Shown: positions 1 through 64,000 of the stretch, piece by piece
Layout: each line of letters starts with the position of its first letter
How positions within the stretch are numbered: the first letter of the stretch is position 1
Source: Desulfobulbaceae bacterium DB1
GTDB lineage: Bacteria > Desulfobacterota > Desulfobulbia > Desulfobulbales > SURF-16
Length of the DNA: 64,000 bases
Direction: 5' to 3'
Assembly (NCBI GenBank): GCA_001914235.1
Contig: MQUF01000006.1
Coordinates: 203,234 to 267,233, forward strand
Notes under the pieces: model-generated
The model's input: only the letters and a program-made list of their open reading frames with translations
The model's database searches: none
Told to the model about the DNA's origin: nothing
Translations under genes and position numbers: made by a program

Positions 1-894
1 TGTGATTGGAACATGGCCGAACTTCCGGCTGGTCTCCTCGATCCGCTTGGCATCGTAGGCTGCATCCATCAAATCGTAGAGATAGGTCACCTTTCCGCTG
101 GTCAACTTGATCAGCGGAATCGCTACCTGGCTGTCATGCAGCGAAGCAGAGGTTACAAGGGCACTGATTGGCAGGCCGATATCGTTGATGTCCAGATGCA
201 GCTTGAAACCGTTCCATGATATTTTGTACCCCTTGGCGTCCTTCTTGGTGCCACGATCACAGGCAACCGGCAACTCACCAATGGCTTCCTCGGCACTCTG
301 GCGGACCTGACGGTCAAGCCGCTTCTCGATGGCCGGCGTCCGTTGCTCGCCTTTGGCGGGACGCCCCCTCTTGCGAGGCTTCTTCGGCTCCCTGGCCACC
401 TTCTTCGCCGCTTTCTCACGTCCGGCAATGGCCGTGGAGTCCCGGCTGATGTGTCCGACAAGCTCTTCGCCAAGGTATTCCTTCACCAGTGCATCATGGA
501 CCCGCCCACCAAGACTGCCGGCGGCAAATTCGGCAAAGGCCCGCGACAAGGTAGGCTCCGACGGGATAGCATTGGAAGTGGCAAATCCGCATATCTGCCG
601 CAGATTCCCTGCTGATTGCAGAGCCCGACGCAGGTCGCTGGTCGTCGGATATCGGTAGAGCGCCTTTGCCACGAATGCTCGGGCGCAAGCCTGTCGGTCA
701 AGAGGCTTGCGCCCGGGATACTGATATCGACGTATGTTCCTTGGTACGTGTTGCTCAACCTGGATAATCTCCAGAATAGACACCAGGCGTTCCTCCTGCG
801 CGGTGAGCGGAGCTTGCAAACATTTGTTCAGATGGGGAAACAGACTTCTTTGGACATACCCCATCAACCATGATATTTTGTCGGTGAGCTTCAC
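1..894 (-). CDS. DDE transposase (IS4/IS5-superfamily type), 5' part only; the ORF runs off the left window edge
   Basis: Absent from the ORF track because no stop lies in the window. The minus-strand frame from GTG 894-892 (AGGAGA just upstream) stays open for 298 codons: VKLTDKISWLMGYVQ...KKPRKRGRPAKGE...KGYKISWNGFKLHLDINDIGLPISALVTSASLHDSQVAIPLIK...YDLMDAAYDA. These are blocks typical of DDE_Tnp_1-like transposases. Confidence 0.75.
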   Translation of the reverse strand, partial: MKLTDKISWLMGYVQRSLFPHLNKCLQAPLTAQEERLVSILEIIQVEQHVPRNIRRYQYPGRKPLDRQACARAFVAKALYRYPTTSDLRRALQSAGNLRQICGFATSNAIPSEPTLSRAFAEFAAGSLGGRVHDALVKEYLGEELVGHISRDSTAIAGREKAAKKVAREPKKPRKRGRPAKGEQRTPAIEKRLDRQVRQSAEEAIGELPVACDRGTKKDAKGYKISWNGFKLHLDINDIGLPISALVTSASLHDSQVAIPLIKLTSGKVTYLYDLMDAAYDAKRIEETSRKFGHVPIT

Positions 895-1091
895 GGCGTT
901 CTCCTGTGTTCTGTTTTGCTGGTTACAAAACAATACCAGAAAACGCCGTGAAGTTCAATTATTTCAATATGTTACGCGATAATATCTTTTGTGTGGCGCG
1001 TCTCGTCATTTTGAAAGAGGCTCATAAAGGAAATATGTCTTCACAATGAAAAGCCGAGTTGTAATAAAGTACCTGACGCAAGGAGGGAAAT

Positions 1092-1571
1092 ATGAGTAAA
1101 TCGCTTGTTGAGATGGCTGCGGACATTGTCAAGTCACAATGTGCCTGCACAAGTATGACGTCGGATGAGATCGGGCTGTCATTGCAGAACACCTTTACTT
1201 TGCTGCAATCCCTGCAGCAAACTGAATTGTCTGCTGATGCGGGTCAAGCAGAAGCGACCGGGGAGGAAAGCGTCCCTGTCGCGATTACGCCGGAAAAATC
1301 AATCCAGAAGAATAAAATAATCTGCCTTGAGTGCGGCCGGTCCTTCAAGCAGTTGTCGCCGAAACATCTTGCCGGGCATGGACTGACCGGCCGAGATTAT
1401 CGAAAGAAATACGGGTTTTCCCTCCGTCAGCCTCTTTGTGCAAAGGCGCTGTCGGAACGCCGTAAAAAGGCCGGCAAGGAGCGCGGTGTTCCGGAGAATC
1501 TTTTAAAGGCCATCGCCGAGCGGAAAAAGAAGGGCGGCGCGAAACAGAAATCGGCGAAGAAGACGAAGTAA
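1092..1571 (+). CDS. MucR/Ros family transcriptional regulator
   Basis: The C-terminal zinc-finger block KIICLECGRSFKQLSPKHLAGHGLTGRDYRKKYG is the Ros/MucR signature. A strong SD (AAGGAGGG) precedes the ATG. Confidence 0.85.
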   Translation: MSKSLVEMAADIVKSQCACTSMTSDEIGLSLQNTFTLLQSLQQTELSADAGQAEATGEESVPVAITPEKSIQKNKIICLECGRSFKQLSPKHLAGHGLTGRDYRKKYGFSLRQPLCAKALSERRKKAGKERGVPENLLKAIAERKKKGGAKQKSAKKTK

Positions 1572-1616
1572 AAAACGATTTTATTTTACTTCTTTCAATC
1601 CGTCTTGTAATAAAAA

Positions 1617-1650
1617 GCACGCAGGGAATGGATCTTTGCGTGCTTTTTTT
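1617..1650 (+). terminator. Rho-independent terminator after the mucR-like gene
   Basis: The stem GCACGCA(1617-1623)/TGCGTGC(1637-1643) is followed by T7 (1644-1650). Confidence 0.7.
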
Positions 1651-1661
1651 ATGTTGATTTA

Positions 1662-2474
1662 TTGTGTCAGGCGTCGGAAGTGATAGGTATCTTTGATTCA
1701 GGTGTCGGCGGAATGACGGTGGCCAAAGCCATTGAACAACTGCTGCCCCAAAAAAATATAGTCTATTTCGGGGATCTTGCCAGGACTCCCTATGGTTCGA
1801 AAAGTCCGGAAACCATCCGGAAATATTCACGCCAGAATACCGAGTTGCTGCTCGATAAAGGGGCAAAAATCATTGTCATCGCCTGTAATTCCGCGGCAAG
1901 TGTGGCCTCGGACCTGCTGGCCGGCGAGTTCAGCGCCCCGGTTTTTGAGGTTATCACTCCGGCCATCCATCGGGCCATCAATCTGTCGAAAAACGGACGG
2001 ATAGGGGTGATAGGCACCAGGGCAACGATTAAAAGCAACATCTATGAGTCGAAAATCCGGCAAATCCGGCCGGATGCGGCGGTGCTCTCCCAGCCCTGTC
2101 CCCTGCTGGTTCCCTTGGTGGAAGAAGGGTGGCTGGACAAGCGGGAAACCAAGATGATCATCCGTCGTTATCTGCATCCGTTGAAGCATAAAGGTGTTGA
2201 TACCCTGGTGCTGGGATGTACCCATTACCCGCTGCTCAAGCATCTTATCGGGCCGCGGATCGGCAACGGGGTCAATGTGATTGATTCTTCCACTGCTGTC
2301 GCCTGGGTGGTAAAGCAGTATCTTGTTGATCACCCCGAGATGGACAGTCAGTTGACCAACGGCGGAGAGCGCTTTTATTATGTTTCGGATGTCACCGATG
2401 CGGCTCAGAAGACCGCCCAGCGGATTTTCGGCAGAAAAGTAGAACTTATTCAGGTTGATATGGAAGGAAGTTGA
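1662..2474 (+). CDS. murI: Glutamate racemase
   Basis: Motifs IGIFDSGVGGMTV, VIACNSAS and GCTHYPLL. The start is uncertain: TTG 1662 or GTG 1680. Confidence 0.9.
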   Translation: MCQASEVIGIFDSGVGGMTVAKAIEQLLPQKNIVYFGDLARTPYGSKSPETIRKYSRQNTELLLDKGAKIIVIACNSAASVASDLLAGEFSAPVFEVITPAIHRAINLSKNGRIGVIGTRATIKSNIYESKIRQIRPDAAVLSQPCPLLVPLVEEGWLDKRETKMIIRRYLHPLKHKGVDTLVLGCTHYPLLKHLIGPRIGNGVNVIDSSTAVAWVVKQYLVDHPEMDSQLTNGGERFYYVSDVTDAAQKTAQRIFGRKVELIQVDMEGS

Positions 2475-2475
2475 A

Positions 2476-3135
2476 ATGAAAAAAATGTTACTTTTGCTGC
2501 AGATGCTCCTTATTCTCTTTTTTTCCGTTGTCGGTCACTGCGATGACTTGACCCCGACTGCCGTTGCCACGAAGATTCAGGAAAAATACGAGAGGACAAA
2601 TGCTTTTAAAGCCGATTTTTTGCAAACATCAAATATAAGCGGCATGCAGCATCGCGAGCGGCAGGGCAGCGGCACAATGGCGATCCAGAAACCGGCTTTG
2701 CTTCGTTGGGATTATTCATCTCCGGACATCCAGGTGCTGGTAAGCGATGGAGAGAATTTCTCCCTTTATTTCGCCTCGGAAAAACAGATGATTGTCACCC
2801 CTGCCAAAGAGTATTTGCAGGAGGATGTGACCTATAGCTTCTTTTCCGGGACCGGCAACCTGCTGCGGGATTTTGACGTGACGGACGCACCCGGTTTTCT
2901 CGACCAGGAAGGCAGCCACGTGATCGCCCTCAAGCCGAAAAATCCGCATCCCCAGGTGGAGATCATGTATGTCTGGGTGGATAAGGACACTTTTCTCATC
3001 AACCATCTGCAGATTCAGGATCATCTGGGCAGTTTGACCGATCTTGTTTTTTTCAATCCGGTGGTTGATAAACCGTTTCCGGTCGAACATTTCCATTTTA
3101 CCCCCCCTGAAGGAACGGAAATAATCAGGCAATAG
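2476..3135 (+). CDS. lolA: LolA-like outer-membrane lipoprotein carrier protein
   Basis: Signal peptide MKKMLLLLQMLLILFFSVVG, and a LolA-like pattern (FKADF.Q...........G.......P..LRW.Y..P). ATG 2476 was chosen over the longer track start 2455. Confidence 0.7.
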   Translation: MKKMLLLLQMLLILFFSVVGHCDDLTPTAVATKIQEKYERTNAFKADFLQTSNISGMQHRERQGSGTMAIQKPALLRWDYSSPDIQVLVSDGENFSLYFASEKQMIVTPAKEYLQEDVTYSFFSGTGNLLRDFDVTDAPGFLDQEGSHVIALKPKNPHPQVEIMYVWVDKDTFLINHLQIQDHLGSLTDLVFFNPVVDKPFPVEHFHFTPPEGTEIIRQ

Positions 3136-3226
3136 CCTTTTTGTTTTTTTTCAATGACCGGTTTATGGTTTGCGGAGGATGGTTTGCTGTTGACCTGAAA
3201 CCGGAACCGGAACTCAAAGCAGTCGA

Positions 3227-5035
3227 ATGACACCATCATCTCCTTTCCATGTGGCGCTTGTCTCCATGCCGTGGGCCATTTTTAACCGGCCTTCCATCCA
3301 GCTCGGTACCCTGAAAAGTTATCTGGAGGGAAAAGCGGACGGTATCAAGGTGCGTTCGCTGCATCCGTATCTTGCAGTGGCAAAAGATCTCGGCAAGGAT
3401 CTTTATCACGCGATTTCCGCCAATGTCTGGGTCTGCGAGGCGCTTTACGCGGCACTTCTCTTTCCGGAACAGCGCGGTCGGGCCAAGGAGCTGGCGGAAA
3501 AAGAGTTTCAGTCCGACAACCGGACGCTTCCTTTTGATTTTGATGCTGTCTGTGCGCAACTGGACAAAAACCTGAAAATGTGGGCGGCAGGCGTTGACTG
3601 GCGGGACATTGATCTGGTCGGTTTTTCCGTTTGTTTCAATCAGCTCTTTGCCACTCTTGTTGCGGTTCGGGAATTGAAAGAAAGACGTCCCGGCCTGGTG
3701 ATCGTGCTTGGCGGCTCTTCCTGTCATGATGATGTTGCAGGCGCCCTTTTCCGCTCTTTTGATGTTGATTACATGATCAGCGGCGAAGGGGAGGAACCGT
3801 TTCTTTCGCTGTGCCGATATCTGGCCGGGCTGGACAAAAGGCTGCACGCGCGGGTGCATCATGCCGGTCCTCCTGCCCAACCTTCACCGGCGCCGGCGGA
3901 CGGGCAGGTCAATTTGACCGAACTTGCTGTTCCTGATTATGATGACTATTTTCGGGAAATGGAAAATTTGTTCAGCCGCAATACCTTCATCCCTGTTCTG
4001 CCGATTGAATTTTCCCGTGGATGCTGGTGGCGGCGATGTACTTTCTGCAATCTGAATCTGCAGTGGCGCGGCTATCGTTTCAAAAAGGCGGAAAAGATGG
4101 CACGCGAGGTGCTGTTGCTGGCCAACCGCTATAAAACCCTGGACTTTACCTTCACGGATAACGCGCTGCCGCTCAAGGATGCAGCCACCTTTTTTACGAC
4201 GATGGCGCGGTCCGCCCATGACTACCGTTTCTTTGCGGAAATTCGGGCGGATTATCGAGGGACGATGCTCGCCCAAAGCCGACAAGGCGGCCTTGCTGCC
4301 GTCCAGGTGGGGATTGAATCCTTCAGCAACTCGTTGCTGCAGAAATTTGCCAAAGGGGTCACGGTGATCGAAAATCTGGCGATCATGCGTGATGCGGCGG
4401 CCGGCGGCGTCGTGCTTGACGGCAATCTGATCGTTGAATTTCCGGGAAGCACCTCGGCCGAGGTCGAGGAGACACTGACGGTCCTTGATTTTGCTTTTCC
4501 TTTTCACCCCCTCTCCACCGCCTCTTTTTTCCTCGGCCACGGCAGTCCCGTGGATTGCCGGGCCAGGGATTACGGAATTTCGGCAAAAACGGTGCATCCC
4601 CATTTTGCGGCCATGCTGCCCGCGGAGATTGCCGCGGATTTCCCTTTTCTCATCAAGGGATACCGGGGGGATCGACAAAAACAGCGCAGGATGTGGCAGC
4701 CGGTGGTGGACAAGGTTCGCCGGTGGCGCGCCTTTCATGAAAAAAAAACAGGCGGCGGGAACCCTTTTCTTTCATATCGCGATGGTGGTGATTTTCTCAT
4801 TATCCGTCAGGTGCTGCCGGCAGGAGATGTTCTGCATCATCGGCTGCAAGGCCTGTCCCGCGAAATATATCGCGCCTGTAATGATATTATCGACCCGGCC
4901 TCCCTTGCCCGGATGTTTCCGTCATTGAGCGTGAAACAGATTGAGAACTTTTTAAATGACCTTGTCGCCAAGCGGCTCGTCTTCCGTGAAGGTGACAGAT
5001 TTCTCGCCCTGGCGGTCAGGGATGGGAAAAATTGA
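3227..5035 (+). CDS. B12-binding-domain radical SAM protein with a C-terminal winged-helix (RRE/PqqD-like) tail
   Basis: N-terminus VALVSMPWAIFNRPSIQLGTLKSYL, Cys cluster SRGCWWRRCTFCN, and C-terminus LQGLSREIYRACNDIIDPASLARMF..IENFLNDLVAKRLVF. Confidence 0.8.
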   Translation: MTPSSPFHVALVSMPWAIFNRPSIQLGTLKSYLEGKADGIKVRSLHPYLAVAKDLGKDLYHAISANVWVCEALYAALLFPEQRGRAKELAEKEFQSDNRTLPFDFDAVCAQLDKNLKMWAAGVDWRDIDLVGFSVCFNQLFATLVAVRELKERRPGLVIVLGGSSCHDDVAGALFRSFDVDYMISGEGEEPFLSLCRYLAGLDKRLHARVHHAGPPAQPSPAPADGQVNLTELAVPDYDDYFREMENLFSRNTFIPVLPIEFSRGCWWRRCTFCNLNLQWRGYRFKKAEKMAREVLLLANRYKTLDFTFTDNALPLKDAATFFTTMARSAHDYRFFAEIRADYRGTMLAQSRQGGLAAVQVGIESFSNSLLQKFAKGVTVIENLAIMRDAAAGGVVLDGNLIVEFPGSTSAEVEETLTVLDFAFPFHPLSTASFFLGHGSPVDCRARDYGISAKTVHPHFAAMLPAEIAADFPFLIKGYRGDRQKQRRMWQPVVDKVRRWRAFHEKKTGGGNPFLSYRDGGDFLIIRQVLPAGDVLHHRLQGLSREIYRACNDIIDPASLARMFPSLSVKQIENFLNDLVAKRLVFREGDRFLALAVRDGKN

Positions 5036-5080
5036 TGTTGCGTCCCAGACAAATGGCTGTTGCCTGATTGGATAAAGAAT

Positions 5081-5614
5081 ATGGATACCTTTGATAAACA
5101 GACGATGCTTGTTGTCGGCGGCTGCCGCAGCGGCAAGAGCCGCTTTGCGGAACAATGGGCCACCGAGCGTTTCGCCAGAAAAATCTATGTGGCCACCATG
5201 GTTATCGGCGATGACAAGGAAATGGCGAAACGGGTGCGGATACATCGTCGGGACCGTGGGGAAAACTGGCGGACCATCGAGGAATCGAGTAATCTGCCGT
5301 CCGTGTTGCGTGACCTTTGCCGTGAAACGGATGTATTCCTCATCGATTGTCTCACCCTGTGGCTGACCAATCTTCTGTTGGATGAGAACACCGATGAGGC
5401 CATTTCCGGCAAGGTGAAGGAGCTGATCCAGGCCCTGGAGGAGTGCCCGATATCGGTGGTGCTGGTCGCCAATGAGGTGGGGATGGGAATTGTGCCTGAA
5501 TCGTCCCTTGCCCGGCGTTTCCGGGATCTTGCCGGCTGGTGCAACCAGCAGATCGGCGCCCGCTGTGACAAGGTTGTTTTCATGGCGGCCGGATTGCCGC
5601 TTACTTTGAAATAA
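5081..5614 (+). CDS. cobU: Adenosylcobinamide kinase / adenosylcobinamide-phosphate guanylyltransferase
   Basis: P-loop VVGGCRSGKSRFAE, plus IDCLTLWLTN and VANEVGMGIVPE. ATG 5081 is preferred to TTG 5060. Confidence 0.85.
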   Translation: MDTFDKQTMLVVGGCRSGKSRFAEQWATERFARKIYVATMVIGDDKEMAKRVRIHRRDRGENWRTIEESSNLPSVLRDLCRETDVFLIDCLTLWLTNLLLDENTDEAISGKVKELIQALEECPISVVLVANEVGMGIVPESSLARRFRDLAGWCNQQIGARCDKVVFMAAGLPLTLK

Positions 5615-5624
5615 GGGAGGAACA

Positions 5625-6689
5625 ATGAGCAAGCATGGGGGCAATATAGTTGCCGTTGCCAAAGAGCTCGGTTGCCGGGTAGTCGACCTGATCGATATGA
5701 GCAGCAACCTGACACCCTTGGGTATGGCTCCCGGACTCAGACAGGTTCTTGAACAGGGGCTGTCGCAGATAGCCTATCTGCCCGAAACGGAAAGTGAAAC
5801 CCTGCGCAATATTTTTGCCGCAAGATTCGGCCTGGCTGAAAACGAGGTTCTGGTCGGCAACGGAACCACCGAGTTTATCTTTGCCTTGCCGTGGGCCTTT
5901 ACGGGCCGGCGGGCGGTGATCGTCAATCCGACCTATTCCGATTATCAGCTGGCCTGTTCATGGGCCGGTGTCGAGGTGGTCGATTTCATGCTCGACCGTG
6001 ACCGGGATTTTCAGCTTGATCTGCACCGGCTTTCGTCGCAACTCCGAGGCGGGGAGCTGGTCTTTCTCTGCAACCCCAACAATCCCACCGGCGTACTGAC
6101 ACCAAACCGTGAGCTGCATGATTTTATCGTCAACCATCCGCAAACGTTTTTTCTGGTGGATGAATCCTATCTGCCGTTTACCCGGGATATATCGCAGCTC
6201 ACCCTTGAGCTGCCCGGCAATCTTTTTGTTCTCTTTTCTTCTTCCAAGATATATGGTATTCCAGGGCTCCGGCTCGGTTTTCTGGTTTCCCGCGCCGCCA
6301 ACCTGAAAAAACTCGGCGAGCGCCGCAAACCATGGGGGGTCAACCGGATCGCCCAGTTGGCGGGGGAGTTTCTCCTCACCCATGGTGAGGTTTATGCGGA
6401 GCAGGTACGCGCGTTTCTTGAAAAGGAGCGCCCCTGGTTTGTCGACCGATTGGCGAAAATTCCCGGAATCGAGGTTATTCCCGGCAACGCCAATTTCATC
6501 CTCATCCGACTGCACGGACAGATGACGGCACGGCAACTGCGGGATAAAATGCTGGTTCGAAGAATCATGATTCGTAACTGCGATAATTTCGAAGGGCTTG
6601 ACGATACGTTTTTCCGCATCTGCCTGAAGGAGCGCAAGGAAAACGAGGCATGCATCAGGGCCTTGTCCGACATAGTTGCCGAAAGGTAA
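5625..6689 (+). CDS. cobD: L-threonine-O-3-phosphate decarboxylase (CobD, class I/II aminotransferase fold)
   Basis: N-terminal KHGGNI...DLIDMSSNLTPLG, NPNNPTG, and PLP-lysine context SSSKIYGIPGLRLG. It lies directly after cobU. SD GGGAGG. Confidence 0.75.
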   Translation: MSKHGGNIVAVAKELGCRVVDLIDMSSNLTPLGMAPGLRQVLEQGLSQIAYLPETESETLRNIFAARFGLAENEVLVGNGTTEFIFALPWAFTGRRAVIVNPTYSDYQLACSWAGVEVVDFMLDRDRDFQLDLHRLSSQLRGGELVFLCNPNNPTGVLTPNRELHDFIVNHPQTFFLVDESYLPFTRDISQLTLELPGNLFVLFSSSKIYGIPGLRLGFLVSRAANLKKLGERRKPWGVNRIAQLAGEFLLTHGEVYAEQVRAFLEKERPWFVDRLAKIPGIEVIPGNANFILIRLHGQMTARQLRDKMLVRRIMIRNCDNFEGLDDTFFRICLKERKENEACIRALSDIVAER

Positions 6690-6720
6690 AAAAAAGAATT
6701 ATTTTCAGTAAATAACAACA

Positions 6721-7236
6721 ATGAGAATAGCGATCATTTCGGATACACACGATCAGGTGGCCAACCTGCGGGCAGCGGTCACATATTGCAATGCCTATAA
6801 TGTCCAATTGCTCATCCACTGCGGGGATCTGATTTCGCCGTTCATGCTTGATGAGCTGGCCTGCTTTGCCGGTGCGGTGCATTTGATTTACGGCAATAAT
6901 GTCGGCGATCAGCATCTGATCTCCCAGTCCTGCGGCACCAGATTCCCCTCCATCAGTCATCACGGGGTGCTGGGAGCCGTTGAAGCGGGAGGGCTTAAAA
7001 TCGCCTTCCACCATTATCCCCAGGTTGCCCGCGGCCTTGCCCACCAGGGTCTTTTTGACGTGGTATGCTGCGGCCATAATCATCGTTACGGGGTGGAAGA
7101 AATAGGCACGACATTGCTGATAAATCCAGGGGATATGCTCGGCAAGGAAAATCAGCCGTGTTTTGTAATTTTTGAAAGCTCATCCCGCACCGTGGAAAAG
7201 GTGGAGGTGGGCACGAAAATGAAGTTCGGAAACTAA
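6721..7236 (+). CDS. YfcE/MJ0936-type metallophosphoesterase
   Basis: Motifs MRIAIISDTHD, HCGD, GNNVGD and GHNH. Confidence 0.8.
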   Translation: MRIAIISDTHDQVANLRAAVTYCNAYNVQLLIHCGDLISPFMLDELACFAGAVHLIYGNNVGDQHLISQSCGTRFPSISHHGVLGAVEAGGLKIAFHHYPQVARGLAHQGLFDVVCCGHNHRYGVEEIGTTLLINPGDMLGKENQPCFVIFESSSRTVEKVEVGTKMKFGN

Positions 7237-7301
7237 TGTCACGCACCATTGGGAAAGAAGTTTTTTTATAAGCCGGAAAAAACATTGAACAGGACAAATG
7301 C

Positions 7302-8522
7302 ATGCAGAACCAGAAGAACGACAATGAGATGAGCTTTGCCGAGATGTTCCAGGATAACGAGACCGTTGTGGAACATCTTGTTCCCGGCCAGAAGGTGAAG
7401 GCGGAAATCGTTCGCATCAGCAAGGAATGGGTTTTTCTTGATCTCGGCGGCAAAAGCGAGGGATCGCTCGCCCTGGCGGAACTGCTTGGCACGGAAGGAG
7501 AGCCGACGGTCAAGGAAGGCGATTCCATTGAGGTTTATTTTCTTGGGGTGCAGCGCAATGAGAAAATTTTCACCACAAAAATAGGCGGTTCCGCGGCCAG
7601 TGCCCATCTGGAGGAGGCGTACCGCAGCGGTATCCCGGTTGAGGGAACCGTTCAGAAGGAAATCAAGGGGGGCTTTGAAGTGAAAATCGGGGCCATCCGC
7701 GCCTTCTGCCCCTTTTCTCAGATGGGGCTGCATAAAATAACAAATAATGAGGAATACATCGGCCGTCAGTTGCCTTTCCGCATTGTTGAATACAAGGAAA
7801 ACGGCAGGAATATCATCGTTTCCCACCGTAAAATCATGGAGGAGGAACGTCTCCGGCAGAAAGAAGCCCTGCGGGAAAGTCTTGAAGTCGGCCGGATCGT
7901 CGATGGAACCATCACCTCCATCCGTGATTTTGGCGCATTTGTCGATATCGGCGGTATTGAAGGACTTATTCCGGTTTCCGAGATGGCCTACGGCAGGGTT
8001 GAGGACGTTCATTCCGTGGTGGAAAAAGGTCAGAAGGTACAGGTTGCCGTCAAGAAACTTGACTGGGAAAACGACCGTTATTCTTTTTCCCTGCGGGAAA
8101 CCATGCCCGATCCCTGGGAAGCGGCCAATCTTCAGGAAGGCAGCACCATGACAGGCGTTGTCTCGCGTCTGGTGGATTTCGGCGCCTTTGTTACCCTGGC
8201 GCCCGGCATTGACGGCCTGGTTCATATTTCCAATCTCGGCGGCGGACGCCGGATTAATCATCCCCGTGAGGTGGTGCAGAAAGGACAAAGCCTGGAAGTG
8301 CGCATAGACTCCCTTGACCGGGAGCAGAAACGGGTTTCCCTTTCCCTGCCCCAGTCGCAGGAAGAAGAGCAGAAGGTTGAGGAAAGGAAAAAAGGACGAA
8401 AGTCTGAGCGCCGGGATGACATGCGTGATGAATTCCATCGTTTTCAAGAGACATCGAAAGACAAGAAAGGGTCCGCAATGGGGACTTTTGGGGATCTGTT
8501 GAAGGGAAAGCTTGATGAATAA
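7302..8522 (+). CDS. S1 RNA-binding domain protein (about four S1 repeats, basic/acidic tail)
   Basis: Repeated S1 units (VPGQKVKAEIVRI..., GTVQKEIKGGFEVKIG, GRIVDGTITSIRDFGAFVDIGG, MTGVVSRLVDFGAFVTLAPG.DGLVHIS). Confidence 0.8.
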   Translation: MQNQKNDNEMSFAEMFQDNETVVEHLVPGQKVKAEIVRISKEWVFLDLGGKSEGSLALAELLGTEGEPTVKEGDSIEVYFLGVQRNEKIFTTKIGGSAASAHLEEAYRSGIPVEGTVQKEIKGGFEVKIGAIRAFCPFSQMGLHKITNNEEYIGRQLPFRIVEYKENGRNIIVSHRKIMEEERLRQKEALRESLEVGRIVDGTITSIRDFGAFVDIGGIEGLIPVSEMAYGRVEDVHSVVEKGQKVQVAVKKLDWENDRYSFSLRETMPDPWEAANLQEGSTMTGVVSRLVDFGAFVTLAPGIDGLVHISNLGGGRRINHPREVVQKGQSLEVRIDSLDREQKRVSLSLPQSQEEEQKVEERKKGRKSERRDDMRDEFHRFQETSKDKKGSAMGTFGDLLKGKLDE

Positions 8523-8576
8523 GTATGGTTCCAGTCCGGAAGCCGCCGAAGGCAGAGGGCAGATGAAAGTCAACCA

Positions 8577-9170
8577 ATGAAAGTCAAAAAAAAAATCCTC
8601 CTCGTTGATGACGAAGAACTTATTTTAAGCAGTCTTTGCATGGACCTTGAAGGCGCTGGGTACGATGTCACCATGGCGGCCAACGGGGAGGAGGGGATAG
8701 ATGCGCTCAGAAAAAATTACTTCAATCTGCTGATTACCGATCTGGCGATGGAGGGCATTGACGGACTTGAAGTTCTGAAGGCGGCCAAGGAAATTGACCC
8801 TGAAATCGCCGTCATCATCCTCACCGGTTACGGCGAGGTGTCATCGGCAATCGAGGCGTTACGGCTCGGAGCCTCTGATTATCTGCTGAAGCCCTGCGGC
8901 AGTGATGAACTGCAGGTGCGGATTGAAAAATGTCTTGAACTGCAGGACATGGCCAGGAAAATAAAGATTTATGAAAAAATTCTGCCGATCTGCGAGGATT
9001 GCAGGAAAGTCTGTAACGATTTGACGGGAACAGGCAAAAAGACGGAATGGATTGCCCTGGACCAGTTCATAAGCAAAAAAACGGGTCTCGGTATCAGTCA
9101 CGGATACTGTCCCGAATGTTTCATGGAGGCCATGAAAGAAATCGAGCTGGCCAGAAAAAAGAAGAAATAA
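8577..9170 (+). CDS. Response regulator receiver with a C-terminal Cys-rich tail
   Basis: REC motifs ILLVDDEE, LITDLAM and DYLLKP. The tail is PICEDCRKVCND...W..LDQFISKKTGLGISHGYCPEC. Confidence 0.85.
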   Translation: MKVKKKILLVDDEELILSSLCMDLEGAGYDVTMAANGEEGIDALRKNYFNLLITDLAMEGIDGLEVLKAAKEIDPEIAVIILTGYGEVSSAIEALRLGASDYLLKPCGSDELQVRIEKCLELQDMARKIKIYEKILPICEDCRKVCNDLTGTGKKTEWIALDQFISKKTGLGISHGYCPECFMEAMKEIELARKKKK

Positions 9171-9176
9171 TTTTGC

Positions 9177-9342
9177 AACTATCCAGCTTGGGACGAAAAG
9201 TGTTCAAACCGTCCCGTGCTGTAACTGTTCAGCAGTGCCGCAGATGCGCCGGTAAGCGCAGACTCCGAGAGAGGCCTGACCGCTATACACTGGGTATGCG
9301 GGCAGGCCGATGACAAAGCAGATGCGGTGCTGCTGGATAGTT
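9177..9342 (+). ncRNA. Candidate structured RNA of unknown family
   Basis: Closing helix AACTATCCAGC(9177-9187)/GCTGGATAGTT(9332-9342). Internal hairpins at 9190-9215, 9245-9260 and 9273-9308. A 12-bp helix joins 9230-9241 to 9324-9335. A T-run at 9350-9355 follows on the plus strand. The strand call is weak. Confidence 0.3.
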
Positions 9343-9357
9343 ACATAATTTTTTCCC

Positions 9358-10128
9358 TTATTCCGACCCGGTTCTCTGTCGCACGATTTCGAACATGACA
9401 ACCCCGGCTGCAACGGAGGCGTTAAGGGAATCGAGATGCCGTTGCATGGGGATTGTGACCTTGAAGTCACACTGTTCGCCGATCAGAGGGCGAATGCCTT
9501 TTTCCTCGCCGCCGATCACCAGGCAGACGGCGCCGGAAAATGTGGTCTGATAAATCGAAGTTCCGCCATCCTTGACCGTTCCGTAAATCCACATCCCCAT
9601 TTCTTTCAGTTTCTGCAGCATACGGGCTACGTTGGTTACCTGGCAGACCGGCAGAGAGGCCGATGCGCCGGCGGATATTTTGGCCACCGTGCCGCTCAAC
9701 TGGGCGGAGCGATCCTTGGGGATGATCAGGCCGGTGACGCCCGCCGCGGAAGCGGAACGGATGATGGCGCCCAGATTGTGCGGGTCCTGGATGGAATCAA
9801 GGACCAGAACAAAGGGCGGAGCGTGCTGTTCCAGCAGGGCAAGGAAGGCGTCCTCGTCCAATGTTGCAAAAGGAGCGACCCTGGCGATGACGCCCTGGTG
9901 ATTCATCTGCTTGTTGCCGGTCATTCCGAAGTCAGCGGAAAAATTGACCTTGATTCCCGCATCACGGGCCAGATCGATGATTTCCCGGAGTTTTTGGCCG
10001 CTTTTCCCTTTCTGGATAATGATCTCATGAATCGAACCGGGTCGGCCGGCAAGCAGTTCATGGACGGGATGGATGCCCCAGACGAGATTGTCGTCGGTTT
10101 GGTCGTTTTTTGGTTTCATATCTTTCAC
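9358..10128 (-). CDS. rlmB: 23S rRNA (guanosine-2'-O)-methyltransferase, SpoU/TrmH family
   Basis: N-terminal LVWGIHPVHELL and SpoU motifs LDSIQDPHNLGAIIRSA, LVIGGEEKGIR and IPM....DSLNASVAAGV. Confidence 0.85.
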   Translation of the reverse strand: MKDMKPKNDQTDDNLVWGIHPVHELLAGRPGSIHEIIIQKGKSGQKLREIIDLARDAGIKVNFSADFGMTGNKQMNHQGVIARVAPFATLDEDAFLALLEQHAPPFVLVLDSIQDPHNLGAIIRSASAAGVTGLIIPKDRSAQLSGTVAKISAGASASLPVCQVTNVARMLQKLKEMGMWIYGTVKDGGTSIYQTTFSGAVCLVIGGEEKGIRPLIGEQCDFKVTIPMQRHLDSLNASVAAGVVMFEIVRQRTGSE

Positions 10129-10736
10129 GTGAGGGGAAGGGAAAGGGGCCGTCCGTCCCTGTCGCGCCTCGTTCTGCTGCGCTCTGCAATGATAATGGCC
10201 CGCAGGGTGTCAACCGCCTGTTCCACCGTATCATTGACGATGATGTAGTCATAAAGAGAAGCATCCCGCATTTCCATTTTGGCGTTTTTCAGGCGCAGGG
10301 CAATGGTTTCCGTTGAATCGGTTCCCCGTCCGGTGAGGCGCCGTTCCTGCTCCTCCCAGGAGGGGGGCACGATGAAAATGGAGCAACAGCCGACACTCCC
10401 GGCTGCCTGCCGGACCTGGCGGGCGCCTTGCACATCAATGTCCAGAAAAACATCGATCCCTTGTGCCAGATGTCCCTCCACCTCTTTTTTGCTGGTGCCG
10501 TAAAAATTGGCGTGCACCTCGGCCCATTCGAGAAATTCATTTTTGGTCCGCATGGCGGCAAAGGTCTGATGATCGACGAAATGGTAATCCACACCGTTTT
10601 TTTCACCGTGACGCGGTGCCCGGGTCGTATGGGAGATGGAAAAGGTCACGCCGTGCAAATCTGCGAAAATTTTTTTGAGGATCGTGGTTTTGCCGGTTCC
10701 CGAGGGGGCGGAAATAATAATGAGATTTCCTTTCAC
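10125..10736 (-). CDS. gmk: Guanylate kinase
   Basis: Motifs [13 protein letters not shown] and [20 protein letters not shown]. The GTG start overlaps the remA stop (GTGA). Confidence 0.95.
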
Positions 10737-11017
10737 GGTGCGTCCTCTTCATCAACCACGGGTGGATCGTTGATGGTGGCCGGGGTGAAACGCTGGGTTA
10801 AGGTCTCCGGCTGCACAGCGGAAAGTATCACATGATTGCTGTCCAGGATGATGATGGAGCGTGTTTTCCTCCCCTCGGTCACATCAATGAGTTTTTTCTG
10901 CTCTTTTGCTTCCTCTTTCAATTTCTTGATGGGGGATGATTTCGGTTTTACCACGGCAAGAATCCGGCTCGCCACCACCGAATTGCCGAAACCGACATTG
11001 ATCATTCTCTGGTCCAT
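10733..11017 (-). CDS. RemA/DUF370 family protein
   Basis: Sequence [29 protein letters not shown]...[28 protein letters not shown]. Confidence 0.85.
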
Positions 11018-11031
11018 TTCAACCTGTTCTC

Positions 11032-11919
11032 CTATTCCAGATTCTGTACCTGCTCGCGCATTTTTTCCACTTCATTTTTCAGCTCAACCGCTTGATGAGC
11101 GATGGTCGCATCGGAGATCTTCGATGCCATTGTGTTGATCTCCCGTAAAAATTCCTGCAGGAGGAAGTCCAGGCGGCGCCCGACGGGTTCCTGTTTTTCG
11201 AGAAAACGGCGGAATTGGTCGATGTGGCTGTTCAGCCGGACCAGCTCTTCGGTGACATCCGCCTTGTCGGCGATGAGAGCGATTTCCTGAGCAAGGCGGT
11301 TCGGATCGAGATCAACCTCGGATGCAAGTTTTGCCACTCGATCACGCAAGGTTTCCATTCTCTGGACGGTAAGCTCCGGAATCCTTTCCGCTATCTGTTT
11401 CCCGACCTCGGTCAGCAGATCGAGACGCTGAAGCAGATCCAATTTTACGCTCAATCCTTCACGTTGTCGCATTTCGCCGGTGAATTCAAGGGCTTCCAGT
11501 AGAGCCTGGCGGAGAACGGACCACGCATCATCAAGGTTCTGTTCCTGCTCGTCGGAAATAATGACGTTCGGGTAGGCGGCGATCAGGTCAAGTTCATTGG
11601 GGGAAGAAGGCAGCATCAGTTCCTGCTTGATTTCCTTCAACCGATCACGGTATTGACGGGCCAGGGGGAGATTGACGGTGAGGGTTTTGCTGTCAACGAT
11701 GGAAGGGGCAGGGGTGATCACCACTTCGATGTGCCCCCTGCTGTAAAAGAGGCAGATTTCTTTTTTGACCTTTTCCTCAAGACCGGCAAACTGCCTGGGT
11801 ATTTTGATGCGGATGTCGGAAAAACGATGGTTGACCGAACGGATTTCCACCGTCCAGCCGCAGGTCGGGGTCAGCTGTTCGCCTCGGCCGAAAGCCGTCA
11901 TGCTGGCAGGGTATTTCAT
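11032..11919 (-). CDS. yicC: YicC/YloC family protein
   Basis: Motifs [18 protein letters not shown] and C-terminal [12 protein letters not shown]...[18 protein letters not shown]. Confidence 0.85.
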
Positions 11920-12902
11920 GAAATAAGCTCCATAAGTTCTTGTGCCGTTGTCGTGGCCGTGCCCACCTTGCCCACCACGATGCCCGCTGCAAAGTTGGCA
12001 AGAGTGGCGGCCTCGGCGAAACTGAGCCCACAGGCAAGACCCAGGGCAAGGCTGGCGATAACCGTATCGCCGGCCCCGGTGACATCATATATTTCTTTGG
12101 CCACCGTGGGAATAGTGAAAATGGTCTTTCCCTTTTCAAGCAACGCCATTCCCGCCTCGCCCCGGGTAATGAGAACAGCGGTACAGTTGAGTCGTTCCCG
12201 CAGGGCGGATGCGGCGCGCAGCAGCGAATCACCGTCCGTGATGGCAACGCCTGACATCTTTTCCGCCTCATGGTTGTTCGGGGTGATGATGGTGGCGTTG
12301 TGAAAGAGTTCGGCATGGGCGGGTTTCGGGTCGACAATCATGGGGATCTGCCGGCGACCGAGAAGATCCCGCAGATGGTCCATCAGGCGGGCGCAGATGA
12401 CGCCTTTGCTGTAGTCGGAGATGATCACCGCGTCAAAAGAGGAAATATGATCGTCAAGAAAGGAAAGCAGGGAATCGATGGTTTCGTCGGGAAGGGGACC
12501 TGATTTTTCCCGGTCGAAACGAACCACCTGCTGGCTTTGCGCAACGATCCTGGTTTTTTTTGTGGTGGGCCGATCCGCGCATCTGATGACGCCGTTTGTC
12601 GGGGAATCCAACTCTTCCAGCAAAGAAAGGAGATGGTCGCCCATGAAGTCACTGCCGATCACGCCGCACAAAACCGCTTTACCGCCCAGATCATAGAGAT
12701 TGTGCAGGACGTTTGCCGCGCCGCCCAGCAGCAGGCTTTCGTCCGTGACGTTGACGACCGGAACCGGGGCTTCGGGAGATATGCGGGTGACTGTTCCCCA
12801 GATGAAGTGGTCAACGATAATATCACCGATGACCAGCACCCTGGCGGAAGAAAATTTTTTGACGGCATCATGCAGGTTCTGCCTGTTGACATTTTCCAGC
12901 AC
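11916..12902 (-). CDS. hldA: D-glycero-beta-D-manno-heptose-7-phosphate kinase (RfaE domain I only)
   Basis: Motifs VLVIGDIIVDHFIWGTVTRISPEAPVPVV, GGAANV and TGAGDTVIA. GTG start with an AGGAG SD. 328 aa, with no adenylyltransferase domain. Confidence 0.8.
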   Translation of the reverse strand: MLENVNRQNLHDAVKKFSSARVLVIGDIIVDHFIWGTVTRISPEAPVPVVNVTDESLLLGGAANVLHNLYDLGGKAVLCGVIGSDFMGDHLLSLLEELDSPTNGVIRCADRPTTKKTRIVAQSQQVVRFDREKSGPLPDETIDSLLSFLDDHISSFDAVIISDYSKGVICARLMDHLRDLLGRRQIPMIVDPKPAHAELFHNATIITPNNHEAEKMSGVAITDGDSLLRAASALRERLNCTAVLITRGEAGMALLEKGKTIFTIPTVAKEIYDVTGAGDTVIASLALGLACGLSFAEAATLANFAAGIVVGKVGTATTTAQELMELIS

Positions 12903-13009
12903 TGGTTACTCCTGTTTTATAGGGACGTGTCGTATAATTTCAGAACTCCTGATGTCGTAACGTGATTTCGATAAGTTTGTCACAATTTCGGATTCTGGCT
13001 TGTTACCGG

Positions 13010-13125
13010 TTTTAGTGCCTAAAATACTTCAAGTGCGTAACGTGCCGAAAATTAAAGGTGTTATCTGAGCAGAAAATACCGCCACTTCAAGTATTTTAGG
13101 CATTTTAAGTACTTTAGGCACTTTT
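13010..13125. repeat. MITE-like inverted repeat pair plus an extra half copy
   Basis: TTTTAGTGCCTAAAATACTTCAAGT (13010-13034) is inverted against CACTTCAAGTATTTTAGGCA (13083-13102). A related TTTTAAGTACTTTAGGCACTTTT follows (13103-13125). Confidence 0.6.
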
Positions 13126-13280
13126 CTCGAACCGCGATTCCGGTATTAAAGTAAAATTTGCCGGGATCAGGTTGTTTGAATTTTAAAAAAAGCTCTTTAA
13201 CCTGATTTTCAGATTTTGCCATCGTTTTAAACAAAAAATTGTTTCTCCAGGGCACGTTGTCCGCCGGCAGCGCCGGGCTG

Positions 13281-14822
13281 TCAGCGGGTATTCGGCCTTA
13301 CGAGATGTTTTCCGTCATCCTGAAGAATCAGTTCGGAAAATTTTATCGCCAATCGTTGCAGCTCGGGGATCGAAAGGTTGTCAATCCCTTCCATGCGGAC
13401 GGTTGTGGTGCGGCCGCGATTGTCTAGCGGCATCCATCTGGAGAAAAAACGGTCATTAACAGCCCCGGCAAAGCAGATGACCGATCTGGTTTGCCGGGCG
13501 GTGGCGAGGTGCTGGCAGCAGGAATCATAGCCGAAAAAAACATCGGCCTGATCGATAAGCGCCGAAAGCATGCCGATGCCGCCCTGCACGCAGACAAGGC
13601 CCTGTTTGAAATACGGTTTTTCTTGGTTGAAATCTTTTTCCGATATGTGCGCGGTCGCAAATCCCCTGCCGCTTATTTTGTCGACAAGTTTTATCGCCCT
13701 TTTTCTTTCATCCGGGTGACAACCGCTGTCAAGCACGACCATGGCCCCGGCATGCTGAAGCAGGCTGGACAGCAGTTCTTCCTCGAAAGGGTCGGGCAGT
13801 CGTTTGCGAGGATCATTGCCTACCCCGAGATTGACGGCGATTTTTTTGCTTTCTTTCGGAAAGCGGGTGAAAAAGTTGCGCACGGTCTGCTGGTGCACGG
13901 GGCGAATGGAGATGCAGGGCGCGATATCTTTTTTTTCATCCAGCAGACGGTTCAGCCAGACATTGGTCAGACTGCTGAGGCGGTGTGAGCTGTGCTGCTC
14001 CATTTCCCGTGAAGGAAAATAGCAGTAAGACCGGTCATCGATCAAGGGAAACAGGCCGAGTTGACTGAGTCGGCTGTCGGGATCGAAAAGAAGGGTGTTT
14101 TCCACCGAAGCTGCCTGCCATTCCTGTTCAAGCAAACGGTAAAGCGAGGTGAAGTAGGTCATTCGGCCGACAAGACCGCCTTCACGGTGATAATGCACCT
14201 TGGTCCAATGGACGCGGGGAAGTTCGGAAAAAATCTCGGCAAGATGCTGAGGGCCGAAAACAATCAGTTCAGCCTGGGGAAAAGTAACGAGAAGCCGATG
14301 AACAATGATGGAGGTCATGGCAACATCGGCGCCCACGGTGACCCGGGACAGCACAAGGATCTTGCGGATGTTGCGGCGCATGGAGCCGGAGAGCGCGCGT
14401 TCTTTTTTGATCCGGCGATAACGGGAGAATAACTGGTGCTCGTCGTGAAAGTGCAGATCGCCGAGCAGTTTGTCGAGAGCCCCGCCTTCAGTCCGGGTGC
14501 GGAGAAATGCCGTCATTCGCAGCAGGACCCGGCTGCAGATGTCGACACCGTCAGCGCTGAAATCATCGCACAACGGTTCGATAATATTTTTATAAAGGGC
14601 GACAACGGCAGCTTTTCGTGTCTGTTCGTTGTCCCTGGAAAGAGCCATGCGGCAAAGATGATCAACAACATCAAGATCCGGCGGCAGCTTGTTTGCGACC
14701 TGCGCCATGAACGATCGGCTCAAGTGATCGGCAATTGATTCAGGAGCGGAATGTTGCCTGACGGAAGTGTTTGCCGGTTGCGCCATGATGAGTTTATGTC
14801 CCTTTTTTGGGCCTGAAAACAT
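13281..14822 (-). CDS. Glycosyltransferase family 9 (heptosyltransferase)-like protein with a ~150-aa N-terminal extension
   Basis: The core ILVLSRVTVGADVAMTSI...IAVNLGVG....KR.P...GIGMLSALIDQADVFFGYDSCCQHLA resembles the GT9 fold. It lies next to the heptose kinase gene. Confidence 0.55.
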   Translation of the reverse strand: MFSGPKKGHKLIMAQPANTSVRQHSAPESIADHLSRSFMAQVANKLPPDLDVVDHLCRMALSRDNEQTRKAAVVALYKNIIEPLCDDFSADGVDICSRVLLRMTAFLRTRTEGGALDKLLGDLHFHDEHQLFSRYRRIKKERALSGSMRRNIRKILVLSRVTVGADVAMTSIIVHRLLVTFPQAELIVFGPQHLAEIFSELPRVHWTKVHYHREGGLVGRMTYFTSLYRLLEQEWQAASVENTLLFDPDSRLSQLGLFPLIDDRSYCYFPSREMEQHSSHRLSSLTNVWLNRLLDEKKDIAPCISIRPVHQQTVRNFFTRFPKESKKIAVNLGVGNDPRKRLPDPFEEELLSSLLQHAGAMVVLDSGCHPDERKRAIKLVDKISGRGFATAHISEKDFNQEKPYFKQGLVCVQGGIGMLSALIDQADVFFGYDSCCQHLATARQTRSVICFAGAVNDRFFSRWMPLDNRGRTTTVRMEGIDNLSIPELQRLAIKFSELILQDDGKHLVRPNTR

Positions 14823-14887
14823 GTGAAAAGAAAAAAAATTCTGAATCTGCTACTATAGACGGCAAGAGGCCAGCAGGCAAACAAATT

Positions 14888-15349
14888 TTAATGTTGCCGG
14901 CATGCGTAAAGGAGGGTGGGGCGGGTGAAATGACGGAGGGATCCGGGGAAAAAGAAAAGGGGGATAGCGATCAGCAGGTTGCGCAGGATAAGCAGGTAAA
15001 CCGGGCTTGTATTGCCGGTTCCGAAACAGCCGCAGTCGATGGGCAATTGCAGGTAGCCGCCGGAAACAAAAAGAAGAAGCAGGGTGAAGGCGAGATAAAG
15101 ACCGGCGATCATCCTGGCGAAAATTCCTGCCTTGATACCGATGAGGGCCAGAACGCCGAGAAGGATTTCCAGGGGAGGGTACCAGCGGGCAAGAAACAGT
15201 ATCTGATCAAGGGTGAGAATGTGCCGTTCCAGAAGGGATTCAAGCACATCTCCGACACCGGCGTCCCGTATCTTGACAAGTCCTGCCCAGACAAGAAGAG
15301 CCGACGCCAGATAGTAGTCAGTCACCACCAGGAAGCGGATCACCTTCAT
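14888..15349 (-). CDS. MauE/DoxX-type redox-associated membrane protein
   Basis: Four hydrophobic segments and the CGCFG motif (IDCGCFGTG). The start overlaps the upstream MCP stop (ATGA). Confidence 0.7.
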
Positions 15350-16785
15350 GACGGGTCGACAGGAGAATCGCCTTTGCCGGTTCCTTCCCAGAACTGCATC
15401 AATTTGTACATCATCTGATGCAATCTCTCCACCTGTTCCTTCACGTCCTGAACAGTAGCCGAGGCTTCTTCCGACATGGCAGCCTGGGATTGTACCATGC
15501 CGTCAATGCTGTTGACCGATTCGCGGATTTTTCCTTCGGTTTCCGACTGTCGTTTGCCGGTCTCCATGATTTTTTCCATCTGGCGGACAACCGAATCCGA
15601 GGCCGTGTTGACTTCGGCAAAGGTTGTTTTCAGGTTGTTCACCATATCGACGCCGGCGGTTACTTTTGTGTCGAGTCGTTTGATAATGGCGGCAACCATG
15701 CTTGATGTTTCCGCCGTCCGGGTGGCAAGGTTTCTCACTTCAGTGGCGACAACGGCAAATCCCGCCCCTGCTTCACCGGCGCGCGCCGCCTCGACCGCGG
15801 CATTTAAAGCCAGAAGATTTGTTTGAAAAGCAATATCTTCTATGACTTTGACCAGGGAAGAAATTTCCTTGTCCGCTTCCACCATCTCCTTCATGGCACC
15901 GACCACATCATTGATGGAACTGTTGGAATGAGTTGCCGTGCGATAGAGGTCGTTTGCCGCGTTTTCAGCGGTACGGGCGGCTTGCAGATTCTCTTCGGCC
16001 TGTGCCGTCATCTGCTCCATGGTCGATGCGATGCTGTCCAGGGAGGCCGAGGATGAGCTGGTCTCGGTTGCCAATTGAACGGACATGGCGTTGATGTTGT
16101 CAATGGCGTCGAGCAGCCCATGGGTTGCGTTGGTTGATTCCTGGCCCATCCAGTCGAGCTGGCGGGAAATGAGGGAAATCATGTAAAAGATGATTGCGCC
16201 GATCACGACCAGCAGTCCAATGGAGACAAGCAGCATTTTGTTGAGTTGCCTGCTGACGTCAAGGACATGGGCCATGGCCTCGTTATGACTGGCGGAGCTG
16301 TTTGCGACGATTTCGGCAAGGGACTGGAGGAGACTTTTGTTTTCTTTGTCGAAGGCGGCGGTCCATGTCGATTCTTCCCCGTATTGCTGATTAACGCTGG
16401 CGGAAACCATTTTCAGCCCTGCCTGATACGATGCCTGATAGGTTTTTTGCAGAGCGCCAATCTGCTTTGTTGCCTCGGGTACGGATTGGTTCAGTTGAGC
16501 GAGTGCTGCAAACTGATCAAGAATCTGTTTGTTGATGGTTTCCATGCCGGCAAGTTCGCTTTCCGTTCCCGCTGCCCGCGACACATTGAATTTTTCTATG
16601 ATATTGGTGACGCGGCCTTTTAATTCAATGGCGATTTTGGTTTCCGGATACACCTGCCCGCTCACCTTGCGAACTTCGAGGGTAAATTGTTTCGTCGCCA
16701 TCAGGGCGTAGGAAATAATAGCGCCGGAAAGGAGAAAGAGGAGAAGAAAAAAGAAATACAGTCTTCTTTTGCCGCCGAATTTCAT
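15346..16785 (-). CDS. Methyl-accepting chemotaxis protein
   Basis: Two TM segments flank a ~170-aa periplasmic region. The conserved signalling hairpin is [37 protein letters not shown]. Confidence 0.9.
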
Positions 16786-16904
16786 AAAAAATCTCTCGAA
16801 AAAGTCTGAACTGTTGGAAATAAAACAGCATCACAAAAACAGGAAAAGGAGATGACGTCTGGCCGCATCTCCTTTTTTCGCCAAAATCACAAACGTAAAA
16901 GCAT

Positions 16905-17627
16905 CTATTCAACCGGCAGTCCGGCCCGTTTCCATGCCAGTACGCCGCCATCCATGACGGCAAGATCAGTGTAACCGTTCATGTGCAGGAATTTGCCGCA
17001 GACGCCGACTTGTTTTCCGGCATGGTCAATGATAACTATTTTTTTGTCTTTGGGCAGGGTTGTGTATTTCTCATCCAGGTCATCAAGGGGGATATTGACG
17101 GCGCCTTTGATTTTGCCCACCTCAATAACCTCTTCACCGCGGATGTCGAGCATGACGATACCGCCGGCCTGGGCCTGAACATCGGCAGGGTTCAAGCGGG
17201 GAAGGTCGACATTGGGATATTTGACTTTGTTTTCAATGGGATACCCTTTTTTTGCCCAGGCGGGAAGCCCTTCGTTGTAGACCATGACATTGGTGTATCC
17301 CAGGGCAGTTGCCGCGTCCGCCGCTTTCTTGCTTTTGGTGCATTTGGGGCCCTTGCAGTAGAAAATGAGCAGTGATGCCTTGTCAGCCGGGAGCAATGGG
17401 TTGCCGGCAACCTTGCTGCTGGGGATATTGATGGAGCCGGCAATTGCCATTTCGTTATGTTCGATGGAGCTCAACGCATCAATTAAGGTGAGAGGTTCTC
17501 CTGCATCAATTTTCTTTTTCAGGTCGTCGGTGGTTATCAGAGAATCCGCCGCAAGGACCGTTGACTGAATGAAAAAAAGACAAAGCGTCAATAATGACAG
17601 AATACGGCAAAGACCAACTTTTTTCAT
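16905..17627 (-). CDS. Secreted tandem-rhodanese protein (CxGPxC active-site loop)
   Basis: ATG 17627 has an AGGAGG SD. Signal peptide MKKVGLCRILSLLTLCLFFIQSTVLAADS. Rhodanese domain 1 contains LIFYCKGPKCTKS; domain 2 follows. Confidence 0.85.
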   Translation of the reverse strand: MKKVGLCRILSLLTLCLFFIQSTVLAADSLITTDDLKKKIDAGEPLTLIDALSSIEHNEMAIAGSINIPSSKVAGNPLLPADKASLLIFYCKGPKCTKSKKAADAATALGYTNVMVYNEGLPAWAKKGYPIENKVKYPNVDLPRLNPADVQAQAGGIVMLDIRGEEVIEVGKIKGAVNIPLDDLDEKYTTLPKDKKIVIIDHAGKQVGVCGKFLHMNGYTDLAVMDGGVLAWKRAGLPVE

Positions 17628-17990
17628 GAAATCATCCTCCTGGTTTAATTTTTTTGATCCGCGCACAACACGCACTGTTCTTTTTTTGATGGAAAAAATC
17701 AGTGCCGCAAGTTGATTCCGTTGCAAGCTTATGCCATTATAAGGGGGAAAAAAAAATAAAATCAAAGGAAAAATTCAGGATAGAGGCAAGAGGAACATTT
17801 TGGCAATGCAAACATTTTCTCCATGACTTTTTCGATTTTGTTCGGCGTCGATTGCTCTCGTCAATTTCGGTTTGAGTTAAATTTTTGACTGTGATACCAT
17901 TTAAAAAATATTTTTTCGTAATATTAGCCGGATGCACAATGTGGTATTTGCCTTCCGGTTGAAAATCACAAATCCATTCGGAGGTTGTCT

Positions 17991-19307
17991 ATGCAGAAAA
18001 CGTTTTTGCGGAAATTTGTGCCGGTGATGATTTTTTTCTCATTGCTGGTTGGCTGTGCAACAACGGGCAGCGAAAAACAAGGCGGCAAGGCCGCTCAGGT
18101 CACCAGCGCCCAGACCGAGCAGAATGTCTATAAAGGCGAGGTGACGGGAAAGTCCAATAAGGCGAAAACAATATCCATCAAGGTCGGCAAGGATGCGGAA
18201 GCCAAAACCATGATGGTCAAGTTTAACGACCAGACCACGGGTCTTGAATTCGCCGAACAAGGTCAGGCCGCCATTGTCGCGTATAAGGTTGTCGGGAAGG
18301 ATAAGATAGCGACGGTCATCAAACCGAAACTGGCCCAACTGCCCAAGGGAACCTCCGAGGTCAAGACCGACTATGTTGCCGCCCTTATTGCCAAAGGCGG
18401 GAATTATCAGCTGATCGACTCTCGTCCGGCCGGTCGTTTTCACGCCGGCAGTTTGCCTTCCGCGGTCAGTATTCCTGTTGACAAGATCAAGAAGGAGGGT
18501 GCCTCCCTTCTGCCCAAAGATAAAAATACCGAGCTGATTTTCTTCTGCGGAGGCCCCACGTGAGGCATGAGCACCGAGTCCGCCGGTCTGGCGGCTGAAG
18601 CAGGGTACAAAAATGTAAAGGTATTTCTTGACGGCGCACCGGGATGGCAGAAGGCCGGTCATCATGTGGTTGCCAGCAATAATTTTGTCGAGAAAGGCAA
18701 TATCGTGCTGGTTGATCTGCGCGATGCGGCTGATTACAAAAAAGGTCATATTCCCCGCGCCTATAATGTCCCCTTTGCCGATCTTGAAGGTGCGGAGGAT
18801 GATTTCCCGGAAAACAAAACGGCCCCCCTTGTTTTTTACGGCAACAACGCGGTGAAGGCCTTTAAAACGGCAAAGAAGTGGGGATATAAAGGCTCGGCGG
18901 TGTATGAAGGAGGAACCAAGGCATGGACCGCGGCCGGCAAATCCCTGGATACATCCGCCTCTCCCAAAGAGATCACCTGGGTGAGAATTCTTGGGCCGGG
19001 TGAAATCGGGATTGCCGATTTTGTGAAAGTCGCGGGAAAACAACCTGCGGACAAGATTATCCTTGATGTGCGGACAAATGACGAGATCAAGGAAGGCATG
19101 TTTGCAAACGCCGTTCACATCCCCCTTGATGAGCTGGGCGCCAAAATGAACACCCTGCCCAAGAACAAGGAGATACTCATCCACTGCTCCACCGGGGCCC
19201 GGGCGGAAATGGCCTTTCAGGAGTTGAAAAAGGCAGGTTTCAAGACCCGGTATGTCATGGGAAATGTGGAATGCGATCCGGATGACGGGTGTGAAATTTC
19301 GGAATAA
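17991..19307 (+). CDS. Lipoprotein with three rhodanese-like domains, read through an in-frame UGA (probable selenocysteine at 18561-18563)
   Basis: Track ORFs 17985..18563 and 18567..19307 share one frame, separated only by TGA+GGC. The break splits a rhodanese domain (LIFFCGGPT-UGA-GMSTESAGLAAEAGYKNVKVFLDGAPGWQKAG). The paralog at 16905..17627 has Cys at the aligned position. Lipobox LLVGC. The third domain has HCSTGARA. Confidence 0.65.
18577..18596 (+). promoter_or_regulatory. Candidate bacterial SECIS hairpin
   Basis: AG(U)CCGCC-GGUCU-GGCGGCU starts 14 nt after the UGA. The 5' bulged U and GGUC-type apical loop resemble the upper part of the E. coli fdhF SECIS. Confidence 0.5.
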
Positions 19308-19343
19308 TTGACACGGAAGTTTCAACTTGTATTGATAAAAAAA

Positions 19344-19370
19344 GGCGATGCTGCCGCATCGCCTTTTTTT
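19344..19370 (+). terminator. Rho-independent terminator (A-run/T-run flanked, possibly bidirectional)
   Basis: GGCGATGC(19344-19351) pairs with GCATCGCC(19356-19363) across a TGCC loop, followed by T7. Confidence 0.75.
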
Positions 19371-19530
19371 ATGCGTCCTGTTCGGGTGTTTTTAATCGGA
19401 ACAGAGGAATGCGCTGCCGTGGTAAAAAAAACTTTCTTTCTGCGTTTCTCACCTCTATAATTTGTTTGCGGTATCAGCCGGTTGCCTGATGTGCTTTTCA
19501 ACCAAATTTAAAAAGGGAGAAAGTGGCGCG

Positions 19531-21303
19531 ATGATTGTTCCCAACATAAAAACAAAAATGGTTGTCATGATCTGCATTTCCCTGCTGGGGCTCTTTATTG
19601 TCTTTTTGAACGCCAATAAAGCACTGAATGCAAACATCGAAATCAGTGCACGGGTCAAGAGTGAAAAATTTGTTATGGCCATGGATATAGAAAAACTCGG
19701 TGCCCAGTCCCGCAAGTTGTCAAATGATGTCGAAATCAGCGCCACCACGGAATCTCTTGACAGTCTGGAAACGGCAAAACAGGACAAAACCGTTCTTCAG
19801 AAACAGATTGATGATATTGTTGCGGTATCAAAAAATGAGGAAGTGAAAAACACCCTTAATGAAATGAAGAAACTGACTGATCAGGTTCTTGACGCCGGCA
19901 GGCGATGGGTTGAATTTTCCTTTGCGCAGAAGTATGCCGAATCATTTGCCGCGGAGGAAGAATTCAAGGCTCTGAAAAAAGAATATTTTACCCTGATAAG
20001 CTCTTTGCAGCAGATGGCCCGTTCCGATCTGGAGCAATCGCTGGATCAGATTCATTCGCTTTCCAAACAAAGTATTCGTATCAATCTCGTTATCTTTGCT
20101 GTCTCCGTGCCGATTGTCCTTTTTTTGTCGATCGTCACTGTTTTTTCCATTATCCGGCCATTGGCGAAAACTGTGGAGTTCGCCGAAAGGGTGGCGGAAG
20201 GAGATGTTTCCCACCAGCTTGATATCACGTCAAAGGACGAACTGGGCAGCATGAGCAGGGCCTTGAATGACATGGTGCGCAGCCTTGCCCAGAAAAGCGA
20301 GGTGGCTGAGTCCATCGCCCAGGGAGATCTGTGTTGCAATGTCCCGATAGCTTCCGAGCGCGACACGCTTGGCCATTCGTTGCAGAAAATGGTGGAAAAT
20401 CTTGCCGCGATGATTAAAAACGTGCAGAAAAATGCCATCCATCTTTCCACCGCCTCTGATTCCATGTCCGGTTTGTCGATGCATCTTGCCGCAGGGGCGG
20501 AAGAGATGAGTGCACAAACGAAAGATGCGACAAATTGTATCAACGATATCAATGTCCATGCTCGCAATGTCACCACCACTGCCCGGAAAATGTCCGAAAA
20601 TATGGCAATCATCGCCGAGACCACCGAGCGGATGTCGGCTGCCATCGTCCGGATAGGAGGCAATGCAAAGGATGGCGCCGAGATAACCGAGACGGCGTTG
20701 ACCATGTCCGATAAGGCGACGAAAACAATCCTCTCCCTGCACGATACGGCCATTGAAATCGGCAAGGTGACCACGGCCATTAATGAAATTACCGAGCAGA
20801 CCAAGCTTCTCGCCTTAAACGCCACCATCGAGGCCGCCCGGGCCGGCGATGCCGGCAAGGGCTTTGCCGTGGTTGCCGGAGAGGTCAAGGAGTTGGCCAA
20901 GCAGAGCGCGGCGGCGGCGGAAAATATAGCAGCACTCATCGGCCAGGTGCAGAACAACACCGGCGAGGCGGTGCATGTCATCGGCGATGTGGCGGAGACC
21001 ATTAAGAAGGTTAATCTCTCTTCTCTCCAGATCAATCAGGCGGTGGAAGAGCAGATTCGGGAGGCACAGGGCATGGCGGCCGGTGTGGCGGATGTCAATG
21101 AAGGGGCAAACAACATTGCCTCCGCCATCAGTGAGCTTGCCGGGAATGCCAACGATACCACGGCCAATATCAATGAGGTCAAGGCTGTTGTCGACAGCAG
21201 CACGGAAGGAATTCATAAAATTTCCGATGCCGCCGCGGAACTGGCGGAACTGGCCGGAAGACTTGAAGGGCTTGTCGGGGAATTTCACCTGGAGAAGGCA
21301 TGA
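19531..21303 (+). CDS. Methyl-accepting chemotaxis protein with HAMP domain
   Basis: ATG 19531 has a GGGAGA SD (the track start 19462 is too long). TM, ~170-aa periplasmic region, TM, HAMP ([19 protein letters not shown]), then [35 protein letters not shown]. Confidence 0.9.
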
Positions 21304-21563
21304 TGCAGGAAATTCATATTACCGTTGATGGGATTGCGCTTGATTTTGAGACGGCAAAGAACATCGCGCTGGCCGTTGCGGAAAAAGAGGGTGATGAACC
21401 CATGCTGATTTCCTGGAATGACAGGGCACGCGATAAACATTCCCCCAGTTGCGTGAAATGCGAATTGCATGGCGCCCCGGGCTGGGAGGTTTATGGCCGC
21501 AACCATGGCGGCCGGGTGAGGATCAGTGTCAATAAGGATGATTATGTCTTTATTTACAGTTGA
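21300..21563 (+). CDS. Small hypothetical protein (87 aa) translationally coupled to the MCP
   Basis: The start overlaps the MCP stop (ATGA). Sequence: [20 protein letters not shown]...[20 protein letters not shown]. No family was assigned with confidence. Confidence 0.5.
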
Positions 21564-21593
21564 TCGTGCAACAGCAGCCGGCAGTCGGGAATC

Positions 21594-23522
21594 TCACCAA
21601 CCTTTTTTGTTGTTGCTGCGGATTTCCGACTTCATTGCCCTTTCCCTGATTGCCGCTTCCCTGATTTTGTTGCTGAAAACGATACGTTTGGCCGCCCAAT
21701 CAAGTTCCTCGAATTTTTTTTCCCCCGCCGTGCCTGTTGCCCGGATTTTGTACGTCCAACAGCCGTCCTCCTCTTGAAAGACCCGGCTTACCTCACCCTC
21801 GTGCAAACCGGCGAGCTCCCTGTCTTTTTCCTGGTTCATATCAAGATACCTGCGCGGCAGCAGGGATTGGAATTGCCTTGAACCGGCCTGGGAGAATTTT
21901 TTTGATATTAGGTCCATATTGCCGTCGGTAAGCATCAATTCCCGCGCCTCACGGCAGAGGTTTTCCTGGGCCTGTTTTTTTTCTGCGGAGTCGTAAGGAT
22001 GGATGTAGCGGAAGATGCCGTGCAGATCAAGCCGGAAGGGCGACATGACCGTATTTTGTTCGAGTTCCTTGAGTGCTGGGGGAATAATGGTTCGGCAGCT
22101 TTGATGAAAATCCTCAATCCTGGCTGAAATCCGCAGGTCGACTGCCTTATTCATTTCATTTTTTTTCACCCCGCGTATTTTTTGCAGGTTTCGAATGATA
22201 TGTTCCGTTGTCATGGTTTGTTGCGCGGCTTTTGATGTTGTCGCGCCGCAGCCGTTGTGGCGAGGAAAAACCATCTTTTTTCTATATGCGGCGGATTTGT
22301 CGTCTTGCCGCAGTAAATGGCCGAGACTGAAAAACGATATGCCGTCAAGTCCCAGCTCGGATATGTTCTCGGTTTCCCGAGCGATTTCTTCCGGAGATTT
22401 GATGTAGGCGCCGAGTCCGGCCCAGATGCGAACCGGGGTTGCGCCGCTTCTGTCCACAACATTTTCAAGTTGTCTCTTTACCCGTTCGGCGCCGCCGAAA
22501 TAGGCCATCGGCATGATTTCATCAACAATCCCCTCCTGCGCCCAGGTCAACCAGTCCTGGCCTTTGTCGAGATAGGCGGGAATCAGGTCCGGGAAAACAG
22601 CAGCGGAAAGCAAGGGGGTATGCGGGGATTGCCGCAAGGTGTTTTTAACCCGGCGGACAAGTTTTGTGACTTCACCCGCCCGCAGGTCGGCCCAGAGAAG
22701 TGCCGCTGTGGTGAGGAGTTCATCACCTGCGCTCAGTTGCCCCCGATACCATTTTTCAACGTCGGCTTCGTTTATTTTTTCCGGCAGCAGCCGGGGATCA
22801 AAGCCGTACGCATTTGTGAATTCATCGGCAATTTCCCCAAGGCCGAAGAAGGAGCCGGGGTAGCGGACAAAATCGAGATGAATGCCGGCAACCGGATATT
22901 GCTGTACAAGTTCCGCCACAACGGCGACAAAATAATCGCGGAAGCGGCTGGAGGAAGGGTCGGCATAGATGCCTTCAATCCAGTGTTGACTTTGTTCCAG
23001 TTCGCTGTAATCGGAAACCGATTTGCCGTTTCTGTCGGCAAGGAGCCAACCGTGGTCGGCGAGGGCCGGATGTTTTTTGTTTTTGGGCGGGGCCTGGCCG
23101 GACCAGAGATAATAAACGTTCAGCCATGCCTGGATGCGCTGGTCAGGGCACTGCTGCATCATCGCGGCCAGTGGATCGAAATCAGGCGGCGTCTGACTCA
23201 GTTCTTCGGCACGCGGAACAAGATCGCTCCGGTAATAGGCATCAGCTCTTCCCCTCACCTGGACGAGCAGGGTGGTGTAACCGGAGGCATGGGCTTCGGC
23301 GCAGATCTGCTTTATTTCCGCCTGGCTGTCCATGTGCCGGCGGACGACCCAGGCGGCAAGGTTTTTTTGCGGCGCCGCCTGCGGGGCACTGACGAGGAAC
23401 AGGGGCAGCCCGACAAGACAGACGAGGATGACGCGGCATATTCGATACGCATTCTTGACCTGCATAAACGCAAATGTTACCTTGTTTCTTTTTTGCAAAA
23501 GACTCATTTGCCTCATTTCCAT
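21594..23522 (-). CDS. GHL10-type (YngK-like) glycoside-hydrolase-like lipoprotein/secreted protein with a C-terminal parvulin-like segment
   Basis: Motifs AAWVVRRHMDS....I...AHASGYTTLLVQVRGRADAYYRS, IQAWLNVYY and AGIHLDFVRYPG. The C-terminal ~120 aa loosely resemble a PpiC rotamase domain. Confidence 0.65.
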   Translation of the reverse strand: MEMRQMSLLQKRNKVTFAFMQVKNAYRICRVILVCLVGLPLFLVSAPQAAPQKNLAAWVVRRHMDSQAEIKQICAEAHASGYTTLLVQVRGRADAYYRSDLVPRAEELSQTPPDFDPLAAMMQQCPDQRIQAWLNVYYLWSGQAPPKNKKHPALADHGWLLADRNGKSVSDYSELEQSQHWIEGIYADPSSSRFRDYFVAVVAELVQQYPVAGIHLDFVRYPGSFFGLGEIADEFTNAYGFDPRLLPEKINEADVEKWYRGQLSAGDELLTTAALLWADLRAGEVTKLVRRVKNTLRQSPHTPLLSAAVFPDLIPAYLDKGQDWLTWAQEGIVDEIMPMAYFGGAERVKRQLENVVDRSGATPVRIWAGLGAYIKSPEEIARETENISELGLDGISFFSLGHLLRQDDKSAAYRKKMVFPRHNGCGATTSKAAQQTMTTEHIIRNLQKIRGVKKNEMNKAVDLRISARIEDFHQSCRTIIPPALKELEQNTVMSPFRLDLHGIFRYIHPYDSAEKKQAQENLCREARELMLTDGNMDLISKKFSQAGSRQFQSLLPRRYLDMNQEKDRELAGLHEGEVSRVFQEEDGCWTYKIRATGTAGEKKFEELDWAAKRIVFSNKIREAAIRERAMKSEIRSNNKKGW

Positions 23523-23562
23523 GCTGCCGGGAAATCGCGGCTTTTATCATGAAAAAAGTCAC

Positions 23563-24366
23563 ATGAACATCATGAGAGAGATTACGATGAACGAGACCGA
23601 CAAACAAGACAAATCCTTTCCCGCGGGGATGGTTCCCCTGGGAAAGTCGAAGTTTTCCTTTTCCTGCCATCCCGGTGTGTCCTGTTTCATGAAGTGCTGC
23701 AGCAATGTTGATATGCTGCTGTACCCGTATGACATCATCGGGTTGAAAAAATTCCTGGGCATCCGTTCAGACCAGTTTCTGGAAAAATATGTGCAGGTGG
23801 TCAAAGGGGCAAATCCTTTTTTTCCTGCGTTGATGATGAAAATGACCTCAACCAATTCCTGTCCTTTTCTCGGTGCGGAAGGATGCACGGTTTATGAGCA
23901 GCGGCCGTTGTCATGCCGCATGTATCCGCTGGAAAGGGGGGTTGACCGCACGCCGGAGAAGGGCAGGGCCGCGGAGTTTTATTTCCTGACCCGTCATGAT
24001 TACTGCAAGGGACATGAGGAACAACAGGATTGGTCGGTAAAGGAATGGCTGCGCAGCCAGAATCTGCTGTTTCACAATGCCATGGCTGATCAGTGGGCGG
24101 AGATGGATACCCTGTTCGCGAAAAATCCCTGGGCGGGTGAAGGGGCGGCCGGCCCCATGCAGAAACTTGCCTTTTTGATCTGTTACAATATCGACGGCTT
24201 CAGGGATTATGTCGCGCATCACAATCTGCTCGACCTGTTCAAGATTTCGCCGAACCGGCTCCGTTCCATTGAAAATGATGATGAAGCCCTGTTGACCTTC
24301 GGCTTTGACTGGCTGAAGTTGCTGCTTGCCGGCATGCCGACTCTGCAGCCGAGAAAAAAAAGGTGA
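23563..24366 (+). CDS. YkgJ/UPF0153 family Cys-cluster protein
   Basis: Motifs FSCHPGVSCFMKCCS and NSCPFLGAEGCTVYEQRPLSCRMYP. The start was trimmed from track 23332 because that would overlap the divergent gene. Confidence 0.75.
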   Translation: MNIMREITMNETDKQDKSFPAGMVPLGKSKFSFSCHPGVSCFMKCCSNVDMLLYPYDIIGLKKFLGIRSDQFLEKYVQVVKGANPFFPALMMKMTSTNSCPFLGAEGCTVYEQRPLSCRMYPLERGVDRTPEKGRAAEFYFLTRHDYCKGHEEQQDWSVKEWLRSQNLLFHNAMADQWAEMDTLFAKNPWAGEGAAGPMQKLAFLICYNIDGFRDYVAHHNLLDLFKISPNRLRSIENDDEALLTFGFDWLKLLLAGMPTLQPRKKR

Positions 24367-24439
24367 GAAAATGAATCCGTCAAGACGGGGAAGAGCGGCG
24401 ATGTTCAACCGCTGCTTCTCCCCGCAGGCATTGCCTTTG

Positions 24440-25201
24440 TCAGCGAAAAATTTTCTGCAGGATTTCCGTTGTCCGTTTTGCCGGATTGGTGCGGATAGCA
24501 GCTTCTTCCCTGGCCAGATAGTAAAAAATGCCGTCAAGGCCTTTGTCAACCACATGGGCGGTGAGATCGGCCTTGACGTCGGGAACAAAGGGGATGGATT
24601 GGTATTTGGACATGACATTGTCGTATGATTTGACCGCCTCGGTCTCGGCCAGGCTTTCCGAGACCACGGGCGTCATTTCCTTTGTCAGCCGCGGGGTCAG
24701 TTTTTTCTGAAAATATCTGGTCGCGGCGTCTTTCGGGCCATTATAAATCGCCATGGCGTCGTCCATCGTCATCTCGCTGATGGCGCCCAGGAAAAGTTCT
24801 TTCGCCCTTGGCGTTGCGATCTCCGCCGCACGGTTGAGACGTGTTTCCAGGTCATCGACCATGGAGGACATGCCGATTTTTTTCAGGGCATCCTGGACGA
24901 CGCGCATTTTTTCCGGCAATGGTATGTGGATTTTAGGATCCAGGTTAAAGCCGTCCGGCCGTCCGAGCTTCCCCACCACGGTTTCGGAGCCCACCCGCAG
25001 GGCGTCCTTCAGTCCGGCGGTGACATCGCCTAAACTCGGCTGGGTGGCGGATGTTGTTTTTCCCGGCATGGAGTTCTGCAGGACATCAGCCCCTTTTTCC
25101 AGCCAGCCGGCCTGCAGGGAGGGAGGATTTGCCGGCACGAGAACCAGCTGGGCGGTGAGCAATGACAGAAAACAGATCGATGCGGATAATTCTCTTTTCA
25201 T
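24440..25201 (-). CDS. DUF4197-like secreted protein
   Basis: It has a signal peptide. The body is GLKDALRVG...AV..LG..DGF......I.LP........L...G........L....N.AAE.A.P.A...F, recalled as DUF4197. Confidence 0.6.
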   Translation of the reverse strand: MKRELSASICFLSLLTAQLVLVPANPPSLQAGWLEKGADVLQNSMPGKTTSATQPSLGDVTAGLKDALRVGSETVVGKLGRPDGFNLDPKIHIPLPEKMRVVQDALKKIGMSSMVDDLETRLNRAAEIATPRAKELFLGAISEMTMDDAMAIYNGPKDAATRYFQKKLTPRLTKEMTPVVSESLAETEAVKSYDNVMSKYQSIPFVPDVKADLTAHVVDKGLDGIFYYLAREEAAIRTNPAKRTTEILQKIFR

Positions 25202-25297
25202 GGGCTTTCTCCTTTGATTTGAGAGAGGGGGTCATGAAAATTATGGAAAGATCATTGCCGTTCTGTCAAGCAATATGAATTTCAGGAGGAAGGTGCC

Positions 25298-26020
25298 GTG
25301 GATGATCTTCGTCTTTATGAAGAAATAATCCGTTTCATGCACGAACGCAAGTCCGTCGCCCTGGCCACGGTGGTTGAGACGAGCGGGGCAACGCCCCGCA
25401 AGGCGGGAGCCAAGATGCTGGTTTCCGCGGACGGCTCCATTGCCGGAACCGTCGGCGGCGGCAGAATCGAGGCGGACACCATCGTCGCGGCGCTTGAGAG
25501 CCTGCAAACCGGCGAACCGCGTCTTCTGCGCTTTGCTGCCATCGAGGAAAGCGGCGCGACCTGCGGCGGCAACATGCGGGTCTATATCGAACCGATCAAC
25601 GCGGCACCCCGTCTGGTGGCGGTGGGATCAGGCCATGTGGCCAGGGCCGTGATGTGCGCGGGCGAGGCGGCGGGGTTTCAGGCACGTCTCGTCTCGCCCG
25701 GTCCTGAAATCGACAAAGAACTGCTTGCCCTTGCCGGGCACCGACAAAGCTTTATTTTTATCGCGACCAGTGATCACCGGCAGGATTTTGCCGCGGCCCT
25801 TGCCGCGCTGAAAACTCCGGCGCGATATGTTGCCGTGCTGGGAAGCCGCGGGAAACGCACGGCCATGGAGGCATATCTTGCCGCGCAGGGCCTTGACGCA
25901 GCAGAAATTTCCCGGATAATTTCACCGGCCGGTCTTGAGATCGGGGCGCAAACCCCGGAAGAAATCGCGGTCAGCGTTGTCGGTCAGATGGTACAGGTCC
26001 GGAGGTCGACAGGCGACTGA
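25298..26020 (+). CDS. XdhC/CoxI family accessory protein
   Basis: Motifs VALATVVETSGATPRKAGAKMLVSADGSIAGTVGGGRIEA and a Rossmann-like LVAVGSGHVARAV. GTG start with an AGGAGG SD. Confidence 0.8.
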   Translation: MDDLRLYEEIIRFMHERKSVALATVVETSGATPRKAGAKMLVSADGSIAGTVGGGRIEADTIVAALESLQTGEPRLLRFAAIEESGATCGGNMRVYIEPINAAPRLVAVGSGHVARAVMCAGEAAGFQARLVSPGPEIDKELLALAGHRQSFIFIATSDHRQDFAAALAALKTPARYVAVLGSRGKRTAMEAYLAAQGLDAAEISRIISPAGLEIGAQTPEEIAVSVVGQMVQVRRSTGD

Positions 26021-26040
26021 TAACTTGAGACACTTTAAGT

Positions 26041-26065
26041 ACTTGAAGTATTTCAGGCACTAAAA
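26041..26065. repeat. Solo copy of the 13.0-kb repeat arm
   Basis: The reverse complement TTTTAGTGCCTGAAATACTTCAAGT matches 13010-13034 at 24 of 25 positions. It lies between the convergent xdhC-like and dnaE stops. Confidence 0.6.
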
Positions 26066-26084
26066 CTATCGATTCATTTTTCGT

Positions 26085-29000
26085 TCACTGTCGCTTGCCG
26101 CCCCATTTACCGTTTTTCTTGGGGATCAGTTCCGCCTGTTTTTTCATGAAAAGGAGCCCCTTGTAGCCAAGCACGCTTTCCACCTCCCGGGCGAAATCCC
26201 CGCAGGGATTGATGGTGAGTTCTTCCGGGAGGTCGATGTCCGCCTCTCCCCGTTTGTTGAAATGAAGGGTCAGCGACACCGGGCAGGGGCCGTGGTGGCG
26301 GTGGATGGTTTTTTTCAGGTCTTCAAGTATCTTGCGGTTTACCCGATCGGAAATGAGCATGATTTTTGCCGCGGCGGTGAATTTTTTCAGGGCCTCGGAC
26401 AGTGTATCAATGGTGTCCGCCAGGATCTTTGCTCCGCCGCCTTCTTCCTCTTCCTTCTGCAGGACTCCCTGAATAACCAGGGGGGTATCGTCGACCAGCA
26501 CATGACCGAATTCGGCATAGGTCTGGGGGAAGACGATGACCTCAACCGAGCTGGACGTGTCTTCCAGGGTGATAAAGGACATGGGATCCCCTTTTTTGCT
26601 TTTCAGGTTTTTCCGGTTCTTGATCAGGCCGCCGATTCTGACCGCCGAACCGTCACTGCGCTGCATCAGGTCGGCGATCTCGGTATCAATAACCTGGCTG
26701 ATTTCTTTCCTGAAATCATCCAGCGGATGGCCGGTGATGTAAAAACCAACCGTTTCTTTTTCCGCGGCAAGCTTGTCTTTTTCATCCCATTCCGGGATGT
26801 CGGGAAAGGGGATATTGGTCGATTTTTCCTTGGCCTCGGTCGGCATGATGGAAAAAAGGGAAAGCTGTCCGCTTTCCTTGTCCCTCTGGGCGGCCTGGGC
26901 CTGTTCCATGGCCAGGTCAAGAACGGCGAAAAGCTGGGATCGTTTCGCGCCAAGGGAATCAAAGGCCCCTGCCTTGATCAGGCTCTCAATGACCCGGCGG
27001 TTGACCTTGCGGGAGTCGACCCTGGCGCAAAAGTCACCGAGGGATTTGAACGGCCCTTCCTTGCTCCGCTCTTCCATGATGGAATCAAGGGCCGCGCCGC
27101 CGACATTTTTTACCGCCGCAAGGCCGAAACGGATGCGGTCGTTGATGACGGTGAAATCCTGGTTGCTTTCATTGATGTCCGGCGGCAGGACATCGATTTC
27201 GTGTTCCTTGCACTCATTGATGTATTTGACCACCTTGTCGGTGTTGTTGACGTCGCAGGAAAGCAGCGCCGCCATGAACTGGGCCGGGTAATGGGCCTTG
27301 AGATACGCGGTCTGGTAGGAAATAAGGGCATAGGCGGCGCTGTGTGACTTGTTGAAGCCGTAGCCGGCGAACTTGGCCATCAGGTCGAAGATGTACTCGG
27401 CCTTGTCCAGGGGGACCTTGTTTTTCTCCGCCCCTTGCATGAACTTGCCCCGCTGTTCCTCCATCACCGCCGGGATCTTCTTACCCATGGCGCGGCGCAG
27501 GTTGTCTGCATCGCCCAGGGAGTAGGCGGCCAGGACATTGGCAATTTTCATTACCTGCTCCTGATAAACGATGACGCCATAGGTTTCTTTCAGGATCGGT
27601 TCCAGTTGGGGCAGGGGATAGGTGGCCACCATCTTGCCGTGCTTGGTGTTGACGAAGTCATCCACCATGCCGCTTTCGAGCGGTCCCGGCCGGTAGAGGG
27701 CAACCAGGGCGATGAGATCGGTGAACACCTCCGGCTTCATCTTCATCAGCAACTGGCGCATGCCTGAGCTTTCCAGCTGGAACACTCCCAGGGCATCGCC
27801 CTTGCAGAGCAGATCGTACGTTTTCGGATCATCCATGGGGATGGCGGCGATGTCAAGCGGTTCTTCCCGTTCCTCCTTGATCAGCTTCAGGGCGCGATTG
27901 ATAACAGTGAGCGTCTTCAGGCCGAGGAAGTCGAATTTGATGAGACCGGTCATCTCGGTGTACTTCATGTCGTACTGGGTGAGTACCTCGCCTTTCGGTC
28001 CCTTGCACACCGGCAGATATTCCACCATGGGCTCGGGCGAAATCACCACCCCGGCCGCATGGATGGAGGTGTGGCGCTGCAGACCCTCGAGCACCTTGGC
28101 GATGTCGATGAGTTGCCTGACCTGGTCATCGCGCTGATACAGGTCTTTTAAGCGCGGTTCCTGCTCCATTGCCTTTTTGATGGTCATTTTCAGCTCATCC
28201 GGCACCAGCTTGGCGATACGGTCGACATCGCCGAAAGGCATGGCCAGGGCCCGGCCCACATCGCGGATAACGCCCTTGGCCTTCATGGAACCATAGGTGA
28301 TGATCTGGGTGACATGGTCATCACCGCCATATTTTTCATGGACGTATTTGATGACCTCGCCGCGTCGTTCCTGGCAGAAATCAACATCAAAGTCCGGCAT
28401 GGATTTGCGTTCGACATTGAGAAAGCGTTCGAAGATGAGGCCATAAGGAATGGGGTCGATATCGGTGATGCGCATGCAGAAGGCCACCAGGCTGCCGGCG
28501 CCGGAGCCGCGCCCCGGTCCCACCGGGATATCATGGTTTTTGGCCCAGTTGATGAAGTCGGCCACGATGAGAAAATAGCCGGGAAATCCCATGGTCTTGA
28601 TGACGTCGATTTCCATGTCCAGCCGTTTGCGATAGGTTTTTTCAAGCTCCGCCCCGACCTCCTGCCTTTTTCGCAGTTCCCGCATCCTTTCCTTGAATCC
28701 CTGACGGGCGGTCTGGTCAAAGAGGGAATCAAGGGTTTCTCCTTCCGGTACCGGAAAGATGGGGAAATAATGGTTGCCGAAGGGGATTTCCAGATTGCAG
28801 CGGGCGGCCAGGGCCACGGTATTTTCGATGGCCTGCGGGCAATCGGCAAAGCGGCTCTTCATTTCCTGGGGGGATTTGAAAAAGAGTTCATCCGTGCTGA
28901 ACCTGAAGCGGCCGGCATCCATGATGGTCTTGCCCGTCTGGATGCAGAGCAGCAGCTCATGGGCCTTGTGTTCTTCCCGGTTGAGATAGTGGCAGTCATT

Positions 29001-29633
29001 GGTGGCGATCAGCGGGATGGAAAGCTCTCTGGAAAGCTGTTTCAGGCCGTTGTTGGCGATCCGTTGTTCCTCCATGCCGTTTTCCTGCAGCTCGAAATAG
29101 AGCCGGTCGCCGAAAATCGCGTAGAGCTCCCGGGCCTTTTCCCGGGCCAGATCGATATTTTTCTCAGTGGCAATCAGATAGGGAATTTCCCCGTGCAGGC
29201 AGGCGGTCATGGCAATGAGCCCTTCACTGTGGGCAATCATTGATTCTTTGTCGATGCGGGGTTTGTAATGGAAACCCTGGAGCTGGGCGATGGAGGCAAG
29301 TTTCAGCAGATTTTTGTAGCCGACGAGATCCATGGCAAGCAGCACGATGTGAAAGGCTGCCTTGCCCGCACTCTTCGCGCTTTTATCCCCGCGGGAACCA
29401 GGGGCGATGTAGAATTCGCAGCCGATGATCGGTTTGATGCCTGCCTTTCTCGCCTTGACGTAAAATTCCAGGGCACCGTACATGGAGCCGTGATCGGTGA
29501 TGGCCACCGTGTCCATGCCGAATTCCTTGCATTTGGCGAGCAGGTCGTCAAGCCGGATGGCGCCGTCCAGCAGGCTGTACTGGGTATGGACATGGAGGTG
29601 GACGAAGTTGGCGGGAATGGTTTCGCTGGTCAT
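26085..29633 (-). CDS. dnaE: DNA polymerase III alpha subunit
   Basis: PHP N-terminus FVHLHVHTQYSLLDGA with full-length collinear DnaE motifs. ATG 29633 (MTSETIPANF) is preferred. The track ORF extends to 29732 through a 9-nt repeat ladder. Confidence 0.95.
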   Translation of the reverse strand: MTSETIPANFVHLHVHTQYSLLDGAIRLDDLLAKCKEFGMDTVAITDHGSMYGALEFYVKARKAGIKPIIGCEFYIAPGSRGDKSAKSAGKAAFHIVLLAMDLVGYKNLLKLASIAQLQGFHYKPRIDKESMIAHSEGLIAMTACLHGEIPYLIATEKNIDLAREKARELYAIFGDRLYFELQENGMEEQRIANNGLKQLSRELSIPLIATNDCHYLNREEHKAHELLLCIQTGKTIMDAGRFRFSTDELFFKSPQEMKSRFADCPQAIENTVALAARCNLEIPFGNHYFPIFPVPEGETLDSLFDQTARQGFKERMRELRKRQEVGAELEKTYRKRLDMEIDVIKTMGFPGYFLIVADFINWAKNHDIPVGPGRGSGAGSLVAFCMRITDIDPIPYGLIFERFLNVERKSMPDFDVDFCQERRGEVIKYVHEKYGGDDHVTQIITYGSMKAKGVIRDVGRALAMPFGDVDRIAKLVPDELKMTIKKAMEQEPRLKDLYQRDDQVRQLIDIAKVLEGLQRHTSIHAAGVVISPEPMVEYLPVCKGPKGEVLTQYDMKYTEMTGLIKFDFLGLKTLTVINRALKLIKEEREEPLDIAAIPMDDPKTYDLLCKGDALGVFQLESSGMRQLLMKMKPEVFTDLIALVALYRPGPLESGMVDDFVNTKHGKMVATYPLPQLEPILKETYGVIVYQEQVMKIANVLAAYSLGDADNLRRAMGKKIPAVMEEQRGKFMQGAEKNKVPLDKAEYIFDLMAKFAGYGFNKSHSAAYALISYQTAYLKAHYPAQFMAALLSCDVNNTDKVVKYINECKEHEIDVLPPDINESNQDFTVINDRIRFGLAAVKNVGGAALDSIMEERSKEGPFKSLGDFCARVDSRKVNRRVIESLIKAGAFDSLGAKRSQLFAVLDLAMEQAQAAQRDKESGQLSLFSIMPTEAKEKSTNIPFPDIPEWDEKDKLAAEKETVGFYITGHPLDDFRKEISQVIDTEIADLMQRSDGSAVRIGGLIKNRKNLKSKKGDPMSFITLEDTSSSVEVIVFPQTYAEFGHVLVDDTPLVIQGVLQKEEEEGGGAKILADTIDTLSEALKKFTAAAKIMLISDRVNRKILEDLKKTIHRHHGPCPVSLTLHFNKRGEADIDLPEELTINPCGDFAREVESVLGYKGLLFMKKQAELIPKKNGKWGGKRQ

Positions 29634-29840
29634 ATCGGTCTCATTGGTCTTGTTGGTCATTGTGGTCTGACTGGTCTGACTGGTCTGACTGGTCATACTG
29701 GTCATACTGGTCATACTGGTCATACTGGTCATACTGGTCTTACTGGTCTTACTGGTCTAATTGGTCTTATTGGTCTGAGTGGTCTGAGTGGTCTGAGTGG
29801 TCTGATTGGTCAGACTGATGAGACAAGTCAGACCAATCTC
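29625..29840. repeat. Tandem array of ~21-24 nonamers (NNTGGTCNN) ending in an 11/12-bp inverted repeat
   Basis: Units were read directly: ACTGGTCAT x5 (29688-29732), ACTGGTCTG x2, ACTGGTCTT x2, AGTGGTCTG x3, ATTGGTCTT/G and others. The inverted repeat is GATTGGTCAGAC (29804-29815) / GTCAGACCAATC (29827-29838). Confidence 0.9.
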
Positions 29841-30610
29841 TCCAATGCCGCAAAACTTTCTTCAACCCCGTTTTCATGGTGCGGTTCCATGGTGAGAATG
29901 GGAGAAAGTCCTCGTTGGTTGAGATAGGTGAATAATCCGTTGAAGTCAAATATGCCTTGCCCGATGGCCAGATGCGCGTCATGATCTCCATGGTTGTCAT
30001 GGAGATGGAGTTGGCCGAGCCACGGCTCAAGTTCCGGCAACCAGTCCTGCCAGCGGTTTTCGGCAAAGGCAAGCACATGCCCGACGTCGAGGCAGAAACG
30101 GGCTCGCGGTGAATCAAGGGCCTGGAGCATTTTCTTGTGCTGAGCCGGATTTGTTTCATAGGTGTTTTCCAGCATGAGCGGCGTGTCATGTTCCGTTGCC
30201 AGGGCGAGAAGTTCGCGCCACCCCTCAAGGGAATAGCGGAACCACTCTTTTTCCTTGTACCCGTGCTTGTTTTTTTCAAAGCCGAGATGGCAGACAATGG
30301 ATCGGGGTTGAAATACCGGGATCAGGTCAAATGTCCTGCGGATCTTGTCGCGGCTGACTTTGCGGATATACGGGTCGAGAGCACCGACGGACAGTTCAAA
30401 AAAAGGCGCGTGCAGGGTGCATCCAAGGTTGTGGGCGGCAAGCTGCCGTGCAACCTGGATAAAATCTTCCTTGTTCCCGTTGTATAAAACGTCGCCTTCA
30501 AGTCCGATTTCCGGTTGCAATCCCTCGGAAAGAAACCGATCAAGGTTTGCCTTGAGATAGGCGAAGGGGGCATTGACAAAGCAACGCGATTTGAGATGCG
30601 GCAGCGACAT
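29828..30610 (-). CDS. Xylose-isomerase-like TIM-barrel protein (sugar phosphate isomerase/epimerase / AP-endonuclease-2 superfamily)
   Basis: Motifs LHAPF, IVCHLG, LMLENT and LDVGH...LHLHDN.G..DAHL. Confidence 0.7.
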   Translation of the reverse strand: MSLPHLKSRCFVNAPFAYLKANLDRFLSEGLQPEIGLEGDVLYNGNKEDFIQVARQLAAHNLGCTLHAPFFELSVGALDPYIRKVSRDKIRRTFDLIPVFQPRSIVCHLGFEKNKHGYKEKEWFRYSLEGWRELLALATEHDTPLMLENTYETNPAQHKKMLQALDSPRARFCLDVGHVLAFAENRWQDWLPELEPWLGQLHLHDNHGDHDAHLAIGQGIFDFNGLFTYLNQRGLSPILTMEPHHENGVEESFAALERLV

Positions 30611-30618
30611 GATTCGGT

Positions 30619-30792
30619 TTAATCCTCTTCAAGGGGTTTTGCCTCATCGATCAGCATGATGGGGATGTCGTCCTTTATTTCATAGACAAGCCTGCAGGTG
30701 CGACAGATCAAACCGTTTTCCGTTTTGTTGAGTTCAACCGGGCCCTTGCATTTCGGGCAGGCCAGGATATCGAGCAGTTCTTTTTTGATCAT
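30619..30792 (-). CDS. Trm112/UPF0434 family protein (57 aa, below the ORF-track cutoff)
   Basis: Hand translation: MIKKELLDILACPKCKGPVELNKTENGLICRTCRLVYEIKDDIPIMLIDEAKPLEED. Confidence 0.8.
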   Translation of the reverse strand: MIKKELLDILACPKCKGPVELNKTENGLICRTCRLVYEIKDDIPIMLIDEAKPLEED

Positions 30793-30839
30793 TGGTTACC
30801 CCTTAAAAAAAATGTGGATGCGTGAGGCCCCTTGCCGAA

Positions 30840-31718
30840 TCATTTTTCCTGATCTGAAAAAAATGTTGCAAGACTGCTGGACAGATCCGGCAGCTGAACT
30901 CCGAAGACACTGTGCACTTTCCGGCAATCCAGAACTGAGTATTTCGGCCGGGGTGCGGCTGTCGGGAACTCTTCACTGGTGATCGGTATAATTTCTCTTA
31001 CTTTAACGGGATGAATTTTTCTTGCAAGATCTAAGATGAGGGTGGCGAATTCATGCCAGGTCACCGCGGTTGCCCCGCAACAGTGATAGGTTCCCCAGCA
31101 GTTCGTTTGTCCTGCGCGGATTTTTTTTGCCATGTTCAGCAGGGCCAGAGCGAGATCGCCGGCAAAGGTGGGACACCCCAGTTGATCATCGACCACTCTT
31201 AGTTCATCTTTTTCCTGCCCCAGGCGCAATATGGTTTTGACAAAGTTGCGGCCATGGATGCCGTAAACCCAGGAGGTGCGGATAATGAGATGGCTCGCCA
31301 GCCGTGCCCGCACCTCCTCTTCCCCGGCTGCCTTGCTCCTGCCGTATATGCCGAGGGGAGCAGTGGGTGATGTTTCCGCATAGGGCCTGCTTGCCCGGCC
31401 GTTAAAAACATAATCAGTGGAGAGATGAATAAGCGGTATGTGCTCCAAGGCGCAGGAGGCAGCGAGCCATGCCGGCCCATCCCTGTTTACCGACCAGGCC
31501 ATTTCCTCTTCCTCTTCCGCCTTGTCAACCGCCGTATAGGCGCCGCAATTGATCACCAGATCAGGAGAATTTCCCCCAATCTCCCGGAAAACGGCCTGCC
31601 TGTCGGTAATGTCAAGAGCGTTCCGGTCAAAGCCGATGATCCGGCAACCATGGAGGGGGCCTTTCCGCAGCAGTTCCCAGCCGACTTGGCCGTTTATGCC
31701 GGTTACAAGAATTTTCAT
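30840..31718 (-). CDS. rfbD: dTDP-4-dehydrorhamnose reductase
   Basis: MKILVTGINGQVGWEL starts at ATG 31718 (the track start 31898 overlaps rfbC). Motifs LSTDYVFNG and YGRSK. Confidence 0.9.
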   Translation of the reverse strand: MKILVTGINGQVGWELLRKGPLHGCRIIGFDRNALDITDRQAVFREIGGNSPDLVINCGAYTAVDKAEEEEEMAWSVNRDGPAWLAASCALEHIPLIHLSTDYVFNGRASRPYAETSPTAPLGIYGRSKAAGEEEVRARLASHLIIRTSWVYGIHGRNFVKTILRLGQEKDELRVVDDQLGCPTFAGDLALALLNMAKKIRAGQTNCWGTYHCCGATAVTWHEFATLILDLARKIHPVKVREIIPITSEEFPTAAPRPKYSVLDCRKVHSVFGVQLPDLSSSLATFFSDQEK

Positions 31719-31722
31719 GGGT

Positions 31723-32280
31723 TCATCCGGGATAGCGGGGCAGATTTCCGGGGAAAATATCCTGCAGAACGGGGAATTGCTGATCCTTGGACGAGAGCAG
31801 GAAATTGTCGCCCGGCCAGCTGATGGCAAGTTGGGGATCGGAAAAGATGATGCCTCCCTCACAGTCGGGAAAATAAAAATCACTGCATTTATAGACAAAA
31901 GAGGCGGTATCGCTCAACACGACAAAGCCATGGGCAAACCCAGGCGGGATGAAGATCTGTCTTTTGTTTGCGGCAGAGAGTTCGACCCCTATCCATTTGC
32001 CGAAGGTTGGCGAGCCGATCCTGATATCAACCGCCACGTCAAACACCGCTCCCTGGGCAACATGGACGAGTTTTGCCTGGCCATGGGGGTGCTGGTAGTG
32101 CAGACCGCGCAGGCTGTTTTTTCTGGAAAAGGAGAAATTGTCCTGCACGAATGCAACCGTGATGCCTGCTTTCTCATATTTCTCCTTGTGATAGGTTTCC
32201 ATGAAAAAACCGCGGTTATCCTCAAACACACGGGGTTCAAGTATTACCACGCCGGAAAGTTCCGTTTCAATCACGTGCAT
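31723..32280 (-). CDS. rfbC: dTDP-4-dehydrorhamnose 3,5-epimerase
   Basis: Motifs [18 protein letters not shown] and GFAHGF. Confidence 0.95.
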
Positions 32281-33154
32281 AAAGGATTTCCTCTTGAATG
32301 AGTTTCATCAGGTACTGGCCATAATTATTTTTCATCAAGGGGAGCGCCAGTTTTTCAAGTTGCGTATTGTCAATATATTTCATGAGATAGGCGATTTCTT
32401 CGATACAGGCTATCTTGAGCCCCTGTCTTTTTTCAATAACCTCAATAAATCTTGAAGACTGAAGCAGGGAATCATGGGTGCCGGTATCAAGCCAGGCGAT
32501 GCCGCGGCCTAATTTTTCAACATGAAGCACCCCCATTTCCAGATAGGCGCGGTTGATGTCGGTAATTTCCAGTTCGCCCCGTTGTGATGGTTTGATTTGC
32601 GCCGCGATATCCGCTACCCGATTGTCATAGAAGTAAAGTCCGGTGACTGCGTAATTTGATTTCGGCACAACAGGTTTCTCCTCAATATCAATAACCCGCC
32701 CTTCCTTGCCGAAGGTGATAACCCCATAGCGCTGCGGATCACTCACCTGATAGCCGAAGATCGTTGCCCCTTGGGTCCGGGCCGACGCCCTGTGAAGTTT
32801 CTCAGGCAATCCATGCCCGTAAAAGAGATTGTCGCCGAGGATCATGCAGACGTTCTCGTTGTCGATAAAGTCCCGCCCCAGGATGAATGCCTGGGCCAGG
32901 CCCTCTGGTTTCGGCTGCTCAACATAAGAAAAGGTGAGACCCCACTGTGAACCGTCGCCGAGAAGTTCCTGAAAGCGGGGAAGATCCATGGGTGTTGAAA
33001 TAATGAGAATATCCCTGATTCCGGCCAGCATGAGAACGGAAAGGGGGTAATAGATCATCGGTTTGTCATAGACAGGCAGGAGCTGTTTGCTGACTACCTG
33101 GGTGATGGGATACAGGCGGGTGCCTGACCCGCCGGCAAGAATAATTCCTTTCAT
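32267..33154 (-). CDS. rfbA: Glucose-1-phosphate thymidylyltransferase
   Basis: [18 protein letters not shown] starts at ATG 33154. Motifs [11 protein letters not shown] and LGDNLFYG. Confidence 0.95.
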
Positions 33155-33155
33155 T

Positions 33156-34238
33156 TTACCTCTTTTCGTAGTTGAGTTCCAGCCATTGGCGATATGCCCC
33201 GGAGCGGACGGAGTCGACCCATGCCATATTGGCCAGATACCAGTCAACGGTTTCGTTCACGGCCTCTTCAAAGGTGGATATCGGCATCCAGCCCAGTTCT
33301 TTGCTTATTTTTGTTGCGTCAATGGCATAGCGGAAGTCATGGCCCGGGCGGTCTTTGACAAAGGTGATAAGCGACTCTGAGACGCCCGCGGATCTTCCCA
33401 GCTTGTCGTCCATGATTCTACACAGCAGGCGGACGATGTCAAGATTTGAGCGTTCAGCCCCGCCGCCGATATTGTAAGATTGTCCCGCTGTTCCGTCCTC
33501 AAAGACACGGAGCAGGGCTGCGCAGTGGTCAAGTACATAAAGCCAGTCCCGGACATTGCTGCCGTCACCGTATACCGGCAACGGTTTTCCCGTCAGAATA
33601 TTGCATAGTATGAGCGGAATAAGTTTTTCAGGAAACTGAAAGGGACCGAAATTATTGGAGCAGTTGGTGATGACAAAAGGCAGGCCATATGTTTTCCCGT
33701 AAGCCCGGACAAAATGATCCGAAGCGGCCTTGGATGCGGAATACGGGCTGGAGGGGTCATAGGGGCTCTTTTCGGTGAAAGCGCCAACCGGACCCAGGCT
33801 GCCGTATACCTCATCGGTGGAAACATGATGGAAACGAAAATCCGCAGGTCTGCCACGTCTGTCCCAGGAATTAAGGCTTGCCTGCAACAGGGCGCAGGTG
33901 CCTCCGACGTTGGTGTCAACAAAGACTTTCGGCCCCTGAATTGAACGGTCAACGTGTGATTCCGCCGCAAAATGAATAACACCCTTTAATGGATATTTGT
34001 TGAAGAGTCCGGCAAGCAGATCTGCATCACGGATATCGCCGTGGATAAAGGTATGGCGATTGCGGTGTTCCACCGGCAGGCCGGCGAGACTGGTCAGGTT
34101 TCCGGCATAGGTCAGGGCATCGAGATTAATTACCCGCAGATCAGGCCGATTTTTGAGAATGAAGTGGATGAAGTTGGCGCCGATGAAACCGGCGCCGCCC
34201 GTCACCAGGATATTTTCTGTAGTAATCTGATTATTCAT
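33156..34238 (-). CDS. rfbB: dTDP-glucose 4,6-dehydratase
   Basis: Motifs [25 protein letters not shown] and [12 protein letters not shown]. Confidence 0.95.
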
Positions 34239-34645
34239 CTTTTTTCATAAATTAGAGGGTATTGGCAAGGATGAGTTAAAATAAAATCCCAAGTATACAA
34301 TATTCTTTTTTCATACTTGACGGGTATAGGGTATTTTGATAGCATAAATAGTTTTTCGTTAGCTGATCGCCAGCCGGCGCCGGAAAGAAAGAATTTACAT
34401 AGTATACCGTATTCAAGATGACCGAAAAAACCGTATTTGCAATGAGCAGGAATAACAATTTCAGGGGATTGGGGGGCATATGCCCGTTTCACCGCGGAAA
34501 ATTCAACAACGGGAGATTGGTATTTTATTTTTTCGTATGAGGTCATTCTTATTTCCATCATCAAGTACCTGAACTCTTCCATTTTTTCAACCCCTATGAT
34601 TTCCTTTTTTTGCAACGCTGTATCGATCTTTTTTACGGAAAACAA
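34235..34645 (-). CDS. Hypothetical ORF in an AT-rich divergent region (doubtful)
   Basis: TTG start, 4-nt overlap with the rfbB start, and no recognisable motif. The region may instead be a divergent promoter region. Confidence 0.3.
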   Translation of the reverse strand: MFSVKKIDTALQKKEIIGVEKMEEFRYLMMEIRMTSYEKIKYQSPVVEFSAVKRAYAPQSPEIVIPAHCKYGFFGHLEYGILCKFFLSGAGWRSANEKLFMLSKYPIPVKYEKRILYTWDFILTHPCQYPLIYEKR

Positions 34646-34668
34646 ACAACAAATTACTCTCAGTGAAT

Positions 34669-35808
34669 ATGAAACTGGCCTTCCTTATCAATAATTATTA
34701 TCCATATGGCGGGTTGGAAAAAAATTTTTTGCGTATCGCCCGGGCCTGCCTTGATAGAGGGCATACCGTCACCGTCTTCACCATGTCCTGGCAGGGAGAA
34801 AAACCGGAAGGCCTTGCAGTAGTTCTCGTGAAAGTTCGTGGCCTGACAAATCACGGTCGCTCTCAAGCTTTTGCGTGGCAACTCAGCAAACATCATTATA
34901 CCGCCGGCTTTGACCTGATAGTGGGTTTTAACCGCTTGCCCGGACTGGATCTCTATTACGCGGCGGATGTCTGCTACGTGCTTGATATTGTCCGGCGGCG
35001 CGGCTTTTGGGCGCGACTCACGGCTAGGTATCGCACCTATGCCGGCTTTGAGAAGGCGGTTTTTGCTAAGAAATCAGCAGCCTGCATCATGTATCTCTCT
35101 GAAGCGGAAAAGAACAATTATATAAGTGTCTACAACACCCCGAAAGAGCGCTTTCACTATCTGCCACCCGGCATTGACCGGGAGCGGATTCGGGCCGAGC
35201 TGCGTCCCGAAATCCGCAGGCAGACCAGAGAAGAGTGCGGGGTGGGGGACGGGCAGTTCATGCTGGTTATGATCGGTTCGGATTTTGTCCGTAAGGGGGT
35301 GGCCCGGGCCATTGTTGCCCTGGCTGCCCTGCCGCGGGAAGTGCGGGCGCAAACCCGCCTCTTTGTCATCGGCAAGGGGGACGCCAAGAAAATGGAACGT
35401 CTGGCAGCCCGGGCCGGCGTCAGGGACCGGGTGCATTTTCTTGGGGCGCGGCCCGACGTCCCCCGTTTTTTGGCCGGGGCTGATCTGTTGATGCACCCGG
35501 CGGTGACGGAAAATACCGGAAATGCCATTCTAGAAGCCATGGTGGCCGGGCTGCCGGTTCTGGCTACGGAAATCTGCGGCTACTCCTTTCATGTCACCAG
35601 GGCGAATGCCGGCTGTCTGGTTCCGGAACCATTCACGCAGCAGGAGATGAACAGGGTTCTTGGCGCTATGCTCAGCCCTGCTGAGTTGAAAATTTGGGGA
35701 GAAAACGCTTATGCCTACGCGGACCGGGAGGATCTGTACAGCCGACCCCAGGCGGCGGTGAGAATCATCGAAGAGACGGCGGCACGTAGAAAAGGTGGGG
35801 TGCGTTGA
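34669..35808 (+). CDS. waaG: LPS core alpha-1,3-glucosyltransferase WaaG-like (GT4)
   Basis: Collinear with the recalled E. coli WaaG: KLAFLINNYYPYGGLEKNFLRIA..GH.V.V.T.SW.G, TNHGR, VGFNRLPGLDLYYAADVCY, GSDFVRKGV and LPVLATEICGY. Confidence 0.85.
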   Translation: MKLAFLINNYYPYGGLEKNFLRIARACLDRGHTVTVFTMSWQGEKPEGLAVVLVKVRGLTNHGRSQAFAWQLSKHHYTAGFDLIVGFNRLPGLDLYYAADVCYVLDIVRRRGFWARLTARYRTYAGFEKAVFAKKSAACIMYLSEAEKNNYISVYNTPKERFHYLPPGIDRERIRAELRPEIRRQTREECGVGDGQFMLVMIGSDFVRKGVARAIVALAALPREVRAQTRLFVIGKGDAKKMERLAARAGVRDRVHFLGARPDVPRFLAGADLLMHPAVTENTGNAILEAMVAGLPVLATEICGYSFHVTRANAGCLVPEPFTQQEMNRVLGAMLSPAELKIWGENAYAYADREDLYSRPQAAVRIIEETAARRKGGVR

Positions 35809-36698
35809 TGCAAGATCTGGCCGCCCCTGTTGACATTGTCGAATACCTGGGCCATGATCCCGGCTCGTCCTGGCGGCTTGTCATCAACGTCCTGTATCAG
35901 CAGCAGCTGCAAAGCGCCGGTTTGCGCACCTTTGAAGACTTTTATGATCTGCACCTTGGCACGCTCATTAAAAAAATTAAGGAGCGCTCAGTCTACCGCT
36001 GTGAAATCGCAGGCACGGTCTTTTTTTTGAAAAGGCATGACCGGGAACAACAACAGAAAAAAGGACTCCGGCCATCCTCCTCCCTTGTCTGGCAATCGGA
36101 GGGCGGCAAGGAGTTTGTCTATTTTTATGATTTCCGCAGGCATGGCCTGGCCACGGCAGTGCCTGTGGCCATGGGGGAGAGGGTGTATGAGAACGGCACC
36201 GTGGACTCTTTTTTTCTGACCGAGGATTTTTCTCCCTATGTGCAGCTGGAAGAGCTGATCCGCAATCAGCCGGACCGGCTGGCCGGCCTGCAGCACACAC
36301 TGTTGCGAAAGAATATTCTGCGGGGTGTGGCAGGGTACGCCGGAAAAATGCATGCCAGCGGCTACAACCATCTTGATTTCAACGCCACCCATGTCCTGCT
36401 GGCTAATATTGACAGCGGCGCGCCGGACATAGCTCTTTTTGATCTGCAGAGAATCGACAGAAACACCCTGGGCCGCTTCCGCTGGCCGGTCAAGGCCCTG
36501 GCCGAGTTCAATTACAGCAGCAGGGAAAATGCCATCTTCTCCGACAGCGAGCGTTTTTTGCTTTTTCAGGTTTATCTTGCCAAAGAGGGGCAGTCTCTTA
36601 ACCTGCTTGAGCGGCTGACCTGGCGCTGGATTCGCTCCAAAACGGAGCGCATAGCACGCCATGCGGACAGACGCAGGGCAAGAAAAAAAGTTGGGTGA
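35808..36698 (+). CDS. Lipopolysaccharide kinase (Kdo/WaaP/InaA family)
   Basis: Motifs FFLKRH, FFLTEDF, MHASGYNHLDFNATHVLL and LFDLQR. The ATG overlaps the waaG stop by 1 nt. Confidence 0.7.
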   Translation: MQDLAAPVDIVEYLGHDPGSSWRLVINVLYQQQLQSAGLRTFEDFYDLHLGTLIKKIKERSVYRCEIAGTVFFLKRHDREQQQKKGLRPSSSLVWQSEGGKEFVYFYDFRRHGLATAVPVAMGERVYENGTVDSFFLTEDFSPYVQLEELIRNQPDRLAGLQHTLLRKNILRGVAGYAGKMHASGYNHLDFNATHVLLANIDSGAPDIALFDLQRIDRNTLGRFRWPVKALAEFNYSSRENAIFSDSERFLLFQVYLAKEGQSLNLLERLTWRWIRSKTERIARHADRRRARKKVG

Positions 36699-36808
36699 CA
36701 GCGCTCTTCTTTGCTCATCCCGGTAAACTCCTTCTTGCAATTAAAAGGCATCTCATTTACTATCCCGTGTTTGTTTCTCTTACTTTCTGGGTTTTCTGAT
36801 ATTTTATT

Positions 36809-38560
36809 ATGAATAAATCATCTCTTACACAGCTGTTTCAAAGAAAGGTCTGGCGTTTTGTCAGCCCTTATGCCGGATCGGTGCTGCTGGCGGTTGTCTT
36901 CAGTCTGATCTCATCAGGCGCCAGCGGCGGCATCGCCTGGATGGTAAAACCGGTTATTGACTCGATCTTTGTTGAGAAAAAATATGCCGTGCTTACCTGG
37001 CTCCCCCTGGCCATCATCTTTCTTTATTCCCTCAGGGGCGGGAGTCAGATGGTCTATTCACTCATGATGCGTTCTGCCTCGCTGAAGATGGTTAGGGATT
37101 TAAGGATTAGAACATACAGCCACCTGCTCAGGTTGCCACTCTCTGTTTTCGGTTCCGAGACTTCGGGTAGAATCATTTCCAGAGTGATTTATGATATCAG
37201 CATGTTACAGTCTTTGGTTTCGGACACCCTCCTTACCTTTTTCAAGGAAGGACCGACCGTTATTGTCATGCTCGTAGTTGCTTTTTACCGGAAATGGGAT
37301 GTTGCCCTGTTGGCACTCGTTGTTTTGCCGGGAATGATCCGCTTGACGCACCGTTTCGGCACTAAGGTGAAGAGGCAGAAGGGCAAAGCCCAGCAGACTC
37401 TCTCCACCATCACTCATCAAGTCGGTGAAAGTGTAACCGGGTTGCGGGTGGTGAAAATTTTTATCAATGAAGAAAGTTTTGTCAGCCGTTTCATGAATGA
37501 GTGTTTGAAACATTACGGACAGGAATATAAAATCATCCGTCTCAAGGAAATGATCAAATTCCTCAGTGACGTGGCCAGCGGCGTAGGTGTAGGTTTGGTG
37601 GTATGGTATGGTGGTCTGCTTGTTGTGAAAGGGGTGATCACAAGTGGAGATCTTTTTTCTTCTCTGGGTGCGATCATCATGGTGCTTTCCCCCATGAAAA
37701 AAATCGGGGATTCTTATACCATTCTTCAGGAGACAGTGGCGGCTATTGATCGTTTGGAGTGGTTGGAACAGCTTCCAGAGGAAAAGAGTGGAACGGTTCG
37801 TGTCGACTCCTTTCAAAAGGAGATATGTTTCGAGAATGTCTCCCATCGTCATAATGGCAATGATGAATACGCCTTGCAGAATATCGATCTCAAGATACAC
37901 AAGGGTGAAATATTGGCCATTGTCGGGGCAAGCGGCGCCGGGAAAAGTACATTGATTGATTTAATTCCTCGGTATTTTGACCCATCTGAAGGCACAGTGT
38001 TTTTTGATGGTCATGATATACGGACGATTGATCTTGCCGATTTACGCGGGCTTATCGGGTTGGTGAGTCAAGATGTTATTCTCTTTAACGGATCAATCCG
38101 GGAAAATATGGCGTTCGGAAAACCTGATGTTACCGATGCTGATATTGAAAAGGCCTCGAAGCTCGCCAATATTTATGATGTCATCATGGAGCTTCCTGAT
38201 GGTTTCGAAACCGTACTTGGTGAAAGAGGTTTAAATCTTTCCGGTGGCCAGCGGCAACGCATCGCTATAGCCCGGGCAATATGCAAGAATTCACCGATTC
38301 TCATTCTCGATGAGGCAACATCGGCGCTGGACAGGGTTAATGAACAGTTGGTTCAAAATTCGCTGGAAAAATTAATGAAAGGCAGAACGACGATTGTTGT
38401 TGCCCATCGTCTTTCCACCATTCGCAATGCTGACAGAATCCTGGTGATGGATCATGGAAAAATAGTTGCTTCCGGCAGCCATAATCACCTGATGGAGAAT
38501 TCTCCCGCCTACAAACAACTCTACCACACGATGAATGTTCAGGAGATGGAAAGCGTCTGA
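36809..38560 (+). CDS. msbA: ABC transporter permease/ATPase, MsbA-like lipid A/LPS-core flippase
   Basis: Six-TM N-terminal half, then Walker A GASGAGKST, signature LSGGQRQR and Walker B ILILDEATSALD. It sits in an LPS-core cluster. Confidence 0.8.
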   Translation: MNKSSLTQLFQRKVWRFVSPYAGSVLLAVVFSLISSGASGGIAWMVKPVIDSIFVEKKYAVLTWLPLAIIFLYSLRGGSQMVYSLMMRSASLKMVRDLRIRTYSHLLRLPLSVFGSETSGRIISRVIYDISMLQSLVSDTLLTFFKEGPTVIVMLVVAFYRKWDVALLALVVLPGMIRLTHRFGTKVKRQKGKAQQTLSTITHQVGESVTGLRVVKIFINEESFVSRFMNECLKHYGQEYKIIRLKEMIKFLSDVASGVGVGLVVWYGGLLVVKGVITSGDLFSSLGAIIMVLSPMKKIGDSYTILQETVAAIDRLEWLEQLPEEKSGTVRVDSFQKEICFENVSHRHNGNDEYALQNIDLKIHKGEILAIVGASGAGKSTLIDLIPRYFDPSEGTVFFDGHDIRTIDLADLRGLIGLVSQDVILFNGSIRENMAFGKPDVTDADIEKASKLANIYDVIMELPDGFETVLGERGLNLSGGQRQRIAIARAICKNSPILILDEATSALDRVNEQLVQNSLEKLMKGRTTIVVAHRLSTIRNADRILVMDHGKIVASGSHNHLMENSPAYKQLYHTMNVQEMESV

Positions 38561-38580
38561 ATGAAGTAGGGGGAGAATGT

Positions 38581-39480
38581 ATGTCAGGTGTAAGCGATCA
38601 CCAAGACTCAATATGTCTATCTCAGGAATCCATGTATATGTCACTTAAGAAAACATTTTATGCTTTTCGCGAGGGAATAAAAAATTCCTTTTATCGAAAT
38701 AAAAAGATAATTACGGCAAGTAATCCAAAATTTACCCTCCATTTTGATACTTATTATACAGATGATGTCCGGCAATTAATCCGCCTGTGTTCCCGGATCA
38801 GAAGAAACAGGTGGGAGAGAGATCTAATCCAACTCTGTTTTGACCGTATTAAGCCTGATGAAACTGTATTGGAAGTTGGGACATGGATAGGTAACTATTC
38901 AACTTTACTTGGAAAATATATAGTTCCACAGGGGATGGTTTTCGGTTTTGAGCCCGATTCTGTTGCATTCCGTCAGTGTTCCATCAATCTGATTCTCAAT
39001 GATGTTCATAATGTTTTTTTGGAAAGAACTGCCCTTTCGGATTCAATCGGTTTTTTGGATCTGTATACCAATAGAATTTTCGGTAATTCCGGTTCGTCAA
39101 TTTTTGCCACTAACCCGGTAGCAGATGGTGCTGAACACATGAAAATTCAGGTTCCTTGTATCACTCTTGACAGATTTGTTGAAGCATTTCAGATTTCCCC
39201 AACCACTATAAAAATTGATGTTGAAGGAGCTGAAGACTTGGTGATTCATGGAGGGAGAAAAACTCTGCAAAAAAAAGATGTAAAACTTTTTGTGGAAATT
39301 CATACTCCATATCTTCAGTCCAGAGGAAAATCCCCAAGGGATATTTTCCGCCAATTGTCCGATCTCGGCAAAACTATTTATATGGTTGAAGATTTCGACA
39401 ACGCACCTATTAAGAAAGGGAAAATTATCGATCCGGCAACGTCGATCGAAATTCCCAATTTTCATATTTTTGCTGCATAA
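38581..39480 (+). CDS. FkbM family methyltransferase
   Basis: VLEVGTWIGNYST....V...G.VFGFEP and IKIDVEGAE. The start may be ATG 38632 or 38638. Confidence 0.75.
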   Translation: MSGVSDHQDSICLSQESMYMSLKKTFYAFREGIKNSFYRNKKIITASNPKFTLHFDTYYTDDVRQLIRLCSRIRRNRWERDLIQLCFDRIKPDETVLEVGTWIGNYSTLLGKYIVPQGMVFGFEPDSVAFRQCSINLILNDVHNVFLERTALSDSIGFLDLYTNRIFGNSGSSIFATNPVADGAEHMKIQVPCITLDRFVEAFQISPTTIKIDVEGAEDLVIHGGRKTLQKKDVKLFVEIHTPYLQSRGKSPRDIFRQLSDLGKTIYMVEDFDNAPIKKGKIIDPATSIEIPNFHIFAA

Positions 39481-39566
39481 ATTTGGCGATTTTTCTGATA
39501 AAAAAACATGCAAGGGAAGTTTAAAAAAAATGATAATACTGAATCTTGGCATTTTGAAATAATGTG

Positions 39567-40859
39567 ATGTTACCGCAATTATTTTCCAGGCAGAAAGGAA
39601 AACCACTTTCCATTATTGTGGCGGAGTCATTGGTTTACCTGGGGTTGACTCTTCTTGTTTACGCCATCCCGACGAACCATACCAATACCTTTGAAGGTGC
39701 GGGCGTAATTTTTGTCTTGATTGGTTGTTTTGTTTTAAAATATATAAAAAATGACTGGAAGTTTCGACTGAATCCTCTTCACCCTCCCATTTTTTTGCTA
39801 TTTACAGTTATTCTTTTTTCCATTTTTTCATGTTTTGATCTTTCATATACTTTAAATGAAATAAGAGGTGAGTTCCTAACCTATATTTTTCTTTTTTATG
39901 CCTTGGCAGGTTTTTGTGCTGAGAGGGAAAGGCTTTATCTGGTTTTGGCAATCTTTTTTCTAGGGAACCTGCTGGCGTTGTTTCTTTTTTTCTATCAGTT
40001 TTACGACAATGATTTTATCCAGTTGAAGTTTGTTCGCTCTCTTGCCACTAAAAAACTTTTCAGCAAAGGGTTAACAGAAGTCAGCAGCTATTTTTTGATA
40101 TTTTCCAGCCTTTATTATGCGTCATTGTATTTTGTTTCCGGGAAAAAATATGTTCTGCTTACCTCTATTCTCCTGATATGTAATATTTATATGTTATATT
40201 TATCCTACCAGCGGGCCGGGATAGTTGCGATGGCTGTAGTTCTTTTGGTGCCTTTAATGTTTTATCGGCAGTTCTCGCCTAAACGGATATTTTATATAAT
40301 GTTACCCGTTATGATAGCCTTGGTGTTTTTTGTTATGGTAACTCCGATAAAATCAAAATTTATGGGTAGAAATTGGGAGCCGATTCTTTCGAAACATTTG
40401 GATAAATTTGATCAGAAAGATGCAATTCAGGTACGGTTTCTGCTCTATGAGCATTTCTGGCAGTCCTTCAAGCAGCATCCTTTTGTCGGTTATGGATATG
40501 GCCGATCCAATCTGAAGAAAGTGGACAAGGAAACAGTGAACTCGCGCCCTAATTCTCTAACCCATGGCCACAACACATTTTTCAATTTTACTCTTCAGAC
40601 CGGAGTGCAGGGGCTTGTTGCTTTACTGTTTCTGCTGTTTGTGCAATTCAGTGTTTTTTTTAAAGGAATGAGACTATCTACCTCTCAGTTTGAACGATTT
40701 GTATTTGCCGGCACTCTTTGTCTTATGTGCGGTTTTTGGGCAAGAATGTTGTTTGATGATGTCTATGATTCAGGGATAGCGCTGGCCTACTGGATGGTGA
40801 TGGCAATGGCAGTTGGATTGTATTTAGATGTGAGAAAACAAAAAACATTTTCTGATTAA
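39567..40859 (+). CDS. O-antigen ligase family (Wzy_C) membrane protein
   Basis: Polytopic membrane protein with SYQRAG and a periplasmic loop FVGYGYGRSN...HGHNTFFNFTLQTGVQGL. Confidence 0.75.
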   Translation: MLPQLFSRQKGKPLSIIVAESLVYLGLTLLVYAIPTNHTNTFEGAGVIFVLIGCFVLKYIKNDWKFRLNPLHPPIFLLFTVILFSIFSCFDLSYTLNEIRGEFLTYIFLFYALAGFCAERERLYLVLAIFFLGNLLALFLFFYQFYDNDFIQLKFVRSLATKKLFSKGLTEVSSYFLIFSSLYYASLYFVSGKKYVLLTSILLICNIYMLYLSYQRAGIVAMAVVLLVPLMFYRQFSPKRIFYIMLPVMIALVFFVMVTPIKSKFMGRNWEPILSKHLDKFDQKDAIQVRFLLYEHFWQSFKQHPFVGYGYGRSNLKKVDKETVNSRPNSLTHGHNTFFNFTLQTGVQGLVALLFLLFVQFSVFFKGMRLSTSQFERFVFAGTLCLMCGFWARMLFDDVYDSGIALAYWMVMAMAVGLYLDVRKQKTFSD

Positions 40860-40947
40860 ACTTCGTCATCTATTTTTTAACTGCTTCCAGCAAAAAAAGA
40901 TTCTGTCGATGGGAGATTTGCCGGCAGAAGTATGAGCGATTCGTAAC

Positions 40948-42075
40948 ATGACAGTAATTTCCCGTTTTTTCTACAATTTAGCAAAAAAAATTCAAAAAAA
41001 ATATAATCGACCTCTGCCTGCATTTAAAAAACAGAATTCCATAAATTATAATAAAATATTAATACTTTGCACAACGGCAATAGGGGATACTCTCCTTTCC
41101 ACTCCGGTATTTTGCGCATTGCGGCAGGAATTTCCTGACGCAATCATCAAGGTGTTGGTTCAAAAAAAGTTTATCCCTCTTTTTTCTGATAACCCCCATG
41201 TTGACGGATTTATTCCCTTTCAAAAGGGTATAATTAATTTTTTTAAAATTGTTCATTCAATTAAGCAAGATCAATTTCAGCTAGTCCTTGCGCTCCAAGT
41301 CTCTGATCCGTTTCCTGTCTATATGACAGTGCTTGCGAAAATTCCTCTTTTGGTTGGATATTCGCCTGATCAATTAACCAGTCGTTTTTTTAGTCATGTA
41401 GTAGACCCTCCTGTCGGAAAGCATGTAATATTTCATCGTCTGGCTGTTCTTGAAGCAATCCGTCCCCATCATCCGGTTTGGTCAACCCGGCTTATTTTGC
41501 CCCTGTCGACTCATGATCAGCGGAATAAGTTGCAAGTGTATATGAAATCGGGATTTCCTGATCCGGACAAAATGACTCTTGTCGGTTTCCAACCTGGTGC
41601 CAGTAAGCAATTTAAGATGTGGCCGGTTGAGAATTTTATCATGCTTGGCCAAGAACTTATCCAGCGAAATCACAAAGTTTCAATTGTTATTTTGGGTTCC
41701 CCTAATGAAAAGAAACTGGCTGACAAAATTACAAAGGGCATCAATCGCAATGACCGGGTAACATCTCTTTGCGGCCTCATCCCAATTGGGGATCTGTCTC
41801 TAATTGTATCTTTTCTGAAAACTCTTGTGACTAATGATACGGGGACCATGCATATCGCAATTGCGTTAAAAATACCAACAGTATCTCTTTTTGTTCCTAC
41901 CAGTCACGTTGGGATAGGGCCAATTCAAGATAATGAAATTCACCACGTTATAAGCCGGCCTCGACCATGTGGTAATGATTGTGTCACGAAGAAATGCTCC
42001 GTTAACCCTTCCTGCATGTCTCTTCTTCCTGTTGATGAAGTGCTCGATGCAGTCCTGCAGAGTATTGATACATGA
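40948..42075 (+). CDS. Glycosyltransferase family 9 (heptosyltransferase-like)
   Basis: Motifs ILILCTTAIGDTLLSTPVFCALRQEFP, GFQPGAS...K.WP and VTNDTGTMHIAIAL. Confidence 0.85.
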   Translation: MTVISRFFYNLAKKIQKKYNRPLPAFKKQNSINYNKILILCTTAIGDTLLSTPVFCALRQEFPDAIIKVLVQKKFIPLFSDNPHVDGFIPFQKGIINFFKIVHSIKQDQFQLVLALQVSDPFPVYMTVLAKIPLLVGYSPDQLTSRFFSHVVDPPVGKHVIFHRLAVLEAIRPHHPVWSTRLILPLSTHDQRNKLQVYMKSGFPDPDKMTLVGFQPGASKQFKMWPVENFIMLGQELIQRNHKVSIVILGSPNEKKLADKITKGINRNDRVTSLCGLIPIGDLSLIVSFLKTLVTNDTGTMHIAIALKIPTVSLFVPTSHVGIGPIQDNEIHHVISRPRPCGNDCVTKKCSVNPSCMSLLPVDEVLDAVLQSIDT

Positions 42076-43181
42076 AAGTAGCGCTTTATAATTTAACGAC
42101 CACGGTGCTTACTGGAGGGATTGAAACTTTCAACTGGGAAGTTGGTCGGGAATTGGATCGTCGGGGACATGAAGTTCATATTTATGGAGGGAATTCAACA
42201 TTACCTGCTAAGTATCCTCTCGCCGTCTTTACCTATCCATATCGATCACGTGACCAGTTCCCTGGTTTTGGGATGCGCTTTCAAAAAATGGCTGAAAGAT
42301 GGTCAATGGCCAGAAATTGTTCAGAAGATTTACGTAAACGTAAATATGATGTCATAATCATTCACAAACCATATGACATTCCATGGATATTGCGGGTCGC
42401 GAAACAATCAAAGAGTAAGGTTGTTTTCTGCAGCGGTGGAACAGAGTTTTTCCCTGGATATGGCTGGTTGGTAAAAAGGCTTGATTTTTTTACGGCCTGC
42501 AGCAGTTTTAATGCCGGGCAGATAGAAGATTACTGCGGGATACGGCCGAAGGTTCTTTATAATGGAGTTGACACAGAAACCTTCCGTCCTTTGACCGTTA
42601 ATAGGTCACTAAAAGCGGAGCTTCTTCCTTCCGCTGATGCACGGGTGATTTTCAGTGCCGCCCGGTTGAAGAGATTTAAAGGGTTTCATCATGTTATTGA
42701 AGCTGTTGCTAAGCTAAAAACTGAGTTCCCTGATTTTTTTTACCTGATTGCCGGCGAGGGAAACTATCGTACTGAGTTGGATGAATGCGTGCGTCGATTT
42801 CAACTTGCTGACAGGGTGAAATTTCTCGGCAATGTCCCGCATCACTTATTACCGCAGTATTATTCCTTTGCTAACGTTGCCGTATTTCCAAGTCTGCATT
42901 TGGAGACTTTTGGGATTTCAATCGCTGAGGCAATGAGTTGCGGGGTTCCTGTTATCGGTTCGGATTCTGGAGGAATACCTGAGGTGATCGGCGATGCCGG
43001 GATTTTATGCGCTCCTGGCAACAGTGACCAACTTGCCGATGGAATACGAGTAATCTTAAGCGATCAAAAAATACAACAAACAATTGGCCAGCAGGGCAGG
43101 GAACGGATATTGAATAGGCTCACATGGCAACACACTGTTGATAAACTAGAGAGTTATCTGCAAATGATACATCCGATGTGA
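42072..43181 (+). CDS. Glycosyltransferase family 4
   Basis: Motifs GG.ETF, the KGFHHVIEA...L.I.GEG pattern, and FPSLHLETFGISIAEAMSCGVPVIGSDSGGIPEVI. Confidence 0.85.
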   Translation: MKVALYNLTTTVLTGGIETFNWEVGRELDRRGHEVHIYGGNSTLPAKYPLAVFTYPYRSRDQFPGFGMRFQKMAERWSMARNCSEDLRKRKYDVIIIHKPYDIPWILRVAKQSKSKVVFCSGGTEFFPGYGWLVKRLDFFTACSSFNAGQIEDYCGIRPKVLYNGVDTETFRPLTVNRSLKAELLPSADARVIFSAARLKRFKGFHHVIEAVAKLKTEFPDFFYLIAGEGNYRTELDECVRRFQLADRVKFLGNVPHHLLPQYYSFANVAVFPSLHLETFGISIAEAMSCGVPVIGSDSGGIPEVIGDAGILCAPGNSDQLADGIRVILSDQKIQQTIGQQGRERILNRLTWQHTVDKLESYLQMIHPM

Positions 43182-43216
43182 AATCATTAAATGGTATTTT
43201 TCTGGTATGAGAGGAA

Positions 43217-44596
43217 ATGTGTATGGCGAATATTTTGTATCTTGTCCACAAAATGAAATTTGATTTTTTATTCGGAAACTATCTCAGAAAATTTCATAAT
43301 GTTACATTTATGACGTCCGATCCCATGATCGGACTTTTTCTGGATAGCCAGTATGAAGATAGTGTTCATTTATACAAGGTCAATCCTGTTCAGGGTGAGA
43401 ACAAATCATCATTGCGAATAGAAAGTGCATTGGCGAGAACACATTTTTATACTCTTGCGAAAGACCGGAAGATAAAACAGGCTTTTCATCATCTTTGTGC
43501 GACATATTTAGAATTTCTGGACGATTATCTCATAAAAAACAATGTGGATTTGATCATCACGCAGGCCAAGAATTTCCTCGATTCTGCCTGTATTACCGCT
43601 GTCGCCAATGATAACAATCTGCCGGTATGCTACTTGGGCGGTGGTTTTTTCAGAGGTGAGTCATGTGGGGTATTATGGGAACCTTTACGCGTTTTTGAAC
43701 CAGCCATATGGCAAAAACGATGGGACAATGCGACCAAAAGAACAATTGTGCCGAGCATTGAAGTTCCGGATATGCAGTATGACCCTGTGGAGATAAAAAA
43801 ACCGAGCCGTTTGGCTTCTCTGTTGCAGAAGACGAGATATCAGCGCAATCCCTTCTGGGTATCACAGCACCCAGACCTTCGACCCACCCGCTCTTTGTTA
43901 AACGATTTGCGCCACCAGTCTCTCAAGTCAAGCGGTAAGCATTTGCCCGACCAAACATCACTCACTTTACCAGAGGAGTTCGTCTTGGTGCCATTGCAGG
44001 GTAATGAAATCTGTGGGGAAGTGCCGAATCCTCTTGGTATTACCAATATGGAGTGTTTGGCTACTCTGGTTGAAGACGCTTTGCAGAAATTAAACAGCGG
44101 GAAGAAAAACAAAATAAGAATGGTTGTCAAGGAACATCCTGCGCGTCCCGGAATTATCAGTGACAAATATAAACAACAGCATCCTGATGTTCTTTTTTTG
44201 TATAAATATCCGATGGCTAAATTACTTGAAAAAACCAAGCTGGTTGTTACTTTTAATTCTTTGGCGGGTTTTGAAGCTTTGCAGCACTATAAACCGGTGA
44301 TCACCTTTGGCCCTCTGTTTTATACCTTGCCGAAACTTGTATATAGATGCGAAGATATCAATTTGTTTCCTTCTTTGATAAATAAAGCAATTTCAGATGG
44401 TTGCGACCGGAATTCAGTTGATGATTTTGTGGCATTTTTGAAAAACCATTTCGAGATTCCCTGTCCCGGATTCAATAGAAAAAATCCGACAAAGGAAATG
44501 TTTCAGAAAATACATGGCAAGATTGAGGGAATTCTTGATTTTTGCCGTTCCCATCCATGTTCACCTAGAGACTGTATTCCTGGAGAAGATTATTAG
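43217..44596 (+). CDS. Capsule-polysaccharide-biosynthesis (KpsS/KpsC-like) family protein
   Basis: Pattern VLVPLQGNE, VVKEHPARPG and VVTFNSLAGFEAL...KPVITFG, recalled as the Capsule_synth fold. Needs HMM confirmation. Confidence 0.5.
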   Translation: MCMANILYLVHKMKFDFLFGNYLRKFHNVTFMTSDPMIGLFLDSQYEDSVHLYKVNPVQGENKSSLRIESALARTHFYTLAKDRKIKQAFHHLCATYLEFLDDYLIKNNVDLIITQAKNFLDSACITAVANDNNLPVCYLGGGFFRGESCGVLWEPLRVFEPAIWQKRWDNATKRTIVPSIEVPDMQYDPVEIKKPSRLASLLQKTRYQRNPFWVSQHPDLRPTRSLLNDLRHQSLKSSGKHLPDQTSLTLPEEFVLVPLQGNEICGEVPNPLGITNMECLATLVEDALQKLNSGKKNKIRMVVKEHPARPGIISDKYKQQHPDVLFLYKYPMAKLLEKTKLVVTFNSLAGFEALQHYKPVITFGPLFYTLPKLVYRCEDINLFPSLINKAISDGCDRNSVDDFVAFLKNHFEIPCPGFNRKNPTKEMFQKIHGKIEGILDFCRSHPCSPRDCIPGEDY

Positions 44597-44598
44597 CA

Positions 44599-45726
44599 AT
44601 GAGGTTAGCCTACTGCTATCCGGAGGCATTGCCCTCTAAAACTGCTCGGTCAATTCAGGTTGTTAACACCTGTTTTGCTCTTGCGGGAGAACTCGAGGAA
44701 CTGATTCTTTATGTGCCTCAAGGCGTATATGCCGGGGGGGAGATTTTTAGTTATTATGGCTTGGAAAAACCCTCTAATTTAAAAATATCTTTTATCCGAA
44801 AATCATTAGGTCCTATCACAAGTCATAAATTCTATAATTATTTTTTGGGTGTTTCTTTAAAAAAAGATCAGCCGGATATTCTCTTTTCCAGGCATCTTCA
44901 GACTGCTGACTTTCTTCTTAATCATTCTGCCCCACTTATTTATGAATCCCATGAGATTTTTTCCGAAAAGAAAAATGCTTCCACTCGTGATAACCTGCTC
45001 GAAAAAAAGGTGATGGCGAATGCCTCTGGCGTTGTTTTTATTTCTCAGGGGTTGCGGCGTGTTATGGCGGAACACTATATAATAACGGAGAATCAGGAAA
45101 TTATTCCAAGTAGTGCAAAAAGAATAGAGTTATTCGCCGAAAAACAGATAAAACCGGAAAACGTCAACACATTTGTCTATGTAGGGACGACCCGTTACGG
45201 ATGGAAGGGTGTGGATGTCCTTATTGATGCTGTGGAGCTTTTACCTGAGAAATATGTTTTGGAGATTGTCGGCGAGCTGGATGAAAAATTTTCTAGGCAG
45301 AAAAAGGTTGTTCAGCTTATCGAGCAGGGACGGCTGATAAGCCGGGGATATCTCCAGGCCTCTGAAGTTTTTTCTTTTATGAGAAAAACGAAGGTTGCCG
45401 TCATTCCAAATTCTGCTAGGGATCGCATAAGCGCCCTTTTTACCAGTCCTTTAAAACTCATTGAGGCGATTTCTGCAGGTGTTGCGGTGGTTGTTTCGGA
45501 TCTGCCAAGTATGAGAGAAATTGTTTCAGAAAATGAGGCGGTTTTTGTCCAGCCGGACAATCCCTTTTCTCTTGCCGCCGGTGTGCGTAAACTTTTTGAA
45601 GACGATTCATTGAGAAATAAACTTGCTGAAAATGGATGGAAACGATCTCGTGAGTATTCTTGGCAGAGTCGCGCCCAAAAAATTGCCGATTTGGCTCAAA
45701 AGATACTTGGAAAATTTCCGTCATAA
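44599..45726 (+). CDS. Glycosyltransferase family 4
   Basis: YVGTTRYGWKGVD..I.A...L and PLKLIEAISAGVAVVVSDLPSMREIV. Confidence 0.8.
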   Translation: MRLAYCYPEALPSKTARSIQVVNTCFALAGELEELILYVPQGVYAGGEIFSYYGLEKPSNLKISFIRKSLGPITSHKFYNYFLGVSLKKDQPDILFSRHLQTADFLLNHSAPLIYESHEIFSEKKNASTRDNLLEKKVMANASGVVFISQGLRRVMAEHYIITENQEIIPSSAKRIELFAEKQIKPENVNTFVYVGTTRYGWKGVDVLIDAVELLPEKYVLEIVGELDEKFSRQKKVVQLIEQGRLISRGYLQASEVFSFMRKTKVAVIPNSARDRISALFTSPLKLIEAISAGVAVVVSDLPSMREIVSENEAVFVQPDNPFSLAAGVRKLFEDDSLRNKLAENGWKRSREYSWQSRAQKIADLAQKILGKFPS

Positions 45727-45729
45727 AAA

Positions 45730-46539
45730 ATGATTGATGAAAAAGAGCAGATAGTCTGCAAAAATATGAGCGGCTACATCAATTCCGAAATTGATGAAAA
45801 ACTCCGAGACATCATAACCCTTAACCCACAGGTACTTTTTGAAAAGAGTGTACAAGATTTTAAACGTGAAAAACGGTCCAGAGTATCATTAATTAGTTTT
45901 TCGGGCAAGCCTTACATTGTAAAACATTATTTTGTAAAAAATTTTCTTTTTCGCATCAGACGCTTCATACTGCCTTCACTTGCTCTTAATATTAGAGACA
46001 GAGTGAAAATTATGGAACAGCACCACATATCAACCCCTGTATTGTTGGCCGCCGTCGACATAGGGAAAAGGTTTTCATATAAAGGGACAACGTGTCTTTA
46101 CGAGTATGTCAAACCCGACAAGGATAAGGACCAGCTTAGGGAAGATTTTCAAGAGCCTGAAAAACGGGATATTATTATTTCCGCCGTGGCATCTCTCCTT
46201 GGCCGAATGCACCATTCCGGCATTTATCACGGTGATGCCAAGATAAGTAATTTTCTCTGGATTGAACGTTCAGGGGAGGCCGACATTCATGTTATAGACC
46301 TTGATGATTGCCGATTTATGGGAAAAGTCACCGCAAACAAGAGATTGGCTGATCTTGCAAATTTGGTTTTTTCATTTGCCTGGTGGAACAGTACTCCAGA
46401 TCTGCCTGCAGATTGTTTCGGGGTGTATCTACAACATGATGCTTCCTGGTGTTCTGATGAAAAAGCTTTCCTGGATGAATTGAAGAAAAAGGTTGCACGA
46501 AAATTGGAGCATCGCCGAAGCAGGCAAAAGAAAAAGTAA
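45730..46539 (+). CDS. Lipopolysaccharide kinase (InaA/Kdo-kinase-like)
   Basis: Motifs YIVKHYF, GRMHHSGIYHGDAKISNFLW and VIDLDDC. Confidence 0.65.
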   Translation: MIDEKEQIVCKNMSGYINSEIDEKLRDIITLNPQVLFEKSVQDFKREKRSRVSLISFSGKPYIVKHYFVKNFLFRIRRFILPSLALNIRDRVKIMEQHHISTPVLLAAVDIGKRFSYKGTTCLYEYVKPDKDKDQLREDFQEPEKRDIIISAVASLLGRMHHSGIYHGDAKISNFLWIERSGEADIHVIDLDDCRFMGKVTANKRLADLANLVFSFAWWNSTPDLPADCFGVYLQHDASWCSDEKAFLDELKKKVARKLEHRRSRQKKK

Positions 46540-46555
46540 TTGTTGATCAATTACA

Positions 46556-48229
46556 CCTGAATCCGTGAGGTATCCCGGATTCTCCCTAAAAATTGTGGGG
46601 CGCGAAAAAATTTCAACACCGCGACCGCCAGAAATTTATATATTGCCAGCATATTGCTGGTAAATTGGGACATCGTCCCCGTTGTTCTTTGAAAAATTGC
46701 TATATTTGCCTGTTTTTAGGCGTATTTTCCCGGCAGGGCCTGCTGTTCAGCCACTTTCCGGCAAATTTCTCTTCTGTTCTTGCATTAGCCAAAGGCAAGC
46801 CGGTTATAAACGGCCTGAAACGAGTCAAATGCGCAACAGTGGCGGCTGAACCGCAGCTTCAGTTTCCTGCCGGTCTCAATCAGTCTGGCTGCACGGTACA
46901 TGAGTTCCTGAATAACGGTACGAATTCTCCTGCGCTTTGCCGAGTGGCGCACTGGTGAGCGATCACCGAGAAGGCCAAGCTGGCCGATAAACCGCAAGAT
47001 GTTATAAGCCAAGCCGGCCAAGGACATGATCAAGGAATTGGTCGCAAATTTTCCCGAAGGCAACCGCTCAAGATCCATGTCGGTTTTAAATTCGCTGTGA
47101 AACTGCTCGCTTGTGCCGTGGTCCCGGTAGAGCTTGATGATCTCTTTTTCCGGCAGGTAAAGGGATGTCCACCAGCCCTCAAGTTCTATATCCGGCACCA
47201 GCAGCAACTGGCCGCGTTTGTCAATGGTACGTTCAATCACGCGGACGATCAGGCGGGTACTGAACTCCTTGCCCTCGTGCTCCTGAAGCTGGTTGAAACT
47301 GAATACGGCAACCCGTTTGCCGCGTCGTGGTTCGCTCACTTCTCCTTCTTGCAGCCCACGGGCCAGCCAGGCGGGAAGGTCCTGCTTGCGGGGATTCCAT
47401 TTCAGGATGTAATCGACCTTTTTGTGGCCATAAAGCGTTGCTCGGGTCTCGACAGCATCGTGTCCGGAGTCAAGCCTGAATAACAGTGACTTTTTGGTTA
47501 AAGACTTGGCACGGGAGATGGTTTCCTGCAGAAAAGGAATAAAATTGTTTTGGCTGTGCTGGCTGCCCTCCCGGAACTCAAGATTAATACACCAGCCTTC
47601 CTCTCCCATGTAGGCGGCTATTGGCGCATAGCCGTCATAACCGTGATAGGTATGCTTGGAACCTTCTTTTTTGGTGCCGGAGTTGTCCATGCAAAAGACG
47701 TCCATATCGACGGCGACATGACCCATGGCCAAGGGGGTTACTTTTCCTTTGGCATTGCGGATGAACTCCGTGTAGGTGGAGGAAGCAATTGGCTGAAAAA
47801 CTGTTGCGGTTTCGTCAAGGCGCTGGCGCAAGGTTTCGGGCGAAGGAACCGCTTTGATGCCAAGTGATTGCTGGAAATACCTGTCGTCTTTCATGTCGGC
47901 AATGGCTTCGAAATCGCTTTTGCCAAGCGAGAGGAGCCCGAGATAACTGCGAATGACATCTGTATTGGCAATGTCCTTGGTGTCGGGTATCGCCTTTTTC
48001 AGCTTGGCGTTCAAGCTGGTAAAGCGATTGATACCGAGCCCGATCAGGGCCAGGCCGGAATGAGAGGTATAAAATTCGTCCGATGAGCGTTCAAGAATAA
48101 ATCGTTTCATTTTTTCACCTGCAGAGTGATGTTTTTAGACAGGCGAATATTGCAATATTTTTTGTTAAATTTCAAAATGTTATTTGATTATACAGACGAT
48201 TTTTACTGCAAAAATTTCACGGATTCAGG
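46556..48229 (-). mobile_element. Complete IS1380-family insertion sequence (~1.67 kb)
   Basis: 13-bp perfect terminal inverted repeats: CCTGAATCCGTGA (46556-46568) and TCACGGATTCAGG (48217-48229). Abutting flanks are TTACA (46551-46555) and ATACA (48230-48234). It carries a single transposase ORF. Confidence 0.85.
46785..48110 (-). CDS. IS1380 family transposase
   Basis: 441 aa. MKRFILERSSDEFYTSHSGLALIGL...YHGYDGY matches the recalled IS1380-type architecture. Confidence 0.85.
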   Translation of the reverse strand: MKRFILERSSDEFYTSHSGLALIGLGINRFTSLNAKLKKAIPDTKDIANTDVIRSYLGLLSLGKSDFEAIADMKDDRYFQQSLGIKAVPSPETLRQRLDETATVFQPIASSTYTEFIRNAKGKVTPLAMGHVAVDMDVFCMDNSGTKKEGSKHTYHGYDGYAPIAAYMGEEGWCINLEFREGSQHSQNNFIPFLQETISRAKSLTKKSLLFRLDSGHDAVETRATLYGHKKVDYILKWNPRKQDLPAWLARGLQEGEVSEPRRGKRVAVFSFNQLQEHEGKEFSTRLIVRVIERTIDKRGQLLLVPDIELEGWWTSLYLPEKEIIKLYRDHGTSEQFHSEFKTDMDLERLPSGKFATNSLIMSLAGLAYNILRFIGQLGLLGDRSPVRHSAKRRRIRTVIQELMYRAARLIETGRKLKLRFSRHCCAFDSFQAVYNRLAFG

Positions 48230-48243
48230 ATACAGTTTAATAT

Positions 48244-48984
48244 TTAGGAGTTTGCCATGATTTTTGTGACGAGTTCAATGTCTTCGGGACGGTCGACTCC
48301 ATGGCTTTTGTAAGTTGTTTTGACTACATGAATGGGGATGCCGTTTTCCAGTAGGCGTAACTGCTCAAGTTTCTCTTTTTTTTCAAGAACACCGTTTTGC
48401 AGGGAAACAAAAGTTTCAAGGGTCTGCATACGGAAGGCGTAAATGCCGATATGAGCATGGAAACCATCCTGTTTCCCGTCTCGGGGGTAGGGAATTGGCG
48501 CCCTGGAAAAATAGAGCGCTTTCGCTGAGTTGTCCAGCACGACCTTGACCACGTCGGCATTGTGGGCTTCGTCAAAGTCGATTTCACGGGCAAGGGTTGT
48601 CACCTGAACATCTGAAGAAAGAAAGGGTAAGATAAGCTCCTCAAGCATTGCTGGTTCCAAAGTGGGCTCATCCCCCTGAATATTTATGACCACAGCATCC
48701 GGGGCGACATCAAGAAGTCGCGCCGCTTCAAGCACCCTCTCAGTGCCGCAGGTATGGCTGGCACTTGTCATTAAAACAGGGACATCAAGATTTTGCGCTG
48801 CAACCATTATCCTCTGATCGTCAGTGGCAAGCATGACTTTGCTTAATCGAGTACATTGACGGGTCCTGTTATAAACATGCCAGAACATTGGCTTGCCGAG
48901 GATAAGGGCAAGAGGCTTTCCTTCAAAGCGGGAAGAGGCATACCGGGTTGGGATGATTCCATAACAATCAGGCAGTAAGTCCAT
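48244..48984 (-). CDS. kdsB: 3-deoxy-manno-octulosonate cytidylyltransferase (CMP-Kdo synthetase)
   Basis: Motifs GIIPTRYASSRFEGKPL, ATDD, CGTER and NIQGDEP. ATG 48984 is preferred to TTG 48993. Confidence 0.9.
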   Translation of the reverse strand: MDLLPDCYGIIPTRYASSRFEGKPLALILGKPMFWHVYNRTRQCTRLSKVMLATDDQRIMVAAQNLDVPVLMTSASHTCGTERVLEAARLLDVAPDAVVINIQGDEPTLEPAMLEELILPFLSSDVQVTTLAREIDFDEAHNADVVKVVLDNSAKALYFSRAPIPYPRDGKQDGFHAHIGIYAFRMQTLETFVSLQNGVLEKKEKLEQLRLLENGIPIHVVKTTYKSHGVDRPEDIELVTKIMANS

Positions 48985-49171
48985 AATATTCAAAATGTTT
49001 GAGAAGCGATGTGTTAAAGGTGTCAGGCTGAAAAGCCCGGTGGTTAAACGCTGATCTTAGCAGCCTGTTGAAAAACCCTGTTGTGGCCATTGATTGAGAT
49101 TGATTTAAGAGGTGGTCCGGTTTGCTTGGACACCATCTGGGCGTTTTTAAGTGGTGGAATGCTGCTCCTGT

Positions 49172-49999
49172 TCATGCTGCCTTTTCTTGTTGTAACGTTC
49201 CCCAGTATATTTCTTCTGGGAATTTTTTGCCAAGCCCTTGGTGACGCCGCTGTTTGTTATAAAATTCAAAGTAGTTGCGGAGTTCTTTTCTGGCTACCGC
49301 TATCGAGTCGTAGGCCTTGAGGTATACTTCCTCATATTTTACGCTACGCCATAAACGCTCGATGAAAATATTATCCCGCCAGCGGCCACGACCATCCATG
49401 CTGATCCGGATTCCATGGTCCTTGAGTTTGCTGGTAAATGCCTCAGAGGTAAACTGAGACCCCTGGTCAGAGTTGAAAATTTCAGGGCAACCATATCGTT
49501 CGATTGCCTCTTCCAGAGCAGCAAGACAAAACGATGTGTCCAACGTGTTGGACAGTCTCCAGGAAAGAACTTTCCGGCTGGCCCAGTCCATGACTGCTAC
49601 CAGGTACACATAGCCCTTGGATAAAGGAATATAGGTGATATCAGTCGACCATACCTGATTGGCCCGATCAATCGTCAGTCCGTTCAGCAAGTACGGATAT
49701 GTTTTATGGCCGGGATGCGGTTTGGAAAGTCTTGGCTTACGATAGAGTGCCTCAATTCCCATTTTCTTCATGAGGTTGCTGGTCCGGCCACGGCTGACAT
49801 GAAATCCGTTATCCAGCAGTTTGTCACTGATCCGGCGGCTTCCATAGAAAGGATACCGCAGGTGGATTTCGTCAATCAGCGACATGATGTTCAGCTCGTG
49901 CTCACTGCACGGTACTGGTTGGTAATACAGGCTTGATCGAGATAAATCAAGAATCTTGCACTGTCTGGTTACTGGCAAGGCGTGATTCGTAGAGATCAT
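49172..49999 (-). CDS. IS3 family transposase OrfB (rve integrase core)
   Basis: Motifs [37 protein letters not shown] and [14 protein letters not shown]. Confidence 0.9.
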
Positions 50000-50298
50000 C
50001 GTTTTGCGCTCGGAACGTTGATGCGCCCGAGCGCTTTGGATAAAAAATCGTTTTCCATGGTGAGCTGGCCGATTTTTGCATGTAACTCAACTTCACCTGG
50101 CCCTTGCTTCACGTTGCTGTTTTTTTCAAATATTTCGTCTGCATTTTCAAGAAGTTGCTTTTTCCAGTCAGTTATCTGGTTGGGATGAACATCAAACCGC
50201 TGAGCGAGCTCGGCCAGTGTCTGTTCTCCCCTGACCGCTTCAATGGCAACTTTTGCCTTGAATGCAGAGGAATGATTTCGTCGTGGTCTCTTTGTCAT
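49996..50298 (-). CDS. IS3 family transposase OrfA (HTH)
   Basis: [49 protein letters not shown]. Its stop overlaps the orfB ATG (ATGA). Confidence 0.9.
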
Positions 50299-50597
50299 GT
50301 TTTTACTCCTTTCTGTTTTTGGTGAATTTAACAGATTGGAGCAACATTTTCACTTAACAGCCTGTCCAAATTTTCCAGACCGCCTATATGGAGCCATTTC
50401 AAGATCGCCTTAATGGCGCCACCTGGTGATCGAGTTAATGGAGCCAGCGCATGTGTTGGTTGCTTTGAGTTGTAAGTGGTTTTTGTGTTTAATTGCAATC
50501 ATGATCTCCTACCCGCCCTACACTAATTTTTCAATGGGCAGGTGTCTCACTTACATTGACACAGAGGGTTACGAGAAAATTCTACTTTTTAACACCT

Positions 50598-51518
50598 CTA
50601 TTTTTCGGGGGGATTACCAGCCCACAACGACCGCAAATAATGGGATAATTCATTTAAATCAGATTCATTCAGGCGAATTGAATTGGAAACCTCAAAAGAT
50701 TCTGGAACCGCGTTGACTTGCTCAAGTGATACTCCTTTCTGTTTTTTGTAAAAATCACAAAAACCAGAAACTATCTCTTGGGTTTTTTTGCAAAAGACCT
50801 CATAGTTGATGTTAAAGACTGGCAGGTTTTTGCAATTTCCAATGTCACAATCCATGTTTTTTTCCAAATAGTAAATTTGTTCGCAAACCTGTTTGATTGG
50901 AGTACTGTTTTTTATCTGTTCGAATTCCTTTGGCTTAACAGAGAACCAATGACCGGTAGTGCCAAATACCCTTTCCCTCCCCAATAAAACTGATTGGGCG
51001 GTCAAGAGGTGGTTTCGGTGAACTCGAATAAGCACCATATCAGGGAAAGCCTTTCTGAGAGCCAAGATTCGCACACAATGTCCTTGCGATTTATTGATAA
51101 AAGGAGCGCCAAAGTAGGCTTCAACATGTGCTATTGTTCCTTGCATTTCTTTTAATTGCCAATCAGACAGATGGCCTTCGCTGACATAGCTTTGATCTGG
51201 TGGAAACCATCTGCACCATATGTGTCGGCCTTGGCTTGGAGCATTCCAGCCAAGCGTTTCACCATAATTGTTTTTCAAAGAATGCTTAGGAATGAACGGT
51301 TTCAATTTTGAAGCAATGAGTGAAACGAGACATGGATTCTCTGGAAATTTGTCAACCACATTACAAAAATATGAAAGTTTTAAGGCCCGAGTCAATACGA
51401 GATATATCAGTGTGGTGCCAGACCGAGGTGGTCCCACAATAAAAATAGGAGGATATTTAGGGCCATGGCTATTGACTATTTTTTTTTTTTCGTACTGATC
51501 CAGTAGAGTTAGTATCAT
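50598..51518 (-). CDS. Sulfotransferase family protein
   Basis: PAPS-binding loop FIVGPPRSGTTLIY, and a later R....S region (VHRNHLLTAQS). Confidence 0.75.
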   Translation of the reverse strand: MILTLLDQYEKKKIVNSHGPKYPPIFIVGPPRSGTTLIYLVLTRALKLSYFCNVVDKFPENPCLVSLIASKLKPFIPKHSLKNNYGETLGWNAPSQGRHIWCRWFPPDQSYVSEGHLSDWQLKEMQGTIAHVEAYFGAPFINKSQGHCVRILALRKAFPDMVLIRVHRNHLLTAQSVLLGRERVFGTTGHWFSVKPKEFEQIKNSTPIKQVCEQIYYLEKNMDCDIGNCKNLPVFNINYEVFCKKTQEIVSGFCDFYKKQKGVSLEQVNAVPESFEVSNSIRLNESDLNELSHYLRSLWAGNPPEK

Positions 51519-51542
51519 TTTCTTAAAGAATTTATAGTTTCT

Positions 51543-52377
51543 ACAGAGGTGGCACCGGTTATTAGAATAGGTTAGCGGCTAAAATAAGGTGGAAAGCCGT
51601 CATGTTTAAGCCGCCAATTTGATAACCTGGCCTTTGTAGCCGGGTCGGTCTTTTTGCCAATATGCCCTCATCCAGAGTTCTGTCGTCAAGGTCGGAATTA
51701 GGACGCCGTGTGTTATAAAAATTAATCCAGCGATTGAGGCCTTGTCGTACCTCGCTTCCGGTTTCAAAAGCATGGAGATAAATACATTCGTACTTCAGTG
51801 AGCGCCATAGCCTTTCGATCATAAAATTATCTATCCAGCGTCCTTTACCATCCATGGAGATGCGGATGTCCGCGTCTTTGAGCGCATCGGTAAAATCCTC
51901 GCTGGTAAACTGGTTGCCCTGATCGGTATTGAAAATTTCTGGTTTGCCATAGCGAGCCAGGGCCTCTTCAAGTGCGGCCACGCAGAAATCGGAGTCCATG
52001 GTGTGGGATAACCGCCAGGACAAAACTTTGCGACTGGACCAATTCATAATCGCTACCATATACAGAAAACCCAGCCGCATCGGGACATAGCTAATATCAA
52101 CACACCAGACCTGATTGGCCCTGTTGATCGTCATGCCGCGCAACAAGGTAAGGATAAATCTTGTGCAACGGATGTGGTTTCGGGGTGTTCGGCTTCTGGT
52201 AAATGGCCGAGAGACCCATCTGCCGCATCAGGGGCGTCCGATTCGTTTGCGATTCACCCCATAGCCCGACGACGCAGATGCCGGGACATCTGTCGGGCTC
52301 CGCACCAAAGCGTTTCGAGATACTGCTCGTCGATCAGGTGCATCAATTCCAAGTTCAGGGCAGTTTAGACGAACAGG
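51543..52377 (-). pseudogene. Decayed, 5'-truncated IS3-family copy (orfB remnant with frameshifts, no orfA)
   Basis: The intact part 51562..52146 (NQVWCVDISYVP...FNTDQGNQFTS...IERLWRSLKYE) is related to OrfB at 49172. Upstream, orfB-like sequence (LIDEQYLE..., MRQMGLSAIYQKPNTPKPHP) lies in two other frames. The end sequence AGAGGTGG (51545-51552) matches the intact copy's end. Confidence 0.8.
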
Positions 52378-53490
52378 CTATTCTTTGTTACGAGGAGGTG
52401 AAATTTCATAATTCAAAAAATCATTTGGATCTCCAGTTTTGCCGTCTTCTGCCGCCCTGACAATGTTGTAAGCTTCTCTCGCGGTTACATAATGTAGTCG
52501 GTATTCACCTTGAGAATATTTTTTTTCTAAATAGGAAAACATATCATCAACCACATCACTAAATATTGTTTTTCGGCTTTGGATGCCATGCGTATACACT
52601 TTCACGAATATCCATTCGGGGCGGCCTTTAACATGAATATTGGCATTAATCCAACTATCTATTTTTTTAGAATCAGGTGTGAGCCTTGATTCGACAGCCC
52701 CATAATCTTTTAAGGTGAGAGGGCCTTGGAAAATCATAAGGTCTCTCTTGTTTGAGCTACCAACCTGCACGTCAACTCCAGAATTGTATGATTTATTTTC
52801 ATCGTCCTCCTCAGCATAATATATGCTGTTTATTTTTGCCGGCTGCGATTTATTCCCAAAGCTCGGAAAGGTGAAATCTGCGTAACAGCCTGCCTTTTTG
52901 AGAATTTCCAGTTCTCTACTAACACCGCAATGTTCAATTTTTCCAGAATTGTCCAGTGCCCAATTCCCATGGATAAATCCAAAATTTACGCAGCCTTCAC
53001 GAGAGATCATAACGCCATAAGTGTTGAACCACTGCACAGCTTTTTCAAGTTTTTCGGGAAATGTTGCATTTGTGTCATTTCCATGATGCCAATGGAATTC
53101 AATTTCTCCGTAGTCCTCTCTGGTAAAGGAGCTTAAAGCGGCCATTATCGTATCATTTCGCTGATCATAGGCAAAAAACCACGTATGTTGTGGTTTTCTT
53201 CCGTAGCTATCGCTATGACGATCCGCTAGGCTTCGGTAATTTGCCAGCCAATTTTTATTTTTTTCTTCCCCATTTTCCCACCCCGGCTCATAATGATCTA
53301 CGAAAAGAAACAGTATATGTTTTACTCCAGACACCTGTTCAGGGCGTTCCAAGACCTGACGTATATAATCGGGGAGCCAGATATACATTTTCCATCGTAT
53401 GATTTTAAATACTGGAACTGCGATAAGCAAAAGTGCAACTAGTGTGAGTATGACAAATAAATATAATCTATTGTCTAGAGTTGTAGTCAT
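52378..53490 (-). CDS. Membrane-anchored hypothetical protein with His-rich motifs (possible carbohydrate-esterase-like)
   Basis: N-terminal TM segment, then HILFLFVDHYEP, EIEFHWHHG and FIHGNWALDN. No family was assigned with confidence. Confidence 0.5.
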   Translation of the reverse strand: MTTTLDNRLYLFVILTLVALLLIAVPVFKIIRWKMYIWLPDYIRQVLERPEQVSGVKHILFLFVDHYEPGWENGEEKNKNWLANYRSLADRHSDSYGRKPQHTWFFAYDQRNDTIMAALSSFTREDYGEIEFHWHHGNDTNATFPEKLEKAVQWFNTYGVMISREGCVNFGFIHGNWALDNSGKIEHCGVSRELEILKKAGCYADFTFPSFGNKSQPAKINSIYYAEEDDENKSYNSGVDVQVGSSNKRDLMIFQGPLTLKDYGAVESRLTPDSKKIDSWINANIHVKGRPEWIFVKVYTHGIQSRKTIFSDVVDDMFSYLEKKYSQGEYRLHYVTAREAYNIVRAAEDGKTGDPNDFLNYEISPPRNKE

Positions 53491-53648
53491 TTTATTCCCT
53501 TGATAGCTGCTTGTGCAGGCACTGATTCAGGATTATCTATAAATAACCATGGCCTTCTTGTTCAAGACGATCTTTTGCTGCAACTCCGTCACGGATTAAA
53601 GGAAGACTACCAACATAAGCAGCATGAAGATCAAAATTTGAAAAGGAC

Positions 53649-54218
53649 TTAAAAAATTTTTTTGGCTAATTTTGCAGGATTTCCTGCCATGAGAGAAAAA
53701 TCTTCTGTTCTCGACGTAACCACACTTCCTGCCGCAATGACATTTTGGAGACCTAAGTCAGCCATAATTATTGCCCCATTACCTATCCAGCAATTTTCCC
53801 CAATGCGGACTTTAATGAATTCCCCAGATTGTTCTTGAATAGGCACACCTATTTGCGCATAACCGTGTTGATGCTTCCCGCTTAGGATATTGACTCCGCT
53901 ACCAATGGTGACATGATTCTCAAGAACCGCCTTACCAAGAATACAGTAACTCCCTATGTAATAACCTAATCCCAGTTCAGCCTCCGATTGAGAAAAAAAA
54001 GTGCCGAACCCAATATATCCATGGGAGGAACAGCGTTTTAGAGTCTGACAATAATATGCCACACGAAGATAACTGCCTGCCTTGCCAGGAACCAGCGCCA
54101 ATAATTGAGCCTGGCCAGCAAATAGTGAAGACGATTGCGATAGTCGAAAAATCATGGCCAGCGGGAATGTGCAAATGAGAGCAAGGAGCTGTAATATTTT
54201 TTTCAATAACTCTTTCAC
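53649..54218 (-). CDS. Hexapeptide-repeat (LbH) O-acetyltransferase
   Basis: Left-handed-helix repeats: VTIGSGVNILSG and IGENCWIGNGAIIMADLGLQNVIAAGSVVT. Confidence 0.8.
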   Translation of the reverse strand: MKELLKKILQLLALICTFPLAMIFRLSQSSSLFAGQAQLLALVPGKAGSYLRVAYYCQTLKRCSSHGYIGFGTFFSQSEAELGLGYYIGSYCILGKAVLENHVTIGSGVNILSGKHQHGYAQIGVPIQEQSGEFIKVRIGENCWIGNGAIIMADLGLQNVIAAGSVVTSRTEDFSLMAGNPAKLAKKIF

Positions 54219-55348
54219 CCGTGGTCTCCTACCAGCTTATGGTAAAGATTTTGATAGGCCGCAACCATCGACTCTTTTGCAAAAAGCTCTTGGACAATCT
54301 TTCTGTTTAGTGCGGAAACCGACTCATGATTCATTCGTAGAGCTCCAAGAATGCCTCTAGCAAGCCCTTCGCTTGCACTATCAAGGGAAATTACAAATCC
54401 ATTGACTCCGCCTTGAACGGCCTCTCTCGCACCTCCAACATCTGTGACAACAACAGGCAGTCCGCATGCCAGATATTCAACTAACGCATTAGAAAAACTC
54501 TCCGAATGTGAAGCCAGGACACCCACATCCATATCCAAGAGAAGATCGGCAACATCCTCTCTCTTCCCAAGAAAGAAAACATATTTCGATAATGACAATT
54601 CGGAGGCCAACCGTTCAAGCCGTTTACGCTCTTGGCCCTCCCCGATAATTACGAAATAAACTGATGATATCTGGTCCGCAACTATTCTGGCTGCTCGCAG
54701 GAAAATTTCATGGCCCTTAACAGGCCTGAGGTTTGCCACGATGCAAACAAGTCGAGCACAATCTGGGGTATTATATTCCTTGCGGAGATTGACCTTCGCC
54801 TTACGGGACAAATCATAGTATTCTAACTCAATCCCATTCAGAATTACGGAAATTTTTTGCCCTGGAATTCCTTCTCGTTTCATAGCCCACTGCTTTGTGC
54901 TATGGGAATTCGCAATGAAATGGGTTGTCAAGCAATTCAAAAAACGAAGTTGAAGGAGTTCCAAAAGACCAATCCAATAACCCTGATTTCTTCTTGAGGA
55001 GATAACAGACTTTACACCAGCCAAACAACCAGCAACCACACCAATTTTGTTCGCATCCACGAAATAGGTCTGGACAATATCGATTCTTTCCTGCTTCAAA
55101 TATCGTACAAATTTGAGAAGTTGCATGACGGAACGGAAACATCTTAGTGCCCCAAATTCAAGATCAATTAGGGGGCAGTCTTTAAATGTTTCCTTGAGCC
55201 AAGGGGAAGATCGAAGGACACAAAGATATGGTAAAAATTTACGTCTATCCAAATTACGTATGAGCAGCAGCAACTGCTTCTCCGTCCCTGCTGTCGGTGA
55301 TTCAATTGTATCGATAACGAAGGCAATTTTAATCATACGTTGATCCAT
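54215..55348 (-). CDS. Glycosyltransferase family 4
   Basis: Motifs IAFVIDTIESPTAGTEKQLL, KGHEIFL.A and SHSESFSNALVEYLACGLPVVVTDVGGAREAV. Confidence 0.85.
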   Translation of the reverse strand: MDQRMIKIAFVIDTIESPTAGTEKQLLLLIRNLDRRKFLPYLCVLRSSPWLKETFKDCPLIDLEFGALRCFRSVMQLLKFVRYLKQERIDIVQTYFVDANKIGVVAGCLAGVKSVISSRRNQGYWIGLLELLQLRFLNCLTTHFIANSHSTKQWAMKREGIPGQKISVILNGIELEYYDLSRKAKVNLRKEYNTPDCARLVCIVANLRPVKGHEIFLRAARIVADQISSVYFVIIGEGQERKRLERLASELSLSKYVFFLGKREDVADLLLDMDVGVLASHSESFSNALVEYLACGLPVVVTDVGGAREAVQGGVNGFVISLDSASEGLARGILGALRMNHESVSALNRKIVQELFAKESMVAAYQNLYHKLVGDHG

Positions 55349-55363
55349 GGGTCTTGAGAAGTT

Positions 55364-56407
55364 TCATTCGAAATCTCTAAAAATAAATATTTCTTTTAAG
55401 AACCCCCACCCCAACGAAAAATGAATCCCAAAAAAAATCAACGGAAGAATAAATTTATATTGCCATCCGTTTCTCACGGAAATATCAGCGCTAAAATAAA
55501 GAATTAACCCAGCATAAAGTAAATACGGAAAAATAAACACGCCTGCTAAAACATTCGCAGTATCCGTTATAAAGACTCCCACGAAAACCATTATAATGGC
55601 AGCCAATCCAAGAACAAAAAATAAAGGCACAAGTTGGTTGAAAGTTAGCGCTTCAGGGTGCTTACGAACAAAACGCCTTCTCCCCTGCCCATAGCGGCAT
55701 AATTGCCGGAATAGAGCGCTTAAAGATTCCCGAGGATAATATTGCACGGCAAGGGATGGCGCCGTGTAGCAAGTCAAGCCCGCCTTTTCGACCCGGTAGT
55801 TAAACTCCACATCCTCACAGGCATCAAATGTTTCATCAACATAGCCAACTTTCTCAAAAACATTTCTTCGATAAGCCGCACCATTGCTGGTTGGGCTGAC
55901 AAAACCCTCATAATCACTGTATATGAATGAATCGCCACCGTGCCCTATTCGTGAAGCCCTGGCAAGCGCTACAGCTTTTTGAAAATCTGTGAGACCGGGA
56001 GGGTCCAGTGGTTGCGGCCTGCCGAGGCAGTCAGCCCCGGATTTTTCAAAACAATCCGCAATATTTCGAATTAACTGATTATTCGGCAGAAAACAATGCC
56101 CGTCAATGACCACAAAATATTCCCCGGAACCGGCTTTAAAGCCAATATTACGCCCTGCGCTTGATCGTTTCTTTGGATTTTCCAGCAATTTTATTTGCGA
56201 ATGTTCGCGGGCCATACGCTGGACAATTTCCCTGGTGGCATCTTGGGACATTCCATCAACTACAATGATTTCCAAACGGTCCGCTGGATACTCCTGGGTA
56301 AGAAGCTGCCGCAATGTTCCTTCGATAAAACGTGCCTCATTATACACAGGCATAACAACAGTAACGACAGGAAAATTTGCCTTATCCGGCAATGCAGTTT
56401 TTTTCAT
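55364..56407 (-). CDS. Glycosyltransferase family 2 with C-terminal TM segments
   Basis: Motifs VTVVMPVYNEARFI, IVVDGMSQDAT and DVEFNYR. Confidence 0.85.
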   Translation of the reverse strand: MKKTALPDKANFPVVTVVMPVYNEARFIEGTLRQLLTQEYPADRLEIIVVDGMSQDATREIVQRMAREHSQIKLLENPKKRSSAGRNIGFKAGSGEYFVVIDGHCFLPNNQLIRNIADCFEKSGADCLGRPQPLDPPGLTDFQKAVALARASRIGHGGDSFIYSDYEGFVSPTSNGAAYRRNVFEKVGYVDETFDACEDVEFNYRVEKAGLTCYTAPSLAVQYYPRESLSALFRQLCRYGQGRRRFVRKHPEALTFNQLVPLFFVLGLAAIIMVFVGVFITDTANVLAGVFIFPYLLYAGLILYFSADISVRNGWQYKFILPLIFFGIHFSLGWGFLKEIFIFRDFE

Positions 56408-57528
56408 ATGGACAACAAAGTTCGATAAATACCCTGGAGATTAATTGATTGTTCCCCAAAACTAAATTCAGCCCTGACCCGATTGTATCCGGCCTCACCC
56501 ATAACGCGCATTTTTTCCGGATCATCCAGACTTTTTGCAATGGCATTGGCCAGCAAATCAGAACGTTCTTTGTCCACCAAATATCCGTTTTCTCCGTCAA
56601 CAACAAGCTCTGGAACACCTCCTACACTGGTCGCCAGAACAGGTTTTGCCAAGGCAAACGATTCAAGTATGACATTGGGAAGCCCCTCTGTTAAAGAGGG
56701 CAGAACCATAAGATCCATGGCCAGAAAAAACTCCTGAATATTCCTCTGAAACCCAGGGAAGCGGCATTTACCGTAAACGCCAAGCTTTTTCGCCTGCTCA
56801 ATAAGGGCAGTATAACAGGGGCCATCACCGCAAAAAATAAAAACAGCCTCATTGCCTTCCTGATTCAATCTCGCCACGGCATCAACCAGGAAACGATGGC
56901 CTTTCTCTGGGCTCAGGCGGCCGGCCGCGACGACTATCTTCGCGTCAGAGGGAATATCGAACCGGGAATGTATTGCCTGTTTCGCAGCTTCAACCTGTGC
57001 ATCATCCCTCGGCGGGACAACAACAGCATTGTGCACAACCCAACTTCGTCTCCCATCTACTCCAAAAGAGGCAAGTTTCTGCCTTTGTCCTTCGGAAACC
57101 GATATAATACCGTCAACTCTTTTTAAAACCTGCCTGTCAAGCCATTCATAAAAGGCGACTTTTTTGTTTTCCGCAGTATAACCCCGCGAAAAGGCAAGAA
57201 CAGAGATTTTATTTTTCCGCCCGCAAAGCCACCCCATGACAGTCGCCTTATAACCGTGAACGCAGAGAATATCTATTTTATTTTTTTTGATAAAACTATC
57301 CAGTATGGATAAAGCCTTGAAGTCAATCGGACCAGCCATGGGGATGGCTTGAGTTGTAATGCCGACAACCGCAGCCTTTTCAAGAATTTCATTTTGTTCG
57401 CCTTCCATGAAAGAGGCGACAATGCCATAAAACTGTTCGGGATCCAAACGCTGAAGATGTTCAACTATTTGTTTCTCCGGTCCTCCATAAAAATTGGTGG
57501 CTATAAGGTGGCAAATCTTTATCGTCAT
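56404..57528 (-). CDS. Glycosyltransferase family 4
   Basis: ATG 57528 (MTIKICHLIATNFYGGPEKQ), with PSLTEGLPNVILESFALAKPVLATSVGGVPELV. Confidence 0.85.
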   Translation of the reverse strand: MTIKICHLIATNFYGGPEKQIVEHLQRLDPEQFYGIVASFMEGEQNEILEKAAVVGITTQAIPMAGPIDFKALSILDSFIKKNKIDILCVHGYKATVMGWLCGRKNKISVLAFSRGYTAENKKVAFYEWLDRQVLKRVDGIISVSEGQRQKLASFGVDGRRSWVVHNAVVVPPRDDAQVEAAKQAIHSRFDIPSDAKIVVAAGRLSPEKGHRFLVDAVARLNQEGNEAVFIFCGDGPCYTALIEQAKKLGVYGKCRFPGFQRNIQEFFLAMDLMVLPSLTEGLPNVILESFALAKPVLATSVGGVPELVVDGENGYLVDKERSDLLANAIAKSLDDPEKMRVMGEAGYNRVRAEFSFGEQSINLQGIYRTLLSI

Positions 57529-57548
57529 TGTAATTGTTCGAAAAATCA

Positions 57549-58739
57549 TTATGAGCGTGGCGTGCGGGCCCAATCATCCTTTTTAAACCCGATTAATCCA
57601 AGCATGGAAACAAACATCAGGTTAATAACCGTAACCGGGACTTGCATTAAGTAAAAAAATCTGCGCCAGGATAAACCAAACCGGTATATACCAACCACGA
57701 AATAGGCAATATACAAAAACGTTACAACAAGCGCGAAAATCAACAGAAAAGTTGAAAAATCTCCGGGTGCAAAAAAAACACATGCAATAGATACCAACAC
57801 TGCCGCGCATAGCCCCAAAAGAAGAAGAGGTTTACTCAAAACAAGGAAAGACCAACCCGCATCAGCTACGGCCATATTTCTGTTTTTTACCCCCTCCAGT
57901 ATCAGGTTGAAAGCTTCTTTTTTACCAAAACTCAGGTTGCCGCTGGCCCAACGGGTTCTCTGCACTTTGAGCTGTTCATGCGTTACCGGAAAAGGAGAAA
58001 TTACCCGAACTTTTTTTAAAAATTTTATTGCATAGTTCGCCTTGATCAGAGACAAGCTGTATTCAATATCTTCTACGATCGAATGAGCATCCCATGGATA
58101 CTTGCGCAAAACATCCGCCTTGATGGCCATTCCGGTTCCGCGAAGAATCACCGCCATGCCAAGCTGTGATTTAGGGGCATAAAATAATTCGTTCTCAATG
58201 AAATTCCCCACCGCGAGGGCATAACTCATCGGTGATTCATCAGGGTTTCCAACACAATAATTTATCTGTATAACCTCATCGCCTTGAGCTAAAACGACGG
58301 TAAGTTCCGCCAAAGTCCCCGCATCCAGCAGACAGTCCGCATCAACTACAAGTATTACATCAAAATCTTCCTGAAGAATACGGTCAAAAGCCCAAGCCAA
58401 GGCAAAGCCCTTTCCTTTATTGCTGTCATCAAATCTTTCAAAAACTGCAACGTCGTGTTTCCTCGCCATATCCGCAGTTTTATCCGTGCAATTATCGGCA
58501 ACGACAAAAATTTGATATTTATCAGCAGGGTATTCCAAGCCTTTACAAGAGGAAAGGGTTGCTGCAATGACATCCTCTTCATTATGCGCAGGAATGACAA
58601 TGGCAAATGTAATTTTTTTATTACCCTTTATCGTTTCATCCTTTGCCCGGGAAAAAGAGGCGAAAAGTAAAAACCAGTAATAGAGACAAACGACTGACAA
58701 CAAAAAAAGGATAATGATACAAAAGAGTTGCAGCAGCAT
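57549..58739 (-). CDS. Membrane glycosyltransferase family 2, processive-synthase-like
   Basis: Motifs FAIVIPAHNEEDVI, VVADNCTDKT, VVDADC and QRTRWASG (QxxRW), with TM segments at both ends. Confidence 0.85.
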   Translation of the reverse strand: MLLQLFCIIILFLLSVVCLYYWFLLFASFSRAKDETIKGNKKITFAIVIPAHNEEDVIAATLSSCKGLEYPADKYQIFVVADNCTDKTADMARKHDVAVFERFDDSNKGKGFALAWAFDRILQEDFDVILVVDADCLLDAGTLAELTVVLAQGDEVIQINYCVGNPDESPMSYALAVGNFIENELFYAPKSQLGMAVILRGTGMAIKADVLRKYPWDAHSIVEDIEYSLSLIKANYAIKFLKKVRVISPFPVTHEQLKVQRTRWASGNLSFGKKEAFNLILEGVKNRNMAVADAGWSFLVLSKPLLLLGLCAAVLVSIACVFFAPGDFSTFLLIFALVVTFLYIAYFVVGIYRFGLSWRRFFYLMQVPVTVINLMFVSMLGLIGFKKDDWARTPRS

Positions 58740-58757
58740 AGCTAATTAAGAAAATTC

Positions 58758-59615
58758 CTACTTATTTTGATTACTCTTATTTTCAAGCAGTGATTTGAAC
58801 CCTATTAATATCATCAACCCCAAAACAAAAACAAGCCACCCGGAAAAATCGTGAAGAAACCCCTGTGCCACTCCTTCGCCGAACCTGTGCGCAAGGGCCG
58901 CAGTACCCGTTAATCGGATGATATTAGCCAGTACAGCAATCGGTGCAGCAGCAAGAAAAAGAAGCCATTTTTTTATGACGGTTCCTTTTGCCATATAGGC
59001 AAGAACCGCACTCAGCGCGAACATAGTCACAAGTGACCGCAGCCCCGAGCAGGCATCAACTACTTCGAGAGTTGTTTGAGCGAGATGCAAAACATTCCCC
59101 TCACGGAAAATAGGGATTCCCAAGGCAAGGATCACCTTTTCAGTAATTGCGGATGCAAAGAGCTGCATCGGAAAGGCAAATTTGTTCCAGATAATAGCGG
59201 GAACAGGAATCATAAAAAAAAGATAGACAAGAGGAAACCAAATCTTTTTTGCAAATTCTTTCCCTGCCAAAAAAAGAGCTGCCCCAAAAAGGACAACAAT
59301 CATTGAAGTTCTTTGCAGGAAATATTCGGAACCTATTTTCGCAACAACAAGTTGCATGAGGCCGATGATTATCAGGACAAAGCCCCAATTTGTCGGGAGG
59401 ATACGCCCCTTCTTAAGTTCATCTCGCATTTCATAAATAAGATATGCGGATATAAACGGAATGAAATAACCGTGCGAGTAATTATCGTTAACCTCCCAGT
59501 CTGCTATCATTGTCAGGATAAAAGGATAGTAGAGGAAAGCAAACGCCGCAAAAAAAATAATTGCCTGCACACCCAATTTTCCGTGTGTTGCATTCATCTG
59601 AAAAGGCTTCGTCAT
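58758..59615 (-). CDS. Exosortase (EpsH/XrtA-like)
   Basis: Polytopic membrane protein with NDNYSHGYFIPFIS, VVDACSGLRSL and ANIIRLTG. Confidence 0.85.
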   Translation of the reverse strand: MTKPFQMNATHGKLGVQAIIFFAAFAFLYYPFILTMIADWEVNDNYSHGYFIPFISAYLIYEMRDELKKGRILPTNWGFVLIIIGLMQLVVAKIGSEYFLQRTSMIVVLFGAALFLAGKEFAKKIWFPLVYLFFMIPVPAIIWNKFAFPMQLFASAITEKVILALGIPIFREGNVLHLAQTTLEVVDACSGLRSLVTMFALSAVLAYMAKGTVIKKWLLFLAAAPIAVLANIIRLTGTAALAHRFGEGVAQGFLHDFSGWLVFVLGLMILIGFKSLLENKSNQNK

Positions 59616-60268
59616 ATTTCTTTCCCCGGCAGGTAATCCTGAAGTGTAACCATGACATCTTCCGCAAACTTTTTCACAAGCTCTTCAGTTTCCCGGATAT
59701 TCTCTTCCCTGGTCGGCGCCATGATACGAATAAACGAGCCATCCCGGCGCTGCTTGAAGAGGGCATCCAGAACTGTATAGATTTTATCCCAGTACTCGGA
59801 ATAAATTATTCTGCCTCGATTTTGAAACCAATACAACGTTATTTGCCGGTCAGCACCGTTCTGGATAATCATGGAATTTATGATGGATGATGGAGCGGAT
59901 TGAGGCTGCAACCGGACAGTTGAGAGCTCAGCAATTCCCCAGCCACCCCCAGGAAGGCAGTTGCGCGGTGAATGGTATCCGCCGGTTACGCCAATGGAAG
60001 AAAAGTAACTTACATATAAATTCACAACTGTTCCATTTCCAGAAGCATAATTGTACTCGATGTAATCGTTTACACCCAGCATATCGATTGTTGGCTGCGA
60101 CAGCGTCTTTGAACTGACAACCTTCCATTCTCCTATTTGCGTGGGGAACTGAGATAGAGGTTTTAGAATGGGAACATCTCTGACCGCTTGGCTAAGGTGT
60201 ATCGCCAGGTATGTAAGACCGAACAAGAGCAGTATGATAGTTAAGCGAAACGAAGGCTTTAATTGCAT
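59612..60268 (-). CDS. epsI: EpsI family exosortase-associated protein
   Basis: N-terminal TM segment, NLYVSYF....G..YHSPRNCLPGGGW. It overlaps the exosortase start by 4 nt. Confidence 0.8.
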   Translation of the reverse strand: MQLKPSFRLTIILLLFGLTYLAIHLSQAVRDVPILKPLSQFPTQIGEWKVVSSKTLSQPTIDMLGVNDYIEYNYASGNGTVVNLYVSYFSSIGVTGGYHSPRNCLPGGGWGIAELSTVRLQPQSAPSSIINSMIIQNGADRQITLYWFQNRGRIIYSEYWDKIYTVLDALFKQRRDGSFIRIMAPTREENIRETEELVKKFAEDVMVTLQDYLPGKEI

Positions 60269-60450
60269 GGTGATTTCCCAGCGACTCTTTTAATGTTCAT
60301 CCGGTTAATAATCAAGTATTCCAACATAATTCGCTCAAGCCGATGTTGAGCTTAAGGAACACAAAAAAAACGGGCTGTAGTTGCAATTATCTCTTTTATG
60401 CTCTCCTCTTCATTTTTTTGTTTTTCGTTAAACTTCCTCAACTGTGTCAA

Positions 60451-61338
60451 TCAACCAGTCACTCCCATCGGTCCAAAAACAAAATCGTTGAGCAATCTTT
60501 CCAGCCTCTGCCTGGTTTTGTGCAGGTTGTTGTAATGCCGGAATTTCGACAATTTCCCGGCATGGTTGAAGCGGGGCTGGCTCGGATCGATTTCCCAGGG
60601 ATGGAGATAAAAAACAAAGGGCTTGCGCTCGTCGCTATTAATTTTTTTCAGGGCCATTTTCGTAAACCAGTAAGGGAACAGGCGGAAATAGCCGCCGCCG
60701 GCCACAGGAATTTTTCTTCCCAGGAAAAGCGACGTGGAAATAGGATATTCCATCATGTCATGGTTTGGCAATTTATATTCGAAACGGGGGGCGTCCGGAA
60801 TACCGTAGTTGTCATGATAAATGGGAAAGATGCTTGAATCGTATTTGAAGCCGAGTTCCTCCAGAATATCCAAGGCCCAAAGCGATTTTTTTGTTATCGA
60901 ATAACTGGGGGCGCGGTAGCCGACGACCGCCTTGCCTGTTATTTCTTCAAGAATATCCTTGGCCCGCCGGGTGTCTTCCCTGAATTCAGCGGGCGAAAGA
61001 TCATAAATTTTTCTGTGCAGATAGCTGTGGCAGCCTATTTCGTGCCCATGCCGGACAATTTCTTTTACCAGCGCCGGACAGCGTTCGGCAATCCAGCCGA
61101 CAATAAAAAATGTGGCTTTGACATTATGGGCAGCCAGCAGATTTAAAATATTCCCGGTGTTGTTTTCCACCCGCAAATCGCACCCTCCCCATTCTCGGGG
61201 AGAAATTACTTTTTCGAATGCCGCAACCTGAAAATAGTCTTCAACATCAATGGTGAGGTAGTTGGTTGGCTGGTTCAATTTGTTGTTTGGTCTAATTGGT
61301 CTGATTGGTCGGGTTGGTTGGATTGGTTTTCTCCGCAT
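60451..61338 (-). CDS. Polysaccharide deacetylase of the exosortase-locus (DUF3473-containing) type
   Basis: Motifs LTIDVEDYFQV, ATFFIVGW, GCHSYLH, DSSIFP and GGGYFRLFPY. ATG 61338 is the first Met. The N-terminal PIQPTRPIRPIRPNNKLNQPTN is encoded by the nonamer repeat. Confidence 0.85.
   Translation of the reverse strand: MRRKPIQPTRPIRPIRPNNKLNQPTNYLTIDVEDYFQVAAFEKVISPREWGGCDLRVENNTGNILNLLAAHNVKATFFIVGWIAERCPALVKEIVRHGHEIGCHSYLHRKIYDLSPAEFREDTRRAKDILEEITGKAVVGYRAPSYSITKKSLWALDILEELGFKYDSSIFPIYHDNYGIPDAPRFEYKLPNHDMMEYPISTSLFLGRKIPVAGGGYFRLFPYWFTKMALKKINSDERKPFVFYLHPWEIDPSQPRFNHAGKLSKFRHYNNLHKTRQRLERLLNDFVFGPMGVTG
61261..61332. repeat. Second nonamer tandem array (8 units, TTGGTCNNN register)
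   Basis: TTGGTCTAA (61288-61296), TTGGTCTGA, TTGGTCGGG, TTGGTTGGA and TTGGTTTTC, plus degenerate upstream units. Two units are identical or near-identical to units at 29760-29777. Confidence 0.8.
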
Positions 61339-61425
61339 TCCGAAATCCCAAATCCCAAATCCGCTATTGCATGACATCGAACATAACCACACCCTGCGGT
61401 CTCCGATGCCGTATTTGCCTCTTTC

Positions 61426-61779
61426 TCACAAAAACATGCGATAATCAGCACGAAGAGCATCTGCCAGTCTTTTGGCCACCTCTTTGCCGATGGGACGCTT
61501 CCCGTTTTCCATCTCCGAAATATGCCGTTGGGGGATACCTGTCAATTCCGATAATTGCCGTTGTGTAAGGTTTTCCCGGTGTCGATAACCACGCAGCGCA
61601 ATCTGCTGCTCTTTTCCCGCATACTCTGGGAATACTTCGGCGATGGTATAGGTACGCTCTTCCGCCTCGTCGATCGCCTTAGCATACTCTCTCACCTTTG
61701 CCGCATTACTGCGATGAACCCGCACACGAATCGTCACATAGTCTTTATCAATATGGTGCTTTCTCATGGGTTCCGGCAT
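61426..61779 (-). CDS. HTH (XRE-type) antitoxin, HigA-like position downstream of the toxin
   Basis: ATG 61779 has a GGAGG SD inside the toxin 3' end. C-terminal HTH: LTQRQLSELTGIPQRHISEMENGKRPIG. Confidence 0.8.
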   Translation of the reverse strand: MPEPMRKHHIDKDYVTIRVRVHRSNAAKVREYAKAIDEAEERTYTIAEVFPEYAGKEQQIALRGYRHRENLTQRQLSELTGIPQRHISEMENGKRPIGKEVAKRLADALRADYRMFL

Positions 61780-62029
61780 AAACCACCTCCACCAAACAAA
61801 TTTCCCCTTTGCATTCCCGCCATACGGCCACATCATAGGTTGGTTTCCCCTTCTTCAAATGGCAATGATGCTCCGAGTTGGACAATTTGGAGTAATTCGG
61901 CCAGTCTCCGCGTATTGGCCCTCTTGCCTCGATATCACGAACCAACTGAAACAGGATTTCGCGCACCTTGACGGGCAGCTTCTCCTTCTGCTTCCGCGCC
62001 CTTCAGGTGAATTCTACTACCCACTTCAC
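61748..62029 (-). pseudogene. RelE/YafQ-like toxin interrupted by an in-frame TGA at codon 9
   Basis: From GTG 62029: VKWVVEFT-TGA(62005-62003)-RARKQKEKLPVKVREILFQLVRDIE...HHCHLKKGKPTYDVAVWRE..GEICLVEVVYAGTHEKAPY. The N-terminus before the stop matches the usual toxin start (MKWxVEFT..A.KQL.KLP). Confidence 0.6.
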
Positions 62030-62046
62030 AATATATACCAATTATT

Positions 62047-62090
62047 AGATTTCTGTTGGGTTGCGCTGCGCTTAACCCAACCTACAAACT
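62047..62090. repeat. REP-like GTAG hairpin repeat, copy R1
   Basis: AGATTTCTGTTGGGTTGCGCTGCGCTTAACCCAACCTACAAACT. The stem is GTTGGGTT/AACCCAAC. The minus strand reads GTAGGTTGGGTTAAGCGCAGCGCAACCCAAC. Confidence 0.85.
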
Positions 62091-62119
62091 TGCCTTGACG
62101 ATGCGGAAGGTCTCTTCGT

Positions 62120-62205
62120 AGATGGTTTTGCGCGGGCCGAGGGCCACCCCCTCGATGATTCCCTTAGCGGAAATGCGGTAAACAATCCGCATGTTCTTGA
62201 CCCGC
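62120..62205 (-). pseudogene. 3' fragment of a second RelE/ParE-type toxin gene (copy A)
   Basis: The minus-strand frame reads NLRVKNMRIVYRISAKGIIEGVALGPRKTIYEE..., the C-terminal RelE/ParE pattern. It has no start codon and is bounded by R2 and R1. Confidence 0.6.
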
Positions 62206-62249
62206 AGATTTCTGTTGGGTTGCGCTGCGCTTAACCCAACCTACAAACT
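62206..62249. repeat. REP-like GTAG hairpin repeat, copy R2
   Basis: Identical 44-mer to R1, lying 159 nt from it. Confidence 0.85.
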
Positions 62250-62308
62250 CTCCACCGCATGAATAAGCGCTTAATTCTTTCTTCCAGCTTATACGGGCAT
62301 TTCTTCGT

Positions 62309-63718
62309 TTACTGCCGATCCCGCACCAGCTTCCAGGCATCAAACTCGGACAACTTCAGCCGATACATGGCCACATTGCCCTCATGCAAGCGCTGCAAGG
62401 CATCCTGCACCATCTTGGCAAACATGGCGGAGTCACTGCCCGGCACCAACTGATCGGCCAGTTGGTGAACATTCTGAGCGGAAGGCTCCTTACTTTCTCG
62501 AACAATAGACTGCACGGCATCGATCAAGGTCTCCCGGTAGCGGATGCGTAAAGGATCAGGCTCAGCCATGGTCTGGGTGATGGCGAGATAGCGCTGACAG
62601 GAACGCTCATAAGCCCAAACAAAGACATCGCGCAACAGGTCAACCTGGTTGAGCTCATAGACGCCTAAAGTGCCGTCCACATATGCCTGTTCCGGCACAT
62701 CGACGAAAGACAGCGGACAGAGGTTGTGGCGAAAGAGCGGAATGTTGGCCCCCAAGCGGGAGACCCGCTTGTTGACATCCTCGAATGGCTGGAGATACGG
62801 CAACTGGACCATCACGAAAAAGGCTTGCTCAAAGGGGTCGGGGATGGCAGCACCCTTCGCGAGCAGCAAACGGAAGCAGTCCTCCAGAACTTGGGGCATG
62901 GCCAACGGGTGGAAGACCGAGCCCGCGATGTCTACCGGCCGGCGACGTAAGCGCCCGCAGGCGTCTTCATCGTGGAGCAGGTTTTCCGACAACAGGGCGT
63001 GCAGGTTGAGGAAGGTGAAGGGATTGAACCCAACCTGATCGACCTCTTCGATAAGCATTTCGATGGCTGCCTTGTGATTCAGGATCATCTGGGTTTCCTG
63101 AATATCCTTGCCTGCCGCCGCCTGTCCAAACTCGATCAGATTTTTGGTATCGAGACGGCTGTAAGTGTTGCCCTCCAACCTGGACGAGGCCCAGGAGAGA
63201 TCAACCAGTAAACGATTCAGGAGTTCCCGGGCATAGGTTCCTGCCGGCCGTTGGTCAGGCGAGGTACTGCCCATGGCATGGAGGTCGGCCCGCAGTGACT
63301 CGGGGAGATAGAAGGTAACGCCTGGCTCGTAGTCCTCAAGGAACGTCCGCTGATACCCGACAGGCTGCCGTTGCATCAGGGGACGCCGGATGAGATCGCA
63401 AATGATGCCGCCTTCTCGCGAAACCGGGATATATGGTTCAGTCTCGACACGACCTGCCCCTTTTGCCGTGCGGTCTCGTCTGCCGCGCAATTCGTTTGGG
63501 GCGCGCTTGTAAACCAGAGCGATGCTTTCGCCTTCGGTCGTGATGCGTGCATCCACCATGAGGCGTTCCAGGCGGCGCTGCAAGGTACGACGGTTGAGCA
63601 TTTTCGGCAGGCGGCGGTGGAGGGCCTCTTCCAGGGCTGAGATGCCGATACCCTCGGGATGCTCTGAAATTACCCGTTCGATCAGCTCTAATTCTTCAGC
63701 AGGCACACTACGCGACAT
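62309..63718 (-). CDS. Fic/Doc family protein with an N-terminal winged helix and a non-canonical active-site motif
   Basis: ATG 63718 (MSRSVPAEELELIERV...). The Fic-core region is AFFVMVQLPYLQPFEDVNKRVSRLGANIPL. Confidence 0.8.
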   Translation of the reverse strand: MSRSVPAEELELIERVISEHPEGIGISALEEALHRRLPKMLNRRTLQRRLERLMVDARITTEGESIALVYKRAPNELRGRRDRTAKGAGRVETEPYIPVSREGGIICDLIRRPLMQRQPVGYQRTFLEDYEPGVTFYLPESLRADLHAMGSTSPDQRPAGTYARELLNRLLVDLSWASSRLEGNTYSRLDTKNLIEFGQAAAGKDIQETQMILNHKAAIEMLIEEVDQVGFNPFTFLNLHALLSENLLHDEDACGRLRRRPVDIAGSVFHPLAMPQVLEDCFRLLLAKGAAIPDPFEQAFFVMVQLPYLQPFEDVNKRVSRLGANIPLFRHNLCPLSFVDVPEQAYVDGTLGVYELNQVDLLRDVFVWAYERSCQRYLAITQTMAEPDPLRIRYRETLIDAVQSIVRESKEPSAQNVHQLADQLVPGSDSAMFAKMVQDALQRLHEGNVAMYRLKLSEFDAWKLVRDRQ

Positions 63719-63852
63719 GAAAGTTCCCCTTGATGGCTTCGTTGCATGGTTTCCCCCGGCCGGCAACGGCAGGAACGACACAAAAGAGTGACATCATAAT
63801 GGCATACGTTAATGTCGCGCGTCAACAATAATTTGAATAACCATATCGCTCA

Positions 63853-63896
63853 AGATTTCTGTTGGGTTGCGCTGCGCTTAACCCAACCTGCAAACT
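63853..63896. repeat. REP-like hairpin repeat, copy R3 (one substitution: GCAG instead of GTAG)
   Basis: AGATTTCTGTTGGGTTGCGCTGCGCTTAACCCAACCTGCAAACT. Confidence 0.85.
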
Positions 63897-63902
63897 CTTC
63901 AC

Positions 63903-63988
63903 AGATGGTTTTGCGCAGGCCGGGAGCCACCACCTCGATGATTCCCTTGGCGGAAATGCGGTAAACAATCCGCATGTTCTTGACCCGC
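63903..63988 (-). pseudogene. 3' fragment of the RelE/ParE-type toxin gene (copy B)
   Basis: Same 86 nt as 62120-62205 with 5 mismatches by eye. It reads ..LRVKNMRIVYRISAKGIIEVVAPGLRKTI.. Confidence 0.6.
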
Positions 63989-64000
63989 AGATTTCTGTTG
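63989..64000. repeat. REP-like hairpin repeat, copy R4 (cut by the window edge)
   Basis: AGATTTCTGTTG is the first 12 nt of the 44-mer. Confidence 0.7.

Follow-up and report, generated by a model that had tools for sequence, protein, structure and literature searches.

Two divergent gene arms in the window (the whole stretch of 64,000 nucleotides of Desulfobulbaceae bacterium DB1 that was analysed) may, at about even probability, be paralogues of a conserved module for extracytoplasmic sensing, in which an exported tandem rhodanese serves as the periplasmic input of a dedicated chemoreceptor (MCP). A first-pass annotation had placed the six genes correctly, and all of them are real (Table 1): the order is Rhd_L, MCP_L and a MauE-type membrane protein in the left arm, and Rhd_R, MCP_R and a DUF5619 protein in the right arm. 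By sequence comparison the arms are ancient paralogues, with rhodaneses that are 30% identical over domains 1 and 2 (E 1e-25) and receptor sensor domains related at the profile level only (reciprocal HMM E 1e-9 to 1e-4; no match between the two by BLASTP). The duplicated, mirrored layout noted earlier thus holds in the sense of paralogous copies, but not of a recent mirrored duplication.

Table 1. Features of the two arms, with positions in the window.
Feature	Position	Strand	Basis or remark
MauE-family 4-TM membrane protein, 153 aa	14888-15349	minus	PF07291, 51.9 bits, cutoff 27
MCP_L, left chemoreceptor, 479 aa	15346-16785	minus	Pfam MCPsignal, 122 bits
Terminator-like hairpin (A-tract, stem, U-tract) between Rhd_L and MCP_L	16845-16876	minus	dG -18.8 kcal/mol, z -3.1
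Rhd_L, exported tandem rhodanese, 240 aa	16905-17627	minus	Pfam Rhodanese in two stretches
Divergent intergenic region	17628..17990		sigma-70-like promoter matches in both directions
Putative promoter TTGATT-18-TATAAT	17765-17736	minus	promoter scan, consensus match only
Putative promoter TTGACT-16-AATATT	17885-17912	plus	promoter scan, consensus match only
Rhd_R, exported lipoprotein, 438 aa including Sec	17991-19307	plus	Pfam Rhodanese, three stretches, 144 bits
In-frame TGA (UGA = Sec) in Rhd_R	18561-18563	plus	second-Cys position of C-x4-C loop
SECIS-like hairpin CCGCC-GGUCU-GGCGG	18580-18594	plus	begins 19 nt past U of UGA
Strong intrinsic-terminator-like hairpin between Rhd_R and MCP_R	19335-19372	plus	dG -24.5 kcal/mol, z -6.8
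MCP_R, right chemoreceptor, 590 aa	19531-21303	plus	Pfam HAMP + MCPsignal
DUF5619 protein, 87 aa	21300-21563	plus	PF18505, 106 bits

Pfam and the signal peptide bear out the earlier description of the left arm as a secreted tandem rhodanese, an MCP and a MauE-type protein. Rhd_L starts at an ATG at 17627 preceded by a ribosome-binding site (GGAGGA), its signal peptide ends in ...TVLA/AD, and its AF2 model (pLDDT 91.5) has a tandem rhodanese fold similar to 6mxv. The loop of its domain 1 is C91-KGPK-C96 (CKGPKC), with both cysteines invariant in alignment A1, while domain 2 has a conserved DHAGKQ motif in place of the catalytic Cys. The right arm is likewise as first described, a lipoprotein with three rhodanese domains (Pfam; lipobox LLVGC), an MCP and an 87-aa protein. 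In Rhd_R an N-terminal domain of ~95 aa without assigned type precedes the rhodanese domains, of which the first and third have the loops CGGPT-U and CSTGAR, respectively, and the second is inactive.

The probable selenocysteine proposed at CGGPT-UGA is well supported, because homologues carry either TGA or a Cys codon at this site and a SECIS-like hairpin lies downstream. The TGA is aligned with the second Cys of the Rhd_L loop; it interrupts the orthologues of Rhd_R in 12 loci, those of L027 and L050 have Cys instead, and in each of the two rhodanese families the column alternates between TGA and TGC/TGT (for instance, TGA in L044 and L047, TGC in L048). A hairpin in the same register is kept in nearly all of 21 distinct Sec-form sequences with compensatory stem changes (CCGCC/GGCGG, CUGCC/GGCAG, CGGCC/GGCCG), and folding here is more stable in Sec forms than in Cys forms (Mann-Whitney p=0.003). 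The active-site loop of domain 1 is unusual and redox-capable, with C-x4-C in Rhd_L and C-x4-Sec in Rhd_R. That Cys and Sec replace each other at its second position indicates redox catalysis rather than the selenium-species sensing suggested earlier, in favour of which nothing was found. A rhodanese-like selenoprotein 'form 1' with a UxxS motif is listed in the prokaryotic selenoproteome for Geobacter sulfurreducens (PMC13188914), and ExtH of Geobacter is a 49-kDa rhodanese-like lipoprotein in a cytochrome/porin cluster (PMC5877670). Compared by description only, the U-G-M-S of Rhd_R fits the former, and its lipid anchor, several rhodanese domains and similar size resemble the latter, which is not beside an MCP as Rhd_R is; homology to either protein is a lead.

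The two operons proposed earlier stand in part: the MCP_L and MauE genes overlap by 4 nt (ATGA), and MCP_R and the DUF5619 gene also overlap at ATGA, but co-transcription of rhodanese and MCP is doubtful and their operon is unproven here, because a terminator-like hairpin lies downstream of each rhodanese gene. None of 200 shuffles folds as well as the hairpin of the right arm, and a TATAAT box lies downstream of it near 19455. Similar hairpins separate rhodanese and MCP in L002-L006, L014, L021 and L046, and there are none in loci with a rhodanese-MCP gap of only 10-21 nt. The closest relatives likewise have terminator-like hairpins between the two genes.

Both receptors have TM1, a helical periplasmic domain of ~155 aa (not ~170 aa, as first estimated) that contains no Cys, and TM2; in MCP_R a HAMP domain and then the signalling domain follow, whereas MCP_L, in which no HAMP was detectable with Pfam, continues directly into a signalling domain that aligns without gaps to residues 279-509 of E. 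coli Tar. The AF2 model of the MCP_L periplasmic domain (pLDDT 79) is a four-helix bundle, the top Foldseek matches being 4HB sensor domains (PcaY, MCP2201, Vc1313). Reciprocal HMM matches connect the sensor domains of MCP_L, MCP_R, L040, L047 and L044, and hhalign against alignment A2 gives 99.2%, 97.9% and 80% for the partner-receptor sensors of L070, L068 and L049, versus <3% for three other MCPs from the same loci. A match to a well-characterised sensor, named in the first-pass annotation as evidence against its proposal, was sought, and the partner-MCP sensors matched no characterised small-molecule sensor family. By their profiles, the partner MCPs share one uncurated four-helix-bundle sensor family, rhodanese-adjacent in every locus examined, a restriction that holds for loci anchored on rhodanese or MauE, as all of these were.

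The linkage extends well outside this genome. An MCP is immediately downstream on the same strand in 34 of 59 genome loci with a relative of Rhd_L: Desulfobulbales (28 loci, with MCP_L orthologues), Desulfarculaceae (L040), Anaeromyxobacter-like (L044, L047, L048), Nannocystaceae (L049) and Myxococcota (L051). Ca. Aureabacteria adds pairs in L068 and L069, which head a CheW-CheW-PilZ-PilJ-MCP cluster, and L070 has another. The gaps range from -4 to about 300 nt, with ATGA overlap in L044 and L047 and short gaps in L020, L023-L025 and L045 (10-21 nt), L049 (about 10 nt) and L068 (28 nt). Flanking genes differ between lineages (for example, L061, or NfeD-SPFH upstream in Anaeromyxobacter); with many genomes and unrelated flanks, the arrangement exceeds chance. 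The same rhodanese family also adjoins other signalling proteins, namely a PAS histidine kinase with a sigma-54 regulator in L027, L028, L030 and L050 and a GGDEF-EAL protein in L056, which likewise favours a sensing role. The recurrence of the pairing in three or more bacterial phyla makes the rhodanese the probable periplasmic input of the receptor.

A periplasmic reactive sulfur species or oxidant (polysulfide, thiosulfate, persulfide) would react with the rhodanese, whose loop would then change among thiol, persulfide and disulfide/selenenylsulfide states. The Cys-free receptor bundle would sense the loop state by protein-protein contact, by analogy with binding proteins that report to Tar or TorS, and this readout would bias chemotaxis signalling. 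In the left-arm clade of Desulfobulbales, the receptor seems to have lost HAMP and is translationally coupled to the MauE-type protein, which may return the rhodanese to its initial redox state or act as a membrane co-sensor. Against readout by contact, the usual mode of four-helix bundles is direct binding of small ligands.

Less probable than this relay, but the strongest of its competitors, is a common physiological theme without physical coupling: a small sulfur or redox compound would bind straight to the MCP bundle, as small ligands do to the 4HB domains of PcaY, MCP2201 and Vc1313, and the rhodanese would only metabolise, detoxify or produce that compound, the genes being together through the same response. 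The terminator-like hairpins permit separate expression here, and the rhodanese has no MCP in 20 of the 59 loci and must therefore have an MCP-independent role too, such as one beside cytochromes. Its upstream neighbours in Sulfuricaulis and marine Desulfobulbaceae are a multihaem cytochrome c, a cytochrome b and a YeeE-like transporter, a sulfur-handling context that fits the relay as well. However, the limitation of the sensor family to rhodanese-adjacent receptors in every examined case, and the overlapping or 10-28-nt-spaced genes in several phyla, are more specific than a loose theme needs, and if the product of the rhodanese is the ligand, this alternative merges with the relay.

MauE functions in methylamine dehydrogenase maturation, and DoxX-SseA-SodA is a membrane oxidoreductase complex of Mycobacterium tuberculosis; small multi-TM proteins of the MauE/DoxX type are linked to extracytoplasmic thiol chemistry, in the mycobacterial case with the rhodanese SseA. 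The left-arm protein is similarly a small multi-TM protein in a rhodanese/thiol-chemistry setting, and its DCGCFG motif, invariant in 23 orthologues (alignment A4), is predicted to face the periplasm in the TM3-TM4 loop. Unlike those systems, it belongs to a narrow clade (only 15 representatives at E<1e-30 among 1.84 billion proteins), and it co-occurs with the chemoreceptor, not with the rhodanese. Of 25 informative loci, 24 have it behind an MCP_L-type receptor, gain and loss of the two go together, and among tested receptors HAMP is missing exactly in those partnered with MauE. A single natural fusion, on a 1.6-kb contig, joins a MauE of the same clade to a histidine kinase directly behind an MCP_L orthologue. 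These patterns suggest MauE as an accessory membrane protein of the MCP clade without HAMP. It is improbable that rhodanese and MauE form only a periplasmic thiol-disulfide or sulfur-transfer system like MauE/MauD or DoxX/SseA, with the MCP genes as passengers at a permissive site. Family membership, the invariant motif and the C-x4-C/U loop fit such maintenance, as does TsoB, a rhodanese/DsbD fusion-like selenoprotein (NCBIfam NF045694) with a UxxxxU motif (PMC13188914). Domain 1 of Rhd_L and of Rhd_R matches the N-terminal region of TsoB, with two redox residues at the same x4 spacing and a membrane thiol-redox module in both systems, but the scores (63 and 50 bits) are far under the family cutoff of 805, a separate MauE-type protein here takes the place of the fused DsbD-like domain, and no chemoreceptor is described for TsoB. 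Against maintenance alone, MauE occurs with the MCP rather than with the rhodanese and is absent with MCP_L, the rhodanese being kept, in L028, L030, L032, L033 and L042, and rhodanese-MCP pairs are free of MauE in Myxococcota, Aureabacteria and L070.

Very improbable, and already disfavoured, is chance or merely inherited synteny of functionally unlinked genes: Desulfobulbales conserve the whole block, unrelated GT9-like, PfkB and CxxCxxCC genes included, so that much of the conservation there is shared synteny, and MCP_R is restricted to a few close relatives, but the adjacency recurs in separate lineages with different flanks, tight spacing and a common sensor family, and with MCPs at an estimated ~1% of genes or less, the probability that they were adjacent repeatedly by chance is negligible.

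The right-arm triplet does not hold up as a conserved unit. MCP_R orthologues are confined to six genome loci (L002-L005, L009, L046), all closest relatives of the window, and the full triplet is found in four of these; elsewhere DUF5619 is directly behind Rhd_R, or alone beside a CxxCxxCC gene. The DUF5619 protein is cytoplasmic, with a C-x2-C conserved among Desulfobulbales orthologues, and its sole solved relative is the uncharacterised AF_1514 (PDB 3c0f). It is a syntenic neighbour of Rhd_R, not MCP-specific and not a demonstrated part of the module, and has no known redox function, contrary to its initial description as a small redox-type partner.

The closest precedent for the proposed relay is indirect chemoreception via periplasmic binding proteins (Tar-MBP, Trg-RBP/GBP and Tap-DppA of E. 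coli; also TorT-TorS and LuxP-LuxQ). Here, too, a soluble or lipid-anchored periplasmic protein would report to the helical periplasmic sensor of a membrane transducer, with a predicted four-helix bundle resembling that of Tar. In contrast to those systems, the fold of the partner is that of an enzyme, a tandem rhodanese carrying a redox loop, and not of a solute-binding protein; the partner gene adjoins the receptor gene, and the signal, through a putative contact, would consist in a covalent or redox state instead of ligand occupancy. If this is true, the rhodanese-MCP module would sense sulfur or redox chemistry by a route not described before.

Six genes make up the two divergent arms, as seen from the open reading frames of the window and profile searches with their products. 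Both rhodanese proteins score above the threshold of PF00581 (Rhd_L of the left arm, 96.8 bits over two stretches; Rhd_R of the right arm, 144.4 bits over three), and the rhodanese fold is upheld by AF2 models and Foldseek searches, as a predicted structure with putative sulfurtransferase activity. The active-site loop in the first domain of Rhd_L (FYC-KGPK-C) opens with C91, which is invariant in an alignment of Rhd_L orthologues. The chemoreceptors MCP_L and MCP_R (122.4 and 105.6 bits against PF00015, cutoff 34.6) each have two hydrophobic segments flanking about 155 residues, and the HAMP domain of MCP_R scores 50.7 bits. The MauE-family protein (PF07291, 51.9 bits, cutoff 27) carries a DCGCFG motif that is invariant within its clade and is predicted by the positive-inside rule to face the periplasm, and the small protein of the right arm matches DUF5619 over its full length (PF18505, 106.1 bits, cutoff 25).

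Genes of the two divergent arms, with positions in the window
Gene	Position	Strand	Features
Rhd_L	16905-17627	minus	ATG start behind GGAGGA ribosome-binding site; signal peptide …TVLA/AD; two rhodanese domains
MCP_L	15346-16785	minus	MCPsignal; HAMP not detectable
MauE-family 4-TM protein	14888-15349	minus	ATGA overlap with MCP_L stop; DCGCFG between TM3 and TM4
Rhd_R	17991-19307	plus	lipobox LLVGC; N-terminal domain of no assigned type; three rhodanese domains
MCP_R	19531-21303	plus	HAMP and MCPsignal
DUF5619 protein, 87 aa	21300-21563	plus	ATGA overlap with MCP_R

The linkage of rhodanese and chemoreceptor, the duplicated and mirrored layout of which had suggested a functional unit in the first-pass annotation, is conserved beyond this genome. 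A scan of species-representative genomes yielded 59 loci; its anchor was an alignment of Rhd_L orthologues with C91 and C96 invariant throughout. The neighbouring genes of these loci were annotated with the window's own proteins. An MCP gene lies immediately downstream on the same strand in 34 of the 59. Most of these pairs (28) come from Desulfobulbales and have an MCP_L orthologue as the receptor, followed by MauE in 24 of the 25 loci long enough to tell (the exception is L022); the other six belong to Desulfarculaceae (L040), Anaeromyxobacter-like genomes (L044, L047 and L048), Nannocystaceae (L049) and another member of the Myxococcota (L051). Two more distant rhodanese homologues led to additional pairs in locus L070 and in Candidatus Aureabacteria, the latter at the head of a CheW-CheW-PilZ-PilJ-MCP cluster. 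In several lineages the two genes are tightly spaced: they overlap by ATGA in L044 and L047, stand about 10-21 nt apart in Desulfurivibrionaceae and in L049, and are separated by 28 nt in Aureabacteria. The genes flanking the pair vary between lineages and also inside Desulfobulbales (L061). As genomic association, every locus having been anchored on a rhodanese or a MauE protein, the linkage goes beyond inherited synteny. No paper linking a rhodanese or MauE protein with a chemoreceptor was found in the searchable literature. The rhodanese-adjacent receptor of Aureabacteria is called as two open reading frames (L068, 5767-7263; L069, 5754-7250), one of 290 aa with HAMP and one of 168-183 aa with MCPsignal, which could be due to a frameshift, a recoding event, a pseudogene or a sequencing error.

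The first-pass picture of the two arms has to be amended. The triplet of the right arm is not conserved as a unit: MCP_R was found only in L002-L005, L009 and L046, and DUF5619 occurs elsewhere without it. Nor is the mirrored layout a recent duplication, the arms being old paralogues with rhodaneses only 30% identical and receptor sensor domains related only at the profile level.

BLASTP detects no similarity between the sensor domains of MCP_L and MCP_R, but the profiles of their orthologues match each other reciprocally and also match the receptors of L040, L047 and L044 over the full domain. In profile-profile comparison with an alignment of this domain, the receptors of L070, Aureabacteria and Nannocystaceae score 99.2%, 97.9% and 80%, versus less than 3% for three other MCPs from the same loci taken as controls. 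The rhodanese-partnered receptors form a sensor family of their own. A kinship with well-characterised small-molecule sensors was checked for, and the domain falls outside every Pfam and PDB sequence family; 4HB_MCP_1, CHASE3 and TarH give no match at E<=0.01 for either window MCP, and sub-threshold matches occur only to 4HB_MCP_1 (4 of 15 family members) and CHASE3 (2 of 15). An AF2 model of moderate confidence (pLDDT 79, two input sequences only) is a four-helix bundle, the best structural matches of which are 4HB sensor domains such as those of Adeh_2942, MCP2201, PcaY and Vc1313 (TM-score to target 0.65-0.81, E about 0.02). A metagenome scan with the single MCP_R sequence returned one irrelevant HAMP match only. 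Because the periplasmic domains of MCP_L and MCP_R lack cysteine and no cysteine is conserved across the family, a covalent relay of sulfur onto the receptor is excluded.

MauE is absent where the rhodanese stands without MCP_L (L028, L030, L032, L033 and L042), and the rhodanese-MCP pairs outside Desulfobulbales also do without it, so that MauE tracks the receptor rather than the rhodanese. In a full profile scan, the window protein falls into a narrow MauE clade (15 representatives at E<1e-30), and no fusion of MauE with a rhodanese ranks among the top hits; a homologue search with MauE reached only close orthologues. One member of this clade (P0153, L066:122-1438, 438 aa) joins the 4-TM MauE domain, with DCGCFG kept, to HisKA and HATPase domains, and a gene fragment just upstream (L066:3-107) ends with an MCP_L-type C-terminus (…LIQFWEG…); this fusion, a singleton on a 1.6-kb MAG contig, is at most suggestive. 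HAMP is undetected in MCP_L and four tested orthologues partnered with MauE (L010, L019, L024 and L026), whereas every MauE-less rhodanese-partnered receptor tested has it (L047, L049, L051, L068 and L070). From this complementary distribution we infer that MauE takes part in transmembrane signalling or resets the redox state.

The reading frame of Rhd_R is broken by a TGA codon (18561-18563, plus strand) and carries on beyond it. In pairwise alignment this codon falls on the second cysteine of the Rhd_L loop CKGPKC, and among the 59 related loci TGA is exchanged for TGC or TGT at exactly this one column in both rhodanese families (TGA in 21 distinct sequences, a Cys codon in 48); among Anaeromyxobacter-like genomes, two have TGA and a third has TGC. 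A predicted SECIS-like hairpin (CCGCC-GGUCU-GGCGG, 18580-18594, loop GGUCU) begins 19 nt past the UGA, and almost all of the 21 distinct selenocysteine forms retain a hairpin in this register, with compensatory changes in the stem; at the same position the cysteine forms are heterogeneous and less stable (p=0.003). Over the 71 nt around the UGA, the folding energy is unexceptional (z +0.88), and the window contains no gene for tRNA-Sec or any other tRNA. The alternation at one column and the hairpin bear out the earlier proposal of selenocysteine in Rhd_R, as which the UGA is probably read. The accompanying idea of selenium-species sensing was rejected, as selenocysteine and cysteine interchange freely at the loop position.

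A "UxxS" form of rhodanese selenoprotein is listed in a 2026 review (PMC13188914), and the U-G-M-S context of Rhd_R matches it; the x4 spacing of the loop is that of TsoB, a UxxxxU rhodanese/DsbD fusion (PMC13188914). The two window rhodaneses score 72.7 and 47.6 bits against NCBIfam rhodanese_LYCAU (NF041203), below the cutoff of 115, and 63.2 and 50.2 bits against NCBIfam TsoB (NF045694), far below the cutoff of 805. Locus L027 has a third rhodanese-type gene (minus strand, near 16568) with an in-frame TGA at the equivalent loop position (FYCNGFR-U-PKA), which may be another selenoprotein variant.

DUF5619 directly follows the Rhd_R orthologue in L008, L028, L030 and L033 and stands alone by a CxxCxxCC gene in several other loci, and these contexts rule it out as an MCP-specific partner. 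A redox function for it is putative: a C-x2-C motif is kept in Desulfobulbales, the protein is cytoplasmic, and its sole solved relative is uncharacterised. In the window, a GHL10-family glycosyl-hydrolase-like gene (21594-23522, minus strand) separates DUF5619 from the CxxCxxCC gene; it may be a local insertion, because it was not detected in related loci, where the two genes stand closer. At the other end of the module, a 513-aa protein with only a weak GT9 match (13281-14822, minus strand) is the conserved downstream neighbour in Desulfobulbales, followed by a PfkB-family kinase, and lies directly after the rhodanese in genomes without MCP_L and MauE. The window also has a stretch of lower GC content (about 36800-60000; about 0.39-0.45) with envelope-polysaccharide genes (MsbA-like ABC transporter, FkbM methyltransferase, O-antigen ligase, GT9 heptosyltransferase, GT1 and a capsule-synthesis protein) and a DDE transposase (46785-48110).

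Strong terminator-like hairpins lie 3' of both rhodanese genes, with similar ones in the closest relatives, and because of them each arm may consist of two transcription units or of an attenuated operon. The ATGA overlaps argue for coupling of MCP with MauE and of MCP with DUF5619, whereas the hairpins argue against simple co-transcription of rhodanese and MCP. A sequence scan for sigma-54 promoters, prompted by the kinase and sigma-54 regulator found in relatives, identified none in the intergenic regions and a total across the window at chance level.

That context is one of several in which the rhodanese family has other partners. In L027, L028, L030 (6234-10723) and L050, genes for a PAS histidine kinase and a sigma-54 response regulator stand ahead of the Rhd_L orthologue and share its strand, with an Rhd_R orthologue divergent and upstream of the kinase; the kinase and regulator genes fill the slot held by chemoreceptors in the window's lineage. 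In L056 (2475-5650), the gene of a membrane GGDEF-EAL protein overlaps the 3' end of a rhodanese gene of the same family, and the N-terminal region of its product has no match to the receptor sensor family. Such repeated recruitment beside three classes of signal transducer is typical of accessory periplasmic sensor proteins. In marine Desulfobulbaceae, a relative of Rhd_L, usually in its selenocysteine form, comes last in a conserved gene set (L034:4620-8755, L035:6773-10744, L036:2698-6818 and L043:110-4206), the other members of which encode a multihaem cytochrome c of about 665 aa, a cytochrome b and a small membrane protein. In Sulfuricaulis (L071:958-6167) a three-domain homologue follows those three genes and a YeeE-like Sulf_transp gene. 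The set has the look of a periplasmic module for sulfur redox chemistry, as yet uncharacterised, and because of the cytochrome and YeeE-like transporter contexts the family has a sulfur- or redox-handling role that needs no receptor.

In the reading with the best support, which on genomic evidence we put at about an even chance, each rhodanese is the periplasmic input of the adjacent receptor. The C-x4-C/Sec loop would switch state when a reactive sulfur species or an oxidant reacts with it, and the Cys-free four-helix bundle would sense that state through contact, much as in the binding-protein-dependent sensing of Tar or in TorT-TorS. The main rival, which we consider rather unlikely, keeps the shared theme without the contact: the receptor would itself be the binding site of a small sulfur compound, which the rhodanese would process. 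Under the contact reading, a bolder and equally doubtful proposal is a new class of chemosensory input, in which C-x4-C/Sec rhodaneses would be covalent-state (persulfide/disulfide) co-receptors docking on dedicated four-helix-bundle receptors, and the MauE of Desulfobulbales would be the intramembrane signalling partner of a HAMP-less receptor.

For Desulfobulbales, the order to which the cable bacteria belong, and for many other sediment bacteria, finding a position in gradients of sulfide and oxidant is a central part of their ecology, and to our knowledge a chemoreceptor for sulfide, polysulfide or thiosulfate is still to be defined. If the proposal is true, sulfur-cycling and other anaerobic bacteria would sense reactive sulfur or periplasmic redox directly. 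The conserved pairs are concrete candidates: for each, the partner and the sensor family are defined, and the two redox residues offer a biochemical handle. The pairing, which would belong to indirect chemoreception as a kind of system already known, is of interest to researchers of chemotaxis and of the sulfur cycle; confirmation would widen that kind from solute-binding proteins to a redox-enzyme fold and would assign one clade of MauE, a family still poorly understood, to signalling. Should the coupling prove merely thematic, the pair still flags an uncurated family of four-helix-bundle sensors and enlarges the set of rhodanese selenoproteins.

Follow-up and report, generated by a model that had tools for sequence, protein, structure and literature searches.

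A probable selenocysteine-containing rhodanese lipoprotein with a C-x4-U active-site loop in Desulfobulbaceae bacterium DB1 and its relatives

Rhodanese-like selenoproteins have been an established class since the computational surveys of 2004-2005, so that a specialist would not be surprised by another one; the protein discussed here would be a new and uncurated member, claimed by none of the NCBIfam models. Form 1 of these proteins, predicted by Zhang and Gladyshev in 2005, is described in PMC13188914 as a PF00581 rhodanese with a UxxS motif, with WP_010941598.1 from Geobacter sulfurreducens as its exemplar. The same source gives a lead to a function, namely TsoB (NF045694, Haft and Tolstoy 2025), a rhodanese/DsbD fusion-like double selenoprotein of which it describes a UxxxxU (U-x4-U) motif in the rhodanese domain and a DsbD-like domain fused to it. 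Geobacter sulfurreducens also has ExtH (GSU2940), a rhodanese-family lipoprotein of 49 kDa encoded beside the MccSep gene (PMC13510729, PMC5877670, PMC6148476). MccSep is a periplasmic polysulfide reductase in which Sec is essential, and this selenoenzyme of a related phylum was recently shown to be essential for S0 respiration (PMC13510729). Cultured Desulfobulbales, for their part, are reported to have 8-16 selenoproteins each (PMC5029168 Table S2).

Here we focus on one locus in a 64-kb stretch of DNA (the window) from Desulfobulbaceae bacterium DB1, an organism of which we found no mention in the literature. Judging from comparative sequence evidence, positions 17991-19307 very probably form one selenoprotein gene, with selenocysteine inserted at the UGA of 18561-18563. 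A first-pass annotation of the window had proposed such a gene and had pointed to computationally predicted rhodanese-like selenoproteins as its precedent, which indeed exists (form 1, as described in PMC13188914). The features of the locus are collected in Table 1.

Table 1. Features of the candidate selenoprotein gene and its surroundings (window positions; domain limits are approximate)
Feature	Position	Strand	Basis
Divergent paralog, exported two-rhodanese protein with all-Cys loop FYCKGPKCTKS	16905..17666	-	sequence; Pfam
Promoter-like site TTGACT-16/18 nt-AATATT/TATTTT, 5' of the gene	17885..17914	+	consensus scan alone; weak evidence
Shine-Dalgarno GGAGG, 6 nt 5' of ATG 17991	17980..17984	+	sequence reading
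Predicted complete selenoprotein CDS, 438 codons including Sec191, plus TAA stop	17991..19307	+	single frame; tblastn relatives; three rhodanese stretches
Predicted signal peptide, lipobox L19-V20-G21-C22 (Cys22 codon 18054-18056)	17991..18056	+	sequence, MQKTFLRKFVPVMIFFSLLVGC then ATTG
N-terminal beta domain of unknown function	18120..18308	+	five strands, residues 45-107, AlphaFold2 model of P0013
Rhodanese domain 1, with C186-x4-U191 loop	18348..18674	+	Pfam; relative BH2092
Cys186 codon TGC, canonical rhodanese catalytic position of domain 1	18546..18548	+	in every ortholog examined
UGA, predicted Sec191	18561..18563	+	Cys in full-length homologs; TGA or TGC/TGT in 80 species loci
Putative SECIS hairpin, conserved core 18581-18593, loop 18585-18589	18577..18596	+	fold, pairing conservation, frozen synonymous sites
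Rhodanese domain 2, no active-site Cys (VFYGNNAVKA)	18675..18950	+	Pfam best stretch, residues 233-314
Rhodanese domain 3, classical loop H-C399-STGAR-A (Cys codon 19185-19187)	19008..19265	+	alignment; Pfam
C-terminal Cys pair C428...C434 (ECDPDDGCEI), terminal beta hairpin	19272..19292	+	alignment; P0013 model strands at residues 428-439
Terminator-like hairpin GGCGATG-CTGCCG-CATCGCC, then TTTTTTT	19344..19370	+	sequence reading

The in-frame UGA and its counterparts in related species

Two open reading frames, 17991-18560 (with an alternative upstream start, TTG 17985) and 18567-19307, share a single frame and are separated just by the TGA and the codon GGC, which alone intervenes before ATG 18567. 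The break lies within the stretch C186-GGPT-U191-GMS, in the first of the three rhodanese domains, and the read-through sequence over the junction is ...GGPT-U-GMSTESAGLAAEAGYK. A consensus terminator scan passed over the hairpin behind the gene and gave a neighboring site (19373-19389) instead. Such an arrangement of frames is not rare, as a naive scan of the 64-kb window yields 59 pairs of open reading frames with an in-frame TGA between them; the remaining pairs resemble adjacent genes or noise, and we reject them as further selenoprotein genes. An in-frame TGA is common by itself, and the excess over chance lies in the comparative evidence, that is, in the Cys column, the codon choice, and the frozen hairpin sites.

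The homolog alignment that the first-pass annotation had proposed as a check has Cys at the UGA column in all 93 full-length homologs, and the 23 "fragment" homologs all begin at the Met two codons past it. At the level of codons, we compared 80 loci found by tblastn in a collection of species-representative genomes (the DB1 genome lies outside this collection, and its best match in it is 82% identical). Here the column is occupied by TGA in 63 loci, by TGC or TGT in 17, and by TAA or TAG in none. Alignments to the relatives run through the TGA and cover residues 1-438, and both halves stay 45-82% identical over that length. The same split layout recurs at syntenic loci of other metagenome-assembled genomes, and cultured isolates (e.g., Desulfogranum marinum DSM 2058) are found among the TGA loci. 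Two marks of a bacterial selenoprotein gene are present, namely conserved coding sequence on either side of the in-frame UGA and a Cys/Sec pair. The presumably recoded UGA is conserved in about 60 related species. Sec is reconstructed at the root of their clade, and no fewer than nine Sec/Cys switches are counted.

The first-pass annotation had drawn its Cys/Sec pair from the divergently encoded paralog next door. That observation is correct, with the paralog's loop matching the spacing of FFCGGPT-U-GMS and placing a Cys at the UGA position, and the pairing is found in true orthologs as well, which makes it much stronger than the annotation could show. The claims of a shared frame and of a break within a rhodanese domain (the first of three Pfam rhodanese stretches) likewise hold, as does the prediction that a gene caller would split the gene. 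GenBank and RefSeq record it as two "rhodanese-like" or "hypothetical" proteins, cultured strains included; examples are WP_205221353.1, WP_423122941.1, and, in DB1, OKY75603.1 together with BM485_07710, where the 190-aa product from ATG 17991 is OKY75603.1 (BM485_07705). With records so systematically divided, dozens of genomes would carry a wrong gene model and the selenoproteome counts of Desulfobulbales would be too low. A curated family model would correct hundreds of records.

The hairpin downstream of the UGA

The annotation had also placed a hairpin 14 nt downstream of the UGA, and both the structure and its coordinates are right. It consists of A17-G18, a bulged U19, and C20-C24 on one side, the loop G25-G26-U27-C28-U29, and G30-G34 followed by C35-U36 on the other, with 21 nt between UGA and loop. 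The 32-nt segment folds at -12.6 kcal/mol with a stem of 5+2 bp; the 71-nt region overall is not unusually stable (z = +0.88). Published constraints on bacterial SECIS elements include a loop of 3-9 nt, a stem of at least 4 bp, a G in the first two loop positions, a spacing of 16-37 nt, and a minimum free energy of -7.5 or lower (PMC13188914), and the window hairpin lies within all of these. What the TGA loci have in common is the core CGCC-GGUCU-GGCG (a 4-bp stem CGCC/GGCG under the apical loop GGUCU), a 13-mer that occurs once in the window. Loop, 4-bp stem, and spacing are kept across the orthologs, and only the energy falls outside the constraints where nothing but the 4-bp core is left, as in many of them (-6.0 to -6.4 kcal/mol for the 32-nt segment, weaker than the -7.5 threshold).

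Only in TGA loci are the synonymous sites of the hairpin frozen; in Cys loci they vary. At third-codon positions +21, +24, +27, +30, and +33, TGA loci reach 1.8-2.0 bits and Cys loci 0.06-0.94 bits; the remaining third positions within TGA loci carry 0.15-0.78 bits. All four core pairs are paired in 100% of 54 distinct sequences, and one compensatory change, CG to AU, occurs in two loci (L011 and L012). Covariation scores higher than in 499 of 500 shuffles, a thin signal since the core barely varies. The hairpin also folds more stably at TGA loci (-8.2 kcal/mol) than at Cys loci (-6.2 kcal/mol; Mann-Whitney p = 4e-4). Frozen sites and the compensatory change point to selection at the level of the RNA. 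Rfam SECIS families gave no match in the window at gathering thresholds nor at 18540-18640 in a permissive scan, and the Rfam matches that did appear, Twister-sister and raiA-hairpin, are at chance level only.

The likeness to the SECIS of Escherichia coli fdhF, which the first-pass annotation had stressed, stands in part. Both have an identical apical GGUCU pentanucleotide, read as Gly-Leu (fdhF from NC_000913.3), above a short G+C stem, and the window shares with fdhF a bulged U and two further pairs. On the other hand, the stem sequence differs, the loop lies at +25-29 rather than at +22-26 as in fdhF (one codon further downstream), and the bulged U with its lower stem is confined to the window and a few relatives, the orthologs conserving only the 4-bp stem and the loop. 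Acting as a bacterial SECIS, the hairpin would bring SelB and its Sec-tRNA(Sec) to a ribosome that has the UGA in its A site.

Protein architecture, possible function, and rival readings

The product is predicted to be an exported lipoprotein of 438 residues; a beta domain stands at its N-terminus, three rhodanese domains follow, and there are two candidate active sites. Pfam PF00581 matches it with 144 bits (cut-off 22.2 bits) in three stretches, among which the loops C186-GGPTU and C399-STGAR both start with the Cys expected of a rhodanese active site. Domain 2 is probably non-catalytic. In domain 3, C399, T401, G402, and R404 are invariant in the homolog alignment, and conservation reaches at least 90% for S194, C428, and C434. 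The N-terminal beta domain has no Pfam match; in the AlphaFold2 model of the Cys ortholog P0013 (overall pLDDT 90.5) it is modeled with a pLDDT of about 90. A profile search against 1.84 billion representatives shows the C-x4-C form of the domain 1 loop across a very large exported-protein family. As to the lipid anchor, the annotation's claim of a lipoprotein agrees with the LVGC lipobox, and lipobox-type N-termini recur among the homologs, but they are not universal: the Cys is missing at locus L064, and in H. ferrireducens the signal peptide of the ortholog is of the ordinary kind.

We propose that the 438-residue pre-protein would be exported and that Cys22 would serve as its lipid-anchor site in this organism. 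Domain 1 would offer the canonical Cys186 and, five residues on, where this active-site loop ends, Sec191; domain 3 would supply a classical C-x-x-G-x-R sulfurtransferase loop, and domain 2 would have no catalytic Cys to add. Sulfane sulfur of polysulfide, thiosulfate, or S0 may be taken up as a persulfide, which the Sec191 selenolate, held by the loop beside Cys186, would attack to form a Se-S (or Se-S-S) bridge. Transfer to a partner, or else reduction, could then resolve this bridge and release sulfide, and Sec would speed the exchange relative to the Cys-Cys version of the relatives. The protein is thus pictured as probably a periplasmic sulfane-sulfur carrier or reductase, a tentative inference to which we give even odds or slightly less. 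A bolder version, which we consider rather unlikely, has the C-x4-Sec rhodanese lipoprotein as a so far uncharacterized selenium-dependent periplasmic persulfide/polysulfide reductase or carrier, kept since the ancestor of Desulfobulbales (that is, the common ancestor of much of the order, including sulfur disproportionators, Desulfurivibrio, and relatives of cable bacteria) and performing a key step with S0, polysulfide, or thiosulfate. If this were true, part of the sulfur cycling by Desulfobulbales would be selenium-limited.

Several rival readings of the locus have to be weighed. Translation could stop at UGA 18561 and reinitiate at AUG 18567, giving two real polypeptides, a split rhodanese whose halves may reassemble. 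Every TGA locus keeps the AUG two codons past the UGA, a place where Cys loci encode either Met or Leu, and gene callers and RefSeq do annotate two proteins, but a split would sever the active-site loop, the stop codon is TGA throughout and gives way to Cys codons rather than to sense codons at large, and the frozen synonymous sites make a SECIS-type hairpin. Moreover, a Shine-Dalgarno core 4-10 nt 5' of the AUG is found in 0 of 58 distinct TGA loci, where the Shine-Dalgarno-like sequences sit at 13 nt or 1 nt from it. Altogether, we regard two separate products as very unlikely. That the UGA would instead encode a standard amino acid, either by genome-wide reassignment (code 4 or 25) or by near-cognate Trp/Cys read-through without Sec machinery, has in its favor that no such machinery is seen nearby: selA, selB, selC, and selD are all absent from the 64-kb window, and tRNA genes of any kind are absent both from it and from 60 related loci. 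However, TGA terminates 27 of the 53 window genes, which indicates the standard genetic code, simple read-through would have no use for the conserved downstream hairpin, and the lineage is documented as Sec-decoding (PMC5029168). This reading strikes us as highly improbable. A pseudogene or an assembly error, be it a nonsense mutation or a miscalled base, might come to mind for a window derived from a metagenome-assembled genome. The chance of it is negligible, and it is effectively refuted by the comparative data, with the identical TGA in 63 independently assembled species, cultured isolates among them, and both halves of the protein conserved.

If we keep to a single gene with Sec191, the same selenoprotein could still have another job, with oxyanions of selenium, tellurium, or arsenic in the place of sulfane sulfur; it might reduce or deliver selenite, or work in the manner of an arsenate reductase. 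Such a role would fit with ExtH, the rhodanese-like lipoprotein of Geobacter, which belongs to a cluster implicated in selenite/tellurite reduction (PMC5877670, PMC6148476). Rhodanese domains also occur in selenium metabolism, and the tRNA 2-selenouridine synthase MnmH is among the weak NCBIfam matches of our protein. Against it, no ars, ext, or selenium-metabolism genes adjoin the gene in the window or at most loci, and domain 1 lacks the C-x5-R loop, a feature of Cdc25/Acr2-type arsenate reductases. Overall, we find an oxyanion role unlikely. The gene neighborhood counts against the sulfane-sulfur role as well. The window holds genes for LPS/EPS biosynthesis, IS elements, DnaE, chemoreceptors, and similar; the conserved neighbors are the housekeeping genes SpoU, Gmk, YicC, PfkB, and DUF5619 and not genes of sulfur metabolism. 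A cluster of MauE, chemoreceptor, and paralog is confined to the four closest relatives, an ortholog of the paralog lies nearby in only about 11 of the 80 loci, and multiheme cytochromes do so in only 4 of 80.

Returning to the sulfane-sulfur role, the importance of MccSep for S0 respiration in a related phylum makes the protein a reasonable candidate for another selenium-dependent sulfur step. It would in any case represent a natural experiment on Cys versus Sec in a rhodanese active-site loop, with its many switches, set in the periplasm of sulfur-cycling anaerobes.

Comparison with known rhodanese proteins

Compared by motif and description only, form 1 shares with this protein a rhodanese domain with one Sec, and the local motif U191-G-M-S194 agrees with UxxS within PF00581. 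As described, form 1 too occurs in Thermodesulfobacteriota and is a computational prediction of unknown function. The CxU form 3 protein rhodanese_LYCAU (NF041203) can be set aside, with 47.6 bits against a cut-off of 115, its best match on domain 3, and a motif here that is CxxxxU. The protein is not a TsoB either, since it reaches 50.2 bits against the 805-bit cut-off of NF045694, and this through the rhodanese part only, which matches domain 1 (residues 138-229). Going by the motif described for TsoB, each has a pair of chalcogen residues in a rhodanese loop at an identical x4 spacing, the first of the pair being Cys here and Sec in TsoB. Moreover, the DsbD-like membrane domain is missing here, and a beta domain and three rhodanese domains are present instead.

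ExtH is, by description, a rhodanese lipoprotein of similar size with a lipobox, from a related phylum with an active S0 and polysulfide metabolism. It is not reported as a selenoprotein, and it sits in extHIJKL, whereas the gene here has no ext-like, porin, or cytochrome neighbors. Among solved structures, the top Foldseek matches of the P0013 model are multi-rhodanese sulfurtransferases, including the three-domain YnjE from the periplasm of E. coli as well as 1yt8 and 6mxv. These resemble our protein as exported multi-rhodanese proteins with one classical C-x-x-G-x-R site, but they lack Sec, the C-x4-C loop, and the N-terminal beta domain, and the low TM-scores and 13-21% identity imply a different domain arrangement. 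Finally, BH2092 from Bacillus halodurans (3o3w, 3nhv) is a single-domain, all-Cys structural-genomics protein of a Gram-positive bacterium, without an assigned function; it is the closest solved sequence relative of domain 1 and carries the same C-x4-C loop, YCWGPACNG as against FFCGGPT(U)GMS here.

Comparative evidence at the in-frame stop

Translation of 17901-19310 gives one frame from the ATG to the TAA (19305-19307), with the TGA as its sole break, just as the first-pass annotation had read it; GGAGG lies six bases upstream of the ATG. The residues around the break are ...ELIFFCGGPT, the stop, and GMSTESAGLAAEAGYKNVKV... When Cys is put in place of the stop, Pfam scores the 438-residue product at 144 bits for rhodanese, in three stretches. 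The break indeed lies within a rhodanese domain, namely the first; the spacing claimed for the loop of the divergent paralog is likewise identical. An in-frame TGA between two ORFs is unremarkable on its own, as a naive scan returns 59 such pairs in the window. The 71-nt region around the candidate hairpin is also no stabler than its shuffled versions (z = +0.88). What carries the argument is the comparison with relatives.

A search of 5.8 billion proteins provided the 120 best matches examined here. Among these, 94 exceed 400 aa, and the loop is visible in 93; each of these has C-G-G-x-T-C-G-(M/L)-S there, its second Cys falling precisely on the UGA column. A further 23 matches are "fragments" of 243-247 aa, every one starting at a Met two codons past that column. 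DNA encoding such fragments has the same layout at syntenic loci: only 3 nt separate the end of an upstream ORF from the ATG. When 1.84 billion representatives were searched exhaustively with the profile, 543 clusters reached E of 1e-30 or better, and fragments flanking the Sec column turned up again, beginning at position 196 of the profile or stopping at 193. The proposed Cys/Sec pairing is borne out at the DNA level as well. A scan guided by the profile, with each species represented by one genome, yielded 80 loci, all Desulfobulbales-type and including the cultured Desulfogranum marinum DSM 2058 and Hydrosulfovibrio ferrireducens CB1MN (DB1 itself lies outside this collection, where its best match is 82% identical). 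Query residues 1-438 align through the stop at 45-82% identity, and the column codon is TGA in 63 loci and solely TGC or TGT in 17, with neither TAA nor TAG in any of the 80.

On a rough neighbor-joining tree the Cys forms are scattered, and Fitch parsimony requires at least nine Sec/Cys switches with Sec at the clade root. Some Cys-form orthologs retain hairpin relics (L076:5777, L081:6122, L021:6574, and L028:6544 among the scanned loci), such as CGCC-GGUCAA-GCGG and CGCC-GGCAU-GGCG. These suggest recent Sec-to-Cys conversion, in agreement with the rooting, and the Sec state appears to be ancestral in the family. Two species, represented by L034 (1606, 6568) and L035 (1735, 6562), have the gene twice on one strand, in a TGC (Cys) and a TGA (Sec) version roughly 5 kb from each other; such tandem paralogs could reveal a division of labor between the two forms.

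Different readings of the stop need to be weighed. A reassigned code is excluded by the 27 of 53 genes in the window that TGA closes, and a pseudogene or assembly error by the presence of TGA in 63 independent assemblies. Termination at the UGA followed by re-initiation would draw on the AUG two codons downstream, which is invariant in 60 distinct TGA sequences (Cys forms have Met or Leu there). However, re-initiation would cut an active-site loop and does not account for why the stop is always TGA, why Cys codons replace it, or why the hairpin is there. Moreover, a Shine-Dalgarno core 4-10 nt upstream of this AUG occurs in 0 of 58 distinct TGA loci, where SD-like sequences sit at 13 nt or 1 nt. 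The AUG could be invariant through common descent, through an effect of codon context, or as a fail-safe restart site.

Selenocysteine decoding is supported at the lineage level only, as for DB1 itself the window alone was examined; it holds no tRNA, selA, selB, or selD. Desulfotalea psychrophila has been reported to encode 12 selenoproteins (PMC1794560), and Table S2 of Peng et al. 2016 lists 8 for Desulfobulbus propionicus, 11 for D. japonicus, 15 for D. mediterraneus, 14 for Desulfocapsa sulfexigens, 16 for Desulfotalea, and 13 for Desulfurivibrio alkaliphilus (PMC5029168). Taken together, the comparison upholds the selenoprotein interpretation, and the gene is very probably a genuine selenoprotein gene.

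The hairpin downstream of the UGA

The proposed hairpin folds as originally drawn. With the U of UGA numbered 1, the core C21-G22-C23-C24 / G25-G26-U27-C28-U29 / G30-G31-C32-G33 is common to 60 distinct TGA loci and codes for Ala-Gly-Leu-Ala. Its third-codon positions (+21, +24, +27, +30, and +33) carry 2.0, 1.79, 2.0, 1.79, and 2.0 bits in TGA loci vs 0.38, 0.52, 0.28, 0.94, and 0.06 bits in 19 Cys sequences (those of the 17 loci with Cys alone and of the Cys paralogs in L034 and L035), while the remaining third positions of TGA loci vary (0.15-0.78 bits). Third positions frozen at the hairpin, and in TGA loci only, point to selection on the RNA and not the protein. All four core pairs form in every one of 54 distinct sequences; at pair 24-30, L011 and L012 have A-U in place of the C-G of the other 52, a compensatory change. 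Both the covariation score and the paired fraction exceed 499 of 500 shuffles, and also every slid register. The loop variants GGUCA, GGUUC, and AGUUU always retain G-U at loop positions 2-3. Mean hairpin energy is -8.2 kcal/mol in TGA loci vs -6.2 in Cys loci (p = 4e-4), and the CGCC-GGUCU-GGCG 13-mer occurs once in the window (0.09 expected). Recoding of UGA 18561 as Sec is strongly supported by sequence comparison; SelB, loaded with Sec-tRNA(Sec), would dock on the GGUCU hairpin and bring Sec to this codon.

The likeness to the E. coli fdhF SECIS (NC_000913.3; UGA CAC GGC CCA UCG GUU GCA GGU CUG CAC C...) holds in part. The apical GGUCU is identical and is read as Ala-Gly-Leu in both genes, although it lies at +25-29 in DB1, one codon further downstream than in fdhF (+22-26). 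In the window the stem extends through a fifth pair C20-G34, the bulged U19, and pairs G18-C35 and A17-U36 (-12.6 kcal/mol), but this lower stem varies between species, the core alone being conserved in the 54 distinct sequences. The hairpin of the window lies within the published bSECIS limits (PMC13188914); orthologs with the 4-bp core only are less stable than the energy limit of -7.5. Rfam contains no matching SECIS family for the hairpin.

Protein architecture, neighborhood, and possible function

The DB1 protein has the claimed lipoprotein signal (MQKTFLRKFVPVMIFFSLLVGC/ATTG, lipobox LVGC), as do most orthologs, though that of H. ferrireducens (L064:5998-6100) has an ordinary signal peptide (...SPAFA/ADPAP) without the lipobox Cys. 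Judging from these predicted signals, export is general in the family and lipid anchoring is not universal. In a confident AlphaFold2 model of P0013, a Cys ortholog with 52% identity (mean pLDDT 90.5, pTM 0.80), residues 45-107 form a beta domain of five strands, followed by three rhodanese domains and a beta hairpin at the C-terminus. Foldseek against the PDB finds only multi-rhodanese sulfurtransferases (1yt8, 6mxv, EanB, and the three-domain periplasmic YnjE), with low TM-scores indicating a different domain arrangement. In the domain 1 loop C186-G-G-P-T-U191-G, Cys186 takes the canonical catalytic position and Sec191 the last of the six. Domain 2 lacks Cys and is probably noncatalytic; domain 3 has the classical loop C399-S-T-G-A-R404, invariant in the alignment, and a C428...C434 pair is conserved at the C-terminus. 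Among the family-profile matches are giant proteins, each of which has rhodanese-like stretches at 7-14 separate places: P0178 (2327 aa), P0252 (1654 aa), P0304 (1332 aa), and P0280 (1197 aa).

Features of the window around the selenoprotein gene candidate
Feature	Position	Strand	Remark
513-aa protein	13281-14822	-	no significant Pfam domain; sub-threshold GT9 match only
MauE-chemoreceptor-paralog cluster	14888-17666; 19489-21303	-; +	MauE-family membrane protein, two methyl-accepting chemotaxis proteins, two-rhodanese paralog
Divergent paralog	16905-17666	-	exported two-rhodanese protein, loop LLIFYCKGPKCTKS
Probable selenoprotein gene	17991-19307	+	rhodanese lipoprotein
In-frame TGA	18561-18563	+	predicted Sec191
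Invariant AUG	18567-18569	+	two codons past UGA
Candidate SECIS	18577-18596	+	hairpin
Terminator hairpin	19344-19370		GGCGATG-CTGCCG-CATCGCC plus seven T, 3' of the gene; clear
Weaker terminator site	19373-19389		given by consensus scan, which does not list 19344-19370
DDE transposase	46785-48110		mobile element
rve integrase	49172-49999		mobile element
rve integrase	51562-52146		mobile element
Exosortase EpsH + DUF3485 pair	58758-60268

The gene's neighbors are housekeeping genes (SpoU, Gmk, YicC, PfkB, and DUF5619), and multiheme cytochromes lie nearby in only 4 of 80 loci, which calls for caution against over-reading a sulfur function. Very large multiheme cytochrome ORFs occur just downstream at L082:7602-12440 and L085:6525-9128 (13 and 22 CxxCH). 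The MauE-chemoreceptor-paralog cluster is limited to DB1 and its four closest relatives and is possibly a sensing or redox module peculiar to this lineage. Synteny between the gene for the 513-aa protein and the selenoprotein gene extends to 15 of 80 loci, 14 of which have the TGA form. Farther along, three mobile-element genes break a long LPS/EPS glycosyltransferase region.

In rhodaneses the loop backbone wraps around the Cys sulfur, so that residue +5 is adjacent to it; a selenolate there would be well placed for attack. Sec191 could thus attack a Cys186 persulfide, or polysulfide directly, forming an Se-S or Se-S-S bridge to be handed on or reduced, with domain 3 as a possible classical sulfane-sulfur acceptor or donor. 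DsbD proteins carry reducing power across the membrane. The curated selenoprotein TsoB joins a rhodanese domain that carries U-x4-U to a DsbD-like domain (PMC13188914), and MccSep, a periplasmic polysulfide reductase of Geobacter, requires its Sec (PMC13510729); we count both as support for a redox-active Cys186/Sec191 pair. The MccSep gene adjoins that of ExtH, a 49-kDa rhodanese-family lipoprotein (PMC13510729, PMC6148476, PMC5877670). Periplasmic sulfane-sulfur transfer or reduction has slightly under an even chance of being the function, and we regard the handling of selenium, tellurium, or arsenic oxyanions as improbable.

Relation to known rhodanese-like selenoproteins

As predicted, gene callers split the gene: GenBank/RefSeq give two products in DB1 (BM485_07705, 190 aa; hypothetical protein BM485_07710, 246 aa), and the split recurs in D. 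marinum (WP_205221353.1, 247 aa) and H. ferrireducens (WP_423122941.1, 192 aa, plus a 245-aa product). With the class known and the host lineage rich in selenoproteins, interest is moderate; the value lies in a widespread family (TGA in 63 of 80 species), its apparently ancestral Sec, and its systematic misannotation. The family also offers a clean natural Cys/Sec comparison in a rhodanese active site of sulfur-cycling bacteria.

Rhodanese-like selenoproteins are, as had been noted, an established, computationally defined class, counted earlier in Sargasso Sea data, Olavius symbionts, and sequenced genomes, and the DB1 gene is an uncurated addition to it. A 2026 review distinguishes five forms: UxxS, UxxG, CxU (NF041203), UxxG, and TsoB UxxxxU (NF045694) (PMC13188914). 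The two of these forms that have an NCBIfam model do not take in the DB1 protein, which scores 47.6 bits against NF041203 (cut-off 115) and 50.2 against NF045694 (cut-off 805). The FYCGGxTCxLS motif runs throughout a very large exported multi-rhodanese family, some members having two such domains, and a loop of the same C-x4-C form (YCWGPACNG) occurs in B. halodurans BH2092 (3o3w, 3nhv), which among solved structures is the nearest relative of domain 1. Compared by motif only, U-G-M-S of the DB1 protein fits "form 1" UxxS, with Geobacter WP_010941598.1 as exemplar.

Follow-up and report, generated by a model that had tools for sequence, protein, structure and literature searches.

Arrays of GACCA nonamers at the start codon of dnaE in a Desulfobulbaceae bacterium and at unrelated genes in several phyla

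The gap in front of dnaE in Desulfobulbaceae bacterium DB1 is occupied by a tandem array of nonamers, in which the pentamer GACCA is followed by four variable nucleotides. Real and non-random, the array is one member of a dispersed GACCA-nonamer family that was found in several phyla, in sense orientation and directly against start codons. GACCA arrays are a variant, newly described here, of start-codon-proximal tandem repeats, and their function is putative. The window, that is the whole stretch of DNA analysed, comprises 64,000 nt of contig MQUF01000006.1, and its features are collected in Table 1.

Table 1. Positions of the two arrays and of neighbouring features, counted from the first nucleotide of the window
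Feature	Position	Strand	Remarks
GACCA nonamer array	29614..29811	(-)	22 units of GACCA and a variable tetramer, read on the dnaE-sense strand
Nonamer unit in polymer notation			(GACCAGUAU)n
dnaE (DNA polymerase III alpha)	26085..29633	(-)	with the proximal ATG as start
Likely dnaE start codon (MTSETIPANFVHLH...)	29631..29633	(-)	GAG at 29642-29640 upstream, GAG-N6-ATG
Ladder of five in-frame ATGs	29694..29732	(-)	five GACCAGTAT units, each then G
In-frame TAG (unit GACCAATTA then G)	29757..29759	(-)	closes the dnaE frame upstream
Short inverted left arm + loop	29804..29838	(-)	11/12 repeat 29827-29838 / 29804-29815
Upstream AP_endonuc_2 TIM-barrel gene, 260 aa	29828..30610	(-)	co-oriented with dnaE
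Second GACCA array	61284..61328	(-)	AACCAATCC AACCAACCC GACCAATCA GACCAATTA GACCAAACA

TRF delineated a tandem repeat with period 9 at positions 29626-29811 (20.7 copies, 87% matches), and reading in register on the dnaE strand gave 22 consecutive units, 20 of them with an exact GACCA; the two others, GACCG and AACCA, both lie at the dnaE end. The original prediction of about 21 nonamers before dnaE was borne out by these counts, and the blocks of identical units it described were recovered when the units were read in register. The limit it set for the array at the DnaE N-terminus did not stand, since the likely start codon and approximately the first six codons of dnaE lie inside the array. 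The pattern TGGTC-N4-TGGTC-N4-TGGTC has 21 matches in the window versus 0.02 expected from shuffles. The genes on both sides are co-oriented and tightly packed, and the array occupies all of the space between them. Its sense strand is composed of 38% A, 30% C, 18% G and 14% T, and as RNA this strand is unstructured, with an open centroid (−16.9 kcal/mol over 192 nt, z = +1.1). Neither a sigma70 promoter (−35/−10 hexamers) nor an intrinsic terminator with a U-tract was found in or beside the array. The window contains neither tRNA nor tmRNA genes, and Rfam 15 gave no match there at the gathering threshold; a permissive search returned only chance-level matches to miRNA and S-element families, with 14–18 bits against gathering scores of 47–95.

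Within the units the core is fixed and the spacer is free, so that the constraint operates at the nucleotide level. Among distinct units, positions 1–5 carry 1.5–2.0 bits of information each and positions 6–9 only 0.1–0.9 bits. In the codon phase of dnaE, third codon positions fall on the invariant positions 1 and 4 of the unit, and first or second ones on the variable positions 6, 8 and 9. Invariant third codon positions argue that selection does not act at the level of protein, and variation in third positions within a single frame across members, as in coding repeats, was not observed. This pattern, opposite to that of coding selection, makes it extremely improbable that the array provides a functional, variable N-terminal extension of DnaE, rich in T, S, N and Q and translated from alternative in-frame starts. 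One could argue for such an extension from the long open frame with its several ATGs, from the 9-nt unit, which preserves the frame, and from the 1215-aa form annotated by one gene caller. However, similar units also occupy other frames and untranslated positions before other genes, and the tail varies from 6 to 43 residues among DnaE proteins with at least 94.7% identity, being absent in orthologs with 82–85% identity.

The most likely translation start of DnaE is the ATG at 29633. It corresponds to the start MTSETIPANF annotated for the closest ortholog, P0002 (94% identical), and the arrangement TGA-GACC-xxx-ATG was found in four of five species. Upstream of this codon there is only the element GAG-N6-ATG, and neighbouring DB1 genes have Shine-Dalgarno sequences of AGAGGA or AAGGGG type. 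The ladder of five ATGs was present in the ORF translation at the place where it had been noticed, with ATGs at 29732, 29723, 29714, 29705 and 29696 giving MTSMTSMTSMTSMTS in the longest ORF, 26085-29732. The number of in-frame ATGs had been underestimated, since the open frame contains seven, including those at 29660 and 29633. This frame is open from 29756, and the TAG predicted to close it was confirmed by both unit reading and frame translation. Units ending in T inside the array all end in AT, as would be expected if the start-codon unit had been duplicated, and similar ladders were found in other strains (MTSMTSMTS, MTNMTNMTN). No SD-like element precedes the ladder ATGs, which lack even the weak GAG-N6 seen at the proximal ATG in four of five species. 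Thus the ladder is probably a by-product made of copies of a duplicated start-codon unit; given the AT-ending units, the missing SD-like element and the start of the closest ortholog, its ATGs are probably not functional starts.

In one Desulfobulbaceae subclade the ordinary spacer that separates the TIM-barrel gene from dnaE has given way to the array. The array lies at the equivalent place in relatives with at least 86% DnaE identity, and five species were seen to share both its place and its orientation; orthologs with 82–85% identity have an ordinary AT-rich spacer instead. The gene order Trm112p / TIM-barrel / dnaE is kept in relatives, and dnaE homologs carry PHP, DNA_pol3_alpha, finger, HHH_6 and OB domains. 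Copy numbers, as read from short-read assemblies, range from ~7 to 22 units among the orthologous arrays examined, among them two dnaE loci from metagenomes with 20 and 13 units (ortholog P0011 was left out of the DNA comparison). Even in strains with a DnaE core identical by 99.1–99.5%, the units and the tails differ right up to FVHLH. The expectation of a slippage-prone array with variable unit number is supported by these data, and copy number invariant across strains, which had been proposed as its refutation, is contradicted by them. As independent evidence on copy number we rejected contig L001, in which the dnaE gene is also called: the only other contig with an identical TIM-barrel protein, it is 100% identical over 20.8 kb and therefore uninformative.

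The second array of the window ends 5 nt ahead of the TTG codon at 61278-61276 of a gene for an XrtA-type polysaccharide deacetylase (Pfam Polysacc_deac_1 and DUF3473). Relative to its gene it is oriented as at dnaE, but its reading frame is different. Most homologs of this deacetylase start 2–8 residues ahead of NYLTIDVED, and the array is sporadic among them. In databases, arrays of the same family were registered in Thermodesulfobacteriota, Nitrospira, WOR-3, Omnitrophota and Anaerolineales; the scans were selected for GACCA, so that sharing of the core across phyla is partly ascertainment. The genes downstream are unrelated. Those confirmed with Pfam include DUF445, RemA-like, DegT, NusG-like, 23S_rRNA_IVP and deacetylase genes, and argH-, glgC-, ybaB- and tlyA-like housekeeping genes were assigned by N-terminal sequence only. 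This kind of array is not peculiar to an essential replicase gene: it precedes many genes of other kinds and is missing in dnaE orthologs with 82–85% identity.

At gene starts the sense orientation prevailed over the mirrored one in 22/39 versus 9/39 cases of the first database sample and in 38/59 versus 15/59 of the second, independent sample from metagenomes. Together they gave 44 sense-only and 8 mirror-only cases (p = 4e-7), gene starts in both being crude, ORF-based calls. The suggestion that such arrays gather at gene 5' ends is in line with this bias towards one orientation, and random scatter is contradicted. In the first sample the distance between array end and start codon ran from −21 to +50 nt. 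Many arrays reach straight to the ATG and leave no room for a Shine-Dalgarno sequence; a 4-nt match to it was seen at about one third of array-adjacent ATGs in the first sample. Avoidance of stop codons was considered as a source of the orientation bias and discarded: the sense frames of the array contain 4, 1 and 7 stops, none being open, and two of the antisense frames contain no stop at all.

One may suppose that the arrays are neutral or selfish repeats, whose 7–9-nt units are readily expanded by replication or repair, which have no function and which at dnaE are kept since the start codon and the ribosome-binding region are now embedded in them, so that a clean loss is precluded. Turnover among near-identical strains is indeed extreme, dnaE functions without any array in orthologs with 82–85% identity, and the array before the deacetylase is sporadic. 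Nor are GACCA arrays the sole repeat family in their loci, an idea that we had to reject: many other tandem families of 7–8-nt units with unrelated sequences are present there, and a heptamer run adjoins the second array of DB1. A general repeat-making tendency of the array-bearing genomes could therefore explain much without function. Nevertheless we consider this explanation somewhat unlikely. It leaves unexplained why five positions are fixed and four vary even in distinct units, and why the bias in orientation and towards start codons was replicated, avoidance of stop codons being unable to produce the orientation; moreover, insertions should be tolerated least of all at promoters and ribosome-binding sites.

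At the upstream boundary of the dnaE array the 11/12 inverted repeat reported earlier is present, and the TGA stop of the TIM-barrel gene (29830-29828) falls inside its left arm. The corresponding hairpin, which covers this stop codon and the first forward unit, is modest (−18.8 kcal/mol, z = −2.0). Far longer inverted arms occupy the equivalent position in loci L005, L021, L043 and L098. A shorter inverted arm is often found 5' of an array, and it starts at the upstream stop codon or directly past it; the junction TAGTCAAAG(N2)AACAGACCA is similar in L005, L021 and L098. In 10 of the 14 elements with a left arm that were examined the fold-back is much more stable than in shuffled controls (z = −4 to −7). 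Comparison of sense and antisense folding energies revealed no consistent preference for the sense transcript, as expected if the structure matters only at the DNA level or does not matter at all; the comparison thus did not reveal selection on the hairpin at the RNA level.

These properties could point to a fold-back element with arms pairing in RNA or single-stranded DNA, which would act between cistrons as a signal for processing, stabilisation or termination, or would be a remnant of a small mobile fold-back element inserting beside start codons. REP/BIME elements, single imperfect palindromes of ~20–40 nt, are likewise intergenic, form hairpins and often lie between co-oriented genes of an operon. 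In the GACCA family, by contrast, nonamers repeated in tandem build up each arm, the two arms differ in length, and a left arm is absent from many members. Besides the stability of most fold-backs and the similar junction, the cassette-like bracketing of 23S_rRNA_IVP genes by arrays speaks for such an element. We hold it to be quite improbable, since the left arm in DB1 has only ~1.3 units, its hairpin is marginal and ~190 nt of forward array stay unpaired, while at least three upstream inverted units were found in only about one fifth of the arrays in the metagenome sample. Terminators with a U-tract were not found, and in the loci read neither defined ends nor a target duplication nor a transposase (RAYT or other) was evident. 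Spread by phages was rejected as well, matches being rare in viral contigs (13 and 6 only).

If, on the other hand, the arrays act as DNA, TGGTC/GACCA could be bound cooperatively by a regulator, a nucleoid protein or a partition-type ribbon-helix-helix protein that controls transcription. An invariant short core with a free spacer resembles a recognition element, direct and inverted arms about a centre are reminiscent of operators and centromere-like arrays, and the fold-back favours neither RNA strand. Omega repressor heptads, ParR/parC and MetJ metbox arrays are short repeats of this kind, bound by ribbon-helix-helix proteins; they share with GACCA arrays contiguous short units, both orientations and variable number, but they belong to promoters of specific operons and are mostly found on plasmids, whereas GACCA arrays are chromosomal and stand at many start codons. 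The probability of DNA-level sites is small in our estimate. Between closely spaced, co-oriented genes the arrays take up the gap, reaching up to or into the start codon, and leave no recognisable promoter; with a 9-bp period, neighbouring sites do not face the same side of the helix; a symmetric operator does not need so strong a gene-relative orientation bias; and no candidate gene for a binding protein is linked to arrays in the loci examined.

As an overall explanation we tentatively prefer a slippage-driven repeat family that may act as an unstructured, A/C-rich mRNA leader. Judging from the pattern, units would be gained and lost through replication slippage or unequal recombination; since the array includes the dnaE start codon, the ATG ladder would have arisen as the unit with this codon was copied. 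Transcribed as a part of the trm112 / TIM-barrel / dnaE message, the array would form a leader of ~190 nt, unstructured, A/C-rich and poor in Shine-Dalgarno elements. Ribosomes, or a putative RNA-binding factor that recognises GACCA, might load on it and initiate at the ATG 29633, so that expression would be tuned by the number of units; the variable T/S/N/Q tails of DnaE would be a tolerated by-product. This mode of action, from the transcribed leader through loading to tuning by copy number, is deduced from sequence and seems plausible, though a little short of probable. A published analogue with a like inference, the TAACTGA repeats (PMC4679880), was counted in favour of the leader.

No binding partner for the GACCA repeat was found, and no convincing complementarity of the units to 16S rRNA was seen by eye. 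Pairing with the 16S 3' tail and with other 16S segments, DnaA boxes, A-R-N triplets of Hfq, GGA motifs of CsrA and motifs of sigma54 or ECF promoters were considered with inspection by eye at most, as was the EcoP1 site AGACC, many units reading TGACC. A rut-like site for Rho in the array is conceivable, because the sense strand is unstructured and contains 30% C versus 18% G. A more general proposal, that the arrays make up a cross-phylum class of cis-acting 5' leaders, appears unlikely to us. In such a class the core would be read by a conserved RNA- or single-strand-binding factor or a ribosomal component, SD-led initiation would be replaced for housekeeping genes including the replicase, and changes in copy number would give heritable, graded expression.

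Among known systems the closest precedent is that of the TAACTGA repeats (MacGregor 2015, PMC4679880). These heptamers form direct repeats before start codons in marine Beggiatoaceae, Cyanobacteria and Bacteroidetes, mostly without a Shine-Dalgarno sequence; they precede unrelated genes, essential ones included, are distributed patchily across distant phyla, and a putative role in translational regulation was proposed for them (PMC4679880). GACCA arrays also lie forward and directly before start codons of unrelated genes. They differ in having a 9-nt unit in which only the 5-nt core is fixed and the four spacer nucleotides are free (the TAACTGA heptamer is fixed throughout), up to ~20–35 units compared with mostly 2–6 in BOGUAY, frequently an inverted left arm, and other host taxa.

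The dnaE array, a head-to-tail repeat of a short unit longer than expected by chance and changing in copy number between related genomes, can also be placed among the long simple sequence repeats (LSSRs). In the summary given in PMC4679880, this class (Mrazek et al. 2007) has units of 5–11 nt, is sporadic among lineages and is attributed to polymerase slippage, units in multiples of 3 being tolerated in coding sequence. As summarised there, it is a class of near-identical units, and the core/spacer architecture, position at the start codon, orientation bias and fold-back arm are not predicted by it. Phase variation is exemplified by AGAT repeats in the 5' UTR of Moraxella catarrhalis uspA2, where, as far as the citation in PMC4679880 goes, a strain-variable number of units between promoter and start codon can tune expression, a feature that may be shared by GACCA arrays. 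However, phase variation concerns surface and virulence genes of host-adapted pathogens rather than housekeeping genes of environmental bacteria, and a 9-nt unit cannot switch a frame on and off. Promoter hexamers, whose spacing a change in unit number could alter, were found neither in the array nor at its flanks, and no association with surface or host-interaction genes was seen. Heterocystous cyanobacteria contain STRR (short tandemly repeated repetitive) heptamers, dispersed intergenic families of short repeats, several per genome. GACCA arrays are dispersed short tandem repeats as well, with nonamers in place of heptamers, and we know of no core/spacer architecture or abutment on start codons among STRRs. 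Literature searches with sequence strings and with nonamer or nonanucleotide repeat terms returned unrelated papers only, and nothing relevant to the array was retrieved under the name of the organism.

Should the arrays indeed be leaders, they would be the second independent case, after TAACTGA, of short tandem repeats occupying the ribosome-binding region of essential genes. They would point to a general, uncharacterised route of initiation independent of Shine-Dalgarno sequences in environmental bacteria, and repeat slippage would offer populations a way to change the dosage of dnaE and other core genes. The question can be approached experimentally, since Nitrospira moscoviensis, a cultured bacterium with a complete genome (NZ_CP011801.1), carries arrays of the GACCA family. 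For the DnaE start of DB1, gene callers differ by 38 codons (1177 versus 1215 aa), and they read through such arrays at other genes too, so that N-termini are systematically mis-annotated in the lineages that carry them.

The nonamer array, its ladder of five ATG codons, the in-frame TAG and the inverted repeat at the boundary were all found where the original prediction had placed them (see table). If the minus (dnaE) strand is cut in register, 22 consecutive units can be followed from 29811 to 29614, 20 of them opening with exact GACCA, and the pattern of three TGGTC cores spaced by 9 nt has 21 matches in the window, where shuffled sequence would give 0.02. In this MAG, Desulfobulbaceae bacterium DB1, Trm112p, AP_endonuc_2 TIM-barrel and DnaE genes are tightly packed in the same orientation, and the array occupies the whole 194-nt gap ahead of dnaE, its final units GACCGATAT, GACCAGCGA and AACCATTCC entering the coding sequence. 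Searches for a sigma70-type promoter, intrinsic terminator, tRNA or Rfam family gave no match in or beside it. Identical units in DB1 follow one another for 45 nt at most, which makes gross mis-assembly unlikely, and the array is seen again in many independent assemblies. A 219-aa reading frame antisense to dnaE, with collagen-like G-x-T triplets (GLTGLTGHTGHTG...) across the array, was rejected as a gene and regarded as a mechanical by-product of the repeat.

Coordinates of repeat features in the window and in compared DNA loci (L numbers)
Feature	Sequence	Position	Strand	Remarks
dnaE nonamer array	window	29626-29811	minus	period 9, 20.7 copies, 87% matches (Tandem Repeats Finder)
Five-ATG ladder	window	29732 to 29694	minus	
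In-frame TAG	window	29759-29757	minus	
11/12 inverted repeat at array boundary	window	29804-15 / 29827-38		encloses TGA stop of TIM-barrel gene
219-aa antisense frame	window	29268-29927	plus	rejected as gene
Second array, same nonamer unit	window	61284-61328	minus	5 units, sense strand of its gene
(TTTGGGA)x3 heptamer run	window	61339-61362	minus	adjoins second array, 5' end of deacetylase gene
18-nt unit x2.3 (CACTTTAAGTACTTTAGG)	window	13083-13124		
25-nt unit x2.0	window	50372-50421		
TGGCTGA heptamer array	L004	144-189		6.6 copies, upstream of its dnaE array
Long GC-rich inverted repeat	L004	~200-300		upstream of its dnaE array
Array-bracketed 23S_rRNA_IVP	L028	~1732-2277	minus orientation	
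Array-bracketed 23S_rRNA_IVP	L029	6700-7179		
Array-bracketed 23S_rRNA_IVP	L079	~3954-4465	minus orientation	
Similar arm junction	L005	~9880-9900		
Similar arm junction	L021	~4560-4580	minus orientation	
Similar arm junction	L098	~3045-3070		

Synteny around dnaE is kept in relatives, and in four species with 86-94% DnaE identity an array lies at the same place, in the same orientation and frame. Unit numbers in the five species, as derived from short-read assemblies, are about 22 (DB1), 7, 7, 7-9 and 17; 20 and 13 were counted at two more dnaE loci, from metagenomes. In 90%-identity protein clusters the stretch ahead of the conserved FVHLH varies between MTNQTN and a ladder of 43 residues. 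Even DnaE proteins with 99.5% and 99.1% identity in the core of 1170 residues have units that differ in number and composition as far as FVHLH, so the array evolves far faster than the gene; the slippage-prone, variable character ascribed to it is supported. Where identity falls to 85% and 82%, orthologs with unchanged gene order have no array at dnaE; an ordinary AT-rich spacer is followed there by ATG-ACT-GAA-CAA-ACC. The array is a lineage-specific acquisition of one subclade, since retained with fluctuating size. Locus L004, one of those compared, carries in addition a heptamer array and a long inverted repeat upstream of its dnaE array.

Within this hypervariable repeat the nonamer core is constrained at the nucleotide level. 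Over 60 units from five species positions 1-5 hold 1.8-2.0 bits and positions 6-9 only 0.3-1.1 bits; with 27 distinct units, a set from which recent duplications drop out, these values become 1.5-2.0 and 0.1-0.9 bits. When units are read in the dnaE frame (xxG-ACC-ANT), third codon positions fall on the invariant positions 1 and 4, and the free positions 6, 8 and 9 come first or second in their codons; this is the reverse of protein-level selection. The open dnaE frame does run through part of the array, and a functional N-terminal extension of DnaE appears, given this codon pattern, very improbable. Nucleotide-level constraint would also be compatible with an array bound by protein as DNA, which we consider improbable.

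The two available models of DB1 DnaE start differently: that of NCBI (P0001, 1177 aa) with MPANF at a non-ATG codon, that of JGI (the L001 gene call, 1215 aa) at the distal ladder ATG. MTSETIPANF, the annotated N-terminus of a 94%-identical ortholog, matches ATG 29633, and TGA-GACC-xxx (that is, GAG-N6-ATG) precedes the proximal ATG in four of five species, while neighbouring DB1 genes have Shine-Dalgarno sites of AGAGGA or AAGGGG type. Most likely, judging from sequence, DnaE starts at 29633; the array, which had been thought to stop short of the start, then probably contains it. The five ladder ATGs stand, but the full in-frame count is seven, including 29660 and 29633. The emphasis once put on the ladder is not supported, because the GAG-N6 element is absent before its ATGs and all array-internal units ending in T end in AT, forming ATG with the next G, as fits a start-codon unit copied over and over. 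Ladders such as MTSMTSMTS and MTNMTNMTN arose independently more than once (90%-identity protein clusters).

Nor is dnaE the special case it had seemed: such arrays precede unrelated genes, and the window itself holds a second one, in another reading frame, ending 5 nt ahead of TTG 61278-61276 of an XrtA-type polysaccharide deacetylase gene. Gene models beginning at ATG 61377 or GTG 61392 read across both this array and the adjoining heptamer run, whereas a start at the TTG would give an N-terminus resembling most homologs, which suggests that the TTG may be the true start. The tail of one homolog, P0179 (SHQPSAISHHPSAMSQQPT), resembles a translated short repeat of another type, probably a heptamer.

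A genome scan with one genome per species listed many ordinary homogeneous coding repeats and a distinct subset with DB1 anatomy (invariant core, heterogeneous spacers). Among the matches listed, the GACCAGAYA flavour occurs in Nitrospira (including N. moscoviensis), WOR-3, Omnitrophota and several deltaproteobacterial MAGs, and GACCA[AG]T[CA]A in Thermodesulfobacteriota, other "Deltaproteobacteria" and an Anaerolineales MAG, the sharing of the core across phyla being partly ascertainment since scans preselected GACCA; core/spacer architecture, start-codon position and orientation bias were not conditions of the search. Some listed loci have up to five arrays within 8 kb; viral contigs seldom carry any. 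At loci read in detail the start codon of a co-oriented gene lies 0-40 nt beyond the end of the forward array or is overlapped by it. Directly upstream there is frequently another, shorter array with inverted units (TGGTC, TAGTC or TCGTC, period 9), which begins at the stop codon of the preceding gene. Pfam assigns the adjacent genes to unrelated families (DUF445, RemA-like, DegT, two NusG-like, two 23S_rRNA_IVP), with domain models beginning within a few residues of the array-side start. Genes of the metagenome sample are diverse housekeeping ones, including dnaE, DUF445 and RemA-like and, by N-terminal sequence only, ybaB-, argH-, glgC-, tlyA- and ubiE/menG-like genes, E2 acyltransferase, enoyl-CoA hydratase and Sir2-type; many of these arrays continue directly to ATG.

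If, crudely, every open frame of 80 or more codons that begins inside the array or just past it is counted, a 5' end was found on the sense side in 22 of 39 listed heterogeneous arrays and on the mirrored side in 9 (sense-only 17, mirror-only 4); for the DB1-type unit in metagenomes these numbers were 38 and 15 of 59 (27 and 4). Combined, 44 sense-only against 8 mirror-only cases (binomial p=4e-7) uphold the expected location at gene 5' ends, and the dnaE array belongs to a dispersed family biased toward the sense side of start codons. Stop-codon avoidance was rejected as the cause of the bias (two open frames antisense, none sense). Among arrays listed in the genome scan, no more than roughly a third of the ATGs next to an array have a 4-nt Shine-Dalgarno match. 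As a separate observation, small four-helix-bundle, Avd-like 23S_rRNA_IVP genes sit cassette-like between GACCA arrays in three different phyla; in L058 and L083 a gene of this type has other short repeats on its flanks.

The 192-nt DB1 array (sense strand A 38%, C 30%, G 18%, T 14%) has practically no structure when folded as sense RNA (-16.9 kcal/mol, z=+1.1, open centroid); the antisense strand would fold much better (-60 kcal/mol). The inverted repeat predicted to close the array is present, but its hairpin is modest (-18.8 kcal/mol, z=-2.0), DB1 with ~1.3 inverted versus 22 forward units being the asymmetric extreme. Elements with a long left arm give very stable fold-backs (z=-4 to -7 in 10 of 14), as a fold-back processing signal or mobile element would; neither strand is consistently preferred in energy, so selection on an RNA hairpin gains no support, and we hold this explanation for improbable as well. 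The junction of inverted and forward arms, TAGTCAAAG(N2)AACAGACCA, is similar in three loci, which may point to common descent, or to a fold-back with a defined centre, in the DB1-type family.

Based on gap-filling between co-oriented genes, the lack of promoter signals, the unstructured sense strand and the often displaced Shine-Dalgarno region, one can tentatively assume that the dnaE array is most likely transcribed and may then act as an A/C-rich translation leader or as a platform for a GACCA-reading RNA-binding factor, its copy number tuning expression. Units would be gained and lost through slippage, and copying of the start-codon unit would produce the ladder. The closest published case is the TAACTGA heptamer repeats (MacGregor, PMC4679880), for which translational regulation was proposed and function is unproven. 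They share position, orientation, missing Shine-Dalgarno sequences, diverse downstream genes including essential ones and patchy cross-phylum distribution, but the GACCA unit is of 9 nt rather than 7, with core-plus-spacer architecture, and array length, inverted arm and host taxa differ. No description of the GACCA-nonamer family was found in searchable literature, nor any Rfam entry. The array is a real, so far unexplained feature of wider occurrence than the original prediction had it, its function being a matter of inference.

That the array is a functionless slippage product is the less likely but serious alternative; it agrees with general repeat richness and is at odds with core conservation and position bias. 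According to TRF on all loci retrieved, array-bearing loci are generally rich in unrelated 7-8-nt tandem repeats, which coexist with GACCA arrays in L027, L028, L041, L049, L080, L083, L093 and L125, so GACCA nonamers belong, with several other families, to genomes rich in repeats. They would fall under the "long simple sequence repeats" (Mrazek 2007), a class presented in PMC4679880. A TGGGTAAT/ATTACCCA repeat is common to the unrelated loci L027 and L125, with many heptamers besides, and the window has two further short tandem repeats, of 18-nt and 25-nt units.
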